A stretch of DNA of 64,000 nucleotides from Dehalococcoidia bacterium (GTDB lineage Bacteria > Chloroflexota > Dehalococcoidia > GIF9 > UBA5629). Location of the stretch: contig DUEX01000002.1 in assembly GCA_011170325.1 (NCBI GenBank), positions 1,462-65,461 of the forward strand, in the 5' to 3' direction. The number at the start of each line of letters is the position of its first letter. The first letter of the stretch is position 1. Below are positions 1-64,000 of this stretch, piece after piece. The translations under genes were made by a program, and so were the position numbers. The notes beneath the pieces were generated by a model. It was not told where the DNA came from. It saw only the letters and a program-made list of their open reading frames with translations, and made no database searches.

Positions 1-239
1 GGCTGCCTTTGTTGCTTAGCATAAAGCTGTGCTCCTTCGAGCCGAGCTCGAGCCCAGGCTTTGAATTCAGGACGAGGCTGAAGAGATGAAGAGCTCCTCC
101 TAACACCAAGAGCGGTTCTAAGCAGCGGCTCAAGCTCAGCCGCCTCTTCAGGGTGGCAGCTAAGGCAACTCTCAATGCTTTCGCCTCGAAGCATCCGCTC
201 AAGGCATTCGTTAAAGATATTTTCTAACTTCTTAGCCAT
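1..239 (-). CDS. Partial ORF (79 codons, runs off the window start) overlapping the 3' end of the ECF sigma gene; candidate cognate anti-sigma factor.
   Basis: Manual minus-strand translation from ATG at 239-237 gives MAKKLENIFNECLERMLRGESIESCLSCHPEEAAELEPLLRTALG..., open to position 1. The ATG overlaps the last codons and stop of the sigma gene (translational coupling). The Cys/His-containing N-terminus is typical of zinc-binding anti-sigma factors. It is absent from the supplied ORF track, probably because it is truncated. Confidence 0.35.
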   Translation of the reverse strand, partial: MAKKLENIFNECLERMLRGESIESCLSCHPEEAAELEPLLRTALGVRRSSSSLQPRPEFKAWARARLEGAQLYAKQQRQ

Positions 240-774
240 TCCATTTCCCAAAAAGGATTTTCCTCAATGACATTGTGGCATTATACTGCAAAGCCTTCAC
301 TGTCCCTTCACTTTTGCCTAAGGCTTTGGCGACCTCAGCAATAGGCAGTCCGGCAATAAAACGAAGGGAGATCACCTCCTGCTGAGCTAAAGGTAAGTTC
401 TTTAAAGCCACGGTTAACTCTTCAATCTCAAGCTTCTGCTCAGTCATGACTACCGGATCTCCGTCACCAACTGCAGTTGCTTCGTCTAAAGTTGTTCTTT
501 TTTCCTTTGCTTGCTTCCTCAAATAGTCAATCACTTGATTATGGGCAATACGAAATAACCAAGAGGCAAATGGCACACCCCGCCATTTGTAAGAGCCGAG
601 TGCCTCCAAGGCCTTAATAAATACCTCCTGAGTTAAATCTTCCGCCTCAGCTTGACCATTTACCCTGAAATAAATATAGCGATATATCTTATCAAAGTGC
701 TCATCGTAAAGCTGAGTAAAAGCTATTTGATTACCATCTATCGCCTGACGGACTAAAGTTTCTTCACTCGACAC
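232..774 (-). CDS. ECF-family RNA polymerase sigma-70 factor.
   Basis: 180 aa. Region-2-like segment FIKALEALGSYKWRGVPFASWLFRIAHNQVIDYLRK. Region-4 HTH GLPIAEVAKALGKSEGTVKALQYNATMSLRK. Confidence 0.85.
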   Translation of the reverse strand: MSSEETLVRQAIDGNQIAFTQLYDEHFDKIYRYIYFRVNGQAEAEDLTQEVFIKALEALGSYKWRGVPFASWLFRIAHNQVIDYLRKQAKEKRTTLDEATAVGDGDPVVMTEQKLEIEELTVALKNLPLAQQEVISLRFIAGLPIAEVAKALGKSEGTVKALQYNATMSLRKILFGKWNG

Positions 775-1131
775 CAGATGACCTCTTCTTATCTGGTGTC
801 TATTATATTAAAAACGAACTAGGAAGGAAAAAGGTTTATATGAGGCTAAGCTTATGTGAGACGTCCCAATACAATTGCCCTCATTGCGGTACTATCGTTG
901 CCCCAACGTCCAGATTTTGACCAAATTATAGTATAGTACGTGGTTAAACTGAGGAGTACAACAAGATGGCATGGGTCACATTGTTTTGGCGAGCGGCTAA
1001 GAATGTATTCTCAGTAAATGAGACAAGTTGGACTGTTGTGCAGGCTTCTCACACCGGCTGTATTTTCCGCCTCCCCCGACTGGGAACACTTTCGCATAAG
1101 GTCTGAGGCGTTCACACCACCCAAACCTCGC

Positions 1132-1905
1132 TTATTCCTCGGTTACAACTGCTGGCTCTCTCTCGCGAAGCCAGAGGGCTCCCCCTATTACCAGCAGTGC
1201 CCACGCAGCGATGAGCAGTTCTGTCTGAACGACCGACGAAAGAAGCCTCGACATCAAAAGAGCGCTATAGTGCAGGAAAGCGTGCAAGAAAGAGGCTAGA
1301 AGGTAAAACTGCCATCCCCAACCTCTAGCCAGACCCCAGCCGGCTAGGGCACAAGAAGCGGTGTGATAGCCCACAACAAATAATCTCTCCCAGAACCCAC
1401 CTAAGGCTACAATTCCGCTGGTCTGCACGCTTTCCCAGCTCCAGCCAGAGGCAAAGATAAAGTTGTGTACCCACTGCGCCTCAAAAATGCCAAATCCTAC
1501 GCCGGATACTGCACCAATAAGTAGCCCCATTTTAGGGTCAATATTCCTGCCTCTACGCCACCACCAGACAACCACTGGCACGAACTTGGACCCTTCCTGA
1601 ACCAGCCCACCGACTAGTATAGCTGGTATTCCAGCAAGCAGCAGCCAGCGTGAGAGAACTTCTTGGCTCCACAAGTGATTCAATGCTTGCCCCGTCCAAG
1701 TTTGGAGGGGAATTTGAATGAAGGCGATACCAACCAGGGTCAGGATGGAACTGGCAGCAAGAACCACCCAGAGCCATGGCTTCTCAAACAGCGGCGGCCT
1801 GTAACAGGCGAGCCAAACTGCACCAAAAACTACTGCCAGACCAATCCCCAAGATACTAGGGTTAGCGAACCAAGAAAGGAAGAAGCCAATCACTTGTTCC
1901 AGCAT
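1132..1905 (-). CDS. Polytopic integral membrane protein of unknown function.
   Basis: 257 aa with multiple long hydrophobic segments and Trp-rich loops. No catalytic motif recognised. Confidence 0.45.
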   Translation of the reverse strand: MLEQVIGFFLSWFANPSILGIGLAVVFGAVWLACYRPPLFEKPWLWVVLAASSILTLVGIAFIQIPLQTWTGQALNHLWSQEVLSRWLLLAGIPAILVGGLVQEGSKFVPVVVWWWRRGRNIDPKMGLLIGAVSGVGFGIFEAQWVHNFIFASGWSWESVQTSGIVALGGFWERLFVVGYHTASCALAGWGLARGWGWQFYLLASFLHAFLHYSALLMSRLLSSVVQTELLIAAWALLVIGGALWLREREPAVVTEE

Positions 1906-2109
1906 AAACGCTCCCTCAATCGGTAGAGATGCATCTCAAGTGTCAAGACGATTTGTCATCAACATTATACCATATCTGTCTTGTGGCGAGACTTCGATAA
2001 GCGAGTAGATGCGTCACGAACCCATCCGTCTGGAATGTAGCTACAATTTTGAAGAGGATAAGAATGTCATCAAGCTTGATTTGGAAACCAGTCAAATCGC
2101 CCGATTGAG

Positions 2110-2138
2110 TTGATAAAAACCGACCTCGGCACTATAAT
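2110..2138 (+). promoter_or_regulatory. Sigma70-like promoter TTGATA-17-TATAAT, about 115 nt upstream of the amidohydrolase gene.
   Basis: TTGATA at 2110-2115, 17-nt spacer, TATAAT at 2133-2138. The downstream leader contains GC-rich hairpin-capable sequence (gggcgggacgcgggg...ccgaaaacgg). Confidence 0.4.
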
Positions 2139-2254
2139 TCGGGCGGGACGCGGGGATTCAACCGAAAACGGTTCAAGCAGCACAGCATGTCAGCCCACGA
2201 GCATTCTTAGTGAGAGCACTAACATAGTCAAATCAGCAAAAAGGAGGTGGCGGA

Positions 2255-3196
2255 ATGATTGTTGATTGCCATGTGCACACGTGGAGGTATCCTGAGCATT
2301 TCGTCAAAAAAGACGTTATGCTGAGAAGCCAGCCGGCGAGGAGAAAGAACTGGTCTGACGAACAATTTAAGCAAATGTTTGATATCCCGATCGAGAATTA
2401 CCTTAAAGCAGCAGAGGGAGTCATTGACAAGGCAATTCTAGTGGGGTTTGCCGCTCCTGACACTGCTGGAGTGCTTGTCCCCAACGATTATGTGAGAGAG
2501 GTTGCCAACCAACATCCTGACAAGCTTGAGTGGTGTTGCTGCGTCATCCCGACAGAAGAAGGGGCTGTTGAAGAGGTTGAGCGGTGCGTTAAACTAGGAG
2601 CAATTGCCTTGGGGGAACTTGCGCCAGTTCTTGGCGGATATTATGCGAACGACAAGCGGTGTTACCCTGTATGGGAAAGGTGCCAGAACCTAGGAGTCCC
2701 AGTCATTATTCACGCTGGGTTGACTCAGCTCACACCAGCCAGAATGAAGTATGCTGACTTAAACGCTATTGATGATATCGCGATTGATTTCCCTGACTTG
2801 AAATTGGTTATTTGCCATATGGGTTACCCACAGTATGAAACTGGCTCCTTCCTGATACAAAAGCATGCCAATGTTTACGGCGGCATTGAGTGGCTTGCCA
2901 GCCTTAGCGGCCTCGACAGGCAAGCCTTGTCTAAGTATAACCCCCAGGTGGATTACGCTTACTACTTCCACCTGATTTATCCCCTAATTTACCACTTAAG
3001 CCAGACCTTTGGTGAGCCCGACAAGCTCATATTTGGTACGGATTGGACAGAGAGCTCCCCAAGAAGGTCTATTGAAATATTTGAACACATAAATGACTTA
3101 ACAAAGAAACTGAACCTTCCGGCGATTCCTGACCAGATCATACATAATCTGCTTCATGAGAACTGGAAGAAGGTCTTCAAATTAACGGAGAGATAG
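2255..3196 (+). CDS. Amidohydrolase-2 family (TIM-barrel metal-dependent hydrolase).
   Basis: 313 aa. N-terminal metal-binding His pair (DCHVHTW) and later HAG/ICHMGYP motifs typical of PF04909-type hydrolases. GGAGGTG RBS 7 nt upstream. Confidence 0.65.
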   Translation: MIVDCHVHTWRYPEHFVKKDVMLRSQPARRKNWSDEQFKQMFDIPIENYLKAAEGVIDKAILVGFAAPDTAGVLVPNDYVREVANQHPDKLEWCCCVIPTEEGAVEEVERCVKLGAIALGELAPVLGGYYANDKRCYPVWERCQNLGVPVIIHAGLTQLTPARMKYADLNAIDDIAIDFPDLKLVICHMGYPQYETGSFLIQKHANVYGGIEWLASLSGLDRQALSKYNPQVDYAYYFHLIYPLIYHLSQTFGEPDKLIFGTDWTESSPRRSIEIFEHINDLTKKLNLPAIPDQIIHNLLHENWKKVFKLTER

Positions 3197-3243
3197 AAGG
3201 AATGTCTATCTCAACTCATAAAGTTGACCAGCTGTGGGAACAA

Positions 3244-4050
3244 TTACTTGCCCTGATACAGGGGGGGCCTCTTCTCACCAGCAGCTCTTTGCCCCTCTTT
3301 GCCGTCATCTGTGTGGAAAGCAAGCGACATCAGCCAGCCCTCCCAGTCAATGGCACTATTAAAGTCCATCCCGAGCCCCTTATATATCAGCTCCTTGGTC
3401 ATCGCATTGCTCAGAGGCGCATATCCAGCTAGTCTGCTAGCCAGATCCATGGCAGCCTCTTCTAGCTTTTTGTCAGGAACTACCTTATTCACCATCCCTA
3501 TTCGTTCAGCCTCTTGAGCATCTATTGTGTCACCCGTTAGTAGGAGCTCTGCAGCCTTGCCTAAGCCTACCACCCGGGGTAGTAACCAGCAGGCCCCGAG
3601 ATCCGAAGAAGGTAACCCTACCCGTGGAAACAAGAAGGCAAACCGAGCTCTCTCCGCGGCAATTCGAATGTCACAAGCAACGGCAATAACCGCTCCTGCC
3701 CCTGCAGCATATCCATTCACAGCCGCAATGGTAGGTTTCCTGAGGCTAAGCAGTCCTTTGGTAACACGCCCTGCCATGCGCTGAAAGGCAATCAATGCCC
3801 GGGAGTCCGCCTCTAGAAGCCTGCCCATGATATCGTGGACATCTCCGCCAGAACAAAATCCCCTCCCCTCCCCTGTAAGAACCAGAACTTTGACAGTGTC
3901 ATCCTCTCTTAAGTCAAAAGCCATACGCCCTAACTCTTCGTAGGTCTCAAATGTAAGTGCATTTAATTGCGCGGGACGGTTCAATCTAACGGTAGCAATA
4001 CCACCTTCCACAGTAAATATGAAACTCTTATATGGCCATTTTCTCACCAT
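3244..4050 (-). CDS. Enoyl-CoA hydratase/isomerase (crotonase) family protein.
   Basis: 268 aa. Crotonase oxyanion-hole region TIAAVNGYAAGAGAVIAVACDIRIAAERARF and GFCSGGD motif. AAGGAG RBS. Confidence 0.85.
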   Translation of the reverse strand: MVRKWPYKSFIFTVEGGIATVRLNRPAQLNALTFETYEELGRMAFDLREDDTVKVLVLTGEGRGFCSGGDVHDIMGRLLEADSRALIAFQRMAGRVTKGLLSLRKPTIAAVNGYAAGAGAVIAVACDIRIAAERARFAFLFPRVGLPSSDLGACWLLPRVVGLGKAAELLLTGDTIDAQEAERIGMVNKVVPDKKLEEAAMDLASRLAGYAPLSNAMTKELIYKGLGMDFNSAIDWEGWLMSLAFHTDDGKEGQRAAGEKRPPLYQGK

Positions 4051-4095
4051 CTTTGCCCATCTCCTTGTTTTATAAATAGATTCTTAAGCAACTTC

Positions 4096-4115
4096 GGGGG
4101 CCTCCCCCATTTTTG
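4096..4115 (+). other. GC hairpin GGGGGCCTCCCCC followed by ATTTTT (terminator-like on the + strand; orphan).
   Basis: Perfect 5-bp GC stem with 3-nt loop, then a T-run. No upstream + strand gene. Lies in the promoter region of the minus-strand crotonase gene. Confidence 0.25.
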
Positions 4116-4558
4116 CGCGCTTTTACTAGACCGTACACATCACCTCCTCTTTCGTAGAATCGGACCACCTCCGTGCGGCAACTAACTTCTCTAACTCAGG
4201 CAAAACAGGCTAAGCATACTCAACCTGAGCAGGACCGATGTCAGGGAAAGCACTCCTCACAAATTCCAAGAGGATGAAGGCCTTGGTTGCCCGAGAGCAT
4301 GCCCTTGCTACATCTTGCCAAAAGGCCTCAACTCTCTATCATATTGGAGTGAAAGACTGCCCATAGCGGCTTCCTGCTCCAAGTCTCGTACACCACCCAT
4401 TTTATAGCGGCGGTTCTTTGAATGCAAGGAGAGGGGACAAAGCTACCGAAGTAAACAACCTGCTATAAGGCGCTGAATGAGCATATTATATTGACCACCC
4501 AAGTAGTTGCGTAGTAGACTCTATTGGACAGATAACCATACCCAAGGAGGCAACCCAA

Positions 4559-5353
4559 ATGTTAAACCTAAAGGATATGCACCAGTGGGCAGAGGAACTT
4601 GAGAGGCGGTTGCGACTGAAAACCTTCCCTTTAGCAGTGAAATTGTTGGAAAAAGAAGAACATATTCCTGAGGGGGCGATGAGACCGATAAGGGACTTAG
4701 GCTACCATTTACCGCTTTGCCAAGGCTACGCAATGTCGCGCCGGGAGGGAACAGTGGTCGCAATGTTAAAACAGGACATGTGGTGTTTCGAACCGGTTGT
4801 AGGTTACGGATTAGTAGAATCTCCACAGTATTTCCTGGAGGGGTGCAACCGTTTCCCACAGGATGTCAAGACCTTAGAAGCTGGTAGGAATTATGCGAGC
4901 GATTTTCCTCGTTTGGAAACCGGTAAGTATATAGGTGTGGCGTCAGCACCATTGACAACAGCCAATTTTGAGCCTGATTTGGTTATAATATACTGTGATT
5001 CGTCTCAGTTAAGCCTGCTGCTTTTAGGGAGAGAATATAAAGATGGTCATGATCTTAAGTGTAGCTTATCCAGCCATGCGGCTTGTGTTTATTCCGTCGT
5101 GCCAGTAATGCAGAGTGGGGAATGCAGAGTTGCTATACCGTGCCGTGGCGATCACTATATGGCAATAGCCGGAGACGACGAACTGATTTTCACCGTACCG
5201 AAGGAGAAACTGGAAGATTTGATGGTGGGGCTTAGATACCTCGAGACCACTGGTTCCAAATTACCCAGAAATTATCAAACGAGGCGCGAGCCCGAATTTC
5301 CAGAAAGTTACATGAAGATTGCCAAAATGATAGGAATGCTAGAAGATAAGTAG
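4559..5353 (+). CDS. Conserved hypothetical protein (DUF169-like).
   Basis: 264 aa soluble protein, Cys-containing, no recognisable catalytic motif. Strong GGAGG RBS. Preceded by a ~500-bp non-coding region. Confidence 0.45.
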   Translation: MLNLKDMHQWAEELERRLRLKTFPLAVKLLEKEEHIPEGAMRPIRDLGYHLPLCQGYAMSRREGTVVAMLKQDMWCFEPVVGYGLVESPQYFLEGCNRFPQDVKTLEAGRNYASDFPRLETGKYIGVASAPLTTANFEPDLVIIYCDSSQLSLLLLGREYKDGHDLKCSLSSHAACVYSVVPVMQSGECRVAIPCRGDHYMAIAGDDELIFTVPKEKLEDLMVGLRYLETTGSKLPRNYQTRREPEFPESYMKIAKMIGMLEDK

Positions 5354-5514
5354 AAGTCAGGTTTCAGCCCGCTTGTTCTTAACCCTTATTGAGTGACGGA
5401 GGGCATAATGGACAGAGCTCAAATCCTAGGTGGGGATGACTGACTGGCTCGAATCTGAAGTCGCCCTAGCGGGTGATTCCTCTTCTAGTGGTTACTGAGT
5501 TTTTCTAGCTTTCC

Positions 5515-6528
<1,014 letters not shown>

Positions 6529-6557
6529 TTATGCCTCCTTCTTTGTTCTATCGCCAA

Positions 6558-6998
6558 TTAAACCTTATTATAACTTGCCTTTACCTTAGTTCCAATCCCC
6601 CCCCTTGTATTCCACTCTGCCACGATCTCCATTCTTTTGGGCTTCGCAGCATTGACCAGGTCATCGAGTATTCGATTGGTTGCCTCTTCGTAAAATATCT
6701 CGACCATTCTGTAGCTTGTCAGGTAAAATTTGAGCGACTTCAATTCGACTATCTCCTGGTCAGGGACATATCTAATAGTAAGCGTGGCATAGTCAGGCTG
6801 CCCCGGATTGAGTGGACAAAGGCAGGTAAATTCGCTGGAGACCACTTCCTCCTCATATTCTCTATCAGGATACGGGTTGGGCATGGCTATCAAAAGCTCT
6901 TTCTGGGGATAAGCTTTATACTCAAGTTTGAGGCTTTTGACCCTGTCCTTTAACTCATCCATTGCTTTAGCCTCTAGCCCGGTAGAATTTGGTGTCAT
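6558..6998 (-). CDS. queF: NADPH-dependent 7-cyano-7-deazaguanine (preQ0) reductase QueF, unimodular type.
   Basis: 146 aa. QueF motif E(L)KSLKFYL. Catalytic Cys region FTCLCPLNPGQPD. Confidence 0.85.
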   Translation of the reverse strand: MTPNSTGLEAKAMDELKDRVKSLKLEYKAYPQKELLIAMPNPYPDREYEEEVVSSEFTCLCPLNPGQPDYATLTIRYVPDQEIVELKSLKFYLTSYRMVEIFYEEATNRILDDLVNAAKPKRMEIVAEWNTRGGIGTKVKASYNKV

Positions 6999-7962
6999 CC
7001 TTCACCACTTCTCCCACCTTGCCTTCGCTTACCAGAAGCTGAAGATGAGCTAAGGTCTCCATCACAGCCAGTCGCCTATCCCAGGCAGCCAGGCCTTGGA
7101 AACTGATAGCCTCGGCATCAGGCATCCACGGGATCTCCGTAGCTATTTGATAGGCTGTTTTCATTTCATCTTGTGTAACCTCTACCACAGCCGATTTCCT
7201 CCGTTCATGATGATAAAGTAATTCCTCAATTCTCTGTCCGAGCCCGCTAAAAGCAGGACCATGTCCGGGGAAGACAAAATTGACTTCTAGCTCCATCAAA
7301 CCTTTCAGAGAATTGAGGAAATCACCCAATGGGTTTTTCCCAGATTGAGGATGGAGACCGATATGGGGAGTAATCTCAGGTAAAACATGGTCTCCGGAAA
7401 ATAGGAATTTCCGTTTTGGTTCATAAAGGCAGACATGTCCTGGTGAATGCCCCGGGGTTAATAAAACCTTAAACTCAAAAGGCTCAATAGAAATCTTTTC
7501 TCCAGCCTTTAGTTTGATTTCGGGCAAAGCCGGTATTACAAACTGACGCACTGGCAACGAGGCTTCACTGAGTTGGGACAGCTCACTTTGGGGAACTCCG
7601 TTGGAACGGAGAAGGTGCAACACCTTCTTCAGCAGAACATCCAAATTCACATATCGTAAATCAAGCATACCCGCCTCGATTCCACTGAGAGCTACTTTAG
7701 CCCCAGAAAGCTCTCTAATCTTGCCAGCTAGGCCATAATGGTCAGGGTGGAGATGAGTAACTACAATTTGACTGATATCTTTAAAATCAAAGCCGCTATT
7801 CCTCAGCTCCTCTTTTAATGTGGAAAAGGCTTCTGGAGTATTCCAACCAGTATCAATCATCAGGTTACCCTTCTTGCCTTCGATTAAGTAAACATTGACA
7901 TGGTCTAGCGCACCGACGGGCAAGGGAATTTTTATCTGGTGGATACCCTGAACTAACTCCAT
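6967..7962 (-). CDS. MBL-fold metallo-hydrolase.
   Basis: 331 aa. HxHxDH motif VTHLHPDHYG and downstream His/Asp ligands. Its 3' end overlaps the queF start by ~32 nt. Confidence 0.8.
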   Translation of the reverse strand: MELVQGIHQIKIPLPVGALDHVNVYLIEGKKGNLMIDTGWNTPEAFSTLKEELRNSGFDFKDISQIVVTHLHPDHYGLAGKIRELSGAKVALSGIEAGMLDLRYVNLDVLLKKVLHLLRSNGVPQSELSQLSEASLPVRQFVIPALPEIKLKAGEKISIEPFEFKVLLTPGHSPGHVCLYEPKRKFLFSGDHVLPEITPHIGLHPQSGKNPLGDFLNSLKGLMELEVNFVFPGHGPAFSGLGQRIEELLYHHERRKSAVVEVTQDEMKTAYQIATEIPWMPDAEAISFQGLAAWDRRLAVMETLAHLQLLVSEGKVGEVVKDDTKFYRARG

Positions 7963-7966
7963 TATT

Positions 7967-9786
<1,820 letters not shown>

Positions 9787-9858
9787 CCGCCCAACTCTAC
9801 CAAACCAATTTAACAGCCATTATAACATTCGAGCCTAGATAGCAGCAAAAAGCGCGGT

Positions 9859-10440
9859 TTAATTAAACTTATTCATGGCTGCGGTTATTCCTTCTGTTAT
9901 AGTACACTTGATAGCCTCAGCTACTGTAGCGATGGCTGGCTTAATCATCTCCTCCTCCTGGGAAGTGAAGTCGCTGAGCACATAGCCGACTATGATGTCC
10001 TCATCGGTGACTGGAGCTCCATCATCTCGGACAGGGCGTCCGATGCCTACCTTAATTCGACAGAAATCCTGGCTTCCCAGTACCGCAATTATTGAATCTA
10101 TCCCCTTATGTCCCCCCGAGCTGCCACCCTGGCGGAGGCGGAGCCTACCCAGAGGCAAATCAAGGTCATCACAGATGACCAATAAATCCTGCGGGGAGGC
10201 TTTATATCGGCGCATTAGGCAACTCACTGCCTCGCCACTCTGGTTGACAAAGGTCTTGGGTTTGACCAGCAATGATTCGGTGCCAGCCACCTCGCCACCA
10301 CCAACCTGAGACCGACACTGCCTTTGTTTCGCAGGGATGGAATGAAGCTTAGCCAAATAATTTATGCAGCGAAAGCCTATATTGTGACGGTTATGGGCAT
10401 AAGCTTTACCTGGATTGCCCAGCCCAACAATGAGTCTCAT
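9859..10440 (-). CDS. pth: Peptidyl-tRNA hydrolase.
   Basis: 193 aa. N-terminal MRLIVGLGNPGKAYAHNRHNIGF signature. Confidence 0.9.
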   Translation of the reverse strand: MRLIVGLGNPGKAYAHNRHNIGFRCINYLAKLHSIPAKQRQCRSQVGGGEVAGTESLLVKPKTFVNQSGEAVSCLMRRYKASPQDLLVICDDLDLPLGRLRLRQGGSSGGHKGIDSIIAVLGSQDFCRIKVGIGRPVRDDGAPVTDEDIIVGYVLSDFTSQEEEMIKPAIATVAEAIKCTITEGITAAMNKFN

Positions 10441-10447
10441 CGGTTGA

Positions 10448-12502
<2,055 letters not shown>

Positions 12503-12749
12503 TCATAGTATAGCACGGTCAAAAAATGGAGAGAAGGAAACTGCTGCGCTACCCTATTTTGATAGCCAATTTGCTTCTACGCTTATATTTATAGTAATTT
12601 ATAGCATCATAATGCGCTATTACTTGAGTGTGGTTAGGTTTAAGAAGCATCGGACACAGCAAAATTCGATATAGGGGGACTAAAACAGGAAGCCAAATTT
12701 TGCAAGTAGCCACCGAAACGAGCAAGATAATTCACACTTAGAGGCGATA

Positions 12750-13316
12750 ATGATAGTCTATTCTTTGTTACTTGTGCCCCTTGGTTATTTATTGGGCTCT
12801 ATCCCATCGGCTTATATCATCGGGCGATTGGTGGGAAATGTTGATATACAGCGAGAGGGTGACGGCCGAATAAGCGCAGCCTCTGTATATAGGAGGCTGG
12901 GCAGCACTCCATATTTGATGGTTATCCTCATGGATGTGAGCAAAGGAGCACTGGCCATTTTAATTGCCAAGATGCTCACCGAATCTCTAATACTAATATT
13001 AATTACTGGCTTTGCCGTGGTGATTGGCCATAACTGGTCTATCTTTTTGAAATTCAAGGGTGGACTGGGTGCCACGGTAATCTATGGAGTGCTCGCCAGC
13101 CTGGTATTCTGGCAGTTTCTAATAGGGAGCGCGATAGCCGCCATACCTTTCCTAGCAACACGCAAATCAGGGGTAAGCACCGGGATTCTAGTCATTGCGG
13201 TATGTATTGTCCTTTTGATCCAGAACCTGCCTCCGATTCTGGTGATATATCCCATCATCCTCACCCTGCTCATGGTTTTAAAGCGCTTTCAGATAAGCAG
13301 GACAGTACCAGCCTAG
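12750..13316 (+). CDS. plsY: Glycerol-3-phosphate acyltransferase PlsY-like membrane protein.
   Basis: 188 aa polytopic protein. HNWSIFLKFKGGLGAT matches the PlsY H..P.F..FKGG.G motif. The N-terminal motif is divergent. Confidence 0.6.
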   Translation: MIVYSLLLVPLGYLLGSIPSAYIIGRLVGNVDIQREGDGRISAASVYRRLGSTPYLMVILMDVSKGALAILIAKMLTESLILILITGFAVVIGHNWSIFLKFKGGLGATVIYGVLASLVFWQFLIGSAIAAIPFLATRKSGVSTGILVIAVCIVLLIQNLPPILVIYPIILTLLMVLKRFQISRTVPA

Positions 13317-13609
13317 CCTGTACCACTCGCCTCCAAATGGTTTGAATATGTGTCTCGGGGCTGGTTTGTCTATCGCCGTTACCGCTTCGCTGCCTCCTCA
13401 TTTTCCAACTTATACCTACACCGCGGCAGGTTCTTGCGCTTACAGCAACCACCTTCTTTGTATAATGCTAGCCTAATGGCTCTAGCAAGACAAGATTATT
13501 TAATATCAATCAAGAACGACTTTGCTCAAGGCAGCATACGTTGGCATATTGAATAGTCAGTCGCGTAGAGCTAGAATATTGCCTGATATCAGCAGCAGGT
13601 GATGATAAC

Positions 13610-13891
13610 ATGCCGGAAACATTCCTGTGTCCTAGGTGCGGCTCGGAAAATCCGTCAGGCTATCGATTCTGCGGGACATGCGGAGTAAGGTTGGCCGCGG
13701 GGACGCAGCAGTCAGAAATAACATGCTCTAATTGTAGCTCAAAAAATGCTCCAAGTTACCGATTCTGCGGGCATTGTGGTGCCAGGTTGGGCACTAGTTG
13801 CCCAAACTGTGGTGCCACTGTCCCCCCTGACTCTAGATATTGTCCAAATTGTGCCTTTCTTTGTGGCGAGGGACGGTATGGGGAAACGTAG
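13610..13891 (+). CDS. Multi-zinc-ribbon (double/triple zinc ribbon) protein.
   Basis: 93 aa with five CxxC pairs (CPRCG, CGTCG, CSNCS, CGHCG, CPNCG, CPNCAF). Each is preceded by an YRFCG/YRYCP-type ribbon motif. Confidence 0.6.
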   Translation: MPETFLCPRCGSENPSGYRFCGTCGVRLAAGTQQSEITCSNCSSKNAPSYRFCGHCGARLGTSCPNCGATVPPDSRYCPNCAFLCGEGRYGET

Positions 13892-14057
13892 TAGCAACCA
13901 ACAATTGTTGTATTATTGAGACTAAGGAATCGTCATATTACCATTACCTCCATTGACCAAATCCCTTCTCAAAAGTTGCCCGTTTTGGCTTTTGTACCGT
14001 CTTAGTTTGACCTTCAAGATGACTCTGTTTAGAATTCAGCCATAAACCTGCTTAAAA

Positions 14058-14489
14058 ATGAAAGCTAAATCGACACTGTGGTATACAGTCTATTCAATTA
14101 TAGGCACGATATTTGAAGAAGCTGCCCTGGTGGCAATCGTGCTGTGGGTATTGCCGCGTTTCAATATACATATTCCGTGGTGGGGCTTGGTTATTTTGAT
14201 GGTGGCTTTAGCCATATTTTCTTACGTCTCTTACCGAATAGGTAAGCCCACTCTGGTTCTGAGACCGAGGGTTGCTCCTGAGACCATAATCGGCAGTGAG
14301 GGAAAAGTAGTCACACCATTGGCTCCGGAGGGCTATGTCAAAGTCCAAGGAGAACTATGGAAAGCAATATCTGCTGAATCAGAACTGGAAGCAGGCAATG
14401 AAGTTGTGGTGGTGAGAATTGATGGGCTTAGACTTCTTGTTAGTCGGAAAGAAAAACTCGACTCAGCAGGCCAAAAAACTGACAATTAA
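14058..14489 (+). CDS. NfeD-family membrane protein (short form with C-terminal OB-fold).
   Basis: 143 aa. Two N-terminal TM helices, then a beta-rich segment (GKVVTPLAPEGYVKVQGELWKAISA...VVVVRIDGLRLLV) typical of the NfeD C-domain. No adjacent SPFH/stomatin partner. Confidence 0.6.
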   Translation: MKAKSTLWYTVYSIIGTIFEEAALVAIVLWVLPRFNIHIPWWGLVILMVALAIFSYVSYRIGKPTLVLRPRVAPETIIGSEGKVVTPLAPEGYVKVQGELWKAISAESELEAGNEVVVVRIDGLRLLVSRKEKLDSAGQKTDN

Positions 14490-14503
14490 TTTGGAGGTGA
14501 CCA

Positions 14504-15058
14504 TTGGGGACTTATATCAACTACATTATCTACACAGCCCTTATGTGCTACATGGCTTACTGGGTGGTCTCAGTTGCCAAAAAGCGCATTACCTACGAAA
14601 TCTACGAGGTCTGCGGCTTAGCTTGCTTCTTCTCAATTCTGTTTCTAAGTGGCTGGCAACCAGGCCCAGGTATTTTGCCGTTAAGAGTCGTTGGCTTGAT
14701 ACTCTATATTCCAGCGATTTTCTTTGTAGTCTCAGCCTTCATCACCCTCGGAAGAAAAGGTAAGCCAAAAGATGCTTGGGAGCAGACAACCATCGTAATC
14801 GATAGCTGGGTGTTTCGAATCGTCCGTCACCCTCTATACTTAGGAACCACCATCTGGGCAGTCGGCGTCATGCTGGTGTTTCAATCAATTCTTTCTATCG
14901 TATTGGGCATAGCCACAATCTTCTGCTGCTGGATGGCATCCAAAAAAGAAGAGCAGCATAATCTCCACAAATTCGGCGAAGAATATAAGAAATATCTGGA
15001 AAAGGTGCCGATGTGGAATTCCATCAAAGGAGTTTGGAATCTGAGAAAAGGTGAATGA
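14504..15058 (+). CDS. Isoprenylcysteine carboxyl methyltransferase / phospholipid methyltransferase-family membrane methyltransferase.
   Basis: 184 aa with 4-5 TM segments. VRHPLYLG (RHPxY) and C-terminal E...Y..Y motifs of the ICMT/PEMT family. Confidence 0.6.
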   Translation: MGTYINYIIYTALMCYMAYWVVSVAKKRITYEIYEVCGLACFFSILFLSGWQPGPGILPLRVVGLILYIPAIFFVVSAFITLGRKGKPKDAWEQTTIVIDSWVFRIVRHPLYLGTTIWAVGVMLVFQSILSIVLGIATIFCCWMASKKEEQHNLHKFGEEYKKYLEKVPMWNSIKGVWNLRKGE

Positions 15059-15265
15059 CCAAGATATCAATTTAATTGCCTACAGTGGTCTGGGCTGCAG
15101 CCAGTGCTTCGGCTATACCAGAACGATTGGCGAAACCGCCAAGGTAAAGACTTGGAGGAATGTAACGTGCAAAGCTTTAGGGCTAGCGTGGGGAAAGTGA
15201 CCTTAGAGGGTCAATGCCCCAAGAATTAAGAGTAACTTGGAATACTTCAAGAAGGGGACGACAAA

Positions 15266-15790
15266 ATGGCCAAACCAAAACTCTATGAACAGGGCTTGGA
15301 GGAATATCCCAGGTCAAGCACCATAATAGGCAACATCGCCATGGCAGCCTGGATTGCACTGGGAACAATCGGCTGCTGGTTCCTGAGCCCGGTGGGTGCC
15401 TGGATTTTCCTCGCCTTCGCCGTAATCATGGTAGGCGTTGCCCTGCGCAAACTGGTATGCACCAATTGTTATTATTACGACAGGTGGTGCAGCATCGGCT
15501 GGGGCAAGCTCTCAGCCTTGATGTTCCCCAAAGGTGATGAAGACAAATTCAGCACCAGCCTAGGGCAAAAAATTGCCCCGATAACCTACGGGATTCTGAC
15601 CGTGATACCTATCGTTTTCCTGGTCACCTCAATGTTCGATAGCAGCCGACTCCTCATCCCGAAGATTATTGTGTTGGTCCTTCTCCTTGCCGTATCGTTC
15701 TATAGCGGCACATCCGGCCGGAAGAAAGGCTGCTCCAATTGCAAGATGAGGCTGGTCTGCGGCGGCAGCGCAGTCAAGGAAAGTGAATAA
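15266..15790 (+). CDS. Membrane protein with two CxxC...C metal-binding-like motifs.
   Basis: 174 aa with ~4 TM segments. CTNCYYYDRWC and CSNCKMRLVCGG. Overlaps the next gene by 8 nt. Confidence 0.45.
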   Translation: MAKPKLYEQGLEEYPRSSTIIGNIAMAAWIALGTIGCWFLSPVGAWIFLAFAVIMVGVALRKLVCTNCYYYDRWCSIGWGKLSALMFPKGDEDKFSTSLGQKIAPITYGILTVIPIVFLVTSMFDSSRLLIPKIIVLVLLLAVSFYSGTSGRKKGCSNCKMRLVCGGSAVKESE

Positions 15791-16787
15791 AATCATTGAA
15801 GGATTTGTCCACCGCCCCGGCGTCCACTGTGATTCCTCAGCCTTGAGGGATATCTTTGAATACCATGGCTTCAAGTTCACCGAACCGATGATTTTTGGCT
15901 TGGGCAGCGGTCTGGGCTTCACCTACTGGCGATCAAAGCGGATGCCCTTTCCCTTCGTTGGCGGCAGGAGCCGAGACCTCCATAGAGGCCTATGTCTTAA
16001 CCTCAGCATCACCCTAAGAGTTAACCAAACGACGAGCCGAGCCAGAGCCTACCGGACGCTCAAGGAACTCATATCGCAGGATATACCAGTAAATGCTCAT
16101 GTTGACATGGTCTACCTGAAATACCAGAATCTCCCGCCCGAAGCCCATTTTGGCGCCCACTCAGTGGTAGTTGCTGGGATAGACGAAGACAAGAAAATCG
16201 CCTATCTAGCTGACACAGATTTTGACACCTTGCAGGTTGTCTCCCTAAAAGAGCTGGAAGAGGCCAGAGCCTCCAGGTTCAAGCCCTTCCCGGCACAGAA
16301 CCGGTGGTTCACCTTCGAGTTTCCCCGAAAGCTGACTCCACTCCCCCAAGCCATCATCACTGCTATCAGCGCCACTGCCAGCAACATGCTGAACCAGTCA
16401 ATAAAGAATCTAGGTGTTAAAGGCATTCGCCACTTCGCCTCGGAGATTATCAACTGGCCCAAAGAATACCCGCCGCAGGAGTTCGCCTGGGCATATGAAA
16501 TGACCTATACCATGCTGGAGGAGGATGGCACTGGCGGTGGCGGCTTCCGCTATCTTTACTCCAGCTTCTTGAAAGAAGCTGGCGAAACGCTTGGAGACAA
16601 ACAGCCTGCCAGCCTCTCGGGCGGATATCATCGAGTCGGCGAGAGATGGACACAGGTAGCCCGCTTAATCAAACTCATCCCCCAGAACGGCGCAGCGCAA
16701 GTTGATGAGATTAAGACCTTGCTCCTCGAAATTGCCGATGAAGAGGAATATATCCTGAATAAGCTGGCGGGGCTGGTGAAAATTTAA
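15783..16787 (+). CDS. BtrH_N-like (papain-like fold) / DUF4872-like protein.
   Basis: 334 aa. N-terminal HRPGVHCDSSALRDIFEYHG with a conserved Cys/His arrangement reminiscent of BtrH N-domain proteins. Assignment from memory only. Confidence 0.4.
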   Translation: MNKIIEGFVHRPGVHCDSSALRDIFEYHGFKFTEPMIFGLGSGLGFTYWRSKRMPFPFVGGRSRDLHRGLCLNLSITLRVNQTTSRARAYRTLKELISQDIPVNAHVDMVYLKYQNLPPEAHFGAHSVVVAGIDEDKKIAYLADTDFDTLQVVSLKELEEARASRFKPFPAQNRWFTFEFPRKLTPLPQAIITAISATASNMLNQSIKNLGVKGIRHFASEIINWPKEYPPQEFAWAYEMTYTMLEEDGTGGGGFRYLYSSFLKEAGETLGDKQPASLSGGYHRVGERWTQVARLIKLIPQNGAAQVDEIKTLLLEIADEEEYILNKLAGLVKI

Positions 16788-16900
16788 AGAGTCTCACATC
16801 ACCCTCGCTATCATCGGCAAGGAGGAAGATAGAGCTAGGAGCTTGCTGAAAGGTTAGACAGCAAATCTGATAGGATATATAGATATAAGGAGGTGTTCAC

Positions 16901-17419
16901 ATGACGCCACAGAAATCAACTTCTAGAAAAAAGCCGCAGATACTTGAAATGCCATCGCAGAAGATGGCTGTCGTCTATATGAAGGGCGATCCCAACAAGG
17001 TAATGTCCCAATTCATGCCGGCGCTTCACGGCTCGGTCTACAAGTTAAAGTTCGAACTGAAAAAGAAAGGCATTGAATTTAAAGTCAGCGGACTTCGGGC
17101 ACGCTGGCCTAATGCCCACCTTGTCCCCAAGGACGAATGGCTCGGCATCTGTAGCTTGCCCATTCCTGAAGAGGCAACTTCTATCCCCCAGAAGGTGCCT
17201 GCCATCGAGGTCAAGATCGAGCAGTGGGACTACGGCACAGTAGCTCAAATACTCCACATCGGGCCTTACAGTGAAGAACAACCTACGGTTGAGCGGTTAC
17301 ACAAATTCATCGAAGACAGTGGCTACGAGATAGCCGGCGTTCACGAAGAGGAATACCTTACATCACCCCAAGCCAAGGTTCAGAAGACCATAATCCGATA
17401 CCCTGTTAAGAAGAAATAG
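16901..17419 (+). CDS. GyrI-like small-molecule-binding domain protein (putative).
   Basis: 172 aa soluble protein. Overall pattern resembles the GyrI-like/AraC effector-binding fold. Weak call. GGAGGTG RBS. Confidence 0.35.
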   Translation: MTPQKSTSRKKPQILEMPSQKMAVVYMKGDPNKVMSQFMPALHGSVYKLKFELKKKGIEFKVSGLRARWPNAHLVPKDEWLGICSLPIPEEATSIPQKVPAIEVKIEQWDYGTVAQILHIGPYSEEQPTVERLHKFIEDSGYEIAGVHEEEYLTSPQAKVQKTIIRYPVKKK

Positions 17420-17456
17420 GTGCCGTGCCTAACCAATAAAGAATCTAAGAAATCCG

Positions 17457-18227
17457 CTATTTTTGGTGAGTTTCCTTTTTTAGCTTATCCAGCCAATCTG
17501 TTGATTTGACTTGTCGCTCTAGAAGATACCTGATGTATTCCCGCATTACTTGCTCCAGCTCCAAGGACAGCTCTGAATTTGTGTTTACTCGATTGGCGGT
17601 GGCGTAGTCGCAATTCTGCCATAAACGCAGGACTTTTAAAGCGTTTAAAGACAGGGAACGGGCTATTGGCTCCTGGTAGCCACACTCATGACAAAGGACA
17701 CCACCCTGGCCCGAGCTGAACAAGTTAGTCACTGGCTGGAGAGGCGAACCACAACTGGCACACCGCTGTAGCTGGGGGCGATATCCGAGATGGTCGAGGA
17801 GATGAAGCTCAAAGTAGCGAAGGGCAAGCTCGCCATTCTTGGCCTGAGACAACTGATGCAGAGTTTCAAGTAGTAGGTTAAAGAGGCGACGATTTTCAAT
17901 ACGTTCAGCAGTAAAAGAGTCAACAAGTTCTGAGACATAGAGACCACAGGAAATACGCTCCAAGTCATCCTTTAGAGGCGAGAAGCTGTTAATGGTCTGG
18001 GCTTGAGTGATGATATCAAGGTTGCGGCCTCGCGCTAGCATTAATAAGCTATGGGTAAGGAGCTCCACATGACCGCCTAACTTGCTCTTCGGACGCCGTG
18101 TTCCCTTGGCTACCGCCTTTAATTTGCCTAGGTCAGGTGTATAAAGGGTTAGGATTCTATCGGCTTCACCCAGCTTGGTTCGCTTGATGATAATAGCTTC
18201 TGTTTGGTAAACCCGAGGCACTGTCAT
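17457..18227 (-). CDS. recO: DNA repair protein RecO.
   Basis: 256 aa. N-terminal OB region VYQTEAIIIKRTKLGEADRILTLYTPDLGK. C-terminal Zn motif CASCGS...CHECG. Confidence 0.85.
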   Translation of the reverse strand: MTVPRVYQTEAIIIKRTKLGEADRILTLYTPDLGKLKAVAKGTRRPKSKLGGHVELLTHSLLMLARGRNLDIITQAQTINSFSPLKDDLERISCGLYVSELVDSFTAERIENRRLFNLLLETLHQLSQAKNGELALRYFELHLLDHLGYRPQLQRCASCGSPLQPVTNLFSSGQGGVLCHECGYQEPIARSLSLNALKVLRLWQNCDYATANRVNTNSELSLELEQVMREYIRYLLERQVKSTDWLDKLKKETHQK

Positions 18228-18240
18228 GGTCTACTTCTGG

Positions 18241-18852
18241 TCACATTTCCTGCCTTCCTTCCAAGGCACGGCTAAGGGTAACGTCATCAGCATATTCCAG
18301 GTCGCCACCAAAGGGCAAACCACGAGCCAACCGGGTGACTCGAATATCTAAAGGGGCAATTAGGCGCTGAAGATACATAGCGGTAGCTTCTCCTTCCAGA
18401 TTAGGATTGGTTGCTAGTATAACCTCAGTCACCAAACCACCATCGAGGCGAGATAGAAGCTCTTTAATTTTCAGCTCCTCAGGTCCTATCCCATCAGCTG
18501 GGGCAATAACGCCATGAAGCACATGGTAAAGGCCAGCATGCTTTCTGGTTCGTTCCAAAGGAAGAATATCTATGGGCTCTTCAACTACGCAAATCTTGCT
18601 AGGGTCGCGCTCTCCATCGCGGCAGATAATGCAAGGGTCAGAATCAGTGATATTAAGACAAATAGAACACAAGCTCAATTTTTCCTTTATTGCCGTGATA
18701 GCTTCAGCTAACGCTTCAGCTTTCTCTGCAGGTGCCTGCAGCAAATGGTAGGCTAACCGTTGGGCACTCTTTGGCCCAATGCCAGGTAATTTATTGAATT
18801 CTTCAATTAATCTAGCTATCGGCTCAGCAGCAGGCATAAAATCAATACTCAA
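18241..18852 (-). CDS. recR: Recombination protein RecR.
   Basis: 203 aa. Hh[20 protein letters not shown]4 zinc finger [16 protein letters not shown]. Toprim domain. Confidence 0.95.
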
Positions 18853-18864
18853 AGGTTCAGCCTC

Positions 18865-19167
18865 CTATAGCCCTGGAATTTTGAGTTCACCGGTTAGGCT
18901 GCTCAGGTGGCTGGCAGCAAGTTCCTGGGACTTTTGAATAGCTTCGTTTATTGCTGCCATGACCAGGTCCTCCAGGAGCTCAGCGTCTTCGGCATCGATC
19001 ACCTCCGGTGATATATTCACTGAGTGAACCCTCTGCTGACCGTCGATCACTATCTTGATTGCTCCGCCCCCCGAACTTACTTCAGTGGTCATGTCGCCTA
19101 GCTCTTGCTGAGCCTTAGCTAGTTTAGCCTGTAATTCTTTCGCCTGACGAAAGGCAAATTTATTCAT
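18865..19167 (-). CDS. ybaB: YbaB/EbfC nucleoid-associated protein.
   Basis: 100 aa. Located between dnaX and recR as in most bacteria. Coiled-coil N-terminus and conserved central region. Confidence 0.9.
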   Translation of the reverse strand: MNKFAFRQAKELQAKLAKAQQELGDMTTEVSSGGGAIKIVIDGQQRVHSVNISPEVIDAEDAELLEDLVMAAINEAIQKSQELAASHLSSLTGELKIPGL

Positions 19168-20777
19168 TTCTCCTCCATTTCAGATTCCTCATCAATAATC
19201 TTGGCTCCCATCTCCAGGGCAGCTTTCACCAAAGGGATATCCATTTCTGGTTTGGTTTGAGCCTCTTTGCCACGGCTGGTAAGAACACAGCGTACCTGAT
19301 AGGGTTGTCCAAAAACTTCTCGCAACTTCCTTTCCACCAAATGCTTATACTTGGGGTCTTCAATCTTCTCTTTGTGAAAACTGTAATAAAAACCTAGTAT
19401 TAATGTGCCATCTTCAATGCCCAGAGGTTCACAGGCACTCCGCAAAAAGGCATCTAAATTGCCGCTGGAGCCTTCCCCATGCAGAGCCTGAATGAACTCT
19501 TTCCATCGACTACGTAAGTAATCAATATCCTGAGGAGATTTCATGCTTGGAGCTTCAGCAATTTTCGCCGGTATCGGAGTTTGAGGCTCTGGAAGAGGCT
19601 CAGTTGGCTCAACGGAAAGGCTAGCCACCTCAGCTAGTTCTCTAGGCTCAGCCGGTTCCGGATGAGCTAACTGCTCCTCGCTTACAGACAAGATACATTC
19701 CACCAAGGCTAATTCTAAGGGCAACGGGGAATAATTGTCTAAGCGAAGGTCTACTCCACCAAATAGCCTAACTGCTGTCACCAAGTAATCGAGGCCAATA
19801 CTGGCTGCCAGAGTCTTCATCTCGATCAAGTCCTCGCTAGTAGCATCTACCACCTCTTCAGAGCCAGACTTGACTAAAAGCAACTCTCGGATGTAATCCA
19901 CCATTTCCCGATTGAATTGACGAAGGTCAAGTCCATCACTATTAACACTGCTAATAGTCTTAATCCCGGCGGGAATGTTTTTATCGATAATATGTTTAGC
20001 TAGCTCTCTAACCCGCAGGTCACCACTAATACCTAACATTGCCTGTACTTGGTGAAGCTCAATTTGATGGCCATAATAGGCGACTAGCTGTTCCAATAAG
20101 TTTTCAGCATCACGAAGGCTACCGGTAGTCACCTTGGCAATGAGCCTCAAGGCTTCAGGTTCGATGTGGATATTTTCTTTGTCACAGATAAGATTAAGCT
20201 TCGAAATCACTGCTGATTGAGACAGACGATGAAAATCAAAGCGCTGGCAGCGTGATAGGATAGTTGGCAGAACTTTGTGCGGCTCTGTAGTTGCCAGAAC
20301 AAAGATGGCATGAGGAGGTGGCTCCTCCAAAGTCTTAAGAAAGGCATTAGAAGCCTCCTTAGTTATCATGTGGACTTCGTCTATGATGTAGACCTTATAG
20401 CGAGCAAGATTTGGGGCGTAGTTAACTTTTTCCCTCAGGTCACGAATTTCATCAATGCCTCGATTGCTAGCTGCATCTATCTCTATTATATCTAAAGCAC
20501 TGCCCTCGTTAATTGCCCGACACATATCACAGTTATTGCACGGTTCACCTTGCACTGGGTTGAGACAATTCACTGCCTTAGCCAAGATGCGTCCGGTACT
20601 AGTCTTCCCAGTGCCTCGTGGACCGCAGAAAAGGTAAGCATGAGCTACTCGCCCACTGTCCACAGCATGGCTCAATGTCTGAGTAACATGCTCTTGCCCC
20701 ACCACTTCAGACAAGGTCTGGGGGCGCCACTTGCGGTAGAAAACTTGAGAGGTCATGCCACTTTTATTATACTCCAT
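19164..20777 (-). CDS. dnaX: DNA polymerase III subunit gamma/tau.
   Basis: 537 aa. Walker A GPRGTGKTS. Zn module CNNCDMC. Walker B/DEAD-like IIDEVHM. SRC sensor motif. Confidence 0.9.
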   Translation of the reverse strand: MEYNKSGMTSQVFYRKWRPQTLSEVVGQEHVTQTLSHAVDSGRVAHAYLFCGPRGTGKTSTGRILAKAVNCLNPVQGEPCNNCDMCRAINEGSALDIIEIDAASNRGIDEIRDLREKVNYAPNLARYKVYIIDEVHMITKEASNAFLKTLEEPPPHAIFVLATTEPHKVLPTILSRCQRFDFHRLSQSAVISKLNLICDKENIHIEPEALRLIAKVTTGSLRDAENLLEQLVAYYGHQIELHQVQAMLGISGDLRVRELAKHIIDKNIPAGIKTISSVNSDGLDLRQFNREMVDYIRELLLVKSGSEEVVDATSEDLIEMKTLAASIGLDYLVTAVRLFGGVDLRLDNYSPLPLELALVECILSVSEEQLAHPEPAEPRELAEVASLSVEPTEPLPEPQTPIPAKIAEAPSMKSPQDIDYLRSRWKEFIQALHGEGSSGNLDAFLRSACEPLGIEDGTLILGFYYSFHKEKIEDPKYKHLVERKLREVFGQPYQVRCVLTSRGKEAQTKPEMDIPLVKAALEMGAKIIDEESEMEEK

Positions 20778-20800
20778 GTGCGCTGATTGCTGAAGAGTCT

Positions 20801-20829
20801 GTGCAATGATTTTACGCCTGTGTTATAAT
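20801..20829 (+). promoter_or_regulatory. Extended -10 promoter (TGTTATAAT) upstream of rpsO.
   Basis: TGnTATAAT at 20821-20829 with a weak -35 17 nt upstream. Lies ~35 nt before the rpsO start. Confidence 0.35.
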
Positions 20830-20862
20830 TCTGCGTTGTAGAAGATTATAAGGAGCATAAAT

Positions 20863-21126
20863 TTGGATAAAGAAAATAAGGCAGCTATCATTTCTGATTT
20901 TAGAATTCATGAAGGTGATACTGGCTCTGCCGAGGTCCAGGTAGCATTGCTTACCGAGAGGATAAACCAGTTAGCTGAGCATTTGAAATTGCATCCCCAT
21001 GACCATCATTCTCGTCGTGGGCTTCTAAAGCTAATAGGACAGCGAAGACGCTTGCTAGCTTATGTTAGCAAGAGTGATGTCAAGCGTTATCGTAGTCTTA
21101 TTACCAAGTTAGGCTTACGGAAGTAA
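20863..21126 (+). CDS. rpsO: 30S ribosomal protein S15.
   Basis: 87 aa. [17 protein letters not shown]...[28 protein letters not shown] signature. Confidence 0.92.
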
Positions 21127-21139
21127 GTAAAGAAGGTTT

Positions 21140-23353
21140 ATGATTATGTCTCAGTCTGGCGAATGCACAATTGGAGGCAGATTACTAACTATTGAGACGG
21201 GCAAGTTAGCTAAACAAGCTCACAGTGCCGTCACGGTTCGCTATGGTGATACTGTAGTTTTGGTCACTGCTTGTATCAGCGATGAGCCCGGCGAAGAAGC
21301 TGATTTCGTCCACCTAACAGTGGACTATGAGGAAAGGCACTATGCTGTCGGTAAAATTCCTGGTAGCTTTATCAGGCGAGAGAGTCGTCCCAGTGAACTG
21401 GCGACTTTAACTGGTCGGCTAACTGACCGCTCTATGCGCCCGCTTTTCTCTAAAAGTTTACACAATGACATTCAGGTTGTGGCTACTGTTCTTTCCACTG
21501 ACCAAGAAAATACCCCTGATATTCTAGCGGTTATTGGCACTTCGGCCGCCTTAACCCTTTCTGACATCCCCTTTGATGGACCAGTAGCTGCAGTGCACAT
21601 CGGCTACCTCAACGACAGCTTAGTGTTAAACCCAACTTTATCCCAGATAAACGACAGCCTGATCGATGTTATTATCGCCAGCACTAAGGACGCTATAGTG
21701 ATGGTAGAGGCAGAAGCCAAGGAAGCTTCCGAGGAGCTCATCCTAGAGGCAATCAAACTCGGACATGAGGCAAACCAAGAAATCATAAAGCTCCAGGAAG
21801 GTCTGCAGCAAGCTTCTGGCCAGCCCAAGATAGAGGTCGAGACTGCTGAAGTCAACCCCGAATTACTAGCTGCCGTGTCCTCAGACTTTAGGGATAAGCT
21901 GACTCAATCCATTAGCCAAACGGACCGATCCGAGCGGGAAAAGGCAATAGCATCAGTTAAACAAGAGGTCACCGAGAAACTGAAGGATGCTTTCCCTAAG
22001 ACTGATGTTATTGCAGCCCTTGAAGACCAGTTAAGGAAAATAGCTAGGAAAAATATACTGGACAAAAAGCTGCACCTCGATGGTCGCCAGGTCAAGGAGA
22101 TCCGTCCTATCAGCAGTGAGGTTGGTCTCCTACCCCGTACCCATGGGTCAGGGCTCTTCACTAGAGGACAAACTCAGGTGTTAACTACAACTACCCTTGG
22201 CTCTTTGGGTCAAGAGCAACTCCTTGATGGCTTAGGGCTGGAAGACACTAAGCGTTTTATGCACCACTATAATTTCCCTCCTTTCTCTACCGGCGAAGTA
22301 AAGCGCCTAGGAACGCCGGGCCGACGGGAAATCGGGCATGGCGCCTTAGCAGAAAGAGCCATTGCCCCGGTAATACCTAAAGAAGAGGATTTCTCTTATA
22401 CTATACGCTTGGTTTCGGAAGTCCTTAGTTCTAATGGCAGCACTTCTATGGCTAGTGTTTGTAGCTCAAGTCTATCTTTAATGGATGCTGGTGTACCTAT
22501 TAAAGCTCCAGTAGTTGGAATAGCTATGGGGCTAGTTACCGGGGAAGATAATAATTATGTCATTCTCACTGATATCGAGGGCACGGAGGATGCCTACGGC
22601 GATATGGACTTTAAAGTCGCTGGCACCAGCCAAGGAATCACTGCTATTCAATTGGACATTAAGCTCCCAGGCATAAGTTATCAAATTTTGGCCGAGGCTT
22701 TAAAGCAAGCTCGTGAAGCCCATTCGGAAATACTTGACAAGTTGAGACAGACTATCAGTTCTAGTCGTCCTGAGCTTAGCCACTATGCTCCAAGGATGCA
22801 TAGGATAACTATTGACCCAAGCAAGATTGGTACTGTAATCGGTCCTGGAGGCAAAACTATTCGATCCATAATTGAGGAGACTAAAGCGACCGTAGATGTT
22901 GAAAATGATGGGACAGTGACTATCGGCTCATCCAGCGAGGAAGCAGCTCAGAAAGCAATTGAATTGGTAGAGAGCTTAACCCGAGAAGTAGAAGTTGGTG
23001 GTATTTATACTGGAAAGGTAACTCGTTTAACGAGCTTTGGCGCCTTTGTAGAGGTTCTACCCGGTAAAGAAGGGCTGGTTCATATAAGTGAGCTGGCTGA
23101 TTACCATGTGTCTAAGGTTGAAGATGTTGTTAAGGTAGGCGATGAGATTACGGTTAAAGTTACTGAAATTGACCGCCTCGGTAGAGTGAATCTATCACGG
23201 CGGGCAGTTTTTGGAGACTTGTCTCGAGTCCGAGGGGCTAGAGTGATGGATTCCACCTCAGCAGGCCGCCCTCCCCAAAAGCAACCAAGACCTCGTCCCA
23301 TTATTCACCAGCGTAGTAGCAGAGATAGCCGACATCGCTATTACAATAAATAG
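21140..23353 (+). CDS. pnp: Polyribonucleotide nucleotidyltransferase (PNPase) with basic C-terminal tail.
   Basis: 737 aa. Two RNase PH domains, KH (GPGGKTIRSI) and S1 domains. Downstream of rpsO as usual. Confidence 0.95.
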   Translation: MIMSQSGECTIGGRLLTIETGKLAKQAHSAVTVRYGDTVVLVTACISDEPGEEADFVHLTVDYEERHYAVGKIPGSFIRRESRPSELATLTGRLTDRSMRPLFSKSLHNDIQVVATVLSTDQENTPDILAVIGTSAALTLSDIPFDGPVAAVHIGYLNDSLVLNPTLSQINDSLIDVIIASTKDAIVMVEAEAKEASEELILEAIKLGHEANQEIIKLQEGLQQASGQPKIEVETAEVNPELLAAVSSDFRDKLTQSISQTDRSEREKAIASVKQEVTEKLKDAFPKTDVIAALEDQLRKIARKNILDKKLHLDGRQVKEIRPISSEVGLLPRTHGSGLFTRGQTQVLTTTTLGSLGQEQLLDGLGLEDTKRFMHHYNFPPFSTGEVKRLGTPGRREIGHGALAERAIAPVIPKEEDFSYTIRLVSEVLSSNGSTSMASVCSSSLSLMDAGVPIKAPVVGIAMGLVTGEDNNYVILTDIEGTEDAYGDMDFKVAGTSQGITAIQLDIKLPGISYQILAEALKQAREAHSEILDKLRQTISSSRPELSHYAPRMHRITIDPSKIGTVIGPGGKTIRSIIEETKATVDVENDGTVTIGSSSEEAAQKAIELVESLTREVEVGGIYTGKVTRLTSFGAFVEVLPGKEGLVHISELADYHVSKVEDVVKVGDEITVKVTEIDRLGRVNLSRRAVFGDLSRVRGARVMDSTSAGRPPQKQPRPRPIIHQRSSRDSRHRYYNK

Positions 23354-23369
23354 GTATTAAAGAAGCCTT

Positions 23370-24218
23370 TTGCCTTTATTAGGCTTCAAGGACAAAGGGA
23401 TGAAACCAATAACGGTAGTAGTTCATGGGGCTTTAGGAAAGATGGGAAGGGAAGTCACGGCTGCCATATGTCGAGACCCAGACCTAGATATGGTTGGCGC
23501 TGTAGACATCCAAGCTATTCAGGAACATCTTGCTTTGCCCAATACTTCTAGAAGGGTGCCTCTTTCTTCCAATTTGAATTCGCTTCTCCAAAATTGCCAT
23601 CCTCAAGTATTAGTAGATTTCACGATTGCCGAAGCTTCTATGTCAGCAGCTCGCATTGCCACTAAACAAGGTGTTAACCTGGTTATCGGTACTACAGGGC
23701 TTTCAGATGACAACATCAGGGAGATTGACCAACTGTCTAAAGCTAACAAGGTGGGTGCAGTAGTAGCTCCTAACTTTGCTTTGGGGGCAGCAGTTCTGCT
23801 TCATCTTGCCACGACTGCGGCCAGGTTCTTTGACCACGCTGAGATTATTGAATTGCATCATCATGAGAAAGCTGATGCTCCCTCAGGCACTGCACTAGCT
23901 ACTGCTAGAGCTATGCTGCAATCACGAGGCAAACCTTTCATTTATTCACCAACTAAAAAGGAAAACCTCAGTGGCAGCCGAGGTGGACAAATTGACGGCG
24001 TAGCTATCCATAGCATAAGATTACCTGGGCTTATGGCTAGCCAAGAGGTTATCCTTGGTGCACCGGGACAAACATTAAGCCTACGCCATAATATCATAAA
24101 CCGGGAATGTTACATGCCGGGTGTTATTCTAGCTATAAAAGAAGTAGTAAAGCGCCAAGGGTTAGTTTACAGTCTAGATTCTTTGTTGAATTTGGGGAGG
24201 GACGATGAAGGCGTATAA
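23370..24218 (+). CDS. dapB: 4-hydroxy-tetrahydrodipicolinate reductase.
   Basis: Rossmann GALGKMGREV and DapB core motifs (ELHHHEKADAPSGTA). The true start is probably MKPITVVVHG at ~23400. Confidence 0.85.
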   Translation: MPLLGFKDKGMKPITVVVHGALGKMGREVTAAICRDPDLDMVGAVDIQAIQEHLALPNTSRRVPLSSNLNSLLQNCHPQVLVDFTIAEASMSAARIATKQGVNLVIGTTGLSDDNIREIDQLSKANKVGAVVAPNFALGAAVLLHLATTAARFFDHAEIIELHHHEKADAPSGTALATARAMLQSRGKPFIYSPTKKENLSGSRGGQIDGVAIHSIRLPGLMASQEVILGAPGQTLSLRHNIINRECYMPGVILAIKEVVKRQGLVYSLDSLLNLGRDDEGV

Positions 24219-25230
24219 TGTGGCTATTGTTGGTGCCACCGGACTGGTCGGACAGGAGTTCATCAAGGTACTAGAGCAGCGAACTTTCCCCATGGCTTCG
24301 GTCCATCTCTACGCCTCCGACCGTTCAGCAGGTAAGAAGCTCTTTGTCGGTCACCAAGAGATTACGGTTAAGGAAACTAGCCCTGAGTCTTTTCAGCATA
24401 TTGATATTGCTCTTTTTTCAGCCGGTGCTGAGATTAGTCACTATTTTTCACCTATCGCCGCTAGGTCTGGGACCCTGGTCATCGACAACAGCGCTGCTTT
24501 TAGAATGGAATCGAAGGTTCCTTTAGTTGTTCCTGAGGTAAATCCTGAAGACATAAAGTGGCATGAAGGAATCATTGCTAATCCAAATTGTTCTACCATT
24601 CAAGCGGTAGTGGCTCTTTATCCACTGCACAAGGTTAACCCGATGAAACGGATTATCATCTCCACCTATCAGGCGGTGTCCGGCACCGGTTCAGCAGCTA
24701 TGGAAGAATTAACCACCCAAGCCAAGCTAGTTTTGGAAGGACAAAATGTCATTCCTCATGTCTATCCTCACCAAATTGCTTTCAATTTGCTACCAGAAAT
24801 AGATGTTTTCTTGGATAACGGCTATACCAAGGAAGAATGGAAGATGGTTGAGGAAACCCGCAAGATAATGCACGCTGAAGATATAGCTATCTCAGCAACC
24901 TGTGTTAGAGTGCCTGTTTTTATCGGGCATAGTGAGGCAATCCACATTGAATTTACCCACCCTATGACTCCTGAAGAAGCCAGGGGCATATTGGCTCATG
25001 CTCCCGGTGTCAAAGTGCTCGATGACCCTAATGTCAGCCTTTACCCCCAACCTTGGTTAGCTGCTGGCTCAGACGATGTTTTTGTGGGACGTATCCGAGC
25101 CGATGCCTCTCACCCCAATGGCCTAGCAATGTGGGTGGTAGCTGATAACTTGCGTAAGGGTGCTGCCCTTAATGCTGTACAGATTGCTGAAGAAGCGGCG
25201 CAACGGGACTGGGTTAAAACTCAGAGCTAG
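24205..25230 (+). CDS. asd: Aspartate-semialdehyde dehydrogenase.
   Basis: 341 aa. VAIVGATGLVGQEF NAD(P) motif. Active-site NPNCSTIQ. 14-nt overlap with dapB. Confidence 0.9.
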   Translation: MKAYNVAIVGATGLVGQEFIKVLEQRTFPMASVHLYASDRSAGKKLFVGHQEITVKETSPESFQHIDIALFSAGAEISHYFSPIAARSGTLVIDNSAAFRMESKVPLVVPEVNPEDIKWHEGIIANPNCSTIQAVVALYPLHKVNPMKRIIISTYQAVSGTGSAAMEELTTQAKLVLEGQNVIPHVYPHQIAFNLLPEIDVFLDNGYTKEEWKMVEETRKIMHAEDIAISATCVRVPVFIGHSEAIHIEFTHPMTPEEARGILAHAPGVKVLDDPNVSLYPQPWLAAGSDDVFVGRIRADASHPNGLAMWVVADNLRKGAALNAVQIAEEAAQRDWVKTQS

Positions 25231-25253
25231 TTCACTTTGTAGGAAGGCAGGCG

Positions 25254-26156
25254 ATGAAAAAGTTTGGTCATCTACTAACAGCAATGGTCACCCCCTTTAA
25301 TACCGATGGAAAAGTTGATTACTTGCAAGCCAAAAAACTAGCTAAAGCTCTGCTTGACTCAGGCAGTGACGGGCTCGTGGTCTCGGGTACCACCGGGGAG
25401 TGCCCGACTCTTAGTCAAGAGGAAAAGTTGCAGCTCTTTGCCGAGGTTAAGTCAGCAGTCGGCAATCAGGGCACAGTTATAGCTGGCACTGGTAGCTACA
25501 ATACGCAAGAAGGCCTAGAGCTTACCAAGGAGGCTGAAAAGACTGGCGTTGATGGCTGTCTCTTAGTAGTCCCTTACTATAACCGACCTACTCAAGAGGG
25601 TCTATTCCAACACTTTATGACAATCGCCCAAGCTAGCAGCTTGCCGTGCATTCTTTACAATGTGCCATCACGCACTGTTGCCAACCTCGCTGCTGAAACC
25701 ACTATCAGACTTAGTCAAATTGACAATATCGTTGGAGTAAAAGAGGCTAGCGCTAATCTTGACCAAATCGCCAAGATTATAGAGGGAGCCAGAGAGGGCT
25801 TCCTTGTTTACAGTGGTAATGATAGTGATACCTTGCCCATATTGGCTTTAGGTGGGCACGGCGTTATCAGCGTTGCTTCCCATCTAGTTGGCCTTCAGAT
25901 CAAGCAAATGATGGAGGACTTTCTTAGTGGCAAAACTAAAGAGGCTGCAGCTCTCCACCACACCTTATTGCCTTTAATGAATGCTCTTTTCGTCGTTTCC
26001 AACCCGATCCCGATTAAACACGCCCTAAATTGTTTGGGGTTCCCTGTAGGCAAGCCTCGCCTACCGCTTACTGAGCTCGATGACAAATTCAAGGCTCTTA
26101 TCGAGCAGACTTTAAAGAACTACAAGATTGATTTGCCAATAGCTGCCAGAGCCTAA
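25254..26156 (+). CDS. dapA: 4-hydroxy-tetrahydrodipicolinate synthase.
   Basis: 300 aa. VSGTTGECPTLS motif and TIM-barrel Schiff-base Lys region (GVKEAS). Confidence 0.9.
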   Translation: MKKFGHLLTAMVTPFNTDGKVDYLQAKKLAKALLDSGSDGLVVSGTTGECPTLSQEEKLQLFAEVKSAVGNQGTVIAGTGSYNTQEGLELTKEAEKTGVDGCLLVVPYYNRPTQEGLFQHFMTIAQASSLPCILYNVPSRTVANLAAETTIRLSQIDNIVGVKEASANLDQIAKIIEGAREGFLVYSGNDSDTLPILALGGHGVISVASHLVGLQIKQMMEDFLSGKTKEAAALHHTLLPLMNALFVVSNPIPIKHALNCLGFPVGKPRLPLTELDDKFKALIEQTLKNYKIDLPIAARA

Positions 26157-26430
26157 GTCTGGGTTCATCTCAGTTTCTGCAAAGTCTTTTACCCGAGGTA
26201 GCTTTTTAACTTTACACAAATCTATTTCTTTCAATGCTTTTGAGCAGCCTCTTTAAATGAGGCCGTCACTAGACTCCCATTCTTCTTCAAATTGCTCCAC
26301 ATGCTGCTTAATTTGTTACTCTGCTATCATTATTCTATTCGTCTCATTCGATTATTACCTTGGCACGTTATCTAACACCATATATAGACGAAGTTAGGTG
26401 GTCACCTAATCCGGAAATGCTGGCGGAAGG

Positions 26431-27714
26431 CTATACAACCTGCCTGACCATTATCGTCTGCTCCCGTTTAGCGCCAACGGAGATAATGTTAACAGGGCAG
26501 GAGAGAAGCTCTTCAAGTCGAGCTATGTATTGATGAGCTTGAGAGGGTAGCTGCTTGGAATCGTGGATGTTATTTGTTGATGTCTGCCAACCAGGTAGTT
26601 CCTCGTAAACTGGCTGGCATCTATGTAAGATAGCTACATTGCTTGGGAACTGGTCCAAGGTTTCCCCATCCAATTTATAGCCAGTACATATCTTAATCGA
26701 AGGCAAAGTATCCAGAATATCGAGGCGGGTTAGGGCTATACTGTTGAAGCCATTTATCTGAATGCTGAAGCGACCGGCCACGGCATCAAACCAGCCACAG
26801 CGCCGTGGCCTGCCTGTAGTCGCACCGTATTCATGAGCCCGCTCCCGAATTAATTCACCGATTTCGTCCTTGAGCTCAGTGGGCATAGGCCCACCGCCCA
26901 CCCGTGTGGTATAGGCCTTGAAAACACCGATAATATGGGCAATTTGCCTAAAGCTTACTCCAGAACCTATAGAACCGCCAGCAGCCAGAGGTGAAGATGA
27001 TGTTACATAAGGATAGGTGCCGAAGTCAGGGTCAAGCATCGTGCCCTGAGCACCTTCTAGCAAGACCGTCTCCCTTCGGGACATTATCTCCTGAAGTATA
27101 GAGCCAGTATCTCGGATAAATGGGGCTAGACTCTCCCCATAATGGCAGTATTGCTGGTAGATTTCTTTTAGTGATAACGGTGGGGCATCGTATACTTTAG
27201 TTAGAATGGCATTCTTGAATTCAAGGACTGAGCTAAGTCGGGACTGAAACGCTTCCTTATCCAGTAAGTCACAGGTACGGATTCCAAGGCGAGCTATTTT
27301 GTCAGCAAAGACAGGGCCAATCCCCTTACGCGTTGTCCCTAAAGCTCCTCTACCTCGCCTTTCCTCCTCTAGACCATCCAGAAGAATATGGTAGGGCATT
27401 ATTATATGAGCCCGGTCACTAATGAAGAGATGGCTGGTATCAACACCATGTTTCTTAAGGTCGTCAATTTCTCCAAGGAGCACTGCGGGGTTAATTGCTA
27501 CACCGTTACCGATTATGCAGACTACCCCCGGGTGAAAAATACCTGAGGGGACAAGATGAAGCCTGAACTCTCCATAAGGATTGATTACTGTGTGTCCGGC
27601 ATTATCGCCCCCCGAAAAGCGCACTACCGCCTTTGCCCTCTCAGCCAAAAGGTCAACTATCTTCCCTTTGCCCTCGTCTCCCCACTGAGCGCCAATAACG
27701 GCTACAACCGACAT
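26431..27714 (-). CDS. purA: Adenylosuccinate synthetase.
   Basis: 427 aa. P-loop GAQWGDEGKGK. GDNAGHTV. TTRKGIGP. Confidence 0.95.
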   Translation of the reverse strand: MSVVAVIGAQWGDEGKGKIVDLLAERAKAVVRFSGGDNAGHTVINPYGEFRLHLVPSGIFHPGVVCIIGNGVAINPAVLLGEIDDLKKHGVDTSHLFISDRAHIIMPYHILLDGLEEERRGRGALGTTRKGIGPVFADKIARLGIRTCDLLDKEAFQSRLSSVLEFKNAILTKVYDAPPLSLKEIYQQYCHYGESLAPFIRDTGSILQEIMSRRETVLLEGAQGTMLDPDFGTYPYVTSSSPLAAGGSIGSGVSFRQIAHIIGVFKAYTTRVGGGPMPTELKDEIGELIRERAHEYGATTGRPRRCGWFDAVAGRFSIQINGFNSIALTRLDILDTLPSIKICTGYKLDGETLDQFPSNVAILHRCQPVYEELPGWQTSTNNIHDSKQLPSQAHQYIARLEELLSCPVNIISVGAKREQTIMVRQVV

Positions 27715-27990
27715 TATCCCCCTATATAAACTTGATACAGAGTTGAAGCAGCAAACTCATACATGTATAAAACCTCGAACCTACCCTCGGGACACATAAT
27801 CCTTGCTCCAGTAGTAGAGCAAAGCCCCACCACCAACCCATACAACCAAGCCGATGATTATTATTGCAGCGATACCTATCACGAAAAATACTTCCGAACA
27901 CCATCCCGGGGTACAGCAAGAATACTAAAGCACCGTCAGGCCCCATTCAAAGGTCTTGTCACTCATACTTTTTCACCTTTAATTTATTTT

Positions 27991-28575
27991 TTAGTTTCTC
28001 GCCTGCTGCCACACATAAACTAATCGTTGCCCTACGGTAACAAAAGTAAGCACCACCAGAACTAGCAAAGCTATAAGAATTTGGTTCAAGAGCAATCCCA
28101 ACGCCAGTATTATAACCCTCTCAGCCCTAGCAAACAAACCAACGTGGCACTTTATTCCCAACCCTTCAGCCCTAGCTCTCACATAGCTGGTGAGGAAGGA
28201 GCCGACAAAAGCTAAGAAAATAAGTAAAATTTCAACAGTGCTCCCACTCCTTATACATAAGACTAAAAGACCCAAAAGCAGCACTGCTTCAGAAAGCCGG
28301 TCAGCAGTGGAATCCAGCAAAGCACCAAAACGAGTAGTTTGCTGAGTAAAGCGAGCTAGGGCCCCATCGAGAAGGTCGAATAACCCTGAAAAGAGGACTA
28401 AAAATCCACCAATGAGAAGGTGATTAGTAGCAATAGTCCCTGCGGCAACTATATTTATCGCCAGACCAAGCCAGGTCAAAGTATTCGGCTTTAACCGGCT
28501 TTTACTCAAAATTGGCACTAGTGGCTGAGTAATCCGGCGAGCAGCACTTTCCCGAAGTTCGGCTAAGTTTATCAC
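27991..28575 (-). CDS. CDP-alcohol phosphatidyltransferase-family membrane protein (candidate phosphatidylinositol-phosphate synthase-type).
   Basis: 194 aa. Signature D(x2)DG(x2)AR(x8)G(x3)D(x3)D read as DLLDGALARFTQQTTRFGALLDSTADR. Multiple TM helices. Confidence 0.8.
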   Translation of the reverse strand: MINLAELRESAARRITQPLVPILSKSRLKPNTLTWLGLAINIVAAGTIATNHLLIGGFLVLFSGLFDLLDGALARFTQQTTRFGALLDSTADRLSEAVLLLGLLVLCIRSGSTVEILLIFLAFVGSFLTSYVRARAEGLGIKCHVGLFARAERVIILALGLLLNQILIALLVLVVLTFVTVGQRLVYVWQQARN

Positions 28576-28593
28576 AGACTGCTTTCTGGATAG

Positions 28594-29706
28594 CTAGCTA
28601 AGTAAACTAGTATAGTAATCCATTACTTGCTGGGCAACATTCGCCCAACTATACTTCTCAGCTTTAATTCTCCCCTTGGCTCCCATCCAGTGACGTAAAG
28701 ATTCATCATTAAGAAGAGATAGCAAGGCGCGAGCTAACGCTTCTTCATCCCGAGGTGGCACAAGCAGCCCCTCCTCACCATGAGTTAGCAGGCTGGCGTA
28801 ACCTTCAATATCAGTGGCAACTACTGGCTTGCCACTTGCCATAGCCTCCAGCAAAACTATGCCAAAGCTTTCGCCTCCAGTAGCTGGGGCGCAAAAAATA
28901 TCAGCGCTTCGATAATATGTAGGCATCTCAGTATTGGAGACAAAGCCAGTCGAAATTACATCAACTAGTTTCACATCCTCAATAAGCTTTTCATACTTGG
29001 GGCGCAATCTAGTCCCTGGACCGACTACAATGAGCCGAAGATTGGAAAACTGCGTCTTAACCTTAGCACAAGCACGAAGTAAATAGTCCAGCCCTTTACG
29101 CTTCTCTAAGCGACCGACGAAGAGCATATTTAATTTGTTGTCAGCGAATTCTTCCCGCTGAGGGCCGTCTGGGAAAAAGCGTTCGGTGTCAATCCCGTTA
29201 GGGATGATACGATAGTCACCTGGAAGATGTCGACTGACGAAGTCCAGCGCCGGCTTAGAAACAGCGATTTTACCATGCAACCTGGGAAGCCACTTTTTGA
29301 GGATGGGCTTGCCTATCCAATAACCTCTAGGCTTACTATGACAAGCATGGAAGGTGCCCACATTTATAGACTTCGATCTGAGGAGAGCGCTCAAGGAAAG
29401 CATGGGCGTGAAAGGTTCATGAAGATGAAGAATATCGAATTCTTCTTTATCCAAAATTTTTCCTACTTGAGTGGGTAACCAGGGGGACAAAGGGACTCGG
29501 GCCACAGAGCCACTAGCTGGAATAGGGAAGGGCCTGCCCACAGCAGTAACTTCCTCTTCAAAGTATTGCGTCCCCTTTCTTAGGCACGGAGCTATGATTT
29601 TAACCTCATGCCCCCATTGAATAAAATAATGAGCCAAGTAAGAAATATGATTGACAACCCCACCTGGAAAGGAATAATCATACGGGGAGACTAACCCAAT
29701 CTTCAC
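28594..29706 (-). CDS. GT4-family glycosyltransferase (PimA/MshA-like).
   Basis: 370 aa. C-terminal GT4 motif ESFGIVLLEAMASGKPVVATD. N-terminal GGV nucleotide-sugar acceptor domain. Confidence 0.85.
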   Translation of the reverse strand: MKIGLVSPYDYSFPGGVVNHISYLAHYFIQWGHEVKIIAPCLRKGTQYFEEEVTAVGRPFPIPASGSVARVPLSPWLPTQVGKILDKEEFDILHLHEPFTPMLSLSALLRSKSINVGTFHACHSKPRGYWIGKPILKKWLPRLHGKIAVSKPALDFVSRHLPGDYRIIPNGIDTERFFPDGPQREEFADNKLNMLFVGRLEKRKGLDYLLRACAKVKTQFSNLRLIVVGPGTRLRPKYEKLIEDVKLVDVISTGFVSNTEMPTYYRSADIFCAPATGGESFGIVLLEAMASGKPVVATDIEGYASLLTHGEEGLLVPPRDEEALARALLSLLNDESLRHWMGAKGRIKAEKYSWANVAQQVMDYYTSLLS

Positions 29707-29735
29707 TGTGTCACTGCCTTAGTTTGGCAGATCTG

Positions 29736-30881
29736 TCAGCTCTGTTCTACCAAACTTTCCACTGCTATCCCACTAGTTACCTCGGGCAAAGAAATCGGGC
29801 TTTGTTGTTCTTGCCCAGTGATAAATTCCTCCACCCGCCTTCGGGCCTCGTCATCAGAATACTGAATAGGCGGGGATTTCATGAAGTAAGCACAAGGAGC
29901 TACGATAGCTCCAGCCAATCCCCTATCTAAAGCTAACTTGCAGCACCTTATGGCATCAATAACTACCCCAGCTGAGTTGGGGCTATCCCACACCTCCATT
30001 TTTAGCTCCAGATTTAAGGGAACATCGCCGAAGGTACGTCCTTCCATTCTTATATAGCAGAATTTACGGTCATCAAGCCAAGGCACATAGTCGCTGGGAC
30101 CAACATAAATATTGCCAGGCTCAAGTTCATAATCTAGTTGAGAGGTGACCGCACTGGTTTTGGAAATTTTCTTTGATTCTAGACGTTCCCGCTCCAACAT
30201 GTTATAGAAATCGGTGTTACCACCAAAGTTAAGTTGGTAAGTTCTTTCTAATTTAACTCCTCGGTCACGAAAAAGCCTGGTTAATACACGATGAGTAATG
30301 GTAGCTCCAACTTGAGATTTGATGTCGTCACCGATAACCGGCAATCCCACCTCGGCAAAACGATTATGCCAGTAGGGCTCGCGAGCAATAAAAACTGGCA
30401 AACAATTGACCAAGCCGCAGCCGGCAGCCAATACCTGCTCTACATACCACTTGGTTGCCTCCTCGCTCCCCACAGGCAAGTAATTAATCACCACGTCCGT
30501 TTTTGTCCCCTTAAGAATACCAACAATATCAGCCGTAGGGCCCGGTGCCTTGGTAATAATTTGTGACAAATACTTTCCCAACCCATCATGAGTCATCCCT
30601 CGGGCTACTTTAACACCAGTACTGGGTACCTCACAGAACTTGAAAGTATTGTTAGGCGGAGCAAAAATAGCTTCAGCTATGTCCTTACCCACTTTGTTTT
30701 TGTCAATGTCAAAGGCGGCAACAAAGTTGATATCACTTATACGATAGCCCCCCAGATTAACATGCATTAGTCCAGGCACAGATTCGCCTTCTTCCTTTGC
30801 CTTTCTATAATAATGGACGCCTTGAACAAGCGAAGAGGCACAGTTACCAACGCCAATGATAGCTACGTTTATTTTACCCAT
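29736..30881 (-). CDS. ino1: myo-inositol-1-phosphate synthase (archaeal/bacterial short type).
   Basis: 381 aa. N-terminal NAD-binding [18 protein letters not shown] and conserved core ([11 protein letters not shown], SYxxL-type segments) typical of MIPS. Confidence 0.8.
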
Positions 30882-30939
30882 GATTCTTCATCCTCCTCAT
30901 TTCACTTTATTGCACAGCTGATCCTGATAAATCCACATT

Positions 30940-31857
30940 CTAATCCTTAGGTCTGGGACAGATCATCCTAGGCGACCTGACTAACAACACAGGTATCTTA
31001 GTCCCATGCAGCACCTTATCGGCTACACTACCTAAAACCCATCGGGCAATGCCACCTCGGCCATGAGTTGACATAGCTATTAAACTAACCCTCTTATCCT
31101 CAGCATATTCAACTATTTTATCAGCAGGGTCACCAGTGACTACCTCATATGTAGTCTTAATTCCTTTCTCGCCCAGTCTTTCAGCAACACCGCTAAGATA
31201 ATTTTCGCCGGCATCATGCATAGCCCTAACCGCATCTTCTGTAGCAGAGACAAGCATAGTAGTAGCTCCTATTGTCCCGGGTGGTTGAATGACCTGGAGC
31301 AAGATAACTGAAGCCCCCGTTTCTATTGATAATTTGTCAGCATGAGATAAAGCTGCCTCACCAATGTCAGAGCCGTCTAAAGGAGCAAGAATCTTTAGGA
31401 AGGGTAAACTCCTCACAGCCTCGGTTTCCTCGAGAAGTTTACTTCGGACAAGTAGCACTGGGGGGCGAGCTTCACTTATTACCTTCTGAGCTATGCTTCC
31501 CATCCACCAGCGGGTAATACCACCTCGACCATGAGTAGCCATAATAATCAAATCAATGCTATTTCGCTCAGTGTAATCAAGGATTTCATCCGCGGCGCTA
31601 CCGTAAAGAAATACTGGTTTAGCTTCGATACTATCGCTGTGTAGACCGACTGCTACCTTATCAACATACTCTTTAAGAAGGCGATTTACCCGGCGCCGCT
31701 TGCCTCCGATGCCTACGCCTAGAATATCAACTTGGGAGCCAAATCTTGGAGCTAGGTCTCTAAGATAAGGAAATACACTTTCAGCCTCCCCAGAACCATC
31801 TAAAGGAACTAAAATTCTGCGAAACAGTCTCTCCATCTTCTTGCCTCCTGCTATCAA
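30940..31857 (-). CDS. Tandem universal stress protein (two UspA domains).
   Basis: 305 aa. Two repeats each ending in ATHGRGGI(T/A)RW and GS(I/V)A(Q/D)KV motifs. Confidence 0.8.
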   Translation of the reverse strand: MIAGGKKMERLFRRILVPLDGSGEAESVFPYLRDLAPRFGSQVDILGVGIGGKRRRVNRLLKEYVDKVAVGLHSDSIEAKPVFLYGSAADEILDYTERNSIDLIIMATHGRGGITRWWMGSIAQKVISEARPPVLLVRSKLLEETEAVRSLPFLKILAPLDGSDIGEAALSHADKLSIETGASVILLQVIQPPGTIGATTMLVSATEDAVRAMHDAGENYLSGVAERLGEKGIKTTYEVVTGDPADKIVEYAEDKRVSLIAMSTHGRGGIARWVLGSVADKVLHGTKIPVLLVRSPRMICPRPKD

Positions 31858-31901
31858 GGCTGCTCTTGTTTAAAATAAAGCTTTTGTGATACTTTTAAAG
31901 G

Positions 31902-32579
31902 GTGCTTTATGATTTCCACACCCATACTTTTCATAGCGATGGTGTTTTATCACCAATTGAGTTAATATATCGTGCTTTTGTCAATGGCTATTCTACTATT
32001 GCCATTACTGATCATATAGCCCTTGGCTCCCTTGGTAGAGTGATTAAAGAAGTAAGTGAGGATTGTGCTCTAGCCAGAGCTTACTGGAACGTTCTAGCCA
32101 TCCCCGGTGTGGAACTTACTCACCTCCCCCCTCAGGCTATCTCTGAGGTAGCTCAAAAGGCTAAAGAATTGGGGGCTTGGCTAGTAATAGTTCACGGTGA
32201 AACACCTACAGAACCTGTAGAAAAAGGCACTAACCTTGCTGCTGCCCAATCTCCCTACGTTGATATCTTGGCTCACCCAGGGCTAATAACACCCAAAGAA
32301 GCCACGCTGGCAGCCAGGAATAATATCTTTATTGAACTAACTGCCCGAAGGGGACATTCCACAGCCAATGCTCATATAGCTCTAGTTAGCCAAAAGGCAA
32401 AAGCTAAACTTCTGGTTAATTCTGATGCCCACGATGAGAATGACCTACTAACGCCAACTTTAACTGAAACTATCCTTGATCAAGCTGGAGTGGGCAACCA
32501 ACAATACCAGCAAATTCTAAACCGCAACCCCCTGCTTTTAATAGAGAAAATTAACAAGTCGTCTTTACACCCTGGCTAG
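31902..32579 (+). CDS. PHP-domain (histidinol-phosphatase-like) metal-dependent phosphoesterase.
   Basis: 225 aa. N-terminal YDFHTHT His cluster, ITDH and later His/Asp ligands (NSDAHD). GTG start. Confidence 0.7.
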   Translation: MLYDFHTHTFHSDGVLSPIELIYRAFVNGYSTIAITDHIALGSLGRVIKEVSEDCALARAYWNVLAIPGVELTHLPPQAISEVAQKAKELGAWLVIVHGETPTEPVEKGTNLAAAQSPYVDILAHPGLITPKEATLAARNNIFIELTARRGHSTANAHIALVSQKAKAKLLVNSDAHDENDLLTPTLTETILDQAGVGNQQYQQILNRNPLLLIEKINKSSLHPG

Positions 32580-32954
32580 AGCATACTTACTTAATTAGCC
32601 TTTGCCAATTCGGAACACCTTGGTTCCACAGGACGGACAAACTCCGCGCGTCGCTGGCCTACCATTCTTCAGGGTAACACTCTGTGGGTTTCTAATCTCC
32701 ACCTTCCTCCGGCATTTGAAACAATACGCCTGTGCCACTTAAATCACCTCCTTTCGTTAAGGCTAAATTATATCTATTATATACGGAATGTCAAGACCTT
32801 TGTGGCTCTTGTGACTCTAGAGCGATCCCAAATGGTTGTGATACATCCAATGTTAACCCCAAAAACAGAAGACCGGGACAGGCCATTCCTTCACCAACAA
32901 AGGTTGAAACCTGCAGAAGCTGAAAGCTATAATTGGCAAGCCGAGATAAAAAAC

Positions 32955-34787
32955 ATGAGCTCTCTCGATGATATCCTTTACCAAGTCTCTAAACCGGCTC
33001 GCTATACCGGGGGCGAGTGGAACAGCATTGCTAAAGATTGGAAAGCGACTCCAATTCGAATTGCCTTAGCTTTCCCCGACATTTATGAAATCGGCATGTC
33101 CAATCTAGCACTACCTATACTCTATGAAACGCTTAATAACCAGCCAGATGTCATTGCCGAAAGGGTCTATGCCCCCTGGGTGGATATGGAAACGCTCTTG
33201 CGATACCATAATATCCCCCTGTTTAGTTTAGAGACTAAGCACCCTCTGAGCGACTTTGACATTATCGGCTTTTCCTTGGGCTATGAACTTACCTACACCA
33301 ACATGTTAAATATGCTTGACCTAGCCCAAGTTCCACTGTTCAGCCATCAAAGGCAAGATTCACACCCTCTGATAATAGCTGGTGGTAGTTGCACTCTTAA
33401 CCCAGAGCCAGTAGCTGATTTTATCGATTTGTTTGTCATTGGCGAGGCTGAAGAGGCAATATTGAGACTTCTAGAAGTCTTTCGAGCTTACAAGGATAAT
33501 AAAAGGGAACTGCTACGGAAAGCTTCGTGTCTTCCTGGTATATATGTCCCGAGCTTATATCAAGTCGACTACCACAAAGATGGCACTTTTGCTGGTATTA
33601 CTCCAAAAGCGCCAGAAGCCAAGTTGACAGTTGAGCGACAAATAGTAACTAAACTGCCGCAACCGACCACCAAGCCAGTTGTTCCTTACATCGAAGTAAT
33701 CCACGACCGCGGAGCTATTGAAATCCAGCGAGGTTGTAGCCGGGGATGCCGCTTTTGCCAGGCTGGAATGATTTATCGCCCGGTTCGCGAGCTCCCCCAA
33801 CAGGAAGTAACCAACGCCGTAGCTGCACTTATAAAGAACTGTGGTTACAATGAAGTATCACTGGTTTCCCTCAGCACTGGAGACTACCAGAACATCAGCG
33901 GATTAATCGGTCGATTGTCGCACAAATATTACCAAGATAACCTAACCTTGTCCCTACCTAGCCTTCGCCTCGATACATCATCAATAAAGTTAATAGAGTC
34001 ATTACTCCCCCGACGCAAAACCACTCTCACCTTTGCTCCGGAAGCTGGGAGTGAGAGACTAAGGCAAGCCATCAACAAAAGCATCCCCGAGGAGGTAATA
34101 CTCGACACCTTTGCCGCCGCTTTCGACAAGGGCTGGATGAATCTTAAACTCTATTTCATGATTGGTCTGCCCACTGAGACTACCGATGACATAAAGAGCA
34201 TCGTTGACTTGGTGAACAAAATCTGCCGACTAGGCAGAAAAATTAGAAATAAGCCACCTAGAGTTAGGGTTAGTGTAGCCACTTTTGTCCCCAAGCCACA
34301 CACTCCTTGCCAATGGTTAGCCCAAGACACGGAGTACCAGCTATACCCCAAACATGAACTACTCAAACAAGGTTTACACCGAGCTGGAGCTCGTCTCTCC
34401 TGGCAAGACCCAAAAACCAGCCAGCTTGAGGCAGCTCTGTCCCGAGGTGACCGACGCTTAGGAAAAGTTATCTCTAAAGCCTGGGAATCAGGCTGTAAAC
34501 TCGATGCCTGGAGTGAACATTTCGATTACCAAAAATGGCTTGACTCATTCGAAGAAAACGGGCTTGACCCAGCCTTCTATGCCAACCGAGACCGCCCTTT
34601 AGATGAATTACTACCTTGGCAGCATATTGACATCGGACTTACCACAGCTTTTCTCAAAAAGGAATACCAAAATATGTGGCAAGGCAAGGAAACTCCTGAT
34701 TGCCGCTATGGGCCATGTAACGCCTGTGGGCTCCAGCGCTGGCAGTTAGACTGCCAGCGAAAATTTGACGGAACCACCACAATGTAA
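32955..34787 (+). CDS. B12-binding-like / radical SAM protein of the TIGR03960-type family.
   Basis: Radical SAM CxxxCxxC read as CSRGCRFC. N-terminal IALAFPDIYEIGMSNLALPILYETLN resembles this widely conserved family. The ORF track starts at 32802, but the conserved N-terminus suggests the Met at 32955 (MSSLDDILYQ). Confidence 0.7.
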   Translation: MSSLDDILYQVSKPARYTGGEWNSIAKDWKATPIRIALAFPDIYEIGMSNLALPILYETLNNQPDVIAERVYAPWVDMETLLRYHNIPLFSLETKHPLSDFDIIGFSLGYELTYTNMLNMLDLAQVPLFSHQRQDSHPLIIAGGSCTLNPEPVADFIDLFVIGEAEEAILRLLEVFRAYKDNKRELLRKASCLPGIYVPSLYQVDYHKDGTFAGITPKAPEAKLTVERQIVTKLPQPTTKPVVPYIEVIHDRGAIEIQRGCSRGCRFCQAGMIYRPVRELPQQEVTNAVAALIKNCGYNEVSLVSLSTGDYQNISGLIGRLSHKYYQDNLTLSLPSLRLDTSSIKLIESLLPRRKTTLTFAPEAGSERLRQAINKSIPEEVILDTFAAAFDKGWMNLKLYFMIGLPTETTDDIKSIVDLVNKICRLGRKIRNKPPRVRVSVATFVPKPHTPCQWLAQDTEYQLYPKHELLKQGLHRAGARLSWQDPKTSQLEAALSRGDRRLGKVISKAWESGCKLDAWSEHFDYQKWLDSFEENGLDPAFYANRDRPLDELLPWQHIDIGLTTAFLKKEYQNMWQGKETPDCRYGPCNACGLQRWQLDCQRKFDGTTTM

Positions 34788-34818
34788 AATAATAACGGAA
34801 TGTCCTAGTTTAAGGTAG

Positions 34819-36777
34819 TTGACAAATTCATTAAAATGTGATGGGAGAAAGACTATGGTAAATACATCTTTATCTTTTGAGTCCACATACTGGCCATTCA
34901 AGAGATATACGGAAGTATACAAGCGGTCGCTGCAAGACCCTGAAGGTTTCTGGGCTGAAGAAGCTCGCAAGCTAGACTGGTTCAAGACCTGGGACACCGT
35001 TCTCGAATGGCAACCACCCTTCGCTCAGTGGTTTGTCGGTGGTGAACTTAATGCCTGCTATCAATGCGTCGACCGCCATGTTAAAACCTGGCGGAGAAGT
35101 AAAGTTGCCATATATTGGGAAGGTGAGCCAGGCGACAGCCGGGTTTTAAGCTACTCCACCCTCTATAGATGGGTCAATAAATTCGCTTCAGTCCTCAAGA
35201 ATCTAGGTATAGGCAAGGGGGATAGGGTTACTCTATATTTGCCAATGGTACCTGAGTTACCCATATTTATGCTAGCTTGCGCTAGAATTGGAGCTGTTCA
35301 TACTGTTGTATTCTCTGGTTTCAGCGCCCAGGCTCTAGCCGATAGGATTAACGATACCCAGGCCAAACTCCTAGTTACGGCTGATGCGGGCTTCAGAAGA
35401 GGTAAACTCTTAGAACTAAAGAATATAAGCGATGAAGCCGTAAGGCTATCACCCTCGATCGAAAAGGTAATAGTAGCTAGAAGAGGTAACGTAATCCCGA
35501 AAATGAAGCCGAGACGAGATTTCTGGCTTCATGATTTACTTGATAAAGCTGTTGTCTTCGTGCCTGCTGAACCTGTTGAGTCCACTCACCCTCTTTACAT
35601 TCTCTACACCTCAGGAACCACCGGGAAGCCTAAGGGTATCATCCATGGCACTGGCGGCTACCTTGTTTTTAATAATTCCGCCTATAAATGGGTTTTTGAT
35701 ATAAAAGAGGAATCTGTTTATTGGTGCAGTGCCGATGTTGGCTGGGTTACCGGACATAGCTCCATAGTTTACGCCCCTCTATGCCACGGCGCTGCCATAG
35801 TCCTTTACGAAGGAGCCCCTGATTATCCCTCAGTAGATAGATGGTGGGACATCATCGAGAAATACGGAGTTACCATATTTTATACATCACCTACTGGCAT
35901 CAGGATGCTTATGAAATATGGTGAAGACGAAGTCAAAAAACACGACTTGAGTAGTCTAGAGTTGCTAGGCAGCGTTGGTGAGGCTATCAATCCCGAAGCC
36001 TGGCAGTGGTACTATGAGAATATTGGCGGCGAAAGATGCCCTATAGTGGATACTTGGTGGCAAACCGAAACTGGCGGCATAATGATATCACCAGCCCCAG
36101 GCATAGAATACGCCCCTCTTAAGCCAGGCTCAGCGACCTTCCCCCTACCCGGAGTCAACGCTGATATTGTTGATGAAAATGGCAAATCAGTGCCAACCGG
36201 AGAGAAAGGATATTTAGTTATAAAAACCCCATGGCCCGGAATGCTTATGGGCATCTACCAAGACCCGCAAAGGTATAAAGAAACCTACTGGTCTAAATTT
36301 CCCGGCATGTTTTACACTGGTGATTATGCGATTAAGGACAAGGATGGTTATTTCTGGTTGTTAGGTAGAGCCGATGAAGTCCTCAAGATAGCCGGGCATA
36401 GAGTAGGCACAATAGAAATAGAAGATGCTGTTGTATCACATCAAGCCGTGACTGAGGCGGCGGTAGCCAGCAAGCCTGATCCGGTCAAAGGGGAAAGCAT
36501 AGTCGTCTTTGCTACACTCAAGCAGGCAGTATCGCCTTCACTACAATTGAAAAGTGAGATAAGGCAGCATATACGCCGCACACTGGGGCCTATAGCCACT
36601 CCTGATGAAATCTATTTTGTAGCCAAATTACCCAAGACACGAAGCGGGAAAATAATGAGACGTATCCTCAAAGCAGTAGCCAGCGGCAGCAATATTGGCG
36701 ATTTGACTACTCTAGAAGACGAAGCTTCGGTAGACGAGGTTAGAAAAGCCTACGAAGAGCTTAAAAAAGAAGTATAA
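34819..36777 (+). CDS. acs: Acetyl-CoA synthetase (AMP-forming).
   Basis: AMP-binding motif YTSGTTGKPKG. Conserved DPEGFWAE N-terminus. C-terminal catalytic Lys region (PKTRSGKIMRR). Probable start at 34855 (MVNTSL). Confidence 0.95.
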   Translation: MTNSLKCDGRKTMVNTSLSFESTYWPFKRYTEVYKRSLQDPEGFWAEEARKLDWFKTWDTVLEWQPPFAQWFVGGELNACYQCVDRHVKTWRRSKVAIYWEGEPGDSRVLSYSTLYRWVNKFASVLKNLGIGKGDRVTLYLPMVPELPIFMLACARIGAVHTVVFSGFSAQALADRINDTQAKLLVTADAGFRRGKLLELKNISDEAVRLSPSIEKVIVARRGNVIPKMKPRRDFWLHDLLDKAVVFVPAEPVESTHPLYILYTSGTTGKPKGIIHGTGGYLVFNNSAYKWVFDIKEESVYWCSADVGWVTGHSSIVYAPLCHGAAIVLYEGAPDYPSVDRWWDIIEKYGVTIFYTSPTGIRMLMKYGEDEVKKHDLSSLELLGSVGEAINPEAWQWYYENIGGERCPIVDTWWQTETGGIMISPAPGIEYAPLKPGSATFPLPGVNADIVDENGKSVPTGEKGYLVIKTPWPGMLMGIYQDPQRYKETYWSKFPGMFYTGDYAIKDKDGYFWLLGRADEVLKIAGHRVGTIEIEDAVVSHQAVTEAAVASKPDPVKGESIVVFATLKQAVSPSLQLKSEIRQHIRRTLGPIATPDEIYFVAKLPKTRSGKIMRRILKAVASGSNIGDLTTLEDEASVDEVRKAYEELKKEV

Positions 36778-36864
36778 AGGGTGCACTTAACTATCCAGAA
36801 AAATTTGACTTCTAATTCAAAAACCACTAGTCTATAGTTCTCAGAGTTATAGCAGGATAATAAT

Positions 36865-37515
36865 ATGGAACGACTTGAACTCGAAGTCTCCAAACGGGAG
36901 ATAACTGGCAAAAAAGTAAGATTTCTGCGCCGTGAAGACATTGTCCCGGCTAAACTCTACGGACACGGAATCGATTCCATTCCTCTACAGGTTGATACCA
37001 AGCGCTTGAAGCAAATATTGGCTCAGGCTGGCAAGACCGATCTCATTTCCCTCAAGATTGCCGATTTAAAAACGTCGAGAAAGGCAATAGTGCGCGAAGT
37101 TCAAAAAAATCCGCTCACCGATGAGCTGCTCCATGTGGACTTCTATCAGGTCAAGATGACTGAGAAAATAAAGGCCGAGGTTCCCTTAGTATTCACCGGA
37201 GATGCGCCGGTGCTGAAAAGCAAGGATACCTCCTTGCTTCGCCTCCTCGATTCCCTACTTATAGAAGCCCTGCCCGATGCCTTGCCCCACAACTTTGAAG
37301 TAGACTTATCAAACCTTGAAGAGACCGACCAAGCAATCCATGTTAAAGACATTCGACTAGGCGATGGGGTCACTCTTCTCAGCGACCCAGAGCAGATGGT
37401 AGTTAAGGTAGTCGAGGCCCGCCGAGAGGCTGTGGTGGTTGAGGCAGTCGAAGCTGAGGTTGAGGAGGTGGCAGCAGAGCCGGAGGCTGAGGTTGAGCCT
37501 AGTGCCGAGGAGTAG
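36865..37515 (+). CDS. rplY: 50S ribosomal protein L25 / general stress protein Ctc with acidic C-terminal extension.
   Basis: 216 aa. N-terminal L25 fold (RFLRREDIVPAKLYGHG...PLQVD). C-terminal tail EAVEAEVEEVAAEPEAEVEPSAEE. Confidence 0.85.
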   Translation: MERLELEVSKREITGKKVRFLRREDIVPAKLYGHGIDSIPLQVDTKRLKQILAQAGKTDLISLKIADLKTSRKAIVREVQKNPLTDELLHVDFYQVKMTEKIKAEVPLVFTGDAPVLKSKDTSLLRLLDSLLIEALPDALPHNFEVDLSNLEETDQAIHVKDIRLGDGVTLLSDPEQMVVKVVEARREAVVVEAVEAEVEEVAAEPEAEVEPSAEE

Positions 37516-37581
37516 TATCACAAGCCCCAACATAGTTAGCCCAAGCTAAAGATAAGTCCCTTTGAAGTCGCTTACACGAGT

Positions 37582-38397
37582 CTAGCTATGAGCTGAGATA
37601 AAGTCCCGCAACGCTTGGAGGTACTGCTCCATGCCTCCCAAGAAAATGGTGTTGTGGTCAACCCCTGGAATTATAAGCAAGCGTTTGTCTTTTGTATCAA
37701 CATTATCATAAAGCATTTTGCCCTCTTGGAGGGGAACAATTTGGTCATACTCACCGTGCATAACCAAAGTGGGAATAGAAACCTTTCGAATAAGTTCAAG
37801 CCCAGAAGGTGTCTCTCCTCTGGTAAGGCCAAGAGCTTTGACTGGAAAGCCCAAATATTCAAATAAGTTAAATATATTGGCAAAGCCGCTTTCCACAATC
37901 AGCCCACCAAGTTGACTTTGGTAATGGTAGGTAAGCTCAATAGCAGATGCGCTTCCCAAGGAACGTCCCATAATAAAGAGACTTCCTGAACACCCTTTTT
38001 CCTTGAGCATCTGCTTAAAGCCTTCAAATATTTGATGGGCATCCTTTATCATATTAGTAAGTGTAGGCTTGCCTCCACTCAAACCGTAGCCTCTATAGTC
38101 AGCGACAAAGAGATTAAGTCCAATCTGATTATAAATAGAGCCAATGGCATCATAATCACTAGCTATCTCGCCATTACCATGAAAAAACAAAATATTGGGA
38201 GACCTCTCGTTGCCAAAATAAAAGCGGCAGGAAATGGAAACCGCGTCATCAACAGGGATGAGGCAAGCTATAGCGTTGGCTACCCTTGGTGTCTCAGAAA
38301 AGTCCTTGCGAGGGTAAAAAATGAATTGCAAAACCTCCAGCCGGTCCAGAGCCGAAAGCTCACCCCATGGCTGAGCCATTTCCCCTCCTACTGGCAC
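37582..38397 (-). CDS. Alpha/beta hydrolase.
   Basis: 271 aa. Nucleophile elbow GRSLGSA (GxSxG). HG oxyanion motif (ILFFHGNG). Confidence 0.75.
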   Translation of the reverse strand: MPVGGEMAQPWGELSALDRLEVLQFIFYPRKDFSETPRVANAIACLIPVDDAVSISCRFYFGNERSPNILFFHGNGEIASDYDAIGSIYNQIGLNLFVADYRGYGLSGGKPTLTNMIKDAHQIFEGFKQMLKEKGCSGSLFIMGRSLGSASAIELTYHYQSQLGGLIVESGFANIFNLFEYLGFPVKALGLTRGETPSGLELIRKVSIPTLVMHGEYDQIVPLQEGKMLYDNVDTKDKRLLIIPGVDHNTIFLGGMEQYLQALRDFISAHS

Positions 38398-38852
38398 TAA
38401 AGCTCAATTATTTCTCCTGTGGCATCTGCCCCGATTATCAAGATACCAAAGGACCTCCTAGCTTGACCCGGGTTAAAAAAGAGTAGGCCTCCAATTGTCT
38501 CATTTTTCACCTTATGGGTATGTCCATATATGATGACATCCACCTCATCGAACATCCCTCTTACCCTGTTCTCTATTCCCCAGGGTGCACCTGAGCCATG
38601 GGTAATCCCTATTTTCTTGCCGCCAATTACAACCAGCTGCTTCTCTGGAAGTATGCTTCTAAGCTCAGCCGAGTCCATGTTGCCTCGAACGGCCTTTACC
38701 TCACCCAGTTGCCTCAACCCCTCAAGTACTCCCAAGGTGGTGAAATCTCCAGCATGGACTATCAAATCCACATTTGAAAGAGCCTTGAGCACCTCCTGAG
38801 GTACTTCTCCAAATGAACGCATATGAGTATCAGAAAGCACACCTATTCTCAC
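38397..38852 (-). CDS. YfcE/MJ0936-type metallophosphoesterase.
   Basis: 151 aa. MRIGVLSDTHM, VHAGDF, GNMD and GHTH calcineurin-like motifs. Confidence 0.85.
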   Translation of the reverse strand: MRIGVLSDTHMRSFGEVPQEVLKALSNVDLIVHAGDFTTLGVLEGLRQLGEVKAVRGNMDSAELRSILPEKQLVVIGGKKIGITHGSGAPWGIENRVRGMFDEVDVIIYGHTHKVKNETIGGLLFFNPGQARRSFGILIIGADATGEIIEL

Positions 38853-38887
38853 CGAAATGCCTCCTATATCCTACAAAATCCCTATTA

Positions 38888-39610
38888 TTAGCTCCCCGAG
38901 CCTAAACAGAAATCCAATGCAGCCTCTGCATGAATCCTAGTCGTATCAAGGACTGGAATGCCAAGGATTTCCTCGGAAAGAATCAGGGGCAACTCCGTAC
39001 ACCCCAGTATCAATGCTTCAATACCTTCCTTGTCCACCAGCCTCTGGGCAATCTTCGATAATTCCCGACGAGTTTTACTAATGACACGACCAATCACAAG
39101 CTCGGTCATGATCTTATCGTGGATATAATCCTGGTCATTTCCCTCTGGAACAACCACGGAAACACCGTATTTCTTCGAAAGCAGATTGTTATAAAAACCG
39201 TCCTGCATGGTGTATTTTGTGCCAAACAAGCCGACTTTACCAAATCCTGAGTCTTTGGCGGCCCTGCCAGTTTCTTCAACGATACTCAAAAGAGGGATGG
39301 GCGACCTAGCAGCAACATCCTCAAAAACTATATGTGGTGTATTCGATGCCATAAGAGCGAACTCTGCACCTGCATTACACAATGAATTGACCCCCTCGCA
39401 GAGTTTAGTAACTAGTTTTGGCAAATCTCCCGATTCTACTAAGTCAATAAACTCTTGAAAGTTCAGGCTGCGTATGATAATTACAGGATAATTGTGTCCC
39501 ATCCCCCTTCGGCGGCAAAGAGTAGTAATAATGCGATAATACTCTATCGTCGACTCCGGAGCCATTCCTCCCAGGATACCCATACGCTTCACATCTTCCC
39601 CTTCAAGCAC
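38888..39610 (-). CDS. Asp/Glu/hydantoin racemase-family protein.
   Basis: GILGGMAPEST and ILGCTELPL motifs with two catalytic Cys regions. The true start is probably MGILGG, a few codons in. Confidence 0.75.
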   Translation of the reverse strand: MLEGEDVKRMGILGGMAPESTIEYYRIITTLCRRRGMGHNYPVIIIRSLNFQEFIDLVESGDLPKLVTKLCEGVNSLCNAGAEFALMASNTPHIVFEDVAARSPIPLLSIVEETGRAAKDSGFGKVGLFGTKYTMQDGFYNNLLSKKYGVSVVVPEGNDQDYIHDKIMTELVIGRVISKTRRELSKIAQRLVDKEGIEALILGCTELPLILSEEILGIPVLDTTRIHAEAALDFCLGSGS

Positions 39611-39659
39611 CCTAGGTAATCTGCGGCCACTTCCCTGACCATCTCTCTCAATTCAAGAG

Positions 39660-40151
39660 CTACTTTTTGCCCAGTTGCTCCACTATCATCTGGGCTGCCA
39701 TTCGACTAGCTTTACCTACTACATTAGAGACTACATCATAGAATCCCTTTTCTCTGGCCTCTTCATACTGTCGGATATCAGATAAGTCATAGTAACGCCC
39801 TACCTTTGCTAGCTGAATATCACGACAGCGAGGGCTACCGAACTCCTTTACAAACCTTCGCCAATATCTGTAGGCGGCTGTCAGTGCCTCCGAAAGTTTA
39901 GCTTCATCTGCAAAATCTTCACTGGCGGTAACCATACCTATTGCCATTATGCCGCCCAACAGGGCACCACAAGTTTCACCTCTCATGCCAATGCCAGCTG
40001 CCAGAGGAGTGGCTGCCTTAAGCGCCCACCCGTCCCCCAGCTTGAGATGCTCCTGGATAGGCCGTAAGGCGCAACGGGAACAGCCATGATACTTTAGCTC
40101 ATAATCGTGGGCTTCCTTCTCAATTGTGTCTAAAATTTCCTCGTTCGTCAT
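39660..40151 (-). CDS. C_GCAxxG_C_C-family putative redox-active protein.
   Basis: 163 aa. Cys near the N-terminus (HGCSRCAL) and the GETCGALLGG core matching the GCAxxG motif. Later Cys (SPRC). Confidence 0.55.
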   Translation of the reverse strand: MTNEEILDTIEKEAHDYELKYHGCSRCALRPIQEHLKLGDGWALKAATPLAAGIGMRGETCGALLGGIMAIGMVTASEDFADEAKLSEALTAAYRYWRRFVKEFGSPRCRDIQLAKVGRYYDLSDIRQYEEAREKGFYDVVSNVVGKASRMAAQMIVEQLGKK

Positions 40152-40169
40152 CTCAGACCTCCTTTTTGG

Positions 40170-40931
40170 TTAAAATATTATTTCCAGTTTTCCCAAATAA
40201 TGCCGCCCACCGAAAACGGAATCCCAAAGGTTTTCCAGAAATTCTCCGATAGCCCGATTTACTTCATCAGGTTTCTCCATAAAAACAAAGTGAGTGCCGC
40301 CTTCAATAATGGCCAGTTTGGCACCGCTGATTTTGGTGGCTAAATACTGAGAGCATTTAACCGGTGTCAGCTCGTCCTCACTGCCACAGATAACTAAGGT
40401 AGGAACTCCGATGTGGTGGACTTTGTCCATAATATCGAATCTATCACAGCATTGAAAATCATTAAGTTGCACCCGAGCGCCTACCTCAGCCACTTTCTTA
40501 ATCACTGTCTCCCTCAGCTCAGGGGCTAGCCGACTATAGTGGGGTTCAACAAATTTCTTAAGCCAAGTAGGAGGGTCATCAATCCCGGCCTCCATCAAGC
40601 CGAGAAATTCAGGATTTACCCTCATTCTGGCGCCACTGCCAATAAGGACGAGACCCTTAATATCCTGAGGATAGTTTAAAGCATACGCCTGAGCAATAGC
40701 ACCGCCCATAGAAGAACCCACTAAAACTGGCTTAGAATAGCCTCGGTCAAGAATATATTGATGGAGCCAATCGGCATAATCTTCAATGCTGGTACAAGGC
40801 TTGCCTTCAGGATGACCGGGAAGGTTGATGGCTTCTGAGTCAGAGAAGTGTTCAGTTTGATAATGCCAGACCGAGTTGGTATTGCCGGCACCGGGGATAA
40901 AGATTAACTTCATTGTAGTCTCCTTAGTCAA
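40170..40931 (-). CDS. Alpha/beta hydrolase.
   Basis: 253 aa. GSSMGGAIA nucleophile elbow. C-terminal His (GGTHF). Confidence 0.8.
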   Translation of the reverse strand: MTKETTMKLIFIPGAGNTNSVWHYQTEHFSDSEAINLPGHPEGKPCTSIEDYADWLHQYILDRGYSKPVLVGSSMGGAIAQAYALNYPQDIKGLVLIGSGARMRVNPEFLGLMEAGIDDPPTWLKKFVEPHYSRLAPELRETVIKKVAEVGARVQLNDFQCCDRFDIMDKVHHIGVPTLVICGSEDELTPVKCSQYLATKISGAKLAIIEGGTHFVFMEKPDEVNRAIGEFLENLWDSVFGGRHYLGKLEIIF

Positions 40932-41192
40932 GCATTCCCTTCGGCGGTCACCTTATTCCATCCAAAATTTTACTTATCGGCTAGTTGCCCTATTCTACAC
41001 TACCGATGACTAGATAATAAAGGTATGAGTCTTCAACCTGCCGCCTCAAACAATCTAAAACTTACTACAGCATAGATACCATCAGTTCCGTCCTTGCTCT
41101 CCACTTCAGCAATGCAGTAACAATAGCCATTACCCCAGTTGTTACCTCCAATAGCTCAACATCCAGAGATACTACCTCAAGAGGTCGAAAGC

Positions 41193-41801
41193 TCATCCTA
41201 AAATTCCCAGAACACCTTGGCGGATCATTTTTATAGCAATAGCCGCCAGAAAGAGACTAACTACCTTAGATGCTGCCCTGACTCCACCTTGCCCCAGAAA
41301 AGCTACTACTCGGTTAGCCTGAGCAAAAAGTAGCCAAGCTATTGACAGATTAATGATGAAAGAGGCTATCACGATAATAGTGGAGTACTGGTCAATGAGT
41401 ATCAACAGAGTAGTAAGCACCGCTGGCCCCACTACCAGAGGAGTGCCTAAGGGGACAACGCCTATCATCTCAGCTCCAACTGAAGCTTGAGCCTCCACCA
41501 TTTTGCCAGTGATTAAATCTTTGGCAGCTAAAAGCAAGAGAATAAGCCCGCCAGCAACTAGAAAGTCAGCTACTTCAATGCCCAAAAAGAGGAAAATACC
41601 CTTACCAATGGCAACAAAACCTAAACCCAAACCCAAAGCAGTAAATATAGCCAAGCGTACTACGCGACTACGCTCGCTAACTTTCATATTCTGCGTCAAG
41701 GGAAGCAATATAGGCAAAACACCAATGGCATCCATAGCTACAAAGAGAGGAACAAAAGTTAAACCGAATTCCTGTAAAATCTGGATAACCTTTTCCATCA
41801 A
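41193..41801 (-). CDS. MarC-family integral membrane protein.
   Basis: 202 aa with ~6 TM segments. Gly-rich helices typical of UPF0056/MarC. Confidence 0.6.
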   Translation of the reverse strand: MMEKVIQILQEFGLTFVPLFVAMDAIGVLPILLPLTQNMKVSERSRVVRLAIFTALGLGLGFVAIGKGIFLFLGIEVADFLVAGGLILLLLAAKDLITGKMVEAQASVGAEMIGVVPLGTPLVVGPAVLTTLLILIDQYSTIIVIASFIINLSIAWLLFAQANRVVAFLGQGGVRAASKVVSLFLAAIAIKMIRQGVLGILG

Positions 41802-41822
41802 TAATAAATAGGAGAAGCGCCC

Positions 41823-44282
41823 CTATTCAGCTGCGGCTCTATCGTCCTCTCTATTCTCTCCCTGATGGATGTAAGCAATAGAAACCACCTTGTCATCTCG
41901 ATCAAGCTTATTCAAATGCACTCCCTGAGTAGCTCTGCCCTGAAGAGGAATCTCTTCATCGACAGGGATACGGATGACAATACCCTTAGCCGAAATAATG
42001 ATAAGGTGCTGAGAGAGAGGAATAAGCTTAGCTGCAATAACCCTGCCCGTTTTTTCAGTAACCCTGTGAGCACGTAGCCCTTTGCCACCTCGAGCTTGTG
42101 CAGGATAGCTGCTTACACGGCTGAGCTTACCAAAGCCATTCTCAGTAACCGTCAGAAGATGAGCATCAGGAAAGACAGTATCCATGCCCACCAGCCGGTC
42201 ATCAGGGCTAAGTCTAATGCCACGCACACCACCGCTAACCCGAGAGGCATCTCGCAAATCCTTCACAGCAAATTTAATGGCTTGCCCATTTTGAGTTATC
42301 AGGATAACTTTGTCTGTTTCAGTTACCACATCAGCTGCAATCAACTCTTCCTCACCTGGAAGCCTCATAGCGATAAGCCCACTACTTCGGACCGAGGCAA
42401 ACCTGCCAAAGCTGGTCTTTTTTACTATCCCTCTGGAAGTAGCCATAACCATAAACGAGCCAGGAGCAGAATCCTTTGCCACCACCAAAGCAGTTATCCG
42501 TTCCGTTGGATCGACAGGCAGCAGATTCGCTAGAGCCGTCCCCTTCGTCGTTCGGGATATATCCTGAGGGATATCATAACATCTAAGCCGGTAAACCTTA
42601 CCTCGATTGGTAAACAGCAGCAAGCTATCATGAGTATCAGCTACCAAAAGTTGTCTCACCACATCAGTTTCCCGCGTTGCCATCCCCATAATACCTCGAC
42701 CTCCCCGATGTTGCTTCTGATAAGTGGTGGCCAGTATCCTCTTGATATATCCCTGTTCGCTCAGCGTAATCACTACATTTTGGTGGGGGATAAGGTCCTC
42801 ATCCTGAAATTCCTCAGCCTCCTCCCGCTTAATCAAAGTACATCGACGACCACCATAATTGGACTTAAGCTCAGTGACATCCTGCTGAATGAGGAAGAGT
42901 ATCTTCTTCGGATTTGCCAAAAGGTCTTCAAGATAAGCGATAGTCTTAACCGTCTCACTATACTCATCAACTATCTTCTTTTGCTCCAGATGAGCCAAAC
43001 GACGTAGCTGCATATCCAGAATTGCCTGTGCCTGAATTTGAGACAAACTAAAACTATTCATCAAATTGGTTCGAGCTGAATCAGCAGTTTCCGACTTTCG
43101 AATAGTCTCAATAACCTGATCCAGGTGGTCAAGAGCAATTCTGAAGCCCTCTAGAATATGGGCTCTGTCCCTCGCCTTCTGGAGTTCAAACTGGCAACGT
43201 CGAGTAATAACCTGCTTACGAAAATCTATATAGCAAGTCAAAGCCTCCTTTAGATTAATCACCTGAGGCTGACCATCAACCAAAGCTAGCATGTTAATAA
43301 AGAAAGCCGACTGCATTGATGTATACTTGTAAAGGTTATTGAGCACCTTAGCGGGTTGGGCTTCCTTTCTCAGCTCTATAACCATTCTCATACCTTGACG
43401 GTCTGACTCATCACGAACCTCATTTATACCCTCAATCTTCCTTTCCTTAGCCAGTTCAGCTATTCTCTCCACTAAGGCAGCTTTATTGGTTTGGTAAGGA
43501 AGTTCGGTAATGACTAACCGACCACGTCCGCTTTTCAGGCTCTCCTCAGTGACTTTAGCCCGAACCACAACCTTGCCTTGTCCACTGGCATAAGCATCCT
43601 TAACACCTTTCCGACCCCAAATTATGCCCGCAGTGGGAAAATCCGGACCTTTCACAAATTGCATTAACTCGTCTACGTCAGCCTCAGAATTATCAATGAG
43701 ATAATTAACAGCGTCGCATATCTCGCTAAGGTTGTGAGGAGGGATATTGGTAGCCATACCCACAGCAATACCCGATGAACCATTCACCAGCAGATTAGGC
43801 AATCTAGCTGGCAAAACTGACGGCTCCTTCAAACTACCATCAAAATTGGGTACAAAATCAACTGTATCTTTATCAATATCAACCAGCATCTCCTCAGCAA
43901 TTTTTGCCAGGCGTGCCTCGGTATAACGCATAGCCGCTGGCGGATCATTATCCATACTGCCAAAATTACCCTGCCCATCAACCAAGCTATACCTCATGGA
44001 AAAATCTTGCGCCATTCTCACCATAGCTTCATATACCGGGGCATCTCCATGAGGATGATACTTGCCAAGCACCTCACCAACTATACGAGCACTCTTTTTA
44101 TACGAGCCAGTATGACGGAGCCCCAGCCCATCCATAGCATAGAGAATACGCCGATGCACTGGCTTTAAACCGTCGCGCACGTCAGGTAAGGCTCGAGAAA
44201 CTATAACGCTCATAGCATAGTCAAGGTAGGAGCTTTTCATCTCCTCTTCAATGACGACTGGCTTAACTACTCCAACTTGCAT
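41823..44282 (-). CDS. gyrA: DNA gyrase subunit A.
   Basis: 819 aa. Active-site AMRYTEARL (Tyr). GKYHPHGD quinolone-resistance-region motif. C-terminal beta-pinwheel repeats. Confidence 0.95.
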
Positions 44283-44286
44283 TCCA

Positions 44287-45141
44287 CTACTCCTCTTCCA
44301 TCGACTCGTCTTCTGTTGTTTCTTCAGGGGCTACCCCCTCAAATATGGAAAAACCTTCGGGCAAGAGTTCGCCCTCCTCTAAATCTGGATATTCAGCCTC
44401 CTCCAAAGTTTCCTCATCCACGGCACCATGCCTGAGAAGGGTATCCTTGACATGAGGGTGAAAGCCCTCAACTGCCTTAACCGGGAAGGAAAGCCGCCCC
44501 ACCTGACTTGGGTGTTGAAATGCCTCGCGTATGATGACCTTTGCCCTATCATTACCAAGGCTAACAATAGCCGCAGTGTACTCATTGCCGCCTTCTATCA
44601 ACTTAGCCAAGCGAAAACCATGCTGGAGTTCAACTTGCCCCAGATATTCCCCTCGCTCATTTTCCACGGTAAGCTGCTGCCCCCTTACCTTCAAATAAAC
44701 CTGGTCACCGGCAGCCATCTTAGCTAATATCTCTTGATGCGCCAAGTTTTGGAGATTTACCACCCCAGCTTTGCCCACCTCACCGATGAAAAGATGAGGG
44801 GGAACCTTACGGCGGTCGTCTTTCACTGCCGCCTGAGTCTCCCGCAACTGAGATAGACGATCGAGATTTTTCCTAGCGATAATATTATTGGGGGCAAACT
44901 CTAAAGCTCGGCTATAAGCTTCTTTAGCTTGGGCAAACTCGCCCAACTCCGTAAGAGCTTTGCCCAAGCGATTATAGGCATCGACATCAGTAGGCAAGTT
45001 TTCAATTATGCTCTGGTTAACAGCTACCGCTTCCCTCCACCGACCCTGCATAGCCAAAGCAATAGCTTCCTGGCTCATTTGCCGCCCTAGTCTAGCCTTA
45101 TCTTCTCCAGGGTCAATCATTCCTCTTCTCTTAAGTACCAC
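44287..45141 (-). CDS. TPR-repeat protein with acidic C-terminal tail, immediately upstream of and probably co-transcribed with gyrA.
   Basis: 284 aa. N-terminal TPR-like helices ([32 protein letters not shown]). C-terminal [18 protein letters not shown]...[12 protein letters not shown]. 4-nt gap to gyrA. Confidence 0.55.
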
Positions 45142-45358
45142 TCTAGCAATCTGTCTATTTCAGACACAAATTACCCCAAAGTATTTTTGAAAGGCAACTT
45201 TAGCATTCAAGCTAAAAATATTTTAGACTAGCCATATTAATAAAACAAGCAAGCGGTATCAAGCGCCCCGAGCCAGGTCATGTTAATTTGACAATGCCAG
45301 CTAGCTATGCTAACCTAGCATTTCAATTCGTATAAGTCAACACCAGAAAGGAGAATTC

Positions 45359-45577
45359 ATGCGAGACAAGGTAGAAGAAATCCTAGACCGGGTCCGACCT
45401 AGCCTCCGTGCTGATGGTGGAGATGTAGAACTAGTCGATGTCAAGGACGGCATAGTCAGTGTAAAACTTACCGGTGCCTGCTCAGGATGCCCTATGTCAA
45501 CTCTCACCTTAAAAAACGGCATAGAGCGTTTCTTAAAAGAAGAAATATCCGACATAAAAGAAGTAGTCGCTATGTAG
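45359..45577 (+). CDS. NifU-like (Nfu) Fe-S cluster scaffold domain protein.
   Basis: 72 aa. CSGCPMS CxxC motif in the typical Nfu C-domain context. Confidence 0.8.
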   Translation: MRDKVEEILDRVRPSLRADGGDVELVDVKDGIVSVKLTGACSGCPMSTLTLKNGIERFLKEEISDIKEVVAM

Positions 45578-45580
45578 CAA

Positions 45581-46804
45581 TCAAGCTTCAGCTTGTTCCA
45601 AGTCAAAAGCTTTATATAATGCCCTGACAGCCTCCTTTACTTTGTCCTCAGCGATAATACAAGTTATCCTTATTTCAGAAGTAGTAATCAGCTGGATATT
45701 GATGCCCTGTTCATAAAGAGCGCGGAACATTGTAGACGCATAGCCTGGTGTATTCTGCATCCCGGTGCCGATAATGCTTACCTTTGCCAACGCCAAATCG
45801 CTAACGCACTCCCGAGCCCCAATAGACCCTGCCACCGGTTCTACCAGAGACATCGCCTTATCCAAATCGCTTCGAGCCACAGTAAAGGTCAAGTCAGTAA
45901 TGTTATTGATACTGGCATTTTGAACGATAGTATCTACACTTATATTTGCTTTGGCTAAAGGCTCAAAGATGGCTGAAGCTATGCCTGGACGGTCAGGAAC
46001 GCCAACCACAGTAATCTTAGCCACATTGAGGTCATGGGCAATACCTCGTACTTTATTTCTTACTTCCATCGAAACTCCTCCATGAATAATAGTTCCAGGT
46101 TTGTCGCTGAAACTGGAGGCCACCAGTATAGGCATATTATAAAGCTCGCCTAACTCTACCGCTCGGGGATGCATCACCTTGGCACCATAGGTCGCCAGCT
46201 CCAGCATTTCCTCATAGCCAACTTCCTTCAGCCTACAAGCTTCAGGCACAAAGCGAGGGTCAGCAGTATATACCCCCTCGACATCGGTATAGATTTCACA
46301 TATCTGCGCCTTAAGGACAGCAGCCAAAGCTACGGCAGTAGTATCCGAGCCACCTCGACCTAAAGTAGTGATGTCCATATCTTCGGTTATTCCTTGAAAC
46401 CCAGCTACAATGACAATATTACCCTTCCCCAACTCTCTAACGATACGCTTAGGTTCAACTCGAAGGATCCGAGCTCGACTGTGGCTAGCATCGGTCTCGA
46501 TGCCTGCTTGAGCGCCGCTGAGGCTTACCGCCTTATAGCCCAAGCTGCCCAACGCCATAGCCAGCAGTGTGCTGGAAACTACCTCGCCAGTGGATAGCAA
46601 CAGGTCTAGTTCCCGTTCCTCTGGCTGAGGGTTAATCTGCCTAGCCAGCTGAATCAGCTCATCGGTGGTATCCCCCATAGCTGAGACGACCACAACCACG
46701 TGATTCCCCTTCTCCTTGGTTTCAACTATGCGCCGAGCCACATTGTTAATCTTCTCAGCATCAGCCACCGAGCTGCCACCATATTTCTGTACTATTAAAG
46801 CCAT
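45581..46804 (-). CDS. lysC: Aspartate kinase with two C-terminal ACT domains.
   Basis: 407 aa. N-terminal KYGGSSV. Kinase core. Tandem ACT domains. Confidence 0.95.
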
Positions 46805-46855
46805 GTTTCCGCTTTTTGCCTATTTTAAGTGATAAGTAAAGCGTTTTCCACTTGC

Positions 46856-48043
46856 TCAGGCACGCATTAGCCTAGCCATAATTGTATGTCCTTCATCAAT
46901 AAAGATACCCGTATTTTTGGCCTCCGCCTCTGTGAAGCCTCTCGCCCCCGTAGTTTCAAACCCACGACCCCAGAGCACAAATGGAACCGGCTCATCACTA
47001 TGGGTTTGAATCTTTATCGGCGTTGGGTGGTCGGGCATTATCAAGACCCGCAGTGCATTCGGACTATAGGAGCGGATTCGGCTGACAACCTCCGTGTCTA
47101 TTCTCTGGATAGCCTCTATTTTGTGGTCAATAGAGCCAGCATGAGCTGCTTCATCCGGAGCTTCAATATGGATTGCCACCAAATCATGCCTCTCAAGCGC
47201 TTCCAAAGCTCCAGCTGCCTGAGCCGCATAATCATTATCAAGACCATCGGTCACGCCGAGGATATCGAATACTTCCATCCCCATCATCCGAGCTAAGCCT
47301 CGGAGAAGGTCGACCCCAGATGTCATAGCAGCATCGAGACCATAAACCTGTTTGAAGGGCGGCATTTCAAGTATTCTCCCGCTACCCCAAAAGAGCCAAA
47401 TCATCGTCGCCGGTATATCACCACGAGCTTGCCGCTCTATATTCACTGGATGCCCTTTGAGCACAGCTTCCGAACTCGCCATGAGGTCTCGCAACAAGTC
47501 GCTCCCCTGACCATGAGGAAGAAACTCACTAATAAACTTGTCTGGGATATCATGCGGCGGAGTGCAGGTAGCTAGAAGGGTATCCTCTCGCCCTTTAATC
47601 TTGCATATATGCCGATAGCTGACGCCAGGATGGAAATGCACTTTGTCGCTGCCAAGCCTTTCATTTAAAGCAGCAATAAGGACACGAGCTTCGTCAGTGC
47701 TAATGTAACCCGAGCTATAGCTCCACATTTTACCATTACGAACGGCAACCAAATTGCATCGAAAAACGACCTCACCATCGGCAATGGAAATGTCCATACT
47801 CTTGGCTTCAATAGCACTCCTGCCCCGGTAATAGACACTTGGATCGTAGCCAAGCACCGACATACAGGCACAAGCACTGCTAGGCTCCATCCCCGGCGGC
47901 ACGGTGCGAACCAGCCCAACAACGCCTTCCCATGCCATAGCCTCCAAGTTTGGAGTCTGGGCAAGCTCCAGGCAACTCTTGCCACCACGCTCAGGCAGAG
48001 GCCAGCCGGAAGCACCATCAACTATGAGAACGCAATATTTCAC
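46856..48043 (-). CDS. apgM: 2,3-bisphosphoglycerate-independent phosphoglycerate mutase, archaeal type.
   Basis: 395 aa. N-terminal MKYCVLIVDGASGWPL and metal-binding Asp/His motifs (IMPDHPTP) of the ApgM family. Confidence 0.85.
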   Translation of the reverse strand: MKYCVLIVDGASGWPLPERGGKSCLELAQTPNLEAMAWEGVVGLVRTVPPGMEPSSACACMSVLGYDPSVYYRGRSAIEAKSMDISIADGEVVFRCNLVAVRNGKMWSYSSGYISTDEARVLIAALNERLGSDKVHFHPGVSYRHICKIKGREDTLLATCTPPHDIPDKFISEFLPHGQGSDLLRDLMASSEAVLKGHPVNIERQARGDIPATMIWLFWGSGRILEMPPFKQVYGLDAAMTSGVDLLRGLARMMGMEVFDILGVTDGLDNDYAAQAAGALEALERHDLVAIHIEAPDEAAHAGSIDHKIEAIQRIDTEVVSRIRSYSPNALRVLIMPDHPTPIKIQTHSDEPVPFVLWGRGFETTGARGFTEAEAKNTGIFIDEGHTIMARLMRA

Positions 48044-48100
48044 TACGCTCTAGTTTACAATTCTTGCCCTAGAAATTAAAGCCACCTATAATAGAAATAT

Positions 48101-48174
<74 letters not shown>

Positions 48175-48179
48175 TATTT

Positions 48180-48959
48180 CTATTTTACCCTCTGCTTAGC
48201 CTCTTCCCACAAGGCGTTTTGCTCATCCAAAGATAGGCTATCAAAGCTGATACCTCGCTGGCGGCAAGCTTCTTCCATGTAGGAAAAGCGCTGAAAGAAG
48301 CGCTGGTTAGCTGAACGAAGCGCTGCCTCTAAGTCTATATCCAGCCGACGGGCAATGTTAGCTAGGGTGAAAAGTAAATCGCCGAATTCCTTGCCTTTTT
48401 CATCTTGGCTGGGTGCTCGCCTAAGCTCGTCAACTTCCTCAACCAGCTTATCTATAATGTCCTCCGTCTTCTCCCAATCGAAACCAACTGAAGCCACCCG
48501 CCGTTGAATCGACTGACTATAAGCTAAAGCTGGCATCTGTTTAGGTACGCTGGATAAAAGCGATTCACCCTGCCGCCGCTCATCCTGTTTTAAAGCTTCC
48601 CATTTGAGCTCTACCTCTGCGGCATCCTTTACTCTAAGCTCACCAAAGACATGGGGATGGCGATGAATCAGTTTGTTGCTAATACCTCGGGCCACATCCT
48701 CAATGTCGAATTCCCTACCCTCAGCAGCGATCTGAGCATGAAGCATAATTTGGAGCAGCAGGTCGCCTAGCTCCTCACAAAGCTTTTGCGGAGTCCCCTC
48801 CTCCAAGGCTTGCAAAACCTCATAGCACTCCTCAATCAAGTATGGTTTTAATGAGGCATGGGTTTGCTTCCTGTCCCAAGGACATCCATCAGAGCTACGC
48901 AGCCTGGCAATAATCCCCTTCAATGCAGCAAAATTACCTAAATCCGCTTGCTCAGGCAA
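48180..48959 (-). CDS. mazG: MazG-family nucleoside triphosphate pyrophosphohydrolase.
   Basis: 259 aa. Two EExxE-type MazG motifs ([12 protein letters not shown]; EEVDEL). Confidence 0.85.
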
Positions 48960-49045
48960 AATATACGCTCCACAATGAAGTCAACTTATTTAAATGGAAT
49001 TATAACCAGAGCAGTTCTCACTTAGCAAGTTATAGCAAATAACAA

Positions 49046-49076
49046 GCCCCCTAAAAGGCTTTCCTCCCCAGGGGGC
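49046..49076 (-). terminator. Rho-independent terminator candidate downstream of the zinc-metallopeptidase gene.
   Basis: On the minus strand AGCCCCC...GGGGGCT GC-rich stem, followed by UUGUUAUUUGCU. Confidence 0.45.
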
Positions 49077-49105
49077 TCACTTATGAAGATAGACAGAGAC
49101 AATCC

Positions 49106-49816
49106 CTACCTTCGCATACCCATAAACATTAAAACGAAGTAGAAAAGCTGGGCTACTGCCTGGAGCATGGCAGCTACATAGGTTAGGGCAGCAGCTGACA
49201 GAACAGCACTGGCAGCATTGTATTCCTGAGTCGACACCATTCCGGTGCTGCTCAGCATCTGCCGCGCCCGATTGCTGGCATTATACTCTACAGGCAAAGT
49301 AATCAGGCTGAAGAGTACAGCCATGGCGAACAAAATAATGCCTGCTAGGACGACCATAGGTCCAAACTCGCTACCCCTGCTGAATATATAGATAATAAAG
49401 CCTAGAATCACAAAGATAAAGCCGAGATTACTGCCCAAGCTAGCCGCCGGCACTAAAGAAGTGCGAAACCTCAGAAAGGCATAACCAACCTTGTCTTGAA
49501 CGGCATGCCCCACCTCGTGAGCTACAATTCCCAACGCGGCTACAGACGGATTATTAGCCACTGCCGGGGAAAGCCGCAACACTTTTTTGCTAGGGTCATA
49601 ATGGTCACCCAGTCTGCCTTTCACTCCCTCAATCTTGACATTATTCAAGCCGTTAGCCCGAAGCAAAGTTCGGGCTGCCTCAGCCCCGGTGATGCGCTGT
49701 GAATTAGCTACCTTAGAATACTTCTTAAAAGCTGAGTTTACCTTTGTTTGGGCATAAATCATAAAGATAAAGGGGGGTAACATAATAAGAAACCAAAGCG
49801 GGTCAAAGAAAAACAT
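49106..49816 (-). CDS. Membrane-anchored neutral zinc metallopeptidase (YpfJ-like).
   Basis: 236 aa. HExxH read as AHEVGHAVQD. N-terminal and C-terminal TM segments. Confidence 0.7.
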   Translation of the reverse strand: MFFFDPLWFLIMLPPFIFMIYAQTKVNSAFKKYSKVANSQRITGAEAARTLLRANGLNNVKIEGVKGRLGDHYDPSKKVLRLSPAVANNPSVAALGIVAHEVGHAVQDKVGYAFLRFRTSLVPAASLGSNLGFIFVILGFIIYIFSRGSEFGPMVVLAGIILFAMAVLFSLITLPVEYNASNRARQMLSSTGMVSTQEYNAASAVLSAAALTYVAAMLQAVAQLFYFVLMFMGMRR

Positions 49817-49870
49817 CCTCTACATCCCTCCTTATACAAGCTCTAATTTTAATCAAAATATAAAATGAAG

Positions 49871-50815
49871 TCAAAGCAAAAGGCTGTTAATGAAATCACG
49901 CTGCCCCCGAATAAACTCCTCAGCTAACATTTCTCGCCTCCCCTCCAATTGAACCTGAAGTAACCCTAGAACTCCGTCTCCAGTCTCAACTCCGACAGCC
50001 GCTGGGGCTGGCTGGGGCAAGGCTACCACTTTACCCACTTCGCCAGATTTTTCCCTAGCTAAGGGTACGACTTCATTAATCTTCAACCGCTTGCCTCGCC
50101 ACCAAGTGTAGCACCCTGGCCACAGGCCAAAGGCCCGGACTCGTCGCCACAATTCTAAAGCAGAAAGACGCCAGTCTATCTCTCCATCCCCTTTAGCTAC
50201 AACTTTTGTATAAGTAGCTTGACTCTCATCCTGGGGTTGTGGTTCGATTTTTCCCCCCAGCCACAAAGGCAGTGTCTCCGTCAGTAATTGAGCACCGGCT
50301 TGAGCCAGCTTACCGGTAAGTAAACGAGTCGTATCATCAGCAGAAACAGAAACCTTTCTTTGACTCAGAATGGGTCCGCTGTCTAGACCAATGTCCATTA
50401 ACATAATAGTGACCCCAGTGACCTCATCTCCTTGCAAAATAGCCGTGGCTATTGGTGATGAGCCACGATATCGAGGAAGAAGAGATGGATGGACATTAAG
50501 GCAGCCAAATCTGGGTAAATCTAATATTTCCGGTGGTAGAATGTGTCTGAAAGCTGCCACCACAATAAGCTCAGGAGCGAAACTAGCTAATCGGTCAACT
50601 GCACTACTATCCCTTAGTGTCTCTGGCTGAACCACTTGGAGTCCCTGAGACAACGCCAGCCCCTTTATCGGAGACAAAGCTACTCGCTGTCCTCGCCCAG
50701 CCCTCCTATCAGGTTGAGTATACACAGCAACTACTTGATAAGAGCTACGAATCAAAGACTGCAGGCTGGGCACAGCAAACTCCGGAGTGCCCATAAAAAT
50801 GATTCGCGTCCCCAT
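49871..50815 (-). CDS. fmt: Methionyl-tRNA formyltransferase.
   Basis: 314 aa. N-terminal RIIFMGTPEFAVPSL. Formyltransferase core (NVHPSLLPRYRG). Confidence 0.95.
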   Translation of the reverse strand: MGTRIIFMGTPEFAVPSLQSLIRSSYQVVAVYTQPDRRAGRGQRVALSPIKGLALSQGLQVVQPETLRDSSAVDRLASFAPELIVVAAFRHILPPEILDLPRFGCLNVHPSLLPRYRGSSPIATAILQGDEVTGVTIMLMDIGLDSGPILSQRKVSVSADDTTRLLTGKLAQAGAQLLTETLPLWLGGKIEPQPQDESQATYTKVVAKGDGEIDWRLSALELWRRVRAFGLWPGCYTWWRGKRLKINEVVPLAREKSGEVGKVVALPQPAPAAVGVETGDGVLGLLQVQLEGRREMLAEEFIRGQRDFINSLLL

Positions 50816-51037
50816 ACTTAGAATATTTTTAAACGATTCTCCCTATTATGTCAAAAACTCCCTTGACACCACCAAAGACCACTATGCTACGCTATAAGGG
50901 TATTTGAGAAGCTGCCTCAGTTTATTCCTTTCAGTTTATCCTCTTCCCAATTACTTGTAGTTTACTATACATACACTCATTCATGATACCTCCTTGCAAA
51001 GCTTTTAGCTTCTTTATCTAGGCCACAAAGCTAACTT

Positions 51038-52423
51038 TTGAGGGAAAGAGATAAATTGAGGTCAGCACAAGAAATTTGGGAAGCAGCTCTAGGAGAGCTC
51101 CAAATTCAAGTTAGCAAGCCAAACTATGATACTTGGCTGAAGGATACTGCAGGTGTAAGTTATCAAGATGACCTTTTCGTGGTCAGCGTTCCCAACGTCT
51201 TCATTGCTGAGTGGCTAAAAAATCGCCTCCTTTCCTTAGTAAAAAGGACTTTAGCCAGCATTATTGGTAGAAATGTTAATGTCCAATTTCTGATTCAGAC
51301 TCCTAGCCAAACTGACACCCACCTAGCCCACGCTTGGCAAGCTGATGGCGGGATAAGCTCAAAGCTAAAGGAGCCAATTAAACCACCCAGGTTTAATCAA
51401 AAGTATACCTTCGATACCTTCATCACTGGAGAGTCTAACCGTCTAGCTTATGCGGCTGCTTTAGAGGTTGCCGAAAAGCCGGGGCATACCTATAATCCAC
51501 TTTTTATTTACGGTGATACTGGTGTGGGCAAGACACATCTGCTACATGCCATCGGACACGCGGTCAAAGCCAACAGGCTCCAGACACTTTATGTTAGCGC
51601 TGAGCAGTTTACTAACGAGTTTGTAATTGCCATCAAAAATAAGAAAATCGAGGACTTTCACCACAAGTTTACGAGTGCCAGTGTTTTATTAGTTGATGAC
51701 ATCCAATTTCTAATCGGCAAAGCACAAACTCAGGAATGCTTCTTCCACATTTTTAACCACTTATATGACGATAACTGCCAAATTGTGGTCACCAGCGACC
51801 GCTCTCCAAGAGCTATGTCCCCGCTCGGCAGAAAATTGAGGTCACGCCTTGAATGGGGGCTCATCGCCGATATACAGCACCCAGATTCGGAAACATGTCT
51901 AACCATCCTAAGTGTTAAAGCAAAGCAGCTAAAGGTATCTATTTCACCGGAAGTACTACAGTTTCTAGCAACACAATTTCAGCATAATATTCGTGAGTTG
52001 GAAGGCGCCTTAAACCGAATAGTCACCTACGCGAAGCTAAGCGGCACAAATCTAGACCTACACTTAGCTACACAGGCACTGACAGATATAGTGGCAAAAG
52101 ACAATCGGCAAGAAGCCATGTTTACACCAAGGCTGATAATAGAGACTGTAGCTAATTATTATGCCCTCACCCCTGAAGCATTAACAGGTAAAATGAGGGA
52201 TAAGAAAACCGCTTTAGCTCGCCAAGTTGCTATGTACTTGCTACGCGAGCAAAACCACTGCCGCTTGGCTGAAATTGGCAAACTATTAGGAGATAGAGAC
52301 CACACAACTATACTCCACGGTTATGAAAAGATAGCTGCCGAAGTAAAGTCTGCCCCTCAGCTTAGTAAGTCGATTGAAGAAATCCGTCAAGGGCTAAAAA
52401 TCAACAGAAAAACTCCAACTTGA
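51038..52423 (+). CDS. dnaA: Chromosomal replication initiator DnaA.
   Basis: Walker A GDTGVGKTHLLHAIGH. Sensor motifs. C-terminal DNA-binding helix (LREQNHCRLAEIGKLLGDRDHTTILHG). TTG start at 51038 or 51056. Confidence 0.95.
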   Translation: MRERDKLRSAQEIWEAALGELQIQVSKPNYDTWLKDTAGVSYQDDLFVVSVPNVFIAEWLKNRLLSLVKRTLASIIGRNVNVQFLIQTPSQTDTHLAHAWQADGGISSKLKEPIKPPRFNQKYTFDTFITGESNRLAYAAALEVAEKPGHTYNPLFIYGDTGVGKTHLLHAIGHAVKANRLQTLYVSAEQFTNEFVIAIKNKKIEDFHHKFTSASVLLVDDIQFLIGKAQTQECFFHIFNHLYDDNCQIVVTSDRSPRAMSPLGRKLRSRLEWGLIADIQHPDSETCLTILSVKAKQLKVSISPEVLQFLATQFQHNIRELEGALNRIVTYAKLSGTNLDLHLATQALTDIVAKDNRQEAMFTPRLIIETVANYYALTPEALTGKMRDKKTALARQVAMYLLREQNHCRLAEIGKLLGDRDHTTILHGYEKIAAEVKSAPQLSKSIEEIRQGLKINRKTPT

Positions 52424-52604
52424 TTTTGCCCTTGTGGAAGAGTTAGGCAAGATCGTGGATAACTCTGCTAGTTTGTTGATAAGCCCAATAGATTGCAATA
52501 TCGCCTTATTCCTTTCATAATATATAATCCTATCCACATAGAAACTTACCTTAGATGTTATTATTAAAAAATACCTATTCCCTTTAAATATTCAGAAATA
52601 TAAT
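52424..52604. promoter_or_regulatory. Candidate oriC: DnaA-box cluster plus AT-rich unwinding element between dnaA and obg.
   Basis: DnaA-box-like 9-mers TTGTGGAAG (52432-52440), CGTGGATAA (52454-52462), TGTTGATAA (52474-52482) and CTATCCACA (52530-52538, reverse orientation). Followed by an AT-rich 52556-52604 stretch (ttattattaaaaaatacctattccctttaaatattcagaaatataat). Confidence 0.5.
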
Positions 52605-53663
52605 ATGGTGAATAAAGTTGAAATTATAGTTAAGTCTGGGGATGGTGGGGATGGTATAGCTAGCTTTCGTCATGAAAAATTTGTGCCGTTTGGTGGTCCT
52701 GATGGAGGAGATGGAGGAGATGGAGGCAATGTGTATATCAGTGCTGATAGAAGTGTTACTAGCCTAGAATGTTTTAGGCGTAAGCAGCAATTTAAGGCTG
52801 TGTCTGGGAAAAGTGGGGGTAAGCAGGAGAGGCATGGTAGCAAGGGTGATGACCTTATAATCATAGTGCCTTTGGGAACTGTGATATTTCTTAGAGAAGA
52901 TGAGCAGGAAGTTCTGTTGGCTGACTTGAGTCAACAAGGGCAAAAAGTTTTGGTGGCTAAGGGAGGTAAAGGCGGGTTAGGTAATGTTCATTTTGCTACA
53001 GCAACAAATCAAGCTCCTAGAATAGCTACTAAGGGTGAACCTGGAGAGGAGCGCTGTCTTGTTCTCGATCTTAAACTTATTGCCGATGTGGGAATTATTG
53101 GGTATCCTAATGTTGGCAAATCCACTTTTTTGGCAACTATGTCTAGGGCTAAGCCGAAAATAGCTGATTACCCTTTCACCACCCGTGAGCCAGTTCTAGG
53201 TGTGGTTGAGGTCAAAATGAGGACCTTTGTTTTGGCGGAGATCCCTGGCCTTGTACAAGGTGCTCATCTTGGTAAAGGGCTGGGACATGATTTTCTGCGC
53301 CATGTACAAAGAACTAAGATATTGCTTCATTTGTTGGATGGTGGTTCTCTAACCATTATCGATGATATGAACAATTTGAACACAGAGCTGGCTTTATACA
53401 AGCCGTCACTGGCTAGAAAGCCTCAGCTTGTGGCGGTGAACAAGGTAGACTTACCTCAAGTTCAAGCTCGGCTGCCAGAGATAAGGCAGCTTTTTAATTC
53501 TCTGGGAGTGGCGGTTTTTTTCATTTCGGCGATTACTAAACAGGGTGTGCCTGAGCTTGTGTCTGCAGTAGCTGAAATGGTGGTTAGGGTTAGTAAGGAG
53601 GAGGCTGTGTCAGAAATGCCGTCGGTTGTTTTTCGACCTAAACCTAAAGTTAGGCGAGGTTAA
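52605..53663 (+). CDS. obg: GTPase Obg.
   Basis: 352 aa. Obg-fold Gly repeats GDGGDGGDGGNVY. G1 GYPNVGKST. G3/G4 motifs (NKVD). Confidence 0.95.
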   Translation: MVNKVEIIVKSGDGGDGIASFRHEKFVPFGGPDGGDGGDGGNVYISADRSVTSLECFRRKQQFKAVSGKSGGKQERHGSKGDDLIIIVPLGTVIFLREDEQEVLLADLSQQGQKVLVAKGGKGGLGNVHFATATNQAPRIATKGEPGEERCLVLDLKLIADVGIIGYPNVGKSTFLATMSRAKPKIADYPFTTREPVLGVVEVKMRTFVLAEIPGLVQGAHLGKGLGHDFLRHVQRTKILLHLLDGGSLTIIDDMNNLNTELALYKPSLARKPQLVAVNKVDLPQVQARLPEIRQLFNSLGVAVFFISAITKQGVPELVSAVAEMVVRVSKEEAVSEMPSVVFRPKPKVRRG

Positions 53664-53664
53664 A

Positions 53665-54264
53665 ATGGATATAGGTATATTAGGTGGCACTTTTGACCCT
53701 ATTCATTCGGGACACCTCATAATGGCTGAAGAAGCTAGATTAAGGCTTGGGTTTAGCCGGGTTCTCTTTGTCCCTACTGGGCAGCCGTGGCTTAAGGTAG
53801 ATAGAGCTATTACTTTAGCAATCCACCGTGTAACAATGGTAAAGCGGGCTATTGCCACTAACCCTTACTTCGAGCTTTCGACTACTGAGGTAGACCGTCC
53901 TGGGCCTTCTTACACTGTCGATACTATAGCTATTCTGCAACAGCAACTAGGCACTGAAGCCAGATTCTTCTTCCTGTTAGGCTGGGATAGCCTAGCTGAG
54001 CTTCCCCAGTGGAAAGAGCCGAGCAGATTGGTACAAAAGTGTCAATTAGTGGCCATTCCTAGGCTGGGCTTGAATCCACCAGACTTAAAAGCCTTGGAAT
54101 CGCCTATCGCTGGAATAACTCAAAGTGTGATTTGGCTCGATATGCCACCTATTGGCATCAGCTCTTCAGATATTCGAAAACGAGTAGCTCAAGGGCTATC
54201 TATTCACTATCTGGTGCCTGATGAGGTGGAGAGGTATATAGAGGAGCAGGGATTATATCGCTAA
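53665..54264 (+). CDS. nadD: Nicotinate-nucleotide adenylyltransferase.
   Basis: GILGGTFDPIHSGH (H/TxGH) nucleotidyltransferase motif. ATG at 53665, 1 nt after the obg stop. The track ORF extends upstream to 53626. Confidence 0.9.
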   Translation: MDIGILGGTFDPIHSGHLIMAEEARLRLGFSRVLFVPTGQPWLKVDRAITLAIHRVTMVKRAIATNPYFELSTTEVDRPGPSYTVDTIAILQQQLGTEARFFFLLGWDSLAELPQWKEPSRLVQKCQLVAIPRLGLNPPDLKALESPIAGITQSVIWLDMPPIGISSSDIRKRVAQGLSIHYLVPDEVERYIEEQGLYR

Positions 54265-54270
54265 GCATTA

Positions 54271-56199
<1,929 letters not shown>

Positions 56200-56320
56200 T
56201 TAGCTAGAGATATAACGATTCACCAGCAATTCTAGATTAGGAATAATGGGTGCGGAGGACGACTTGCTAATCCCATATTTAGTGCCTGTGAAACCAAATT
56301 GCGCAAGGGATTGCATTGAA

Positions 56321-56352
56321 CTTATTATATCATATTGTGCTACAAATTGAAA
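56321..56352 (-). promoter_or_regulatory. Extended -10 promoter (TGATATAAT) directed toward gyrB, immediately downstream of repeat copy A.
   Basis: Minus-strand sequence: ...motif-TTTCAA-17-TGATATAAT. -10 at 56324-56329. Gives a ~130-nt gyrB leader. Confidence 0.4.
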
Positions 56353-56380
56353 GGCTAAAATATTAGGGATGTGCGAAACT
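56353..56380 (-). repeat. Copy A of a ~27-bp conserved element (AGTTTCGCACATCCCTAATATTTTAGCC on the minus strand).
   Basis: 19/19 identity (AGTTTCGCACATCCCTAAT) plus a similar palindromic tail to copy B at 57611-57637. Inverted orientation relative to copy B. Confidence 0.7.
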
Positions 56381-56589
56381 ACTCTGTCTACAAAAGAAGG
56401 TGCTGAGTCAACAGTCACCCAGTCTTGAACTCTGCAAAGCTGAGTTTCAATCCCGTTGTCCAACTAGCTTCAAGTGGCTTCCCTAGTGAATATTAACCAC
56501 GGGAGTAAGTAGCAGTTCGCTGTGTCTTTCAGGTAATGCGCGAAGGGAATCAGGGCAGTTTACGGCATTCTCTCAACATGTTGCCAGGC

Positions 56590-57477
56590 TCACTTGGGAG
56601 ATTGCAAGGCTTCCAGCAGTAGGTCGGCAAGGAATTTCACCTGTTCCCCCTTAGGTGCCCTGCGTTGCAGCCGGCCGTAACAGGCCATACAGGGAGTGAC
56701 CAAGGTACTCATACCATATTTCTGAGCGTATTGAAAGATTGCATCAGGAGCGATGACACAACAGTACCTGGGAATGTCAAGCACCTCGAGCCCGTCTATC
56801 TGGTCCAACCAAGCTCGATAGTTAGACCAGTTCAACTCCCAGTCACGCTTAGGAACATATACCCAGCTACGGTGTTGTCCGCCCGGGAAGTAGGCGATCC
56901 CCGTGGGCTGGCTCAGGCGCAGGGATGCCTGACGCATTGGCTCGTCCAGCTTGTCCAGATAGTACAGTTGCTCCACATCACAGTCAGGATAAAACTGCCG
57001 GGCTAGATAGATGCACCAAGAACACAAGTATAGGATTCGCTTAGCTCCTAGTTCTCGTGCTTGGTTAATGTTCATCGCTATCAACTCTTTGGCTGCCAAG
57101 TCGGCTTCACGCCTATTTTCGCCTCTCCTCACTTGGTAGGCTATCATCGGTGCGCCGCAGCAGTACTCCTTTTCTAGTAGCGTGTAATCTATACCCAAGT
57201 TGTCCAAGAGGTGGAAAGCAGCCCATACGGCATCTAGGGTGCCGTAACAAGCACAACCTACAACCACGACATTTTCTGACCCTTCCCTCTTTCGCCTGAT
57301 GCCTAGACCTCCTAGTACGGCATCGCGCAAGACGGGGACAGTGTAGACGAGTCCACTCCTTCTAGCATCTTCTATTAATTGCTCCAGGTTCCTGCCTGCC
57401 TCAATAAGTTCATGTGCTCTCCGTGGTATTGAACGAATGCCTCGCACATGGCGTGTCATCTGAAACCTCCTTGCCAT
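56590..57477 (-). CDS. CCG-domain (HdrB/GlcF-like) cysteine-rich Fe-S protein.
   Basis: 295 aa. Two Cys-rich domains with CxnCCGxmCxxC-type spacing (VGCACYG...YCCGAP...CSWC; YCCVIAP...CMACYG). The probable real start is the second Met at 57459, which has a perfect AGGAGG RBS. Confidence 0.55.
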   Translation of the reverse strand: MARRFQMTRHVRGIRSIPRRAHELIEAGRNLEQLIEDARRSGLVYTVPVLRDAVLGGLGIRRKREGSENVVVVGCACYGTLDAVWAAFHLLDNLGIDYTLLEKEYCCGAPMIAYQVRRGENRREADLAAKELIAMNINQARELGAKRILYLCSWCIYLARQFYPDCDVEQLYYLDKLDEPMRQASLRLSQPTGIAYFPGGQHRSWVYVPKRDWELNWSNYRAWLDQIDGLEVLDIPRYCCVIAPDAIFQYAQKYGMSTLVTPCMACYGRLQRRAPKGEQVKFLADLLLEALQSPK

Positions 57478-57610
57478 AAGAACGTTCTTAACATAGCCCA
57501 GTACGCGCCCATAAGGCTAGCTACTATTCTTCATGATTCTACCACCAGAATACCTTGGGGTAAACTATTTTCTTAGCGGCAAATTGTTATGCCGACTCAG
57601 GTTTGATTTG

Positions 57611-57637
57611 AGTTTCGCACATCCCTAAATATTTAGG
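57611..57637 (+). repeat. Copy B of the ~27-bp conserved element (AGTTTCGCACATCCCTAAATATTTAGG), containing the perfect 14-bp palindrome CCTAAATATTTAGG.
   Basis: Direct read. The palindrome is its own reverse complement. Located 4 nt upstream of the cdh -35 box. Confidence 0.7.
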
Positions 57638-57641
57638 ATTG

Positions 57642-57670
57642 TTGACACCTATGCGGTGGGCTGATAAAAT
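57642..57670 (+). promoter_or_regulatory. Sigma70-like promoter of the acsE/cdh operon: TTGACA-17-TAAAAT.
   Basis: TTGACA 57642-57647, 17-nt spacer, TAAAAT 57665-57670. ~40 nt before the acsE start, with an AAGGGGGA RBS. Confidence 0.55.
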
Positions 57671-57708
57671 GTTTTTTGGTTTGGCTCAATTAGGATAAAG
57701 GGGGATAA

Positions 57709-58587
57709 ATGGTTCTAATTGGTGAAAGCATTCACATCATTTCTAAGCAGGTGAGCGACGCTGTAAGGGATCAAAATCCGAAGGTAATTCAGGATTTGGC
57801 TATAGCTCAGGCTGAAGCTGGGGCTGACTATATAGACTTAAATCTTGGCCCGGCGAGAAAGAACCCGGAAGAGGTAACGCAGTGGCTGGTTAATACGATT
57901 CAAGAGGTCACTGATGTACCGCTGTCGATTGATACCTTGAACCCCGTAGCTATGGAAGCGGGTCTTAAAGCGTGCAAGAAAAGACCTTTGCTTAACTCCT
58001 CCTCAGGGAGGACCGACAGCAAGGACCAAATGCTACCTTTGGCCAAGAAATACTCTACTGATGTAGTCATCTCGGTGCTGACTGATAAAGGTTGTCCCCC
58101 TGACGTCGACTCGAGGACAGAGAGCATTATGGAGACAGTTGCCTATGCCAATGAGCTTGGCATTCCCAATGAGGATATCTGGGTTGACCCTATTATCTTA
58201 CCTGTCAGCGCTGACCAGAAACAGGTTGCTGAGGCTGCGGAATTCATAAAGATACTATCTGACCTCCTGCCTGGCGTTAAATCAACAGTAGGGCTGTCAA
58301 ATGTGTCCAACGGGACACCTGATGAGCTTAGAGGTATCCTTAATCGTACCTATATGGTAATGCTGGGGAGAAACGGACTATATTCGGCAATTGCCGATGT
58401 CCTGGACAAGGAGCTTATAAGCTTGAATAAAGGTAAACTGCCTAACGTTGTCGACCTTATTTATAAGACGATGGATGGAGAGACTGTAGATATAGCTTCC
58501 TTGTCACAAAAAGAACAGGATTATGTGAAAACCACCAAAGTGCTCATGGGAGAGACACTTTATTCTCACGCTTGGCTTGAGAGTTAG
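57709..58587 (+). CDS. acsE: Methyltetrahydrofolate:corrinoid/iron-sulfur protein methyltransferase (pterin-binding, AcsE-like).
   Basis: 292 aa. N-terminal LIGESIHIIS (compare LIGERIN of pterin-binding MeTr/AcsE), LDLNLGPA, VGLSNVSNG. Family-level similarity from memory of AcsE. Confidence 0.75.
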   Translation: MVLIGESIHIISKQVSDAVRDQNPKVIQDLAIAQAEAGADYIDLNLGPARKNPEEVTQWLVNTIQEVTDVPLSIDTLNPVAMEAGLKACKKRPLLNSSSGRTDSKDQMLPLAKKYSTDVVISVLTDKGCPPDVDSRTESIMETVAYANELGIPNEDIWVDPIILPVSADQKQVAEAAEFIKILSDLLPGVKSTVGLSNVSNGTPDELRGILNRTYMVMLGRNGLYSAIADVLDKELISLNKGKLPNVVDLIYKTMDGETVDIASLSQKEQDYVKTTKVLMGETLYSHAWLES

Positions 58588-58610
58588 GATTCTCGGTAAA
58601 GGAGTGAACA

Positions 58611-59516
58611 ATGGAATACAAAGCACCTTTGGAGACCTATTCTGGAAAAGTGGGCGAGGTAGTGATTGGAAAGGGAGAAAAAGCTATAAAGATTGGTGGG
58701 GAGAGTGTTCTCCCCTTTCATTTTTTTGAGGGAACAATTGAAAATCGGCCACGGATTGCTTTAGAAGTTTATGATACTGAGCCAGAGGGTTGGGCGGAAT
58801 GGGTACGTGAGCCGTATAAGGATGTTCTTTCAGACCCAGCTGGGTGGGCGAAGAAGTGCTTGGACTTTGGTGCTGACCTTGTCTGTCTCCGCTTGGCGAG
58901 CACCGACCCAGCCGGGGCAAATGCTCCGGCTGACAAGGCTGCCGATATGGTTAAGCAGGTAGTATCAGCTATAAAGGCGCCGGTTATCGTCTGTGGTTCG
59001 GGGGATGAGGCGAAGGATGTTGAGGTGTTGACCAAGGTGGCGGAAGTCTGTGATGGCGATAAGCTCCTGTTAGGTCCGGTGGTCAAGGAGAACTACGAGC
59101 TGATAAGCAAGGCAGCTTTGGACCACGGACATTGCATAATCGCCCAGACCCCACTGGATATAAATTTGGAGAAGGAGTTGAACGTAAAGCTTTTGAAGTC
59201 TTTGCCTCTTGACAGGATAGTCATCGACCCGCTGAGTTCAGCTCTAGGTTATGGCATGGAATACAGCTTCACCATAATGGAGAGAACCAAGCATATCGGG
59301 GTCATGTTTGGAGATGGCACGATGCAGATGCCCATCATTGCTGACCTTGGCGGCGAGTGCTGGAAGACGAAACAGGCTAAAGAAAGCCAGGAGCAGGGTC
59401 TTCTGTGGGAAAGCGTCACTGCTCTCAGCCTTCTCTTGGCTGGAGCTAATATCCTGGTGCTGAGGCATCCTGAAAGCCTCAAGTTGATGAGGGAAGTTGT
59501 TGATGGGAGAATATAA
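58611..59516 (+). CDS. acsD: Corrinoid/iron-sulfur protein small subunit (AcsD / CdhD delta-type).
   Basis: 301 aa. LPFHFFEG, GADLVCLRL, NLLLGP, IIAQTPLDINL, LDRIVIDP, GYGMEYSFTIMER, LLAGANILVLRHPE. Closely tracks the Moorella AcsD pattern. Confidence 0.8.
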   Translation: MEYKAPLETYSGKVGEVVIGKGEKAIKIGGESVLPFHFFEGTIENRPRIALEVYDTEPEGWAEWVREPYKDVLSDPAGWAKKCLDFGADLVCLRLASTDPAGANAPADKAADMVKQVVSAIKAPVIVCGSGDEAKDVEVLTKVAEVCDGDKLLLGPVVKENYELISKAALDHGHCIIAQTPLDINLEKELNVKLLKSLPLDRIVIDPLSSALGYGMEYSFTIMERTKHIGVMFGDGTMQMPIIADLGGECWKTKQAKESQEQGLLWESVTALSLLLAGANILVLRHPESLKLMREVVDGRI

Positions 59517-59580
59517 AATTGATAATGATTCTTAATATGTTGTATAATAGATATGAGTGACCTAGAAGGAGGTAAATCAG

Positions 59581-61887
59581 ATGGCGGTAGTTGAAAAGAA
59601 GAAGCATACGAGGAGGGACGAAGTCAATGAAATCATCAGGGCGGATGATTTGTGGGAACCAGTGGGGCATACACCAATGGCCGAAATCCCAGATTTGAGA
59701 AACTGGGATATGAGGCTGATGAAGCAGTATAAGCCGCTTTATGCGCCTATGTGTGATTTGTGCTGCTTCTGCACCTATGGCAAGTGTGACCTCACTGGCG
59801 ACAAGAGGGGGGCTTGCGGCATTGATATTTCTGCCCAGCAAGCCAGAGTTGTTCTCTTGGCCTGTTGTATGGGCATGTCAGCTCACGGTGGGCACGGCCG
59901 CCACGTGCTTCACTATTTGATTGAGAAATATGGCAGAGATTACCCAATCAATCTGGGAGACCAGGTAGCTGTAGAGGCGCCGCATATAAGGACAGTCCTC
60001 GGACTCAAGCCGGAAACTCTAGGCGACCTGGAAAAAGCTCTTGAGTATGTGGAGAGTCAGCTTATTCATCTCATCTCGTCTCTGCATACTGGTCAGGAGG
60101 GGTCGGCGCTTGACTATGAGTCGAAGGCGCTTCATGCTTCGATGTTGGACCATGTGGGCATGGAGGTTTGCGACATTGCTGAAATCGTGGGCTTCAATTT
60201 CCCAACATCTGTGGCTGATACGCCGCTGGTGGACATGGGCTGGGGGGCCATAGATAAAACAAAGCCAACGATTCTTCTGGTCGGGCATAATCCGGTCACC
60301 GCCGTCCCCATTGTTGACTACATAAACGAACATGGTCTGCAGGACAAAATTGAGGTTGGTGGTATATGCTGCACCGCCTTGGAAGTGACCAGATATAGCG
60401 AGAGAGCCAAGATAGTTGGTCCGCTATCCCGTCAGCTTTACTTTGTTAAGACCGGCTTCGCCGATGTTATCGTTACGGATGAGCAGTGCATCAGGACTGA
60501 TATGCCTCAGCAGGCTGCCGCAGTTGGCTCAGCCCTCATTGCCACCACCGACAAAGCTTCCTACGGGCTTGAGGATATGACTAAGAGAGAGGCTGATGAA
60601 ATAGTTAAGGATATGGTTAAGGGGAAGCAGACATTGATATTTGACCCGGAGAAGGCCGCTGAAGTGGCGGTAAAGGTAGCTTTGGAACTGGCGCCGAAAA
60701 GAAAGAAGGAACTGGTGACACCGGAGCAGGTGCCTGAGCTAGCTAAAGACCATCGGCTGTGCAATATGTGCAGCCAAGTTTGCCCCAATTTGCTGCCGGT
60801 TGGCGATGCCGTGGAAGCAGCTAAAAATGGCAATCTGGAGCCGTTAGCTGAGGTGTTCAGCAAATGTATCGGCTGTGGCAAATGTGAGCAGGAATGCCCC
60901 CGCCATGTGCCCATCTTCAAGATGATGCAGGCTGTAGCCGGAAGTGAAACATGGAAAGTCAGAGCCGGGCGAGGACCGGTTATGGATACCGAGATAAGGA
61001 AGGTTGGGGCGCCACTCGTCCTGGGCACTATACCCGGGATAATCGCCATTGTTGGCTGCTCCAATTTCCCTGAGGAAATCAACGAAGTAGCTGATATAGC
61101 TGAGGAGTTTGCCAAAAGAAAATACATTGTGGTGCTCACTGGTTGCTCAGCTATGACGGCCGGGATGAAGAAGGACAAGGAGGGCAAGACGCTTTATGAG
61201 AAATATCCGCCTGATTTCGATGCTGGCGGTGTTGTTAATATCGGTTCCTGTGTGGCTAATGCCCATATAACTGGCGCTGCCATGAAGGTGGCTAATATCT
61301 TTGCCACCTTACCTCTGAGGGGGAATTACGAGGTCATAGCTGACTACATTTTAAACCGGGTTGGTGCCTGTGGTCTGGCCTGGGGGGCTATGTCTCAGAA
61401 AGCAGCATCTATCGGCACGGGCTGCAACCGTTTGGGAATCCCGGTGGTCTTGGGTCCTCATTCCTCAAAATACAGAAGGCAATACGTAAGCCGCAAGGAG
61501 GAGGATGACTGGACGGTGATGGATGGCAGGGAAAGGAAGCTGGTGGATACTGAAGAGCCGTCGCCGGAGCATCTAGCTTATGTGGTAGAGTCCAAGGAAA
61601 GGGCGATAGTTACTATGGCTAAGTTGTGTATCAGGAAGAACGATACTCCTCAGGGGCGACAGATAAAACTTACCCATTATATTGCTTTGCACAAGCAGTA
61701 TCTGGGGACTTTGCCCGATGACCTTCATATATATGTGAGGAAAACTTCAGATATACCCATCTTCTTTAAGAAAGAAGTGATGGCATACTTGGAGAAAGTC
61801 GGCTGGAAGGAGAAACCAGTTCTGAGCCTGCCTACTCTGGTTGGGACTTATCCATCGGAGGTACCTTTAGACGCCGTTGTTCACTAG
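59581..61887 (+). CDS. cdhA: CO dehydrogenase catalytic subunit, archaeal CdhA (alpha) type with ferredoxin-like insert.
   Basis: 768 aa. N-terminal Cys cluster CDLCCFCTYGKCDL...GACG. Two 4Fe-4S ferredoxin motifs CNMCSQVCP and CIGCGKCEQECP. Conserved C-cluster Cys/His regions (HGGHGRH, GICCT, GSCVANAH). Confidence 0.8.
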   Translation: MAVVEKKKHTRRDEVNEIIRADDLWEPVGHTPMAEIPDLRNWDMRLMKQYKPLYAPMCDLCCFCTYGKCDLTGDKRGACGIDISAQQARVVLLACCMGMSAHGGHGRHVLHYLIEKYGRDYPINLGDQVAVEAPHIRTVLGLKPETLGDLEKALEYVESQLIHLISSLHTGQEGSALDYESKALHASMLDHVGMEVCDIAEIVGFNFPTSVADTPLVDMGWGAIDKTKPTILLVGHNPVTAVPIVDYINEHGLQDKIEVGGICCTALEVTRYSERAKIVGPLSRQLYFVKTGFADVIVTDEQCIRTDMPQQAAAVGSALIATTDKASYGLEDMTKREADEIVKDMVKGKQTLIFDPEKAAEVAVKVALELAPKRKKELVTPEQVPELAKDHRLCNMCSQVCPNLLPVGDAVEAAKNGNLEPLAEVFSKCIGCGKCEQECPRHVPIFKMMQAVAGSETWKVRAGRGPVMDTEIRKVGAPLVLGTIPGIIAIVGCSNFPEEINEVADIAEEFAKRKYIVVLTGCSAMTAGMKKDKEGKTLYEKYPPDFDAGGVVNIGSCVANAHITGAAMKVANIFATLPLRGNYEVIADYILNRVGACGLAWGAMSQKAASIGTGCNRLGIPVVLGPHSSKYRRQYVSRKEEDDWTVMDGRERKLVDTEEPSPEHLAYVVESKERAIVTMAKLCIRKNDTPQGRQIKLTHYIALHKQYLGTLPDDLHIYVRKTSDIPIFFKKEVMAYLEKVGWKEKPVLSLPTLVGTYPSEVPLDAVVH

Positions 61888-61915
61888 GAGTGAGTTGTAA
61901 GGTAGGAGAAACCGC

Positions 61916-62611
61916 ATGCGGGTTTTAATAGCTATACAGGGCTATTACGGTCAGAGAATGGTGGATAATATCAGGCAGCACTGTCCGGCCGACTGGGAGG
62001 TAAGTTCTTACACCTTCCCAGCGGAGTTACCAGCTATTATTGACGACCCTGCTGAACTTCTGCCTCGGGAGTTGCCGGCGGCTGATTTGCTCATATCTCT
62101 TGGTGAGCACCCTGGGGTAGCCCAGATGATTCCGGACATGGTGGAGAGGAGTCGTGCTAAAGCAGTGATCGCTCCGGCGGATAACCGTGCTTGGTTGCCG
62201 CCTGGCTTAGCCAGGCAAATTCAACGGAAGCTGGAATCTGTAGGGGTTGAGATGGTCTATCCAGTTCCCTTTTGTTCTTTAACAGAAAAGGATAGCCAAG
62301 ACCCTTATATTCGTGAGTTTGCTAGGTATTTCGGTAGACCCGAGGTCGATATAGATTTCGATAGAGACAGAATAAAGCAGGTCACTGTTATCAAAGAGGC
62401 TCCCTGTGGTAGCACCCGGTTCGTAGCTGATGGCTTGATTGGTGTCTGGGAAAGGGATGCTGTAGAGAAAGCTGGGCTTTTGCATCACCAGTATCCCTGT
62501 CTGGCAACGATGGTGATGGACCGGGAGTTTGAAGATACCTTGATGCACCGTGCTGGGCTTATGACTAAACTGGCAGTAGAGAGGGCTATCAAAAGCATTA
62601 AAGCAGCTTAA
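61916..62611 (+). CDS. Hypothetical protein inserted between cdhA and cdhB (possibly DUF166/COG1810-like).
   Basis: 231 aa. N-terminal beta-alpha-beta (RVLIAIQGYYGQRMVDNIRQHCP) but no P-loop, so not a CooC/AcsF ATPase. Confidence 0.4.
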   Translation: MRVLIAIQGYYGQRMVDNIRQHCPADWEVSSYTFPAELPAIIDDPAELLPRELPAADLLISLGEHPGVAQMIPDMVERSRAKAVIAPADNRAWLPPGLARQIQRKLESVGVEMVYPVPFCSLTEKDSQDPYIREFARYFGRPEVDIDFDRDRIKQVTVIKEAPCGSTRFVADGLIGVWERDAVEKAGLLHHQYPCLATMVMDREFEDTLMHRAGLMTKLAVERAIKSIKAA

Positions 62612-62629
62612 ACAAGGAGGTTCAATATC

Positions 62630-63181
62630 ATGACTACAACTTTACCATATCATAGGGTTAATGTGTTGACCGGGACTAAGGCGGCTAGAATTATTGAGGA
62701 TGCAGGAGAATATGCTCACCTGATTAAGCGAGCCCGGAGGCCTCTTCTGGTACTTGGGGCGCGAACTCTCACCATGTCTCTGGATGGGAGGCTTCTCATA
62801 GAGTATGCTGCGGACATAGCCAGCGCCATTGGTATTCCAATATGCGCTACTGCCCACACCAAGAAGAAGCTGCTCGAGCTAGGCGTTGAGCCAGCCAGCA
62901 GCTATGACATAACAGAGATAGTCAACCATCTCAAAGACCCGGAGTGGCGGGGAGTCAAAAAGGAAGGCAATCACGATTTGGTGATGTTTCTGGGATTCAG
63001 GACTGATTTTGGTGAGCAGGCTCTGTCGACATTGAAGCATTATGCTCAGCACCTCAAAACTATGACTCTGTGCAAATATTACTATCCTCACGCCAGTTAT
63101 TCCCTTCCTAATCTCAAGGACGAGAAGTGGAAGGAATTCCTGGATAATCTGATAACTAATTTAAAGGAGAAGGAGGCATAA
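62630..63181 (+). CDS. cdhB: CODH/ACS epsilon subunit (CdhB-like).
   Basis: 183 aa. Size and position after cdhA match archaeal cdhB. Rossmann-like N-terminus (RPLLVLGARTL). No direct motif proof. Confidence 0.55.
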   Translation: MTTTLPYHRVNVLTGTKAARIIEDAGEYAHLIKRARRPLLVLGARTLTMSLDGRLLIEYAADIASAIGIPICATAHTKKKLLELGVEPASSYDITEIVNHLKDPEWRGVKKEGNHDLVMFLGFRTDFGEQALSTLKHYAQHLKTMTLCKYYYPHASYSLPNLKDEKWKEFLDNLITNLKEKEA

Positions 63182-63182
63182 A

Positions 63183-64000
63183 ATGGCAGGAATTTTCCCA
63201 GTAGATGTTGGACCCCAATATGAGGGCGAAGTAATCAGAAAAGGCGACATGTATGTCGAGTTTGGCGGGCCAGAAGTAAAAAGCAAGTTTGAGTTGGTAA
63301 CTCTAAAGAGCCCTGATGAAGTTGAGAACGAGAAGATAGAGGTTGTCGGGCCGAACATAGCTGATATGAAGGAAGGGGCGAGTTATCCCATGGCTCTAAT
63401 GATCGATGTTGCCGGTGCTGGGTTAGAGAAGGATATGGAGCCCGTCTTGGAGAGAAGGATACACCTCTATACTAATTACATAGAGGGGCTGTATCATATG
63501 AATCAGAGACAGGATATGTGGCTTAGGTTAAACAAGGACTCCTTTGCTAAGGGGCTTAATTCGCTTGAAGAGATAGGCAAGATACTAATGTTCCTTTATA
63601 CCTCGGAGATAGATATCATCGAGAAGATTTCCATGACTTTTATTACCGATGAGAAGAAGGTAGAAGAGCTTCTGACTGAAGCCATGAAAATCTATAATGA
63701 GAGAGATGAAAAAGCCAGGGGGTTGAAGGAAGAGGATGTAGAGGAGTTTTATAGCTGTGCCTTGTGTCAGAGTTTTGCGCCGACTCATATATGTGCCATA
63801 ACTCCAGAGAGAATTGCCAATTGTGGGGCAATAAACTGGTTTGATGGCAAAGCTGCCTATAAGCTTGACCCAGAGGGGCCAATACAAGAAGTTAAGAAAG
63901 GTGAGCCCATAGACCCGATAAGGGGCGAGTACACAGGGGCTAATCAGCTAGCTGCAGAAAAATCAATGGGAGCTTATACGCGCGTTTATCTCCACAGTGC
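63183..64000 (+). CDS. cdhC: Acetyl-CoA synthase catalytic (beta) subunit CdhC/AcsB, 3'-truncated by the window end.
   Basis: ATG at 63183, 1 nt after the cdhB stop. Translation MAGIFPVDVGPQYEGEV...YSCALCQSFAPTHICAITPERIANCGAINWFDG. Contains the A-cluster Cys region characteristic of ACS. Confidence 0.85.
   Translation, partial: MAGIFPVDVGPQYEGEVIRKGDMYVEFGGPEVKSKFELVTLKSPDEVENEKIEVVGPNIADMKEGASYPMALMIDVAGAGLEKDMEPVLERRIHLYTNYIEGLYHMNQRQDMWLRLNKDSFAKGLNSLEEIGKILMFLYTSEIDIIEKISMTFITDEKKVEELLTEAMKIYNERDEKARGLKEEDVEEFYSCALCQSFAPTHICAITPERIANCGAINWFDGKAAYKLDPEGPIQEVKKGEPIDPIRGEYTGANQLAAEKSMGAYTRVYLHS

Follow-up and report, generated by a model that had tools for sequence, protein, structure and literature searches.

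The window analyzed here, a 64-kb stretch of DNA, contains gyrB on the minus strand (54271–56187) and, on the plus strand, an acsE-like methyltransferase gene followed by cdhD, cdhA, a DUF166 gene and cdhB. Between gyrB and acsE lies an open reading frame for a 289-aa CCG-domain protein, bracketed by two inverted copies of AGTTTCGCACATCCCTAA whose CCCTAA ends face outward (Table 1). This 18-mer occurs exactly twice in the window, with no further site at ≤3 mismatches in the 64 kb, and none of 100 shuffled windows contained two matches. The pair is exact over 18 of 18 positions and forms the terminal inverted repeats of a 1266-bp segment (56363–57628) with ATA on both outer sides; in a repeat search of the window, the arms of the pair extended over 26 nt at 88% identity. 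Read inward from the copy B end, the segment comprises a long arm, a predicted inward promoter, a GGAGG ribosome-binding site (RBS), the CCG-domain gene, a terminator-like hairpin and a short arm. The CCG-domain gene is its only open reading frame with a family match. Using domain matches and tblastn with the family transposase described below, we detected no transposase in the segment or elsewhere in the window, as originally noted, and from the 64 kb no autonomous family copy is known in this genome.

The original prediction had recognized the inverted pair, which stands, and had counted 19 identical leading nucleotides; the identity covers 18, and the copies differ at position 19 (T in copy A, A in copy B). 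It had also pointed to a 14-bp palindrome in copy B. This sequence, CCTAAATATTTAGG, is present at 57624–57637 but insignificant alone, as a match with ≤2 mismatches arose in 30 of 100 shuffles; the repeat end contributes its left half and host DNA of the flank its right half. The 18-mer itself is invariant and nonpalindromic. Among the two outward promoters proposed, the one following copy B was confirmed; the one following copy A is present as described, but its −35 hexamer agrees with consensus at only three of six positions and was not listed by the promoter scan. MAFFT alignment detected no similarity between the two outer flanks beyond the repeat, and an Rfam scan of 55800–58000 gave no match at E ≤ 1.

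Table 1. Features of the interval between gyrB and acsE, by position in the window
Feature	Position	Strand	Basis and remarks
Host gyrB promoter TTTCAA-17-TGATATAAT, outside the element	56324–56352	−	Read from the sequence; −35 lies 10 nt from the element end
Left ATA, candidate target-site duplication	56360–56362	.	3-bp direct repeat
Short terminal arm; its outer 18 bp (56363–56380) are terminal inverted repeat copy A	56363–56384	−	Exact match; nhmmer profile positions 64–85
Terminator-like hairpin and T-run, 3′ of the cargo gene, just inside the short arm	56403–56422	−	Consensus match only
Cargo gene, 289-aa CCG-domain (HdrB/GlpC-like Fe–S) protein	56590–57459	−	Pfam CCG, E = 1.3e-7; GGAGG RBS at 57466–57470
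Predicted inward cargo promoter TTTACC-17-TAGAAT with TG	57536–57564	−	Consensus match; −35 within the conserved GGGGTAAAC block of the long arm
Long terminal arm, ~81 nt: TTGGGGTAAAC ... TTAGCT-like ... AGTTTCGCACATCCCTAA	57548–57628	+	nhmmer profile positions 4–85, E = 7e-14
Terminal inverted repeat copy B, outer 18 bp of the long arm	57611–57628	+	Exact match
Right ATA, 3-bp direct repeat	57629–57631	.	Matches 56360–56362
Host acsE/cdh operon promoter TTGACA-17-TAAAAT, outside the element	57642–57670	+	11/12 consensus matches, TG; −35 starts 13 nt past the element end

Ends of a transposon family in Dehalococcoidia

A search of related genomes, suggested alongside the original prediction, recovered the 18-mer elsewhere with unrelated flanks and mostly housekeeping genes downstream. 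In a scan of one genome per species, the exact sequence was found at 25 loci, with ~18 in ~15 metagenome-assembled genomes of Dehalococcoidia, Dehalococcoidales and other Chloroflexota; a metagenome scan detected it on at least 120 contigs. Species genomes contained one to four exact ends, compared to two in the 64 kb of the window. Some 20 hits belonged to a different repeat from Bacteroidales, where a CGGGATG hairpin comes after the 18-mer. With ~17 chance hits expected in 596 Gb, we regarded these as a chance-shared word in an unrelated repeat and set them aside.

In every Dehalococcoidia-type copy, similarity ended abruptly after CCCTAA and extended ~80 nt inward, while the flanks were unrelated. 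Alignment of 36 units gave the consensus TTAGCTTGGGGTGAACTATTTTTT - N12 - AATCGTGAG - NNTTAGCTTTGR - NNGG - AGTTTCGCACATCCCTAA, of which copy B contains the full unit and copy A the last 22 positions only. The ~80-nt unit was also considered as a self-contained mini-MITE and rejected, as its inner boundary showed no duplication signal relative to a permuted control. Most neighbors of the 18-mer copies were housekeeping genes, so the expectation of a transposase beside every copy was rejected as well, and many copies faced convergent genes or no gene. Literature searches for the motif sequence and for IS1182 in Dehalococcoidia returned nothing relevant.

At a subset of loci, a DDE transposase of ~420 aa lies between or beside the ends, with Pfam domains DUF772, DDE_Tnp_1 and DDE_Tnp_1_6 (L016); the DUF772 and DDE_Tnp_1 architecture recurs in the precomputed Pfam hits of its homologs. 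The best NCBIfam match is IS1182 (NF033551; E = 1e-39 to 3e-41), with 136–142 bits against a cut-off of 270. The enzyme is therefore IS1182-like but below the curated IS1182 cut-off and not a curated member. A constant geometry of long arm, transposase (or its C-terminal remnant), passenger genes and end was seen at L016, L065, L045, L035, L071, L120, L005, L113, L127, L075 and L002. Because these loci had been found through the motif, we reversed the test and started from the transposase protein. Three long contigs picked by protein alone from 82 transposase homologs (L158, L159 and L160) all contained the 18-mer, with ≤1 mismatch, where predicted. In L160 the element is complete, measuring 3834 bp with TCCCC on both sides. 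Complete elements with a transposase are thus represented by L016, L065 and L160, with one end each on L158 and L159. In L016, L065, L158 and L160 the transposase gene is preceded by the long arm, and the long-arm/short-arm layout of the window is that of the complete elements L065 and L160.

Several features are those of transposition. Loci with multiple copies comprised 13 outward-facing (−,+) arrangements and one (+,+), with no (+,−) case. Direct repeats adjoined the ends in eight of 12 pairs (ATA, CGC, GCA, GGT, AAATT, TCCCC, CCCGTT and CCCCTT; chance ~0.02 per pair), and their length varies within the family from 3 to 6 bp, which is unusual compared to many insertion sequence (IS) families. 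For the window, where target-site duplications had been proposed as a check, the outcome is less distinct than across the family: ATA/ATA comprises 3 bp only (chance 1/64), relatives show similar bases in the two positions, and the repeat taken by itself is weak evidence. Mobility is shown by a 258-bp miniature copy that is present, 96% identical, at two unrelated loci (L049 and L099), with homology confined to the element and exact boundaries. Transposase-less copies of 237–259 bp with the same ends were found in intergenic DNA at L023, L049 and L099, and bracketed lengths across the family range from 237 bp to >4.9 kb. One cassette, containing an 85-aa gene, is common to L002 and L016, whose flanks show no relationship even at the protein level. 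Passenger genes elsewhere encode a TdeIII-type restriction enzyme and methyltransferase, a Shedu SduA-like protein, a YoeB-like protein, radical-SAM proteins and a kinase. Among ends with an inner flank of at least 3 kb, 26 were solo and 17 paired. On these data, an undescribed family of IS1182-like DDE transposons has this repeat as its terminal inverted repeat.

Relatives, cargo and adjacent promoters

The locus was compared to that of four relatives (L153, L155, L156 and L157) with AcsE proteins 89–93% identical and DNA 84–89% identical to the window. Two of these contigs, L157 and L156, extend to the gyrB side, where their alignment with the window ends at 56360/56361. Beyond the element, toward acsE, similarity at the level of residues starts again with the first bases following 57628 (blastn match from 57635–57662), so the break in homology coincides with both element ends. 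The relatives lack the whole 56363–57628 segment, including the CCG-domain gene, and contain between the junctions 2.35 kb with three other genes, for a 193-aa protein and two ferredoxin-type proteins, that are absent from the window. None of the relatives compared has a clean empty site; the closest hold the 2.35-kb segment instead, which makes a simple insertion indistinguishable from a replacement or an insertion plus deletion. More distant loci also differ. In L120 (79% identity), gyrB lacks an upstream repeat and a decayed element faces rpsL instead, L087 (73%) has an end upstream of gyrB at almost the same place, and in L144 an end adjoins the ferredoxin-type gene. The gyrB–acsE interval is variable among relatives.

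Both promoters are retained in relatives without the element: the gyrB promoter as TTTGAA-17-TAGAAT in L157 and L156 and the acsE promoter as TTGACG-17/18-TAAAAT in L153, L155 and L157. They belong to the host and are not parts of the element. Orthologous pth and pyrR promoters likewise have the repeat in one species and not in another, with no copy before pth in the window or before pyrR in L010. The pth locus of L005 is a complex insertion with a 90-bp inverted duplication and was unusable as a clean filled/empty pair.

The CCG-domain protein, which also gave weak GlpC and LdhH matches, is rare, with only 15 homologs among 5.8 billion sequences. Its gene has a different context in every relative, and homologs at 68–80% identity occur in other contexts without the repeats. 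The idea that the gene always travels with the repeats was rejected on this basis, as the homologs in L029–L032 have no repeat at ≤5 mismatches. Varied, repeat-free contexts are as expected of captured cargo, and we infer that the gene was captured as such.

The close apposition of repeats and outward promoters, a central point of the original prediction, is real and extends across the family, although the promoters belong to host DNA. An outward σ70-like promoter with its −35 hexamer starting ≤30 nt from the end was present in 35 of 103 independent outer flanks. In 22 of the 103, the hexamer starts 13–16 nt beyond the end, and a minor group follows at 23–27 nt, about one helical turn further. 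Such promoters were few at later flank positions, and on the opposite strand none occurred within 35 nt. The outer flank is enriched in T at +4 to +7 and in A at +8 to +11. Among the targets are AT-rich near-palindromes in which the duplication forms the ‘loop’, as in CTAAA-ATA-TTTAG in the window and CTTTTTCA-CCCGTT-TTAAAAAG in L065.

Origin of the element and alternative explanations

We conclude that 56363–57628 is very probably one nonautonomous cassette with the ends of the IS1182-like DDE family and the CCG-domain gene as its only cargo. This corresponds to the second option of the original prediction, terminal inverted repeats of a nonautonomous mobile cassette carrying that gene, and is supported by the transposase of full-length members, the target-site duplications seen across the family and the homology break at the ends. 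Mobilization of the cassette would occur in trans: the ~420-aa transposase of full-length family members would bind at the conserved 18-bp ends as well as along the ~80-nt subterminal arm, inserting the DNA with a short duplication of variable length (3–6 bp). The cassette sits exactly between two pre-existing host promoters, those of gyrB and acsE, arranged back to back. Because it lies between existing promoters, each repeat looks ‘fused’ to an outward one. In the reconstructed preinsertion site, the two back-to-back −35 hexamers would be ~20–25 bp apart, with a predicted element-free junction of ...GAAAGGCTAAAATATTTAGGATTGTTGACACC...

Alternatively, the two copies could be solo ends from separate insertions or decayed elements, with the CCG-domain gene being host DNA between them. 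Solo ends are common in the family, a 3-bp ATA could be chance and CCG homologs elsewhere lack flanking repeats. Nevertheless, this reading is improbable, as the only two copies in 64 kb lie 1.2 kb apart and face outward as in complete elements, their long-arm/short-arm layout matches L065 and L160, and relatives lack the entire bracketed segment together with the gene, which is rare and differently placed in every relative. Very unlikely, too, is the shared dyad-binding regulator or duplicated promoter cassette favored by the original prediction, in which the 18-mer would serve gyrB and the cdh/acs operon as a transcription factor operator, similar to a class I activator site upstream of −35. 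The position of both copies 10–13 nt upstream of a −35 hexamer, the two spacing groups among the 103 independent ends and the mostly housekeeping nature of the downstream genes all suit an operator. However, the motif is absent from the otherwise conserved promoters of close relatives, with no site before gyrB in L120, L157 and L156 or before acsE in L153, L155 and L157 (L087 has one before gyrB), and from orthologous pth and pyrR promoters. Beyond the repeat, the two window promoters are unalike, and they are conserved without it in L157, L156, L155 and L153. Moreover, the site is an invariant, nonpalindromic 18-mer rather than a degenerate one, many copies face convergent genes or no gene, and an operator leaves the linkage to a transposase, target duplications and cargo genes unexplained. 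No candidate regulator gene adjoins the site.

Inverted repeats that bracket a promoter-containing segment would also fit an invertible DNA segment, flipped by a site-specific recombinase to switch expression. We consider this extremely unlikely, as no recombinase was found among the neighboring genes, each of the three further assemblies spanning both repeats (L027 and L028) or the right junction (L105) has the orientation of the window, and the family has bracketed lengths from 237 bp to >4.9 kb with transposition-type duplications. A fourth assembly, L026, reaches the left junction only. The remaining option, a small structured RNA gene or cis-regulatory RNA encoded by the ~80-nt unit, draws on a hairpin closed by TTGGGG/CCCTAA into which the unit folds in several copies. 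Such a hairpin is expected from any imperfect inverted repeat, and no compensatory changes appeared when both orientations were folded. Lacking an Rfam match at E ≤ 1 and a conserved promoter or terminator, and being continuous with element-internal DNA without a boundary of its own, the unit has hardly any claim to be an RNA. REP/REPIN sequences were ruled out because the 18-mer is nonpalindromic, low in copy number and associated with a DDE transposase instead of a RAYT (IS200-like) enzyme. Compared by eye, none of the consensus sequences for σ54 promoters, ECF promoters, the DnaA box, parS, LexA or CIRCE fitted the motif.

Returning to the transposable cassette, the family-wide spacing suggests insertion just upstream of promoters. 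We infer that insertion favors AT-tract, UP-like sequence ~14 bp before −35 hexamers, a tendency that selection in very compact genomes may have sharpened. A more specific idea, which we put forward tentatively and with considerable doubt, is that the family picks its sites by promoter architecture, either ~13–16 bp before a σ70 −35 hexamer, which is near −50 and within the UP-element zone, or farther out by one helical turn. Site choice may use the geometry of T-tract/A-tract DNA or DNA bound by RNA polymerase. If correct, such promoter targeting would be an unusual site-selection rule and a bacterial counterpart of promoter-targeting retrotransposons, would let cargo cassettes with defense genes or redox proteins settle harmlessly between essential promoters in very compact genomes, and might allow bound ends to modulate adjacent promoters.

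These results remove a false lead, as a regulator common to DNA topology and carbon fixation is very unlikely at this locus. They also define ends, transposase, and miniature and cargo-carrying derivatives for a previously unnamed transposon family of Dehalococcoidia. These bacteria have streamlined genomes and almost no genetic tools. A native element whose transposase is known, and whose 18-bp end was intact in all family members examined, could serve as a chassis for transposon mutagenesis or gene delivery. Cargo at other loci (TdeIII-type restriction, methyltransferases, Shedu-like, toxin-like and radical-SAM proteins) shows how accessory and defense genes move in this group.

Relation to known systems

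The family resembles IS1182 in its best NCBIfam match and the DUF772 and DDE_Tnp_1 architecture. For IS1272 and some other IS1182 members, insertion into palindromic or inverted-repeat targets is reported, with no or irregular duplications (PMC5678879). Several targets here are, similarly, AT-rich near-palindromes. Unlike in IS1182, short duplications are usually present, full-length copies routinely have passenger genes downstream of the transposase, and the score falls below the curated cut-off.

Short, transposase-less intergenic copies are a trait shared with bacterial MITEs and small intergenic repeats, such as Correia/NEMIS, ERIC and RUP elements, as is a sequence conserved across many species at positions that are not. 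The window copy differs from these in containing a gene, in its low copy number per genome and in having ends without an outward promoter. With class I activator sites and the UP-element region of σ70 promoters, the likeness is positional only: the 18-mer commonly lies ~−50 to −67 from the presumed start, with a second group one helical turn further, but it is part of a transposon end and is not conserved at orthologous promoters.

Mobile insertion cassettes (MICs), such as MIC231 derived from IS231 in the Bacillus cereus group, consist of IS-type ends and one or a few passenger genes without a transposase. Their ends are identical to those of autonomous ISs elsewhere, and mobilization in trans is presumed. 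The window element shares the IS-type terminal inverted repeats, the correspondence of its ends to those of autonomous elements elsewhere, a passenger gene in the absence of a transposase and the presumed mobilization in trans. It differs in its IS1182-like rather than IS4/IS231 transposase relationship, in its Chloroflexota host and in its long, asymmetric ends (~81 nt versus ~22 nt conserved), and the family as a whole is set apart from MICs by the variable duplication length and the marked position ~14 bp upstream of promoters. The feature in the window is a MIC-type derivative of an undescribed IS1182-like family of Dehalococcoidia, with the family-wide promoter spacing as the one unusual aspect.

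Outward promoters and arrangements of the transposon ends

Across all loci, which provided 103 independent element ends, the −35 hexamers of outward σ70-like promoters in the outer flanks started mainly 13–16 nt from the element end. A second, small group, comprising only six clusters, lay at 23–27 nt, about one helical turn beyond the main peak.

In locus L005, the ~90-bp stretch found upstream of pth occurs as two inverted copies separated by a 3.3-kb insert that terminates in a transposon end; the window counterparts of the two L005 genes at the pth locus are spaced by only about 30 bp. In L042, L092 and L141, a tRNA gene is followed, about 18 nt beyond its 3' end, by a transposon end; 1.1 kb away lies another copy in the same orientation, the sole (+,+) arrangement among the loci seen.

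Contents of other family members

Anti-phage-type genes were observed among the cargo of three other members (L070, L016 and L160). The L016 element also contains a tRNA-like or ssrA-like fragment (GGGGCTGA…GGGTTCGAACCCCGACAGCCCC), located between the long arm, the conserved terminal unit of ~81 nt, and the transposase, 3' of two strong promoter-like sites.

Features in the window and in compared loci
Feature	Locus	Position	Remark
dnaA	window	51038-52423
AT-rich dnaA-obg spacer, 3' of dnaA	window	within 51038-52604
DnaA-box-like 9-mers	window	52454, 52474, 52530	one mismatch in each
DUF166 gene	window	61916-62611	between cdhA and cdhB
Inverted ~90-bp copies	L005	3840-3927, 7166-7253
Transposon end near tRNA gene	L042	about 40-126
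tRNA-like or ssrA-like fragment	L016	640-725	within element
TdeIII restriction enzyme and methyltransferase	L016	2860-4183	cargo
Shedu SduA_C protein and YoeB-like protein	L070	6291-11229	cargo
N6/N4 methyltransferase and partner ORF	L160	10207-11855	cargo

Genomic surroundings of the element

The dnaA-obg spacer harbors three DnaA-box-like 9-mers, and the cumulative GC skew of the window reaches its minimum at about 52 kb. The replication origin probably lies in this region (51038-52604), about 4 kb from the element. The CODH/ACS operon of the window is of the archaeal type and includes a DUF166 gene, whereas in L157, a relative lacking the element, cdhB directly follows cdhA.

A Bacteroidales repeat with the same 18-mer

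An 18-mer identical to the outer terminal inverted repeat also occurs in a Bacteroidales repeat family (L006, L007, L009, L017, L022, L033, L034, L040 and about 12 further loci), where a CGGGATG hairpin and a conserved ~60-nt tail (…GATTGATTGT…TTTTACCGAAC…) come after it. Copies of this repeat were found in many contexts unrelated to one another.

What the first reader, a model, noticed from the sequence alone, without database searches (positions are those of the whole stretch)
57709..64000. Hybrid bacterial/archaeal acetyl-CoA decarbonylase/synthase operon: acsE-acsD-cdhA(archaeal alpha)-unknown-cdhB(epsilon)-cdhC
The operon combines a bacterial-style methyltransferase (AcsE) and CFeSP small subunit (AcsD) with an archaeal-type CODH alpha subunit carrying the two-ferredoxin insert and a CdhB-like epsilon subunit. 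The gene order is not the canonical archaeal cdhABC-(cooC)-DE. A 231-aa non-ATPase ORF sits between cdhA and cdhB. No CFeSP large subunit (AcsC/CdhE) or CooC maturase occurs within the visible part. The Dehalococcoidia-like housekeeping context is notable because cultivated Dehalococcoides lack CODH.
Basis: partly seen in the sequence, partly recalled or inferred. Interest (0 to 1): 0.6.

Follow-up and report, generated by a model that had tools for sequence, protein, structure and literature searches.

The report
Known hybrid CODH/ACS operon with DUF166
This is a real but already described kind of gene cluster: a Dehalococcoidia bacterium makes or splits acetyl-CoA with an archaeal-type carbon monoxide dehydrogenase joined to bacterial methyl-transfer proteins. 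The only poorly understood part is a small conserved helper protein (DUF166) sitting inside it.

Summary
All six ORFs are at the stated coordinates, and profile searches confirm every call. These are an AcsE-like methyltransferase, a short AcsD/CdhD, an archaeal-type CdhA with the ferredoxin insert, CdhB, and a CdhC lacking the bacterial N-terminal domain.

The "unknown" 231-aa ORF is a DUF166 (PF02593) protein. A 99.8% identical contig shows the operon continuing as CdhC, AcsC, NuoE-like, NuoF-like (HydB/Bfu type) and CooC.

The window's proteins are already in GenBank from a Dehalococcoidia MAG. The "hybrid six-subunit CODH/ACS" is published for Chloroflexi, NPL-UPA2, Desulforudis, Acetothermia and Deltaproteobacteria. 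The same 10-gene order recurs in other Dehalococcoidia and in about 11 Desulfobacterota-type MAGs.

The lead worth keeping is DUF166:
- GenBank labels it "thymidylate synthase".
- A preprint reports it is required for autotrophy in Methanococcus maripaludis.
- 31 of 80 genomic loci place it beside CODH/ACS genes.
- One lineage fuses it to a CooS-type CODH.
- It keeps three invariant Cys and two near-invariant His.
- A confident model (pLDDT 97) matches no solved structure.

I read DUF166 as a CODH accessory or maturation factor. That role is inferred, not shown.

The parts
57642..57670 (+). Sigma-70-like promoter match (TTGACA-17-TAAAAT, TG-extended, 11 of 12), 39 nt upstream of the acsE start codon.
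   Evidence: This is a consensus match only; the total number of matches in the region is not above the shuffled expectation. It lies in the 231-nt divergent intergenic region 57478-57708.
57709..58587 (+). acsE-like methyl-tetrahydrofolate:corrinoid/Fe-S protein methyltransferase (292 aa).
   Evidence: PF00809 74.7 bits. NF005719 235 bits (cut-off 259) and NF040758 188 bits (cut-off 370). Best solved relatives are the MeTr structures 2yci (E 4.5e-52) and 1f6y (E 5.6e-46).
58611..59516 (+). acsD/cdhD, the short bacterial-length CFeSP small (delta) subunit (301 aa).
   Evidence: PF03599 163 bits. NF003376 373.6 bits, above its cut-off of 280.
59519..59548 (+). Second sigma-70-like match (TTGATA-18-TATAAT, 11 of 12) in the 64-nt acsD-cdhA spacer. 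It may be an internal promoter.
   Evidence: Consensus match only.
59581..61887 (+). cdhA, the archaeal-type CODH alpha subunit (768 aa).
   Evidence: TIGR00314 1105.6 bits (cut-off 781.3), against 73.8 bits for the CooS model TIGR01702. Best solved relatives are ACDS alpha chains 8riu_A (902.6 bits), 9c0q_A and 3cf4_A; bacterial CODHs reach at most 80 bits. Twenty Cys positions are conserved in 18 of 18 aligned CdhA sequences.
60751..60900 (+). Ferredoxin-like insert of CdhA (residues 391-440). Motif 1 is H391-x2-C394-x2-C397-x3-C401-P and motif 2 is C429-x2-C432-x2-C435-x3-C439-P.
   Evidence: Fer4_9/Fer4_10 hits at residues 393-442. Alignment to 8riu. The first ligand position is His in all 10 Dehalococcoidia CdhA examined and Cys in all 8 non-Dehalococcoidia sequences examined.
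61916..62611 (+). DUF166/COG1810 protein (231 aa), inferred to be a CODH/ACS accessory factor. GenBank labels it 'thymidylate synthase'.
   Evidence: PF02593 198.4 bits over the full length. It is identical to HEX75100.1. C120, C164, G165 and C195 are invariant, and H191 and H211 nearly so, across 80 genomic loci. The AF2 model has pLDDT 97.1 and no solved structural relative. The knock-out phenotype is in preprint 10.1101/2024.03.05.583561.
62630..63181 (+). cdhB, the archaea-type epsilon subunit (183 aa).
   Evidence: PF02552 103.6 bits. TIGR00315 138.7 bits, above its cut-off of 101.2. It is identical to HEX75101.1.
63183..64000 (+). cdhC (acetyl-CoA synthase, A-cluster subunit). The first 272 codons are present; the gene is cut by the window end.
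   Evidence: PF03598 plus PF19436. TIGR00316 374.7 bits, above its cut-off of 355.95. It aligns to positions 303-568 of the bacterial AcsB model NF007078, so it lacks the roughly 300-aa N-terminal domain. The full length is 408 aa in L001.

Best explanation
The region is the first six genes of a 10-gene operon for a bacterial 'hybrid' CO dehydrogenase/acetyl-CoA synthase in a Dehalococcoidia bacterium. The full order is acsE-acsD-cdhA-duf166-cdhB-cdhC-acsC-nuoE-like-nuoF-like-cooC.

Shown by homology:
- CdhA with CdhB forms the archaeal-type CODH that interconverts CO2 and CO at a Ni-Fe-S C-cluster.
- CdhC, which lacks the bacterial AcsB N-terminal domain, carries the A-cluster that joins CO, a methyl group and CoA.
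- AcsC and AcsD form the corrinoid Fe-S protein.
- AcsE loads that protein with a methyl group from methyl-tetrahydrofolate, the bacterial methyl branch.
- CooC is the Ni-insertion ATPase.

Inferred:
- DUF166 is an accessory factor of the CODH subunit. Most likely it is a Cys/His metal- or cluster-handling maturation partner working with CooC (my estimate about 0.45). Alternatively it is a redox-activating partner or subunit (about 0.3).
- The NuoE/NuoF-like pair has the architecture of the flavin/NAD(H) module of Bfu-type electron-bifurcating enzymes. It probably links ferredoxin-level CODH electrons to NAD(H).

The direction of flux, acetyl-CoA synthesis or oxidation, cannot be read from the sequence.
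For: The downstream genes are on L001 (99.83% identical over 11.4 kb):
- AcsC: NF003195 571.5 bits.
- NuoE-like: NF005722 142 bits.
- NuoF-like, 640 aa: full-length matches of 700-744 bits to HydB, NfnB and NiFe-HydB chains (7q4v_B, 9n5u_B, 7t2r_B, 9bov_B, 8oh5_B).
- CooC-like: best hit is CooC1 3kje (E 5e-22), with a GKGGVGKT P-loop and a CYC motif.

The same operon occurs in four independent assemblies. It also occurs in other Dehalococcoidia (L085, L091, L092) and in about 11 Desulfobacterota-type MAGs.

The hybrid type is described in PMC6305446 and PMC9586279.

Evidence on DUF166:
- Preprint: the M. maripaludis knock-out cannot fix CO2 and is complemented in trans. The gene is cofit with cdhA and cooC2 (r 0.94-0.99).
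- 31 of 80 genomic DUF166 loci carry CODH/ACS genes within 10 kb.
- It sits directly next to CooC in ANME-1, Desulfurococcales and Firmicutes-type loci.
- P0339 is a DUF166::CooS fusion (TIGR01702 711.7 bits), encoded at the end of a hybrid operon.
- Seven deltaproteobacterial loci show a SufBD/ABC-ATPase-DUF166 arrangement.
- Cys120, Cys164 and Cys195 are invariant, and His191 and His211 nearly so.
Against: - No biochemical data exist for any hybrid-type complex. PMC6305446 states that no cultivated organism has one.
- AcsE scores below both NCBIfam curated cut-offs.
- The downstream half of the operon is read from a near-identical contig, not from the window itself.
- DUF166 is not fixed in the operon. 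L086 and L087 have the same synteny without it, and 12 Dehalococcoidia loci carry it alone. A stoichiometric subunit role is therefore not required.
- Distant DUF166 subfamilies in Actinomycetota and Asgard archaea have unrelated neighbours.
- Metal binding by DUF166 is inferred from conserved residues only. I could not obtain model coordinates to check whether those residues cluster in space.
- The window's operon contains no NuoG-like 'A' subunit, so how NuoEF would dock is unknown.
Confidence: 0.85

Rival explanations
1. DUF166 is not a maturation factor. It is a redox partner or loosely bound subunit of the CODH, for example a thiol/selenol- or Fe-S-based protein that reductively activates the C-cluster or passes electrons to it.
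For: - The family has selenocysteine-containing members: COG1810 selenoproteins in Olavius symbionts (PMC1976440) and the NCBIfam model 'DfsP'. Sec is typical of redox-active sites.
- The covalent fusion to a CooS-type CODH fits a stoichiometric partner better than a transient chaperone.
- The conserved Cys120 and Cys164 sit at helix N-termini in the model.
Against: - Frequent direct adjacency to CooC and to SufBD-type assembly genes points to assembly.
- The gene is dispensable from the operon in close relatives.
- No classical CxxC or ferredoxin motif is present.
- I know of no DUF166 chain in the published ACDS structures, but this was not tested. The top PDB sequence hits to DUF166 are noise.
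Confidence: 0.3
2. The 231-aa ORF is a thymidylate synthase, as labelled in GenBank and IMG, and merely happens to lie inside the operon.
For: Source names for HEX75100.1 and many homologues read 'thymidylate synthase'. Some distant family members lie next to ribonucleotide reductase.
Against: - The Pfam scan finds only PF02593 and no ThyA or ThyX domain.
- There is no sequence or fold similarity to any solved enzyme.
- The M. maripaludis mutant is defective only in autotrophic growth, not when acetate is supplied.
- The gene is embedded with 18-28 nt gaps between cdhA and cdhB, and is fused to CODH elsewhere.
Confidence: 0.03
3. The 'hybrid' is an assembly or binning chimera, or a very recent archaeal island, rather than a native bacterial operon.
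For: The CdhA, CdhB and CdhC genes score as archaeal families, and the source is a metagenome-assembled genome.
Against: - The identical arrangement is in four independent assemblies from JGI, ENA and NCBI.
- In a 1.39-Mb contig it is contiguous with fmt-dnaA-obg-nadD-gyrB.
- GC content of 0.47-0.51 matches the rest of the window.
- More than 120 CdhA clusters at 77-93% identity carry Dehalococcoidia or Chloroflexi labels wherever a name is given. The nearest archaeal relative examined (ANME-1) is 64% identical.
- The literature infers an ancient single transfer followed by spread among bacteria (PMC6305446, PMC9586279).
Confidence: 0.02

Closest known systems
Hybrid six-subunit CODH/ACS of bacteria: Chloroflexi bacterium RBG_13_51_36, NPL-UPA2 Unc8, Ca. 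Desulforudis audaxviator, type II Acetothermia (PMC6305446; PMC9586279; both citing Adam et al. 2018 PNAS)
   Same: Both have an archaeal-like CdhA, CdhB and CdhC plus bacterial AcsC, AcsD and AcsE in one cluster. The window's CdhA is 84% identical to that of a Chloroflexi RBG_13 MAG (P0170, locus L085), which has the same AcsD-CdhA-DUF166-CdhB order. A NuoEF pair near the cluster was already noted for Unc8.
   Different: There is no difference in kind. The papers I could read do not mention the DUF166 gene. In Unc8 and Acetothermia it lies between acsE and acsD rather than between cdhA and cdhB. All Dehalococcoidia CdhA examined carry His instead of the first Cys of the ferredoxin insert.
Archaeal acetyl-CoA decarbonylase/synthase (ACDS; CdhABCDE of Methanosarcina and relatives; PDB 3cf4, 9c0q, 8riu)
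   Same: CdhA (903 bits to 8riu_A), CdhB and the N-terminally short CdhC are of this type.
   Different: - Archaea use methyl-H4MPT/H4SPT and have no AcsE; here an AcsE homologue of folate-dependent MeTr is present.
- CdhD here is the short, roughly 300-aa bacterial-length form.
- The gene order differs.
- NuoEF-like genes are included.
Bacterial CODH/ACS of Moorella thermoacetica and Carboxydothermus (AcsA, AcsB, AcsC, AcsD, AcsE)
   Same: The methyl-transfer module (AcsC, AcsD, AcsE) and the overall chemistry are the same.
   Different: - The CODH here is CdhA type with a ferredoxin insert, not AcsA/CooS type (TIGR01702 scores only 73.8 bits).
- A CdhB epsilon subunit is present.
- The ACS subunit lacks the AcsB N-terminal domain.
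Methanococcus maripaludis DUF166 (MMP_RS05055; bioRxiv 10.1101/2024.03.05.583561)
   Same: Both belong to Pfam family PF02593 and both are genomically associated with CODH/ACS and CooC.
   Different: The M. maripaludis gene lies in a separate, divergent operon with cooC2. Here the gene is inserted between cdhA and cdhB of a bacterial operon. I did not retrieve the M. maripaludis sequence, so identity was not measured; archaeal family members retrieved here are 33-45% identical.
Incomplete Wood-Ljungdahl pathway of cultivated Dehalococcoides mccartyi (Zhuang et al. 2014, as cited in PMC6113397)
   Same: Same bacterial class, and an acetyl-CoA synthase with corrinoid protein genes is present.
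   Different: D. mccartyi lacks CO dehydrogenase and is poisoned by the CO it releases. This MAG encodes a complete CODH module with CooC.
Bfu-type electron-bifurcating enzymes (HydABC, NiFe-HydABCSL, NfnABC, StnABC), B and C subunits
   Same: The downstream 640-aa NuoF-like protein matches HydB, NfnB and NiFe-HydB over its full length (700-744 bits), including the extra N- and C-terminal Fe-S domains. It is preceded by a NuoE/HydC-like gene.
   Different: This operon has no NuoG/HydA-like 'A' subunit, although Firmicutes/NPL-UPA2-type clusters do have a 472-aa NuoG-N-terminal-like protein. Bifurcation is untested.

Membership tests
Archaeal-type CODH alpha subunit CdhA (TIGR00314) | Scores above the curated equivalog cut-off and better than the bacterial CooS/AcsA model. 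| tested here: met
   1105.6 bits against a cut-off of 781.3. TIGR01702 scores only 73.8 bits against a cut-off of 478. Top PDB hits are ACDS alpha chains.
Archaeal-type CODH alpha subunit CdhA (TIGR00314) | Ferredoxin-like insert carrying two [4Fe-4S] binding motifs (clusters E and F). | tested here: met
   The insert is present at residues 391-440. Motif 2 is complete (CxxCxxCxxxCP). Motif 1 is HxxCxxCxxxCP, with His in place of the first Cys in every Dehalococcoidia sequence examined. Whether the His ligates a cluster is untested.
Archaeal-type CODH alpha subunit CdhA (TIGR00314) | Conserved Cys ligands of the B, C and D clusters. | tested here: met
   Cys 58, 61, 62, 64, 69, 79, 263, 264, 303, 493, 522, 557 and 683 are conserved in 18 of 18 aligned CdhA sequences. 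Assigning each Cys to a cluster rests on general knowledge of CODH structures and was not tested.
Archaeal-type CODH alpha subunit CdhA (TIGR00314) | Ni-Fe-S cluster content and CO/CO2 activity. | not testable with these tools
   Requires purified protein.
CdhB epsilon subunit (TIGR00315 / PF02552) | Scores above the curated cut-off and is encoded with cdhA. | tested here: met
   138.7 bits against a cut-off of 101.2, and PF02552 103.6 bits. It is one gene (DUF166) downstream of cdhA.
CdhC-type acetyl-CoA synthase (TIGR00316) | Scores above the cut-off and lacks the roughly 300-aa AcsB N-terminal domain. | tested here: met
   374.7 bits against a cut-off of 355.95, using only 272 residues. It aligns to positions 303-568 of the 710-position bacterial AcsB model. 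The full length is 408 aa on L001.
AcsE methyl-H4folate:CFeSP methyltransferase (NF005719 / NF040758) | Scores above the curated NCBIfam cut-off. | tested here: not met
   235 bits against 259, and 188 bits against 370. The Pfam Pterin_bind domain is met (74.7 against 25.5). The best solved relatives are the two MeTr enzymes (E 4.5e-52 and 5.6e-46). It is therefore a divergent AcsE-like protein, and the functional assignment is by homology and operon context.
CFeSP small subunit AcsD/CdhD (NF003376) | Scores above the curated cut-off and has the short, roughly 300-aa form. | tested here: met
   373.6 bits against a cut-off of 280, over the full length of a 313-position profile.
Hybrid six-subunit CODH/ACS (as defined in PMC6305446, after Adam et al. 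2018) | CdhA, CdhB and CdhC of archaeal type together with AcsC, AcsD and AcsE of bacterial type, in one cluster in a bacterium. | tested here: met
   Five of the six genes are in the window. AcsC (NF003195 571.5 bits) is on the 99.83% identical contig L001. The bacterial host is supported by the Dehalococcoidia MAG label and by synteny with dnaA and gyrB.
DUF166 (PF02593 / COG1810) | Full-length match above the Pfam gathering score. | tested here: met
   198.4 bits against 24.4, covering residues 6-226 of the protein and positions 3-220 of the 221-position profile.
DfsP, the DUF166-family selenoprotein (NF041372) | Scores above the curated cut-off and has Sec at the conserved site. | tested here: not met
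   74.8 bits against a cut-off of 200, with only residues 112-226 matched. There is no in-frame stop codon in the ORF, and all conserved sites are Cys.
Thymidylate synthase (the database label of HEX75100.1) | Presence of a ThyA or ThyX catalytic domain. | tested here: not met
   The Pfam scan at E<=0.01 returns only PF02593. No similarity to solved thymidylate synthases was found by sequence or fold.
CooC Ni-insertion ATPase (downstream, on L001) | Deviant Walker A P-loop, CxC metal motif, and closest similarity to CooC. | tested here: met
   GKGGVGKT and C-Y-C motifs are present in the translation. The best PDB hit is CooC1 3kje at E 5e-22; the next best is MinD at 3.7e-11. No curated CooC model matched in NCBIfam.
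Bfu-type NuoF/HydB subunit (downstream, on L001) | NuoF core plus an N-terminal [2Fe-2S]-type domain and a C-terminal 2x[4Fe-4S] domain, paired with a NuoE/HydC-like gene. | tested here: met
   Alignments span residues 21-614 with HydB, NfnB and NiFe-HydB chains at 700-744 bits, against about 370 bits (core only) for complex I Nqo1. A NuoE-like gene overlaps the end of acsC. Electron bifurcation itself is not testable here.

The most novel reading that the evidence does not exclude
DUF166 may be a missing, widely conserved maturation or activation factor of Ni-CODH. On this reading it is a Cys3/His2 metal- or cluster-handling protein with a fold unlike any solved structure. It would act directly on the CODH catalytic subunit together with CooC. 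Its insertion between cdhA and cdhB here, and its fusion to CooS elsewhere, would mark that physical partnership.

A second, independent possibility concerns the HydB/HydC-like NuoEF pair. It could make the bacterial hybrid CODH/ACS an NAD(H)-coupled, possibly flavin-based electron-bifurcating, CO2-reducing machine.
Probability: 0.3. Interest if true: 0.65.

Novelty: new member of a known kind. Interest (0 to 1): 0.3.

Why it matters
The operon itself adds little. It is one more instance of a published enzyme type, and its proteins are already in GenBank. It does confirm that many uncultivated Dehalococcoidia, unlike cultivated Dehalococcoides, carry a complete carbonyl branch of the Wood-Ljungdahl pathway.

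The useful lead is DUF166:
- The M. maripaludis preprint reports it is needed for CODH/ACS-dependent autotrophy.
- Public databases mislabel it as thymidylate synthase.
- A dedicated 2026 survey of CODH genomic context (PMC13056359) does not mention it.
- Here it is tied to CODH by operon insertion, CooC adjacency and a CODH fusion.

If DUF166 is a maturation or activation factor, it could explain the difficulty of producing active CdhA-type CODH heterologously (my speculation). That would also make the long-unclear assembly of the C-cluster more testable.

The conserved NuoEF/HydBC-like pair raises a testable question: how do these bacteria supply low-potential electrons for CO2 reduction?

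Tried and rejected
- **Riboswitch or other RNA upstream of acsE.** An Rfam scan of 56000-64000 at E<=1 found nothing.
- **First structure prediction.** A shallow alignment of close homologues left the C-terminal third unmodelled (pLDDT 75). It was replaced by the diverse-alignment model (pLDDT 97.1).
- **Genome scan with alignment A2.** The 36-sequence alignment was too diverse for the search for related loci, so I used a smaller alignment.
- **Selenocysteine in DUF166 homologues.** None of the 80 loci had an in-frame stop at the conserved Cys positions.
- **Thymidylate synthase label.** Rejected; see the rival explanations.
- **Chimera or recent archaeal island.** Rejected on the basis of four independent assemblies, synteny and composition.
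- **Literature on NuoEF-like genes in CODH/ACS clusters.** One passing remark for Unc8. A targeted search gave no papers, and the eLife context survey does not mention them.
- **Common theme among stand-alone DUF166 loci.** Only the deltaproteobacterial SufBD cluster was consistent. Neighbours in Actinomycetota and Asgard archaea were heterogeneous.

Full report
**Observation**

They are separated by gaps of 23, 64, 28, 18 and 1 nt.

Profile searches confirm each assignment:
- 57709-58587 is a pterin-binding methyltransferase. It is most similar to methyl-H4folate:CFeSP methyltransferase: NF005719 scores 235 bits, just below its cut-off of 259. The best solved relatives are the MeTr structures 2yci and 1f6y.
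- 58611-59516 is a short AcsD/CdhD (NF003376, 373.6 bits).
- 59581-61887 is CdhA. TIGR00314 scores 1105.6 bits against a cut-off of 781.3, while the bacterial CooS model scores only 73.8 bits.
- 62630-63181 is CdhB (TIGR00315, 138.7 against 101.2).
- The ORF from 63183 is CdhC. TIGR00316 is above its cut-off even though the gene is truncated by the window end. The ORF aligns to positions 303-568 of the bacterial AcsB model, so the AcsB N-terminal domain is absent.

**The CODH subunit**

The best solved relatives of CdhA are archaeal ACDS alpha chains: 8riu_A at 902.6 bits, then 9c0q_A and 3cf4_A. Bacterial CODHs reach at most 80 bits.

The ferredoxin-like insert is present at residues 391-440. 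Twenty cysteines are conserved in all 18 CdhA sequences I aligned.

One detail is lineage-specific. The first ligand position of the first [4Fe-4S] motif is His (H391) in all ten Dehalococcoidia sequences. It is Cys in the deltaproteobacterial, NPL-UPA2, ANME-1, Firmicutes-type, Acetothermia and Psychracetigena sequences and in 8riu.

**What lies beyond the window**

An exact-sequence look-up of CdhB found four independent assemblies. The longest, L001, is 99.83% identical to the window over the 11.4 kb they share.

L001 continues as follows:
- CdhC, 408 aa.
- AcsC/CdhE: NF003195, 571.5 bits.
- A NuoE-like gene.
- A 640-aa NuoF-like gene.
- A CooC-like ATPase. Its best PDB hit is CooC1 3kje, and it has a GKGGVGKT P-loop and a CYC motif.

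After CooC come convergent mutL and uvrD genes.

The NuoF-like protein matches the B subunits of Bfu-type bifurcating enzymes over its full length at 700-744 bits. These include HydB 7q4v, NfnB 9n5u, NiFe-HydB 7t2r, 9bov and 8oh5. Complex I NuoF matches only the core, at about 370 bits.

**Organism and provenance**

The window's CdhA, DUF166 and CdhB are identical to GenBank entries HEX75099.1, HEX75100.1 and HEX75101.1. These come from a 'MAG TPA: Dehalococcoidia bacterium' contig of 71.5 kb.

In GenBank, CdhA is labelled 'subunit epsilon' and DUF166 is labelled 'thymidylate synthase'.

More than 120 CdhA clusters at 77-93% identity exist, and wherever a name is given it is Dehalococcoidia or Chloroflexi.

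A 1.39-Mb Dehalococcoidia contig (L086) shows the same neighbourhood as the window: fmt, dnaA, obg, nadD, gyrB, then the operon.

GC content across the operon (0.47-0.51) matches the rest of the window. An assembly chimera or a recent archaeal island is therefore very unlikely.

**Comparison with the literature**

PMC6305446, citing Adam et al. 2018, defines the 'Bacteria/Archaea hybrid six-subunit CODH/ACS'. It has archaeal CdhA, CdhB and CdhC with bacterial AcsC, AcsD and AcsE. The paper lists Chloroflexi bacterium RBG_13_51_36, Ca. Desulforudis audaxviator and NPL-UPA2 as carriers. It also remarks that a nuoEF set lies near the cluster in Unc8.

PMC9586279 describes the same type in Acetothermia. 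It places the bacterial CdhABC clade, Chloroflexi and Deltaproteobacteria included, next to class I methanogens.

The window's CdhA is 84% identical to that of a Chloroflexi RBG_13 MAG. That MAG's locus (L085) has the same AcsD-CdhA-DUF166-CdhB order.

The core finding is therefore real and correctly interpreted, but it is another member of a known kind.

**How conserved the gene order is**

I scanned one genome per species with a DUF166 alignment and retrieved 80 loci. I then mapped the operon's proteins onto them by tblastn.
- CooC-AcsE-AcsD-CdhA-DUF166-CdhB-CdhC-AcsC-NuoE-NuoF occurs in about 11 Deltaproteobacteria, Thermodesulfobacteriota and Syntrophaceae-type MAGs.
- AcsE-DUF166-AcsD-CdhA-CdhB-CdhC-AcsC occurs in Acetothermia, in NPL-UPA2 and in MAGs labelled Thermotogae.
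- CooC-DUF166-CdhA-CdhB-CdhC occurs in an ANME-1 archaeon.
- Two further Dehalococcoidia contigs (L091, L092) have exactly the window's 10-gene order.
- L086 and L087 have the same operon and neighbourhood without DUF166.
- Twelve Dehalococcoidia loci, including RBG_13_51_36, carry DUF166 alone among unrelated genes.

The order is thus standard for bacterial hybrid clusters, and the position of DUF166 is the variable element.

**The 231-aa ORF**

It is a full-length DUF166/COG1810 protein (PF02593, 198.4 bits). The family is small: about 400 clusters at 50% identity among 1.84 billion representative proteins.

Its links to CODH are as follows:
1. A preprint (10.1101/2024.03.05.583561) reports that transposon insertions in and deletion of the M. 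maripaludis DUF166 gene abolish autotrophic growth. The defect is complemented in trans. The gene is cofit (r 0.94-0.99) with every cdh gene and with the adjacent cooC2.
2. 31 of the 80 genomic loci carry CODH/ACS genes within 10 kb, in bacteria and archaea of many phyla. My rough estimate is that chance adjacency would account for at most a few percent.
3. DUF166 lies directly beside a CooC gene in ANME-1, Desulfurococcales and Firmicutes-type loci.
4. One representative (P0339, 878 aa) is a DUF166 domain fused to a bona fide CooS-type CODH (TIGR01702, 711.7 bits). It is encoded as the last gene of a hybrid operon, CooC-AcsE-AcsD-CdhA-CdhB-CdhC-AcsC.
5. In seven deltaproteobacterial MAGs, a stand-alone copy follows an ABC ATPase and a SufBD-type Fe-S assembly protein. 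A putative heavy-metal exporter lies next to them.

**Sequence and structure of DUF166**

C120, C164, G165 and C195 are invariant in all 80 loci, and H191 and H211 are nearly so.

Selenocysteine-containing members exist elsewhere (PMC1976440; the NCBIfam DfsP model). This protein is an all-Cys form and scores below the DfsP cut-off.

With a diverse alignment, AlphaFold2 gives a very confident two-domain alpha/beta model (pLDDT 97.1, pTM 0.92). Foldseek against the PDB finds nothing at E <= 1e-3. The best TM-score is 0.33, to generic Rossmann-like folds. A family profile finds no solved relative either.

No ThyA or ThyX domain is present, so the 'thymidylate synthase' label is unsupported.

**Mechanism**

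Shown by homology:
- CdhA and CdhB interconvert CO2 and CO.
- CdhC condenses CO, a methyl group and CoA.
- AcsC and AcsD carry the methyl group on cobalt.
- AcsE takes the methyl group from methyl-tetrahydrofolate.
- CooC inserts Ni.

FolD next to the deltaproteobacterial versions, and MTHFR next to L092, fit the bacterial folate branch.

Inferred:
- DUF166 acts on the CODH subunit. I favour a metal- or cluster-handling maturation partner of CooC (about 0.45). The alternative is a redox-activating partner or subunit (about 0.3), which the selenoprotein relatives and the covalent fusion make plausible.
- The NuoEF/HydBC-like pair couples the complex to NAD(H), possibly by flavin-based bifurcation. 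This operon has no NuoG-like subunit. Firmicutes and NPL-UPA2-type clusters do carry a 472-aa NuoG-N-terminal-like protein.

The direction of flux cannot be inferred from sequence.

**Regulation**

Two 11-of-12 sigma-70-like matches fall in the two largest intergenic gaps: 57642-57670 before acsE and 59519-59548 before cdhA. The overall number of matches is no higher than in shuffled sequence, so these are only candidates.

No Rfam family matches the region.

**Verdict**

It is a new member of a known, published kind, and the exact proteins are already deposited.

The residual interest lies in DUF166. It is a mislabelled, structurally unprecedented protein reported to be essential for autotrophy, and it is not mentioned in a dedicated 2026 survey of CODH genomic context (PMC13056359). 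A lesser point of interest is the conserved HydBC-like pair.

Noticed in passing
window 50000-52500: GC skew changes sign at about 52 kb, and the cumulative skew has its minimum at 50-52 kb, next to dnaA (51038-52423). This is a likely replication origin. The CODH/ACS operon starts about 5 kb further on, co-directional with the leading strand. The same fmt-dnaA-obg-nadD-gyrB-acsE synteny occurs in L086 and L087.
   Followed up: partly
window 60751-60753 (CdhA residue H391): The first ligand position of the first [4Fe-4S] motif of the CdhA ferredoxin insert is His in all 10 Dehalococcoidia CdhA examined. It is Cys in the 8 non-Dehalococcoidia sequences examined, including 8riu. This may alter a cluster's potential or the electron entry/exit site.
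   Followed up: partly
window 56590-57477 (- strand): A 295-aa CCG-domain protein (HdrB/GlpC-like; PF02754 32 bits) is transcribed divergently from acsE. It is present only in the near-identical contig L001 and is absent at this position in L086, L087, L091 and L092.
   Followed up: partly
L001 13155-15575 (downstream of the window end): NuoE-like and 640-aa NuoF-like genes lie between acsC and cooC. The NuoF-like protein matches Bfu-type HydB, NfnB and NiFe-HydB subunits over its full length (700-744 bits). The pair is conserved in Dehalococcoidia and Desulfobacterota hybrid operons.
   Followed up: partly
L088 10001-12637 (GCA_002292015.1): A natural fusion (P0339, 878 aa) joins a DUF166 domain to a CooS-type CODH. 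It is encoded as the last gene of a hybrid operon, CooC-AcsE-AcsD-CdhA-CdhB-CdhC-AcsC.
   Followed up: yes
L020-L023, L025, L027, L039 (deltaproteobacterial MAGs): Stand-alone DUF166 genes sit in a conserved cluster: M50 peptidase, ArsP_2-type 10-TM metal exporter, ABC ATPase, SufBD-like protein, DUF166, then an FMN-reductase/LMW-phosphatase fusion.
   Followed up: partly
GenBank records HEX75099.1 and HEX75100.1 (window 59581-61887 and 61916-62611): The public annotation is wrong or unsupported. CdhA is named 'subunit epsilon' and DUF166 is named 'thymidylate synthase'. The same labels recur on many homologues.
   Followed up: yes
L086 19646-20059; L087 16026-16439; L092 17566-17979: A 137-aa DUF3786 gene follows cooC (or cooC plus a rhodanese gene) in several Dehalococcoidia versions of the operon. 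It is not seen in L001.
   Followed up: no
L024, L041-L044, L046, L047: Firmicutes, NPL-UPA2 and related hybrid clusters carry a 472-aa Fe-S protein after NuoF. It resembles the N-terminal part of NuoG/HydA (Fer2_4, NADH-G_4Fe-4S_3, Fer4). L024 and L043 have two tandem DUF166 copies.
   Followed up: no
L069-L084 (Actinomycetota and Asgard archaeal MAGs): Distant DUF166 subfamilies (31-37% identity, diverged N-terminus) have no CODH/ACS neighbours. They lie instead near ribonucleotide reductase, a small NIR_SIR/4Fe-4S protein or thiamine genes. The CODH link therefore may not hold for the whole family.
   Followed up: partly
L054 8715-11555 (uncultured archaeon): Here DUF166 lies between a molybdopterin oxidoreductase-like gene and methenyl-H4MPT cyclohydrolase (MCH). 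This is a methyl-branch rather than a CODH context.
   Followed up: no
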